From assembly GCF_009914755.1 (NCBI RefSeq), contig NC_060925.1: 64,000 bases of DNA; one strand, written 5' to 3'. Below are positions 1 to 64,000 of the stretch, piece after piece. How positions within the stretch are numbered: position 1 is the stretch's first letter; the number at the start of each line of letters is the position of its first letter. The position numbers and the translations under genes are program-made. Source of the DNA: the human T2T-CHM13v2.0 reference genome, Homo sapiens. The notes below the pieces were generated by a model. The model searched no databases, was not told where the DNA came from, and saw only the letters and a program-made list of their open reading frames with translations.

Positions 1-260
1 TAGTTTTAGCTCTTACAGTTAGGTTTTTGATCCATTTTGCATTATTTTTGTATATGGTGTGAGGTAGGAGTTCACCTTCACTCTTTTGAATGTGGATGTT
101 GAGTTGTCTCGGAATCATTTATTGAGAAAACTATTCTTTACCCATTAAAATATCTTGGCATCCTTTTCAAAACCAATTGACTATGAATGTAGGGTTTATA
201 TCTGGATTCCTAATTCAATTCCATTGATTCATATCTCTATTATGTCACAAAGTCTTTTAA
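1..260 (-). mobile_element. Old L1 (L1M) fragment, ORF2 3' region, antisense
   Basis: Typical antisense L1 text (tttttgtatatggtgtgaggtagg...tctggattcctaattc); no intact ORF. Confidence 0.7.
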
Positions 261-368
261 AATCTAATCTAATTATATATCATCACTTCTCCCATATTCT
301 ATTGATTACACAGACCCATTCTGGTACAATGTGGGAGACACTACATGAGGATGTTAATACCAGAAGGC

Positions 369-3500
<3,132 letters not shown>

Positions 3501-3584
3501 GGGAGAACAGGCAGGAGAAACAATCAGGAAGAGGCATACTCGGAGGGTTAAGGTTCTGGAATGTTCTGTTTCTTCTCTTTCTGT

Positions 3585-3877
<293 letters not shown>

Positions 3878-3917
3878 TGAGTGGTAGTTATTTAGTGTTC
3901 AGTTTATTGCTAATCTC

Positions 3918-4280
3918 TTTTTTTTCAAACAAAAGATTTTACATATTTATTACTGAACCAGGCTGGTAGTGCAGAGCATATTCGTATATACTAATTTTTG
4001 CAATTAAACATGTCCAACTGTCCAGATAGTGGTGATGTTTCCAGCTTGATATGGTCAGATGATAGTGTCCTTGATACAGAATAGATATGTGTGCCATCCC
4101 ATGTGCAAATCCTTATAGACCCAGCTTCGTTCTTCTCCAATGTCTCCTCTTGGTGTTGTACCTGATTACCAGTTTTCATCCAAATCCGCTGGGGAATGAG
4201 ACAGTTTTGCTTTTGTTTCTTGGCCAGGAATTACGTGATCCTGAAAGTCTTGTGAGAAGACATGGTGAGAAACTTAGTCC
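3918..4280 (-). pseudogene. Processed pseudogene of ribosomal protein L39 (RPL39)
   Basis: Minus strand from ATG 4263 reads [32 protein letters not shown], then after a small frameshifting deletion RYNTKRRHWRRTKLGL* (stop 4115-4113), matching RPL39. Intronless, premature TAA at 4233-4231, AATAAA at 3951-3946, poly(A) remnant 3925-3918, degenerate TSD ttattgctaatct / ctattattaatct. Confidence 0.96.
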
Positions 4281-4308
4281 TATTATTAATCTTTAAAACA
4301 TACGTTTA

Positions 4309-5182
<874 letters not shown>

Positions 5183-6801
5183 GATAAAACAGACTAAGTG
5201 GGGACATGGGGCCAAATGCCTACATTCCCTGGCAGGTGGGGCATTCAAATTTATCCTTTCTCTGTAGAGGGTATTTGGACAGAAAAGTTTGAAAATCAGT
5301 GGGTCTCCTGGCCAAGTTAATTACTGATTATTTCCTGAAGACATTCTGTTTCTTCTGACTTCCATGCTTTTGTGCCTGCTATTATCTCCAATACAAACCT
5401 TTCAAGTCACAAAATTTACTTGGTAAGATGGAAGTAGGTGAGAAGCCAACTTGTTCTTGCCTGGCACCAGCACAACTTTGACCTACATTCTGTTTTTGCA
5501 CAGAAGGAAGATGATCTTAGGTTTGTGCAAGTCTGCCTGACCTGAAATTTGAAGACCTGGATCATAGCTATTTGGTGAAATTAATTGTTGCTTTATATAT
5601 ATATATGTATATTTTTTGTTATTCAGAATTTATTCAGCCCAACCCACCTATGAGGGAATCTTAGTCAACTTCCCAATAGATGGCAATTGATTATATTGCT
5701 AAAATTACCACAATTGTTACTTGAATTTTTACTGGACAATCTAATCTAGACAATTAGATTCCATTCCACTGGAACTAATAGGTGGACTGTTAGAATATTG
5801 CAAAGAGGAATTTATATAGTTCTACAGAGCTACTTTTTTATCTCCAAGTATGAAGTTTAATGTCTTCCTATTTCTCATTCTAAAAGATATGCCAAGAAGA
5901 CATATGTCTCATTATCACACATTGGAGAGCTCAGTTCTGAGTCAGTGACCCTCTCACCTACAGAAATCATCCACTGTGTCAAAGGAGGCACTTCAGTGAG
6001 GCAGGTTGGCTAACCTTGTTCTCTATTGCTTATGGGGCTTTATATGTCCTGAGGACAAAAGACTTGAGTTTCAACATCCATCATTTCTGCCTGTTGGATT
6101 TCTTAAATCCATCCTATTTAGGAGAAATTTCTTAAGGTGTACATCCCACTTCCTACATGCGTGATTCCGTGATATTCAAAACCTATTTATTGAGTGCCTA
6201 CAATCGCTGTGATACACACTACCCAGGGGAATCAAGAATGGGTAAGACCATCTCTGTTCTTCAGGAGCTTTATAGTCGTGTGTGTGTGTTTGTTTGTGTG
6301 TATGTGGGAGAATGAAGTGGGAGTTAAAAAGTACATAGAAAACTGTAATATAAGGCAGAACACACATGCTATGTGTAGGCCTGCCAATAACATTTCTGGG
6401 ATTAATAACAAAAGAACAAATTGAGGCCCACATGCCATATACTTAAATCTGTTAAAGTTGTAAATCAAGTTAACATAGACTACCAAATAAAATATAGCCT
6501 CATACCTCAACAAGTAAATTTTCATAGCAACCAAATAGAAAAATATGTGCGTAAAGCTATAGTTTTTATATGATTGAAAGTGAAATGTCAAAAATGACAG
6601 AATTTAAATATTATCGCATGTGTCCAGATGTTCCACTGATAATCCAGTGATGTGTGGATGAGAAATAAAATTTTTAAAGTGTAATTTATATATCATTATA
6701 TTTATTCCATAATTTTTATCTTGCCATCTTTTCAAAAAAATTGCAAATTATGTTATTATCATTCAAGTTTTTATCTGTATTCTATCTACAGCAATTACCT
6801 A

Positions 6802-8252
<1,451 letters not shown>

Positions 8253-8269
8253 AATTTTTTTTTTTCACC

Positions 8270-14160
<5,891 letters not shown>

Positions 14161-14596
14161 TGAGCTCTTTGTTGTGGTAGCTAATGAAGAATCTTGTGGA
14201 AATAAAAGAGTTTTGAGAAGGAGTTGGCATTTGAACTACATCTATAAAAGTGAATTGGATTTCAGCAGGCAGAGATGTAAGAGTAAAGGTAAACTGCAAA
14301 GCAGGTAAGAGAATTATCCAAGACTTAAATCATGGGCATTCAAGATAAAAAAGAGAATTATCAAAGACACAGAGCCAAGGAATCATGGTATTCTCATTAT
14401 GACTGTATATGAGTGTGAGTATAGTGGAAGATACAAGTCAAAAAATATTTGCTTAGTATTTTAATCTTTGGACTTTAGAGCCATACTATGTAAGGTCTTG
14501 AACGCTACTCTAAAAAATTTGTGCCTGATTCAGTAGGTAGTAGCTAGTGTGTTCATTAGAGTTAGGTCTAGTTGCATTAAAAGGAGAGCCATATAA

Positions 14597-17248
<2,652 letters not shown>

Positions 17249-17944
17249 CATGATGTTGATAATTACTGTTTTACTTTTTTTTTTTTTTTTTAAGAGAGCA
17301 ACTTCTTTAAGAAAAAAAGGGGAAAAGCTCAAGAGCCTGGCTCAGTGAGTAAAACTGAGCTTCAACATAGAGAAGCGTGAGTTAGACTGAGGGGAAAATT
17401 GTACTTACAGTGTAGTTGGGCTCTGAGATATAATTTATAATCCTAGAAACATGTCTTAGAGTCACTGTCAACAAGCTCAATATTTTCCTGTGCCCTCAAA
17501 GGATCCCAAGGTTAAGCAATATTGGAAAGGCACAACGAAACAGACAGAAAAAAATTTGATCCTATCATTATACTATACCCTGGTGCATCAAATCATCTAA
17601 ACCTTAAGGAAAACATAATTGCCTAAAGATATGAAGATGTTCAAGCAAGGTATTAGTCGCGGAGGCTAAAAGAGAAGCTATAGTATGATAGTCCAGAAAG
17701 ACTGGGAATTTTCAATATTCAAAGAGTGAAGGTTTAAAAGGAATGTAATTAAAGTACATAAAATTATAGCAAAAGTTTACTAAATACAGAAAATTGACTC
17801 AGGCATATTTTGTGAACTCAGAAAGAGGAATACACTTGGGCTAAACAAAATCAAGTTCTATTTTGTTACCGGGTAATAAATTAATTACTTCTAGATGAGC
17901 TATAGGTCACCAATAAAGCCCTTAAAAAATAATATCAATACCAA

Positions 17945-19095
<1,151 letters not shown>

Positions 19096-19304
19096 CAGTG
19101 TATTAAGAAAAATTCACAAATGCAAAAGCTTCAGTGAAAAAATTCAATATTTGAATGTGTTTATATTCATAAAGAATTCTATGAAAGAGTGGACACCAAC
19201 ATGTTAAAGTGTTAAAGGTGATTATTTCAATTTTGAGTGATTTTTATTTTCTTCCTTAATAATCGTATATGTTTTTTGAATTTTTCAGCAAGCTTGTGGT
19301 TTCG

Positions 19305-20473
<1,169 letters not shown>

Positions 20474-21179
20474 CTAGGACCTCATGCTTTCAGTTGCTTT
20501 CTTAATTCATTCAATCCCTTTATTGGGTAACCTATAGGTATTGCGTTAGGTGCTTTGGGAGATAAACAAGACAGGATTCCAGCCCTTCAAGAGTTTTCAG
20601 AAACATTTCAATGAAGGTCTATGTCCTGGTTTACACCCTTGCCTCATTGTCTTACTCAATCACAAAACCTTAACTCCAGATTAATCTGCTTTCCCTATGC
20701 TTGAGCGAATGCCAGTGGCGAAATTATACATACTTGGGATGGGGTAAAGATTTATTGCCTGTTTGGTATCACTAAGGGAGTTGTGGTTCTTTGAAGAACT
20801 GAGATGTTTTGTTTGTGTTTTAAAAACCTGGTTTGATTTTTGTTCAGTTTCCCTTTTTGTCTCCCCTGTAGAACCCAGTGCCTTCTGGCAGCAGGCCTTA
20901 GCCATTGTTTCTTTTCTTCTCCCCGGCAACATTTAGCTGCATCTCTGGATAGAATATTAGATGGCTTTTATCTTTGTATTTTTCTGTATTTGATTTTATT
21001 TTCTGCCAATAGTATGCATTGTTGATATAAACAGAAAACACGTGAAAGCTACTTTATTGTCAAAACAGAACGAAAGTTCATTGCTTCTTGTTCAGTTCCT
21101 TCAGGTCTTAGTAGAAGGTGGACTAACGCAGTTTAAATATTAACCCAGGTAAAGTTTATTCTGGCTCCTTCTCCAGGAT

Positions 21180-26215
<5,036 letters not shown>

Positions 26216-26489
26216 TCAAGGGCCCTTAAATATTACTTAGTTGTTCCATTATTTGGTGTGTTTTATTATTTGGTGCAGGTTTTTTCCCCTTATCTAGTTT
26301 GAATGTTGCTGAAGGACGCTGGTTTTCAAACGGTAAGGAATCTCCTGATAAAGGCACGAATCTTGGTGTGCAGATAAGCCAGCGATTCTTGCTTCTGGCT
26401 AGTTCTACGTTGTTCCTGGATGGTCAGTTCAAACTGCAATGATCCACAGCTCCAGAAGCGGCTTCTTCCAGTCGGCCTAGGAGCCAAAC

Positions 26490-27220
26490 GCCCCTGCAGC
26501 TCCATGCTACCACGCAGGGTGCCGTTTCGGGCTTGCAGGGAGTTGTCGCAGTCCCGTTTTGGCTGCACATTCTACTGCTGGGGTGGAAGTGTCAAGCAAG
26601 ATGTTGTCGCCGGTATCATGATGTCCGGGTGAGAAGCTTCCTTGGCAGGTTGCCAGGGCCAGCCTGCGAGCACTGGCGCCGGGGACCCGCGCGCCCGGGA
26701 AGGGGCGGGGAGGTGGGCGGAGCCTGGCAACCTGGGGACCACCAATAGGATGCTCAGCCGGAGGTGGCCCTGCGCGTGACGCAGCGGTGCTCGGAGGCAG
26801 GGGGCGTAGGGGCCGGGCTGTCCGGCGCTTTAGCTTAGCAGGCGACGTTGCGGGCCCTGGGCGCCAGGAGAGCTTCCCGGAGTCGACCTTCCTGCTGGCT
26901 GCTCTGTGACCGCTTCCCGGCTCTGCCCTCTTGGCCGAAGTGCCCGCTGCCGGGCGCGGGCCTCAGGTAACGGTGGTGCTCCCGCGCCTCTCCTCGCTTC
27001 CCGCTTGGGTCCACCGGCCTCAGCCCGCGGGGAAGGGAGAAGCGGTGGCGGCAGCAGCTCCGGCCCGGCCTTGTCCTGGGCTGTGCTGCGGAGAAGGCGA
27101 GGCTCGGCGACTGCAGGGGAGTTGGGGAGGGGAGGGCGGGAAAGTTACCGTCAGGCGCCCGGGTCACGGGCAGCCTTTTAAACCCTGCACGCTGGTTTGG
27201 TGTTCCGCAAATCTCGTGGC
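26490..27220 (+). promoter_or_regulatory. SOAT1: CpG-island, TATA-less promoter of SOAT1
   Basis: The only CpG-rich non-Alu block in the window. GC boxes GGGGCGGGG 26702-26710 and TGGGCGGAG 26714-26722, CCAAT 26742-26746, CRE-like TGACGCA 26777-26783, followed by exon 1 and its donor. Confidence 0.9.
26835..26966 (+). other. SOAT1: SOAT1 exon 1 (5' UTR); start approximate
   Basis: Ends at CAG|gtaacg (GT 26967-26968). Joining to exon 2 gives ...GGGCCTCAG|ACAATACAATG, as I recall the ACAT1 cDNA. The TSS cannot be fixed from sequence. Confidence 0.88.
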
Positions 27221-27524
27221 ATCTCTCAAGTCAGTAGTAAAGAAAGTTAGGAATTAGAAGACGTTTTATTCTTTAAAAAGCGAAACCAAAAATGCACTCA
27301 GGAAGTCAGCTTTTTAATGATTTAGAGAAAATGTGTGAAGGGAAGGATGGTATTAGCAAGACATGAAAATCTGTAGGGGCACCAGAACCTTTAATCAAGC
27401 TCATGTTTTATTGTAAAATATTAGGATGTAGGTAAGTTTCTGTTTTCCCTAAGTGTTAATGGTCATGTAATTTAAATAATATGTATATTGAAAGGTTATT
27501 TCTAAGTGAGAAACAACTATATAA

Positions 27525-27862
<338 letters not shown>

Positions 27863-28604
27863 TGTTGGTCACTTTTTAATATTTAAGTGGCTGCCACCTG
27901 TTTAAACCACTTTTTTCTTTTTTTCAGCCTGCTTGATTTCCTCTTCCTTGAAGTAGAATTCAATTTGAAGCTTTTTTTTTTTCTTTTTAAAAGTTGGGCG
28001 GTGTCAGTGAATGACTTGTTAAGGAAGTCTGTGCGTTGTCTGGGTGTGAGAATGGGTTTTGGAAGGAGCTCTGTGGCACTGAATTATCGTTTAGAAATGC
28101 ACGTGTTTTAGTGAATCACATGCTTAGAATGCATCTGAGGTTTCGCAGTCTTTTAGGATAAAGACCTACTGAGTGAGCACACTCTATCTCTGGTTCATTT
28201 GGCCCACTTTCCTTCTGGCTTTCCAGGTTCATGCCACACTGGCTTTATTTTTGTTACTGGAAAGCTTCATTTTCTTTCCTCTCTTGGCTTTTAGGAGTTT
28301 CCTCCACCTCTAATGCTGTATTCTCTCCCTCCCTCCAACTCTTATACCTGCCTCAGATATCAGCCCACATATCACTTCCTCTGGAAATCACCCCATCCCC
28401 ATTAAGCCCTCCATGAACTCTTTATTCTCCTTAGCAGAAGTTGATCATTAATTGTAATGAATTAGTTGCTTTGTTTCCTCTGCTAGTGCATTTCATGAAG
28501 GCTGGTTTAGCCTGTTGTAATTTTCAGGGTCTGGTCCAGCACTTGGCCCAGAGAAAGAATGAATAAGTTGGTGGACAGAGGAAGGAACTTTTGAATGAGA
28601 AATA

Positions 28605-28994
28605 CAGTGATCCCCACTTAACTGCTTTCTGTAGTTTCAGCTACCTGAGGTGCGAAACAGAGTACAATAAGACATTTCGAGAGATACCATGTTCAAGTGA
28701 ATTTTAATACAGTATATTGTTAATCTCTTACTGTGCCTAACTTTTTGAAACTTTGCCTCCCAGGTTCAAGGGATATTCATGCCCCAGCCTCCCAAGTAGC
28801 TGGGATTACAGGCGTGTCCCAGTACGCCCGGCTAATTTTTTTTTTTTTTTTTGAGATGGAGTTTGGCGCTTGTTGCCCAGGCTGGAATGGCACGATCTCG
28901 GCTCCCCGCAACCTCCGCCTCCCGGGTTCAAGCGATTCTCCGCCTCAGCCTCCCAAGTAGCTGGGATTACGGGCATGTGCTACCACGCCCGGCT

Positions 28995-29029
<35 letters not shown>

Positions 29030-29423
29030 TAAAGACTGATCAGATCTTACTGGTCAGGCTGGTCTCGAACTTCCAACCTCAGGTGATCCACCCGCCTCAG
29101 CCTCCCAAAGTGCTGGGATTACAGGCGTGAGCCACCGCGCCCAGCTCACCCGGCTAATTTTTGTATTTTTAGTAGAGACAGGGAGGGTTTCACTGTGTTG
29201 GCCAGACTGGTCTCAAACTCCTGATCTCAGATGATCGGTCTGCCTCGGCCTCCCAAAGAGGTGGGATTACAGGCGTGAGCCACTGTGCCCAGCCTGTAAA
29301 TGAAACTTTATAATAGGTATGTATAGGAAAAAACAACGTGTATTGGGTTCACTGTTATTCACAGTTCTAGGCATCCACTGGGAGTCTTGGACCGTATCCC
29401 CCATGGATATGGGAGAACTACTG
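28605..29423. mobile_element. MER44/Tigger7-type DNA transposon interrupted by two nested antisense Alus (28750-29293)
   Basis: Termini cagtgatcccc... / ...gggagaactactg with TA flanks; aggcatccactgggagtcttgga motif. Confidence 0.8.
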
Positions 29424-30363
29424 TATTAACCAGGGAAGAGTCCCTTTTTCCTATGGGAAAAAGTTTTTAACAAAGACCAGCCAAGTTCTATTTTTCTAAG
29501 AGGATGGCTTTGTTTTGCATTTTTTTTGCCACATTGGTTAATAAGAGATTATACTAACCATACAGATGTAAATGAGAATTTGTTCTTGTTCTTTAGTTTT
29601 GCTAATTACTTAAAGACCTAGTTCTGTGATATGTAAAAGTTGTAGCGTTGTGTTAGGGCCAACCTTTGGGTGCCAGAGGGAAATTTTTTTTGCTCTGGAT
29701 TGTAAATTCTATCCACAGTTGTGTCCCCTTTCCACCACTGAATCTAAGGGTGATGTGGCAAAGTTCTTTACCTGGAGTAGGCACTCAGTATTTGTGATAC
29801 AGATTTATGGGCTCTTTTGAAAGCTATATTAATGGGAACACGGAGGCAGGCTAAAGTTGACATGTCTTTCCAAGTTCATTTGTTTCTCAAATCATTTCTT
29901 TTTGTTTTGCTTTCTTAAGATAAGTTAGATGCTTATCACACTGAACATTATGTAATTGCGTGCACAGATTAGATTCTTAAGAAATTCTTTTTCAATCAGT
30001 GTGTTGTATAAATAGCTGTCTACTTAGCTTTGTTACCTGGGGGGGAATAGCTTTATGTTACCTGTGACTTTGAACAAGTTTGTTAGCATTTCTGAATCTC
30101 CTGCATCTTTAAAAATGGACATGTTAAATGAGATATGTGCTACACCTACTGCACTCAGCACTTTGTTACCTGCTTCCTAAACGCTAGAGATTCCTTCACT
30201 GCTAGACCTCTTGAGAGACTAGTCTTATGATCACTGTTTTCACTTCCTCAACTTACTGGCGGTGTACTCCAATATATTTATTTGTCCTTCCTCCTAAAAC
30301 TGTGCATGTAATCAAATCATAGCTATTAATGTCCCCCAATTGTGAAATATCCCATGTCCTGTC

Positions 30364-31665
<1,302 letters not shown>

Positions 31666-31682
31666 ATGTTTTTTGGGTAGTT

Positions 31683-31936
31683 TTAGCCTAGTGTACCTTA
31701 AATATGCTCCAAACACTTAATATTAGCCTACAGTTGGGCAAAATTATTGAACACAGACTATTTTACAATAAAGTGTTCATTATCTCATGTAATTTATTGA
31801 ATACTATACTGAAAGTGAAAAACAGAATAGTTGTATGAGTACTCAAAATATGATTTCCACAGAATGCATGTTGCTTTTGCACCATCATAAAGTTGAAAAA
31901 TTTTAAATTGAACCATCATAAGTTGGGGACTGTCTT
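31683..31936 (+). mobile_element. MER47A/Tigger5-type DNA transposon fragment
   Basis: tagcctacagttgggcaaaat...tactgaaagtgaaaaacagaat...aagttggggactgtct. Confidence 0.75.
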
Positions 31937-32214
31937 GTGCTTAGAATAATTGGTTACATATTAACTGATACATTTGCTTTCTTTCTTAATGCCTGCCTGT
32001 TGTACTCCAGGTACTCCACACTAGATTTGGGGGAGTCTTACAGAAAATACTATGTAATCCCTATCTTTGAGAACTTAAGCCTAATGTAAGAGACAGAGAG
32101 TATTGCTCTCTGATTATAGGACAATGTAACATGTGACAGGATGCTCAGTGTAGTGGGACCGCAGAGAGGATGAGATGAGAGGTGGTGGTAAAGGAAACTT
32201 CAGAGGGTGAGTTG

Positions 32215-32445
32215 GAGGCAGTTTAGCGATTAGAGGGCAGGTTGTAGAATCTGATAGTCTTTGTTTTGAATTCTAGTTCTGCTGTTGGAGAATTATTTGA
32301 TTTGGGACAAGTTAAATCACTTCCCTAAACTCATCTGTAAAATGAGGATAATACTTATCTAAGGTTGTAAAGATTAAATGTAATGTAAAAAGTTTAGCAG
32401 CACAGTGCCTAGAGGTACATAATAGGTGCTCATTAAATCAGAACT
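32215..32445 (+). mobile_element. MIR SINE
   Basis: MIR core ctcatctgtaaaatgaggataata...gcacagtgcct...ggtgctcattaaat. Confidence 0.8.
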
Positions 32446-32745
32446 GTTGGTATTAATTCTATTACTGCTGTAGCTGTGATTCTTTGAAGGCTTGAGTAGG
32501 AGTTAGCTACATAAAAAAAGGGCAGAGGAGAAATAGCTTTCTATAGACAGGGAAGAGTATATGGGACACTATGGTGGCCAAAGAATATTTGGAAAATAAC
32601 AATAGTATCTGTCTTGATTCTGTTGAGATGAAAATAATACATGTAAAACACATAAGCACTAAAAAAAATCAGCTGTTATTATTCTACTTTGAGAAATATT
32701 GCATTGTGCTATACTGTTTCATATGGCTTGGGTAATAAACTTTAA

Positions 32746-34267
<1,522 letters not shown>

Positions 34268-35326
34268 AGGGAAACACATGGCTTTAGAGTAAACCTTGTA
34301 CTATCTTGATATTGATCTTTGATCATGTTTTTTAGTGCTTAAAGTGTCTCACCACTGCCTTCCTGAAAAACTTCTAATTTCTTAGGCCTTTATAGTTTGA
34401 CTCCTGTCCTCCTTTCTAGTCTTTTCCCTCATCACATTTCTCCATTACCAACTATTTTCCCCCAGTAGTTAGTGGTCTTTGTAGTTTGGATCCAACTAAT
34501 GCCAGTTCCAATCGGGCTCTGTCGTTAGCTGTGTGGTCTTGGGCAAGTTACTGTAATGAGAAGAAAAGCAGACTCTAGTACCTGGGGCTGTGGTGTGCAT
34601 TCCTATAAATTCAGCTTGTTCAACTGCAGGTGTATTCCTGGTACATGGGTGGAGGACACTGATAGTAACTACTTTAAATCATTGTTTTCTCATGTGAAAA
34701 CTGAGGGTAATTTTTTTCAGAATTGTTATGAAGATTAAATGAGAAAACTTAAAGCATCTGGCAGGGTCCTTGCACTTAGTAGATACTTAACAAAAACTTG
34801 TTTTTGTCGTAGTTCAATTCCTTCATGGTTCCCTGAACGGGGCTTATAAGGTCCTTGTTTTAATCCTTTCTTGCACATGGAATGCACAGTTCTCATCCTT
34901 CAAGACTGTGTCTAAAATACCTTCTTTTCTGTGAAACCTTTACATCTTCTGCTAATCTCTGCTGTCTCTGAACTTAAGGTATTGTTTTTACCATTGACTT
35001 TGTTATTAAATCATACTCCACCCTGTGGCATCTTTGTAGTTACCTGTTACTATTTAATCCTTTTTTTTTTTTTTTTACATACTTAATGCTTTGTTCAACT
35101 AAATTGTTCTTTAAGAGTGGGGTCTATGTTTAAAAAGGGGCTTCAAAACCATTCCAATTATTTTATAGGACCTGATTTCTTCAGATTTGTTATCTTGAGT
35201 ATCTTGTACCCAGAAAATGCTTTGAAATGATTAATGCAAAAGGAAGAGAATGTATCATCACATTTCACCTCTCCTAAATATAGTGGTATTGTGAAATTCA
35301 CGTAAGCCAGATGCTTAGTTCAAAGC

Positions 35327-35685
35327 TGATACATTGGTTTGCTTCTGTGTCCCCACACAAATCTCATCTCTAACTGTAATCACCACGTGTCTAGGGAGGG
35401 AACTGGTGGGAGGTGATTGGATCATGGGGGCAGTTTCCCCCATGCTGTTCTCGTGATAGTGAGGGAGTTCTCATGAGAGCTGATGGTTTTAAATGTGGCA
35501 CTTCCTTGCTCTGTCTCTCCTGCCGCCACGTAAGACATGCCTTGCCTCCCCTTGGTCTTCTGCCATGATTGTAAGTTTCCTGAGGCCTTTCCAGCCATGC
35601 GGAACTGTGAGACAGTTAAACCTCTTTCCTTTATAAATTACCCAGTCTCAGGTAGTGTATAGCAGTGTGAAAACGGACTAATACG
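35327..35685 (+). mobile_element. THE1 (THE1C/D-like, MaLR) solo LTR, sense to SOAT1
   Basis: tgata...tgtgtccccacacaaatctcatct...catgattgtaagtttcctgaggcc...aaacggactaatacg; 5-bp TSD AAAGC at 35322-35326 and 35686-35690. Confidence 0.93.
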
Positions 35686-35719
35686 AAAGCTTTTTACACC
35701 TTCTTTCCTAGACAATACA

Positions 35720-35837
35720 ATGGTGGGTGAAGAGAAGATGTCTCTAAGAAACCGGCTGTCAAAGTCCAGGGAAAATCCTGAGGAAGATGAAGACCAGAGA
35801 AACCCTGCAAAGGAGTCCCTAGAGACACCTAGTAATG
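35720..35837 (+). CDS. SOAT1: Sterol O-acyltransferase 1 (ACAT1), coding part of exon 2 (exon 35712-35837), codons 1-39 plus 1 nt
   Basis: Acceptor ttctttcctag|ACAATACA, strong Kozak acaATGG, translation [39 protein letters not shown] (human SOAT1 N-terminus), donor ATG|gtgagg. Second in-frame ATG at 35738. Confidence 0.97.
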
Positions 35838-37243
35838 GTGAGGCTTAATTTTTTTTTTTTAGGTGAATTAGTGAAATAGAGAACAAATACAGTGTTATAG
35901 AATAAGTATTGCCATCTCTTTAATTCTTTATTGTAAATGGGTATTGATAGAGTTTTATATGTCTAGTAACAAAGCAATTAGACAATAAGTCCTTTCTCGT
36001 TAATTAATTTGGTGGTCATCTATTGGTATCTGCTGTGTTTTAGAGACCATTCATTCAGTCACGTAACCTACCAATAATTGCTGAGGTCCCCCGCTGGATG
36101 CTGGGGCTATAGCAGTGATCAGTACGGATTTGTTTGCCATTATGGAGCTCCAAGTTAAGTGAATGACAAAACCTCCAAAATCATACACATAACTAGATTT
36201 ATCACAGTGTAATATTCTTGTAATTAACTACTTTCATAATAGATGTAATGAGTAAAATGTGAGTAATTAGCAGGGTGCCTAACCCAGTTCAATACTGAGC
36301 TATAAATCTTGGGAGAGGAGTAGTTAGGGAGTTTTATTAGTTCTTGTATCCACGTTTGCTTAATGCCTGACTACAAAGAGGAATACGATAGTCCTTTGTT
36401 GTTAAGGTCAAGGTTTATGATTATGAATGATAGACTTGTAAACACAACTCTAATTGATGTCATCTATTGCATCAGGGTATTAATTTTTGCAGTGACATTT
36501 GTAAAGGTTTGATTTCAACAAGGATTTGAAAATTGAGGATTGTTTAGTTAACAAATAGGTGCGGAACCTTCTGAGACAGGTTGTCTTTGGCATTTCATCT
36601 CTTTTCATAAAGAAACAGTTTTGTTTTTCCTACCTAAATTTAATTAAACTTAAATATCAACAGCTGGATCCCACCAGGAATGTAAACATTGCTGCTTGAG
36701 TTGGCATAATGAGGTTTATTGATAGGCTCTTAGTTAGCTATATATGACATATTTATATGGCATATGGGCTAGTTTTAGTGTGATATAAAATGTGAAATTT
36801 ATGCAAAGGAGGATGAGCCAATACTGGGGAGAATTCTCCTTCCGTGATTTAGGGACTTAGTGATAACCCAGTTTGTTTCCCTTGCCTGCATTCTCACGCA
36901 TTAGAAACTTCATGCTTGTTTGTTCCTTCCGGTTCTTGGGACAGAAAAGTTATTTTAATTGAAACTTTCTGTCACTGTATATGATCATTCTCTTTATGTC
37001 CCAAGTTTTTAAAAAGATTCTAAATTCTTCTGATTTCTGTGTATTTTCAGTGTTCTTTATTGTCCTAGTTCATTAAGTTTTAGTCAGTCCAGGTTTTAGT
37101 GCAGGTGTTAAAAATTGAATTGGTTAGCTTAAATCAAGAAGTGTAACAACCTCTTTGGTTTAATGTAAATAATGCTAATTTGAAAATGTTTCTTCACATA
37201 TTGTAACATTTATTCACCTTGGGGAGTAAGTGCTTTGGGAGTA

Positions 37244-38800
<1,557 letters not shown>

Positions 38801-39585
38801 CCAGCCAACAGATTAATAATCTGGTGTCAGTTAAGCACCTTTGATCTAAATGTAAGATAGGGTACCAGGTTTGTTAATAGGGAGCTTGAAGTTGGTGTGC
38901 ATAAGATACCCAAATAGAAAAAATCCTTTGTTATAAATAGGAGCTAAGTGAGTTATAGTAACCAAATAGAGACCGATGGGGTTGGGGGAGCCCTTGCTTT
39001 AGAATGGAGGAAAGTCTCACTGAAGTAGATTTTGAGTTTGGCCTTTGAGATAAGAAGACTGGGAGAGGGCTTTCAATCCACAGAGGTATGCATTTGCAAA
39101 GACTTTTTAAGACAGTATAGTGTTGTGTGTGTGGTGTTTTGTTTGCTTTTAGAGAGGGTGACGGGTAGGTAGTACAGATGGATTTGTGGTTGGTTTTCAT
39201 GGATAGGAGTATAGAGCAAATTGGAAAGGCCAGAAGTAAGTAAGAAGATAAGGCTCCAACAGCCTCTCAGTGCCCAGCCAACTGCCCTGGCAGCTAGTGG
39301 GTAGTGGCCCTTGCTGGGGACCCTCCAGTGGGCCCAGGAGGACAAAAGTGGCTCTAAATTTGACACATGCACATTGAAGCAAGTCAAAGGACTTGATATG
39401 AAGCATAGAAGCACATAATGCCAAATAGCAAGCAGTAATTGGTATACATTTGGTGATTGGGCAGTATTTCCTTCTTTTACTGCTGCTAAGGTGGTGGAAA
39501 TTAGTTAAATTCATTGTGAAATGGCACACACTGAAGGTATTTGTTAATGAGGGTTCCAGAAGCGTTAAAAGTAGCACCACCAAAA

Positions 39586-44392
<4,807 letters not shown>

Positions 44393-45559
44393 ATATGTTA
44401 AAATTTGTAACAAGTTTAACAAGGATGCGGATTTAGAAATTTGGAGGCCATAATGTCTTCAGGGAAAAGAAGAGTTGCAGAAATGGGTGGAAACTATTGG
44501 CTAGCAAGAAAACAAAGATAAGAAGTGTAAAATTCTTTCTCAGAACATTTTATATTAGAAGGAAAAGTACAGCATGTCATGAGGGTTAAGTGATCTTCAA
44601 AAGGACTGTTTTTAAAAAAAAAATCGTTTCTAAATTTCAGTTATTTTGCCATTATATTACTATTACTATGTAACTTTAAAAAATTCACTTGAAAATTTAT
44701 TCTCAACCTAAGTAATAAATTGTTAAATCATAGGTTTGATGTTCAATTACTTATTTTTAAAAAACAAATTAAATATATAATAACTTGATAAGTGTTAGTA
44801 GAACTACAGATTTTATTTTCAGTATCACTGATGACATCCATATCATAATTTCTGAAACATGATTTTTAAAGAACAAATTGTCTCTGAATTTAAATGTGGA
44901 CAATATAATTGACTCAGTGGGTTGAACTTTTTGAATAGGGAATGATTAAGACAATAATAGTTTGAAGGGTTAGTCTTGAAAAAGAGATGGGCTACTCTTT
45001 CCTCTGACACAGAAATGTTGGAGAAGAGGTTGAAAGACAGCAAAAATTAAGAAACATAGAAGACATTTAAGGATTTGGTACCAAAACTGAACAACTAAAA
45101 GTTACTTGGTGGGGCTGGGACTTGAAAGTGGAAAAGGTTTCCAACTACTTTTGTGAGGAATGTCACAGAAATTCATCAAGAGGCAGAGACAAAGATTGCA
45201 TATTTTCATTGCTGGCCTGCCTAAGGCTTGACTGCAGCAGTTTAGAATGGGCCTATTTTCCTAACTTTTTCTGTAGCGCATGGCAATTTGGAATCAGAAG
45301 GCAGATAGCGGGTAATTTCTGGAGTCGGCGTGTGGCATGGTGGGTCCAGGAAATTGGTGGTGGTGATAAGGGACAGATAGAAATAATGACAGAGGGTTAG
45401 TAAGTCCGTGCTGGTTAAGAAAACTGGAAAACCAAAATGATGACTTCTATCAGAAGAGAAACTGTCTCTTTCCCTGTCTTTCTCTTTAGCGATGAAACCT
45501 TCGCTAGAAATTCCCCTACAGACTTCTCGTGTCTCATTGGCCAGAGTTAGATTACAAGT

Positions 45560-46018
45560 TATGCTGGCTATCTACCTTTTGCCTCTCCAGTCTTTTCTAC
45601 GCTACTTTGTTTCCTGGGAGACTGACGTTAAGAACTGCAACAATAGTCTCCAGTGCCCTGTGTGTTTCTGGTAGGCTTGGCCAGTGGGAGAACTTCAGGA
45701 GATCTAAGAGCAGAGAGTAAGGTGGGTGTATTTATAACTAAGGTTCTCTCCCTGGTAGGTAACCATTGCTCCTTTCTAATATTTCTCTCTAAAGAGTTCT
45801 CTCTGGGTTCCACTAACCCTTTACCCGCTTTGCCCTTTCTGGCCTCAGGATGGTAACAGCTTTCCTGATGTTTATTACTAGCCCTAGAATTCCATATCAT
45901 CCTTATTACCATCCTTTGTTGCTTTTCTTAAACTCTGACCACACACTAGAAAAAGGACCTCTTTAAATTTTTCCCAGTCAATAAGCTTGAGTGGGTCATC
46001 TCTTTGCTGTCTGATACT
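45560..46018 (+). mobile_element. LTR33-like (ERVL) solo LTR relic
   Basis: ctgggagactgac...ggcttggccagtgggag...ggtaacagct...ttgagtgggtcatct...ctgata resembles the LTR33 consensus as I recall it. Confidence 0.6.
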
Positions 46019-46184
46019 CAGGTCCATTTTTAAATCAGTTTCTCGCAAAGGCAGTGACATGCATGTCCTTATTTGGGAAGCAACCGGCAGTGTTCACCAT
46101 GGCTGTGTTACATTATAAAAAATAATGTGTGTGTACTTGTCTGTTTTATTTGCCAACCAGATTTACAGTAAACTTGGCCATCTA

Positions 46185-46950
<766 letters not shown>

Positions 46951-47622
46951 CAGGAATGTAACTGGTGGCCTAGAAAGTAAGTAGATAAGCTTCCCTTAGG
47001 CCAAAGCCTATTAAATACAATATTGTCAAGAAAAGAGAGCATGGCATTAAGAGGCATCTGACTGAGCTTCAGGCCTCAGAAAAATCCAACAAGTCTTCAT
47101 GCTTCATTCCTTCGCCTGGAATAATGTTTCTAGCATTTGTTCACCATAATTTTTCTTTATTATTTGAGACTCAGTTCAAATATTGACTCCTGCAAAAGCC
47201 TCCTACACCCCTCATTCTCCCACAGCGCTCCTCTGTATTGTCCTTTTCCCTATTTGTAGTTTTCTCCTGAGATCCTGAAGGGAGGGTTTGCCCTGCATGT
47301 ATTGGGTCCTCAGTGGGCTTTTACTTAATGCATGAGTATATAAATTGAGTAAATTAGTTACCAATTTAACAAGCCTGGTTATTTGTCTCTTTTCTTCTGT
47401 GTAGCTTTGGCGGTAGATTGACTATAGTAATAGAAGTGTACGATTGTTAGGGAGAACCCTGTGGAAGCAGCCTAGGTAGAAAGGCACAGCTCCCCAGGAC
47501 TGCTGAGTGGGGCCTGATTGCACTCCACATTTCCGTTTTTTCTAAAGATATCACTATAGTAGTATGGTACAACAATGGATCTCTCTTACTTGTTCCGAAG
47601 ATTATGTAGGGTAAAGTACATT

Positions 47623-51237
<3,615 letters not shown>

Positions 51238-51589
51238 GCCCCCAAAACTCTACCCATATTTTATTAAAAGGGCAGAGATCAATTAATCCCACTGCTTTTA
51301 AAATTATAATGGTACCATGATTCAGTGTGAAAATAAGAAACTGTCTCTAAATCTGTGACAATAATAAAGCTCAGTATGCACCATACATACACAGGAGTTA
51401 TACAGAGCAGCACATTCTCATAAAAAATACTGTCATACCTTTCAAATCCAATTTTTGTTATAAAATTACGAAAAAGATTCTCAGTCAGAATACCGCCGTT
51501 AGTCAGGTTAAACACCAGGAAATTACATTACTGTAACTTAATATACAGAAAAGAATATTTCAGAACAGAGAAATTAGAATGAAATGAAT

Positions 51590-56230
<4,641 letters not shown>

Positions 56231-56473
56231 ATCTATAGCATTGCATAATTAACATCGTTGTAATTACTGTGTGTACATTTACTAGTTTTGTTCTTAGTAT
56301 TTTCATGTATAAATTTCCTTCTAGTTATTTTGACCATGCTGTCGTGTTTTATGGTTGCACCACAGTTTACGCAGTTACCTTTGTATTTGTTTGTTTTCAA
56401 CTTTATGATTTAGACAGTGCTACTAGGTAGCTGTATCCATCAACTTAAAAGTCATGTTTTTTTCTTCCCGTAG

Positions 56474-56532
56474 GTCGAATTGACATAAAACAGTTGATAG
56501 CAAAGAAGATAAAGTTGACAGCAGAGGCAGAG
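56474..56532 (+). CDS. SOAT1: SOAT1 exon 3 (59 nt, codons 40-59)
   Basis: Acceptor tttcttcccgtag|GT; phase matches exon 2; translation GRIDIKQLIAKKIKLTAEAE continues the known protein; donor GAG|gcaagt. Confidence 0.95.
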
Positions 56533-57834
56533 GCAAGTAACTCCCTCTTCTAGAAACAAAAATGTAGAGTTTTAGATAGAATTTTGTTTGGTAACATTTT
56601 TAATGCTAAATTGCTCAGATAATTATTTAAGCCATTCATCAGTTGCTGTTATCCTGTGGAACAAGAAAATAAGATCTGCTGACTTGTCATCCTGCGTAAG
56701 GATCCAGATTGCCTTTTTCTCTCCCATCTCATCTATCACTGGCATTTTCTGTCTCTTACCAGCAAATCTTGGTTTTAGTGACCCACGTTAACAGTTGATA
56801 GCGTTGAATGTCTGTATGAGTGCTTTGTGAAAGTATCTGTCATGATTCATAGTAAATAGCAGCTCTCCAATAAATGTTGAATCTGAATCTAGAAGTAGAT
56901 TCCCTGTCAAGGAAGTAGAAATAACAACTCGAAAAAAAATCATGAAATCATTTCAAGTGGGGATAAATAGTTCTACAAACAAGAATTCTTCAGTACCCTC
57001 AGGAAATTGTGGAGGGCGAAGAACACTTTTTTAAAAAAACATTATAATCCAATACCTGGGTGTAAGTTGACTTAAAATCCAAAGCAAACTCCTGTTTTCC
57101 CAAGGAGAAGATCACTTCCAAAATTTGTTGGCCAGTTTGACTATATAAACATCCGGTGATGAAGATGAAGTAGCCCTGTTTTATTTATTTAGTTACATGC
57201 ATGTATGTATGTACATATGCATTTATAGAATAATCTAGATTTAGAAATATTTTTGTAATCATATTTCATGAAATGTATGCCAGATTATTTATACTCACTT
57301 TGATGTCAATGTCTTTGTTATTATCAGACCTAGTTTTTCAGTTATCATCCAAGGCCAGGGGCATAGTATTTGTACTTTCATCTAATGTGTTGGAAATCAG
57401 TACTGTTTGAGTCCAAGGAGGATGCTGTCACAGAAAATTTATTAAAGAACATATTTGCTTAACATTAAGAGATCTACCCTGTCCTCCTTCCATCATCCTG
57501 TAGGCATATTTGTGATGACTGCAATGTAATTCCTTATGGTACTGCTTTATAAAGTGGTACTCAAAAGATGTATTTACTGCACTTGAAATTGTGGGTATAG
57601 ACTCCTAGTTAATAGGGTGTTAAACTTTATTTTTCCTGATTCCATTAAGTTACCTTTGTAAGCCTCCAGCACTACAGTGATGAAGATCATTTCTGATGAA
57701 TGTCTTTTCCAATTAGTGCTTTGTTTCTCCATCATAAGAGATTGTTTAAGGATTTGTTATGCAACTTTTTATCTGATGACTAACTTATAATTTTGGCTAA
57801 GAAAATAACTATTTAACGTATAGACACATGCTAG

Positions 57835-59894
<2,060 letters not shown>

Positions 59895-60561
59895 CAATTG
59901 CAATGTTTCTGAACAAGATATAGTAGGACTACTGTTCTGATCTGAAAGTTCAGGACGGCATATAGAGTTTAGAGACAGTGAGAATAGACAGGGAGCTATT
60001 GTAATATTTTAGTATTCTAGACCGAGGAAACAGATGAGCCAGTAGGAGAAGGGAACTACATTTAGAAGTCCTCTTACAGGCTAAGCTTTTATACTAGGTG
60101 CTTTATATACACAATCTTACTTACTTACATCATCCCATTTATAAGAGATCTCTAATTGGTCACATTTTTTTAGTTGTTGCTTAGCCTTATTGGTTGACAT
60201 TTACTAACATGGAAGGACTTGAGATGATAGGTATGTGAACATTGTTCAGAGCCATGAACTTGGCTTGTTTTTTCACATACTAATTCCTCTTGTGGGTTTT
60301 TACAAATAATTTTTTTTAAATGCAAGTTAGGAATCTTTCCGGTCATTTATAATTTGTGTCATGTTCCTCCCAGTCGTCACTTCATCTTTCCTTGATCTTT
60401 AAAGTGAGAGCATTGCACTAGTTGTCTCCAAGGTCCCTTTTAGCTCTAAAGGTTTACGTCATAATTGTGTAGCTGACGAAAACTTTTTCAGAATTCACTG
60501 CTTGTTATTGTATAGGTAGTAGATAAATCTCATCCGGCAGCTGTTTCAGCTCCACAGAGCT

Positions 60562-60731
60562 AGAGTTGTCAGGTAAAATACAGTACGTCCAGTCGAATTT
60601 GAATTTCTGATAAACAATGAATACTTTTTTAGTAATCATGCAATATTTGAGACAGACTAAAACGTTATTTATCTGAAATTTAAATTTAAATATAGTGTCC
60701 TATATTTTTTATTTGCCAAATTGGGCAACCA
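60562..60731. mobile_element. MER53 palindromic hAT-type MITE
   Basis: agagttgtcag...gaatttgaatttctgataaacaa...tatttatctgaaatttaaattt...gggcaacc; the two halves are mutually complementary. Confidence 0.8.
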
Positions 60732-61129
60732 ACAAAGAACTCTGTGAAAAGTTAGATGTGTAGATAGAGGAGCTCTTATTAAGTAAGGAAAAGTGTGAAG
60801 AAGTTCGTCAAGCATTGAGCAAACCTTTTAGTCTAAAGGGAAGAGGAGTGAGGGAAGTGATAACATGAGTGTGTTGAAATTAGTGGTTTGAACTGACTGA
60901 ATCTCTTAAGGTCGCCTCGAGGTCTAACATGCTTGTTAAAAAAGGTTTTCAGTATGTATTTTTTATCTAATGCCAGTGGGGTCATACAAACTTGTGTAAC
61001 TCTGAGTTATGACCTTTTGAAATCCTTAGAATTGTGTTGTAACAAGACTTAAAAGATCTTAGAACAGTCCAAGGGAGATTCATATGATTAAGTCCCAACC
61101 AACTTACATTAACAATTAAATTACCTTTG

Positions 61130-62766
<1,637 letters not shown>

Positions 62767-63038
62767 GAAGTTTTTGGATAGTGTTTATCTATTGATTTAT
62801 TGGCCGACTGCTGGAGAGACAAGTCTTAAGTATTTTCTGCCCAGAAATCCTGTGATTATTGTGTAAGTTAAGATTGGGTTTTGCTGTAATAGTGAACAAA
62901 ATAATAGGGGCTTATACAAGATTAGTAATTTCTTTTTCTCATGTCAACAGTTCAGAGGTAGCAGGTCCATAGCTGATACTGGCTCCATGGTCCTTAAGGA
63001 CCCTGGTTTGGTTCCTTCCAGTTCCCTGCCTCACCATT

Positions 63039-63774
63039 TGTAATTGCCCGTTGGGTTCTTCTTACCCTCTGCACAGACAAAACCAATGGACTGAGACAGT
63101 GGTAAAGCAGTAGAGAAGGAGTTTAATGCAAAGCTAGCCAAGTGGAAGGACAGGAGTTTATTATACACACCAGCTGCTGAGAACTCAGAGGCTAGGGTTT
63201 TTATGGTAAGTTGGCAGGCAGGGGACCTAGGGAGTGGATGCTGCTGATTAGTTGGGGTTGAAATCATAAGGGTGTGGAAGACAGTTCTCATGCGCAGAGT
63301 CAGCCTCTGGGTGGGGGTCACAGGACCAGTCATGGGTTTAGGGGGCAAGCTGGTCAGTCGCCAGAATTCAAAGATCAGAAAAACATCTCAGAAGACCAAT
63401 CTTAGGTTCTATAATAGTGATGTTCTCCATAGGAGCGGTTGGGGAAGTCACAAATCTTGTGACTTTGGGTACAGTAAACTATTATAGAAAGGCAAGCTGT
63501 GCCTACGTTTTAGCAGAATTCAGGTCCCTCCCATAATCCTAATCTTGTGGCCTTTCTTTAGTCTTACAAAGGTGGTTTCAGTTCCCAACAAGGAAGGGGG
63601 TCAATTTTGGGGAGGGACTATTTACATCAAAGTTGAACTATGAATTTCTCCCAGAGTTAGATTGGCCTCTGCTCAGGAATGAGCAAGGATGGCCAGCCTG
63701 TGAGGCTAGAAGCATGATGGAGTCAGACATGGTAGACGTTTCTCACTGTCGTAGTCTTTGCAAAGGCAGTTTCA
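63039..63774 (-). mobile_element. LTR8-family (LTR8A/8B-like, ERV1) solo LTR, antisense, nested in an older MLT1-like relic
   Basis: Minus strand begins tgaaactgcctttgcaaaga and ends gggcaattaca; TG..CA termini; 4-bp TSD CATT at 63035-63038 and 63775-63778. Confidence 0.85.
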
Positions 63775-64000
63775 CATTCATAGGCTGTGGTCCTCCTTAT
63801 TGCCCACATGGCTCTAGTCATTTTGTCTGAGTTCCAAGTGGCCAAATTGAGGGAAGGAAAGGAGTGGGGGTAAGGAACAGGTATCTGTGTCTGTTAAGGA
63901 AATTTTCTGTGGACTTTGACAAATCATTTCCACCTGTATCTCATTGGCTACCTAGGTGCAAAGAGAGACTGGGAAACTTATTTACTCTAAGCAGTCATGT

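What the first reader, a model, noticed from the sequence alone, without database searches (positions are those of the whole stretch)
35671..35711. A retroviral LTR end appears to supply the branch point of the first coding exon
Seen: the THE1 LTR ends at 35685, only 26 nt before exon 2 (TSD AAAGC plus a 21-nt pyrimidine tract/AG). The insertion therefore split the 3' splice region and pushed the ancestral upstream sequence (..gatgcttagttc) ~360 nt away. The LTR terminal motif GGACTAATAC contains CTAAT (35678-35682), a yUnAy match with branch A 35681 at -31, the canonical distance. The only downstream alternative is TTTAC with A at -16, which is unusually close. The AG in the TSD is 7-8 nt past the branch A, usually too near to be used. 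Inference: an anthropoid-age LTR was tolerated because its last bases were exapted as an essential splicing signal for the ATG-bearing exon.
Basis: partly seen in the sequence, partly recalled or inferred. Interest (0 to 1): 0.75.

Follow-up and report, generated by a model that had tools for sequence, protein, structure and literature searches.

The report
Old LTR abutting SOAT1 exon 2

Summary
A 359-bp solo LTR (35327-35685, sense to SOAT1) is flanked by a perfect 5-bp duplication AAAGC. It ends 26 nt before exon 2 (35712; ATG 35720). It belongs to the THE1 group of ERVL-MaLR elements. It is not THE1A or THE1B; it is closest to THE1C/D-type copies, and the exact label is unresolved. Its divergence from the centre of its nearest relatives is about 6%, which fits the simian-only age given in print.

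CTAAT (branch A 35681, -31) is a full yUnAy match. It has the best U2 pairing of all 19 adenines from -70 to -10. A site this good occurs in 0.8% of 19-nt windows of SOAT1 intron background.

- The motif is ancestral to the family (39 of 49 copies keep it), so it came ready-made and shows no sign of selection here.
- TTTAC (-16) is also a full yUnAy match and lies downstream of the insertion.
- Print shows that introns commonly use several branch points.
- RefSeq lists transcripts that skip exon 2, and mice lacking this exon keep enzyme activity.
- I could reach no lariat or cross-species data.

TE-supplied branch points are already known, so this is a new member of a known kind. "Essential" is not shown.

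The parts
35322..35326 (+). Upstream copy of the 5-bp target-site duplication (AAAGC)
   Evidence: Read. Identical to 35686-35690. It directly abuts the LTR's TG start.
35327..35685 (+). Solo LTR of the THE1 group (ERVL-MaLR), 359 bp, sense to SOAT1
   Evidence: 7,678 first-look candidates in the genome; the 39 scored copies other than itself are 83-86% identical; relatives start TGATATGG and end ACTAATACA, and at least 4 of 29 show perfect 5-bp duplications; there is no second copy in the 64-kb window, so it is solo; comparison with copies named in print.
35678..35682 (+). CTAAT, candidate branch site; branch A at 35681 (-31)
   Evidence: full yUnAy and U2 duplex energy of -4.2 kcal/mol, the best of the 19 adenines between -70 and -10; a site this good is found in 0.8% of background windows. 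There is no lariat evidence.
35686..35690 (+). Downstream copy of the target-site duplication. It holds the only AG (35688-35689) between the candidate branch A and the acceptor.
   Evidence: The AG lies 7-8 nt after A35681, at the edge of the bypass zone described in PMC2991248 and PMC7969005.
35691..35709 (+). Host polypyrimidine tract (17 of 19 pyrimidines), containing the rival branch candidate TTTAC (A35696, -16)
   Evidence: TTTAC is a full yUnAy match, but its U2 duplex energy is +1.4 kcal/mol.
35710..35711 (+). AG of the exon 2 acceptor
   Evidence: RefSeq exon start 35712.
35712..35837 (+). SOAT1 exon 2, the first coding exon (CDS from 35720)
   Evidence: NM_003101.6 and others; translation [39 protein letters not shown].

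Best explanation
A THE1-group MaLR element inserted in an early simian, in sense orientation, 26 nt upstream of the acceptor of SOAT1's already existing first coding exon. It later collapsed to a solo LTR. The insertion left the host's pyrimidine tract and AG in place but moved everything upstream of -26 away by 364 nt. The last bases of the LTR read ACTAAT, which is the family's own terminal motif. That places a strong U2-pairing branch sequence with its adenine at -31. Most likely intron 1 now branches at A35681 (or within 1-2 nt of it), at least as one of several branch points. The AG 7-8 nt downstream would be bypassed because it is too close.

Shown: the anatomy, the family, the quality and rarity of the motif, and that it came ready-made.
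Inferred: that it is used.
Not shown: that it is needed.
For: - Anatomy and duplication.
- Abundant family, with termini and 5-bp duplications like ours.
- A35681 has the best U2 duplex (-4.2 kcal/mol, Mercer-style, using the U2 octamer found at position 31 of the U2 gene in L035) and a full yUnAy match among the 19 adenines from -70 to -10.
- Such a site occurs in 0.8% of 19-nt background windows.
- Position -31 lies inside the 19-37 nt zone that holds 90% of mapped branch points (PMC4315302 passage) and near the median of -28 (PMC5959240 passage).
- An AG within about 7-12 nt of a branch point is bypassed: PMC2991248 and PMC7969005 passages.
- The displaced 5' flank offers only weak candidates; the best is cttAg, 2 of 3 yUnAy positions, -1.3 kcal/mol.
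- TEs can supply used branch points: PMC7969005 and PMC7951965 passages.
Against: - There is no lariat read, catalogue entry or cross-species alignment. Supplements of the branch-point atlases are closed, and no non-human genome is on hand.
- TTTAC (-16) is also a full yUnAy match. It has an 11-nt pyrimidine run after it and lies downstream of the insertion.
- In print, U2 complementarity correlates only weakly with usage, and nearly all introns use several branch points.
- The AG at +7/+8 sits at the very edge of the bypass distance.
- Retention of CTAAT here is uninformative, because 23 of the 29 nearest copies keep it without any such role.
- My energy ranking is not a validated predictor.
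Confidence: 0.5

Rival explanations
1. The LTR is a passenger. The working branch point(s) lie in the 26 host-derived bases that stayed next to the exon: TTTAC A35696 at -16, A35698 at -14, or the duplication's adenines at -24 to -26. The same site served before the insertion. The element was tolerated simply because it landed just upstream of every signal the acceptor needs.
For: - TTTAC is a full yUnAy match followed by a contiguous pyrimidine run up to the AG.
- The pre-insertion flank has no strong candidate upstream of the insertion point, so the ancestral intron may already have relied on the proximal site.
- Position matters more than U2 pairing in print.
- Fixed TEs that sit very close to acceptors are rare and are expected to be the harmless ones (PMC3088655 passages).
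Against: - Position -16 lies outside the 19-37 nt zone holding 90% of mapped branch points and outside the -49 to -20 zone holding 80%.
- Its U2 duplex is the second poorest in the -45 to -10 stretch, at +1.4 kcal/mol; the duplication's adenines score -1.4 to -2.7 with 0-1 of 3 yUnAy positions.
- A far better site now sits 15 nt upstream.
Confidence: 0.3
2. The LTR end is an indispensable splicing signal held by purifying selection, and the insertion survived only because of it.
For: The same evidence as for the best explanation. In addition, fixed repeats this close to acceptors are rare: 84 of 18,960 chr1 acceptors have a masked repeat ending within 26 nt. Sense LTRs near exons are depleted.
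Against: - The motif is ancestral to the family and is kept in 39 of 49 unrelated copies.
- The last 14 bases of the LTR show one change (the final base), which is about what roughly 6% divergence predicts.
- Branch-point redundancy is the rule.
- Exon 2 is skipped in NM_001252512.2 and NR_045530.2.
- Mouse exon-2 deletion gives an active truncated enzyme.
Confidence: 0.12
3. A distal branch point lies deeper in the LTR or upstream of it (beyond -45).
For: Distal branch points are commoner before exons that can be skipped, and exon 2 can be skipped.
Against: - Five AG dinucleotides lie between -68 and -48, and one more lies at -24. Any of them would be taken first by a branch point further upstream.
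- All adenines from -70 to -39 pair poorly with U2 (-1.2 kcal/mol or weaker).
Confidence: 0.05

Closest known systems
TE-derived branch points of mutation-activated pseudoexons (LTR78 in F8, the L1MD3 end in GPR143, AluY in CEP290; PMC7951965, passages seen)
   Same: The edge or body of a transposed element supplies the predicted branch sequence for a nearby acceptor. In GPR143 it is, as here, the 3' end of the element that contributes.
   Different: Those are disease pseudoexons switched on by new mutations, and their branch points are mostly predicted. Here the exon is the ancient, canonical, ATG-bearing exon of a conserved gene, and the element is fixed.
MIR insertions that introduce or remove branch-point competitors in OGDH intron 4a (PMC7969005, passages seen)
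   Same: That work shows by branch mapping that an inserted TE can bring branch points that the spliceosome uses. It also shows that AGs closer than about 8-12 nt to a branch point are not chosen.
   Different: That was a reporter system with distant branch points and SINE fragments. It was not a natural, fixed LTR at the usual -19 to -37 distance.
THE1-family LTR co-options as promoters or enhancers (CSF1R, TNFRSF11A and WNT5A in PMC6558280; IL2RB in PMC13313205; CRH in PMC6166974; passages seen)
   Same: The same group of simian-specific MaLR LTRs contributes a ready-made signal to a host gene.
   Different: Those act on transcription through U3/R sequences. Here the proposed signal is an RNA-level splicing element formed by the last bases of U5.
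Alu exonization (PMC2330237; search listing and abstract only)
   Same: A repeat supplies 3' splice-region signals.
   Different: An Alu creates a new, mostly alternative exon from its own body. Here nothing new is made: an old exon would merely have swapped one of its signals.

Membership tests
ERVL-MaLR, THE1-group LTR | Sequence similarity over the whole LTR to copies named THE1 in print | tested here: met
   The whole LTR aligns with the CRH, CSF1R and TNFRSF11A THE1B copies, the SQOR THE1A copy and the IL2RB THE1D copy. Identity is 82-85% over aligned columns, and K2P distance is 0.185-0.211. Distance to its own 29 nearest copies is 0.135.
ERVL-MaLR, THE1-group LTR | TG...CA termini, about 350-370 bp, 5-bp target-site duplication | tested here: met
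   The LTR reads TG...CG; the final A of the family is G here, and 25 of the 29 nearest copies end CA. It is 359 bp with a perfect AAAGC duplication. That 5 bp is the family's rule is recalled. It was seen in at least 4 of 29 copies.
ERVL-MaLR, THE1-group LTR | High copy number in the human genome | tested here: met
   7,678 first-look candidates. The terminal 11-mer occurs 13,175 times against 1,339 for the reversed control.
THE1 subfamily (A, B, C or D) | Best match to one subfamily reference (Dfam/RepeatMasker) | not testable with these tools
- Not A or B: ours and 29 of 29 nearest copies carry a 9-bp segment that is missing from the 3 named THE1B copies and the 1 named THE1A copy and is present in the THE1D copy. 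K2P to a THE1B-anchored set is 0.201.
- Nearest to a THE1D-anchored set (0.147), but with about 25 more gap bases than within either set.
- The top-40 lists of the three queries share no place.
- Conclusion: THE1C/D-like, label open.
THE1 group | Simian-only: present at the orthologous site in monkeys and apes, empty in tarsier, lemurs and rodents | not testable with these tools
   No non-human genome is available. Print says MSTB, MSTA and THE1A-D are found only in simians (PMC10735291 passage). Divergence from the centre of the nearest copies is K2P 0.063.
Functional U2-type branch point | yUnAy consensus with a branch adenine | tested here: met
   CTAAT matches at all constrained positions. 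This is weak evidence by itself, because 33% of background windows hold such a match.
Functional U2-type branch point | Distance of about 19-37 nt from the acceptor | tested here: met
   A35681 is at -31. The zone comes from the PMC4315302 passage.
Functional U2-type branch point | Pairing with the U2 branch-recognition sequence | tested here: met
   -4.2 kcal/mol, the best of 19 adenines. Among 1,855 non-overlapping background windows, 12% reach this energy with any adenine, and 0.8% of sliding windows reach it together with yUnAy.
Functional U2-type branch point | No usable AG between the branch point and the acceptor | tested here: inconclusive
   One AG lies 7-8 nt downstream. Print puts the bypass limit at 7/8 to 12 nt. 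No RefSeq transcript uses it.
Functional U2-type branch point | Lariat reads or mapped 2'-5' junction at the site | not testable with these tools
   Atlas tables are in supplements, which are closed. No paper in the library links SOAT1 with branch points. One atlas demands unique sequence around the branch point for its top confidence class, which would penalise a site inside a repeat.
Exapted (selected) TE-derived signal | Slower change at the motif than in the rest of the element or in unselected copies | tested here: inconclusive
   Only paralogues could be compared. 23 of the 29 nearest copies and 39 of 49 over three sets keep CTAAT, so retention here carries no signal. Orthologues were not available.

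The most novel reading that the evidence does not exclude
In the common ancestor of monkeys and apes, a MaLR insertion replaced the branch signal of an ancient, ATG-bearing exon in one step. The old weak site was pushed 364 nt away, and the element's own terminal ACTAAT took over at exactly the same distance (-31). Since then every anthropoid has spliced SOAT1's first coding exon through retroelement-derived bases. More widely, the 3' terminus of THE1/MST LTRs, present more than 10,000 times in the genome, would be a portable near-optimal branch site able to rescue or seed acceptors wherever it lands in sense 20-35 nt upstream of a pyrimidine tract and AG.
Probability: 0.3. Interest if true: 0.55.

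Novelty: new member of a known kind. Interest (0 to 1): 0.35.

Why it matters
If lariat data confirm it, this would be a clean natural example of a host gene's core splicing signal being swapped for retroelement sequence without changing the mRNA. Exon-centred surveys of TE co-option cannot see that kind of event. It would also show why some insertions inside the "hazardous zone" next to acceptors survive: the element brings its own replacement signal.

In practical terms, it marks 35678-35682 as intronic bases worth watching when SOAT1 variants are interpreted. It also warns that branch-point catalogues which filter out repeat-derived reads may miss such sites.

As it stands, the evidence is a well-founded prediction and no more.

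Tried and rejected
1. Calibrating the U2-pairing score on about 1,100 real chr1 acceptors. I used SOAT1 intron background instead.

2. A chr1 survey of acceptors with a masked repeat ending 12-30 nt upstream. 62 of 18,960 qualify. I analysed 59 of them, after dropping 3 NBPF rows as near-duplicates.
   - The best-pairing adenine in -19 to -37 falls in the repeat in 39 of 59.
   - Only 2 of 59 (SOAT1 and ARMH1) combine that with full yUnAy and <= -4.2 kcal/mol.
   - All of this is prediction. Masked repeats carry no family names and include simple repeats and Alu tails.
   - Among these 59 acceptors, only SOAT1's repeat edge reads as the THE1-type LTR end (by eye). So I have no support for a general "LTR end seeds acceptors" effect there.

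3. A genome-wide list of LTR ends for an enrichment test. The pattern search gave whole counts but listed only the first 100 places, so the test was not possible.

4. Local RNA structure. A 9-bp stem (35665-35673 with 35691-35699) would loop out ACUAAU and bury the -16 adenine. It is not better than shuffles: z = -0.02 for 120 nt and z = -1.24 for 45 nt, with 24 of 200 shuffles folding as well. I rejected it as evidence.

5. Subfamily naming through copies named in print and through overlap of top-hit lists. This excludes THE1A and THE1B but cannot tell C from D.

6. Antiquity of exon 2 by protein search. This was not done. The 39-residue exon peptide is too short for the length window of the protein search, and a joined full-length protein may not be typed. 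I used the print statement on mouse exon 2 instead.

7. The pre-insertion site was not rebuilt by joining the flanks. Candidates in the 5' flank were scored in place and their would-be distances computed by arithmetic.

8. Papers.
   - Passages only (find mode): PMC10735291, PMC7951965, PMC6166974, PMC3088655, PMC4315302, PMC6558280, PMC13313205, PMC3836709, PMC2991248, PMC5378181, PMC5959240, PMC7969005, PMC8398989.
   - Abstract or listing only: PMC10204343, PMC11805910, PMC2330237, PMC2367711.
   - "Not in print" rests (SOAT1 with branch point or lariat terms; SOAT1 with THE1, MaLR or solo LTR). The only SOAT1 hits were two circRNA reviews. Supplementary tables of the branch-point atlases, which I could not open, may well list this intron.

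9. Substitution rates used for dating (1.0-2.2e-9 per site per year) are recalled, not from a call.

Full report
WHAT IS THERE. I read 35100-35900. The sequence runs ...gatgcttagttc AAAGC | TGATACATTGG ... GGACTAATACG | AAAGC tttttacaccttctttcct AG | ACAATACAATGG. The repeat is 35327-35685 (359 bp). It is flanked by a perfect 5-bp direct repeat at 35322-35326 and 35686-35690. Nineteen bases follow (35691-35709, 17 of 19 pyrimidines), then AG (35710-35711), and exon 2 starts at 35712. RefSeq's select transcript NM_003101.6 and four other transcripts use this exon. The ATG at 35720 opens [12 protein letters not shown].... Every coordinate in the finding is right: CTAAT is at 35678-35682, A35681 at -31, A35696 at -16, and the AG of the duplication is 7-8 nt after A35681.

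IS THE REMNANT REAL, AND OF WHAT FAMILY.
- Searching the reference with the 359 bp gave 7,678 first-look candidates. The 39 scored copies other than itself are 83-86% identical over nearly the whole length.
- The 29 fetched copies mostly start TGATATGG and end ACTAATACA. 25 of 29 end CA, and at least four (L008, L010, L012, L019) show perfect 5-bp duplications.
- Our copy has G for the family's last A.
- No second copy lies in the 64-kb window, so it is a solo LTR.

For a name, I located LTRs that papers name:
- THE1B upstream of CRH (PMC6166974), upstream of CSF1R, and near TNFRSF11A (PMC6558280);
- THE1A at the SQOR start (PMC10735291);
- THE1D at the IL2RB placental promoter (PMC13313205).

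All align with ours end to end at 82-85% identity over aligned columns. It lies in the same orientation as SOAT1, judged from the LTRs that drive IL2RB and SQOR.

Subfamily:
- Ours and 29 of 29 nearest copies carry a 9-bp segment absent from the three THE1B copies and the one THE1A copy and present in the THE1D copy.
- Mean K2P distance is 0.135 to its own set, 0.147 to ten copies anchored on the THE1D LTR (but with about 41 gap bases against 14-18 within sets), and 0.201 to ten copies anchored on the CSF1R THE1B LTR.
- The three top-40 lists share no place.
- So it is not A or B. It is C/D-like, and the label needs a repeat library. I built no consensus.

AGE.
- Our copy's branch is K2P 0.063; the others average 0.072. 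On transversions alone the values are 0.027 and 0.024.
- The sample is the best-matching 29 of thousands, so these are low estimates.
- With recalled rates of 1.0-2.2e-9 per site per year, this gives about 30-60 million years.
- Print says MSTB, MSTA and THE1A-D occur only in simians and are more than 40 million years old (PMC10735291 passages). Other sources give about 50 million years (PMC6166974 passage; PMC11805910 abstract).
- "Anthropoid-age" is consistent with this, but I could not test orthologous presence.

THE BRANCH-POINT QUESTION. I scored every adenine from -70 to -10 in the way of Mercer et al.: RNAduplex of the flanks, branch base removed, against the U2 octamer. The octamer was confirmed at position 31 of a U2 gene found with Rfam RF00004.

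| Adenine | Position | yUnAy | U2 duplex (kcal/mol) |
|---|---|---|---|
| A35681 | -31 | full | -4.2 (best of 19) |
| A35680 | -32 | 0 of 3 | -3.2 |
| A35683 | -29 | 1 of 3 | -2.8 |
| A35686-35688 (duplication) | -26 to -24 | 0-1 of 3 | -2.7 to -1.4 |
| A35696 (TTTAC) | -16 | full | +1.4 |

Against 35,362 nt of SOAT1 intron background:
- a full yUnAy match is present in 33% of 19-nt windows, so the consensus match alone is not remarkable;
- yUnAy with <= -4.2 kcal/mol is present in 0.8% of windows (15 sites).

Position -31 is inside the 19-37 nt zone of 90% of mapped branch points; -16 is outside it. The AG at 35688-35689 defines the AG-exclusion zone. Print finds predicted branch points up to 7-8 nt upstream of such an AG, and finds that AGs closer than about 8-12 nt to a branch point are not chosen. 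So the geometry is allowed, though only just.

WHAT THE INSERTION DISPLACED. I scored the 5' flank in place and computed where each base would sit without the 364 nt. The best candidate is cttAg, also at -31, with 2 of 3 yUnAy positions and -1.3 kcal/mol. Everything else is weaker. The ancestral intron therefore had no strong upstream site. Either it used that weak site, in which case the LTR brought a better one to the same distance, or it already used TTTAC at -16, in which case the LTR is a passenger.

WHY "EXAPTED, ESSENTIAL" IS TOO STRONG.
1. CTAAT is the family's own terminal motif. 23 of the 29 nearest copies have it (the other six read CTAAC x2, CTGAT x2, CTGAC and CTAAG). So do 7 of 10 THE1D-anchored and 9 of 10 THE1B-anchored copies. 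The terminal 11-mer occurs 13,175 times in the genome against 1,339 for the reversed control. The signal came ready-made, and its survival here is what neutral decay gives.
2. Nearly all introns use several branch points. Usage tracks position more than U2 pairing, and a classic case shifts to a cryptic site when the main one is lost (PMC5959240 passages).
3. Exon 2 is not indispensable. RefSeq lists NM_001252512.2 and NR_045530.2 without it. The AKR mouse deletion of exon 2, the first coding exon there too, leaves an N-terminally truncated but active enzyme (PMC8398989 passage). That passage also supports the view that the exon predates primates.
4. I have no lariat, orthologue or population data.

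HOW UNUSUAL IS THE SETTING.
- On chr1, 84 of 18,960 acceptors of select transcripts have a masked repeat of at least 100 bp ending within 26 nt upstream. 62 have one ending 12-30 nt upstream.
- Of the 59 I analysed (3 NBPF rows dropped), the best-pairing adenine in the usual zone falls in the repeat in 39. Only SOAT1 and ARMH1 also have full yUnAy and <= -4.2 kcal/mol.
- So repeats reaching into the branch zone are rare per acceptor (about 0.3-0.4%) but must number in the hundreds genome-wide. SOAT1 stands out for the quality of the motif, not for the principle.
- Print agrees that TEs near acceptors are depleted, sense LTRs especially (PMC3088655), and that TEs can supply branch points (PMC7951965 and PMC7969005).
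- No paper in the searchable library links SOAT1 with branch points or with THE1.

VERDICT. The element is a real THE1-group solo LTR of simian age. I give about even odds (0.5) that intron 1 branches in the LTR's last bases, about 0.3 that the working site is in the host's 26 nt, and low odds (0.12) for the strong "essential, selected" version. This is a new member of a known kind.

LIMITS.
- The subfamily is unresolved.
- Dating rests on a biased sample and recalled rates.
- Supplements of the branch-point atlases were closed.

Noticed in passing
window 35327-35685 (CpGs at 35386, 35452, 35524, 35529, 35600, 35674, 35684): The LTR keeps 7 CpGs. Six sit at places where only 1-6 of the 29 nearest copies still read CG and most read TG or CA. 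Among 54 other copies examined the mean is 2.5, and only one reaches 7 or more: the IL2RB promoter LTR, with 9. This hints that the SOAT1 copy has been kept unmethylated in the germ line. No RefSeq functional element overlaps it.
   Followed up: partly
window 35615-35620: Where 21 of the 29 nearest copies read the hexamer ATTAAA (within AATTAAA), this copy reads GTTAAA; only 2 of 29 share that. If that hexamer is the family's poly(A) signal, which is my inference from its place near the LTR's 3' end, its loss would help a sense-oriented LTR to be tolerated inside an intron.
   Followed up: partly
window 26827-56532 (SOAT1 transcripts): RefSeq lists NM_001252512.2 (exon 1 joined to 56474, skipping exon 2) and NR_045530.2 (skipping exons 2 and 3). 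It also lists NM_001252511.2, which skips exon 3. Exon 2 is therefore not strictly constitutive.
   Followed up: no
window 35665-35699: Nine bases of the LTR (35665-35673) can pair with nine host bases (35691-35699). This would loop out the ACUAAU and bury the -16 adenine. It appears in both the MFE and the centroid structures but is not better than shuffles (z = -1.24).
   Followed up: yes
window 35327-35340 and about 35658: This copy has about 3 extra bases just after its start compared with most relatives. It also lacks 3 or more bases near LTR position 332 that 28 of the 29 nearest copies carry.
   Followed up: no
G000 chr1:44,575,028 (ARMH1 acceptor; L067): This is the only other chr1 acceptor in the survey where the edge of a masked repeat supplies a full yUnAy site with strong U2 pairing (GACTAAC, adenine at -30, -5.1 kcal/mol). 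It sits after an A-rich tail.
   Followed up: no
G000 chr5:21.49-21.59 Mb, 34.31-34.43 Mb and 71.67-71.71 Mb: THE1B-like LTR copies with identical scores recur at a regular spacing of about 20.3-21.3 kb: 6, 7 and 3 copies listed. An LTR is therefore embedded in large tandem repeat units on chr5.
   Followed up: no
L014 (chr2:87.19 Mb) and L021 (chr2:112.21 Mb): These two LTR copies are almost identical (K2P 0.006) and have the same flanks. They are a segmental duplication, not two insertions, so they count once for dating.
   Followed up: no
window 35392-35495 and 35553-35686: The annotation file lists only two masked stretches of 100 bases or more within the LTR. The second ends at 35686, one base past my boundary. 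Part of the element is either unmasked or masked in pieces shorter than 100 bases.
   Followed up: no
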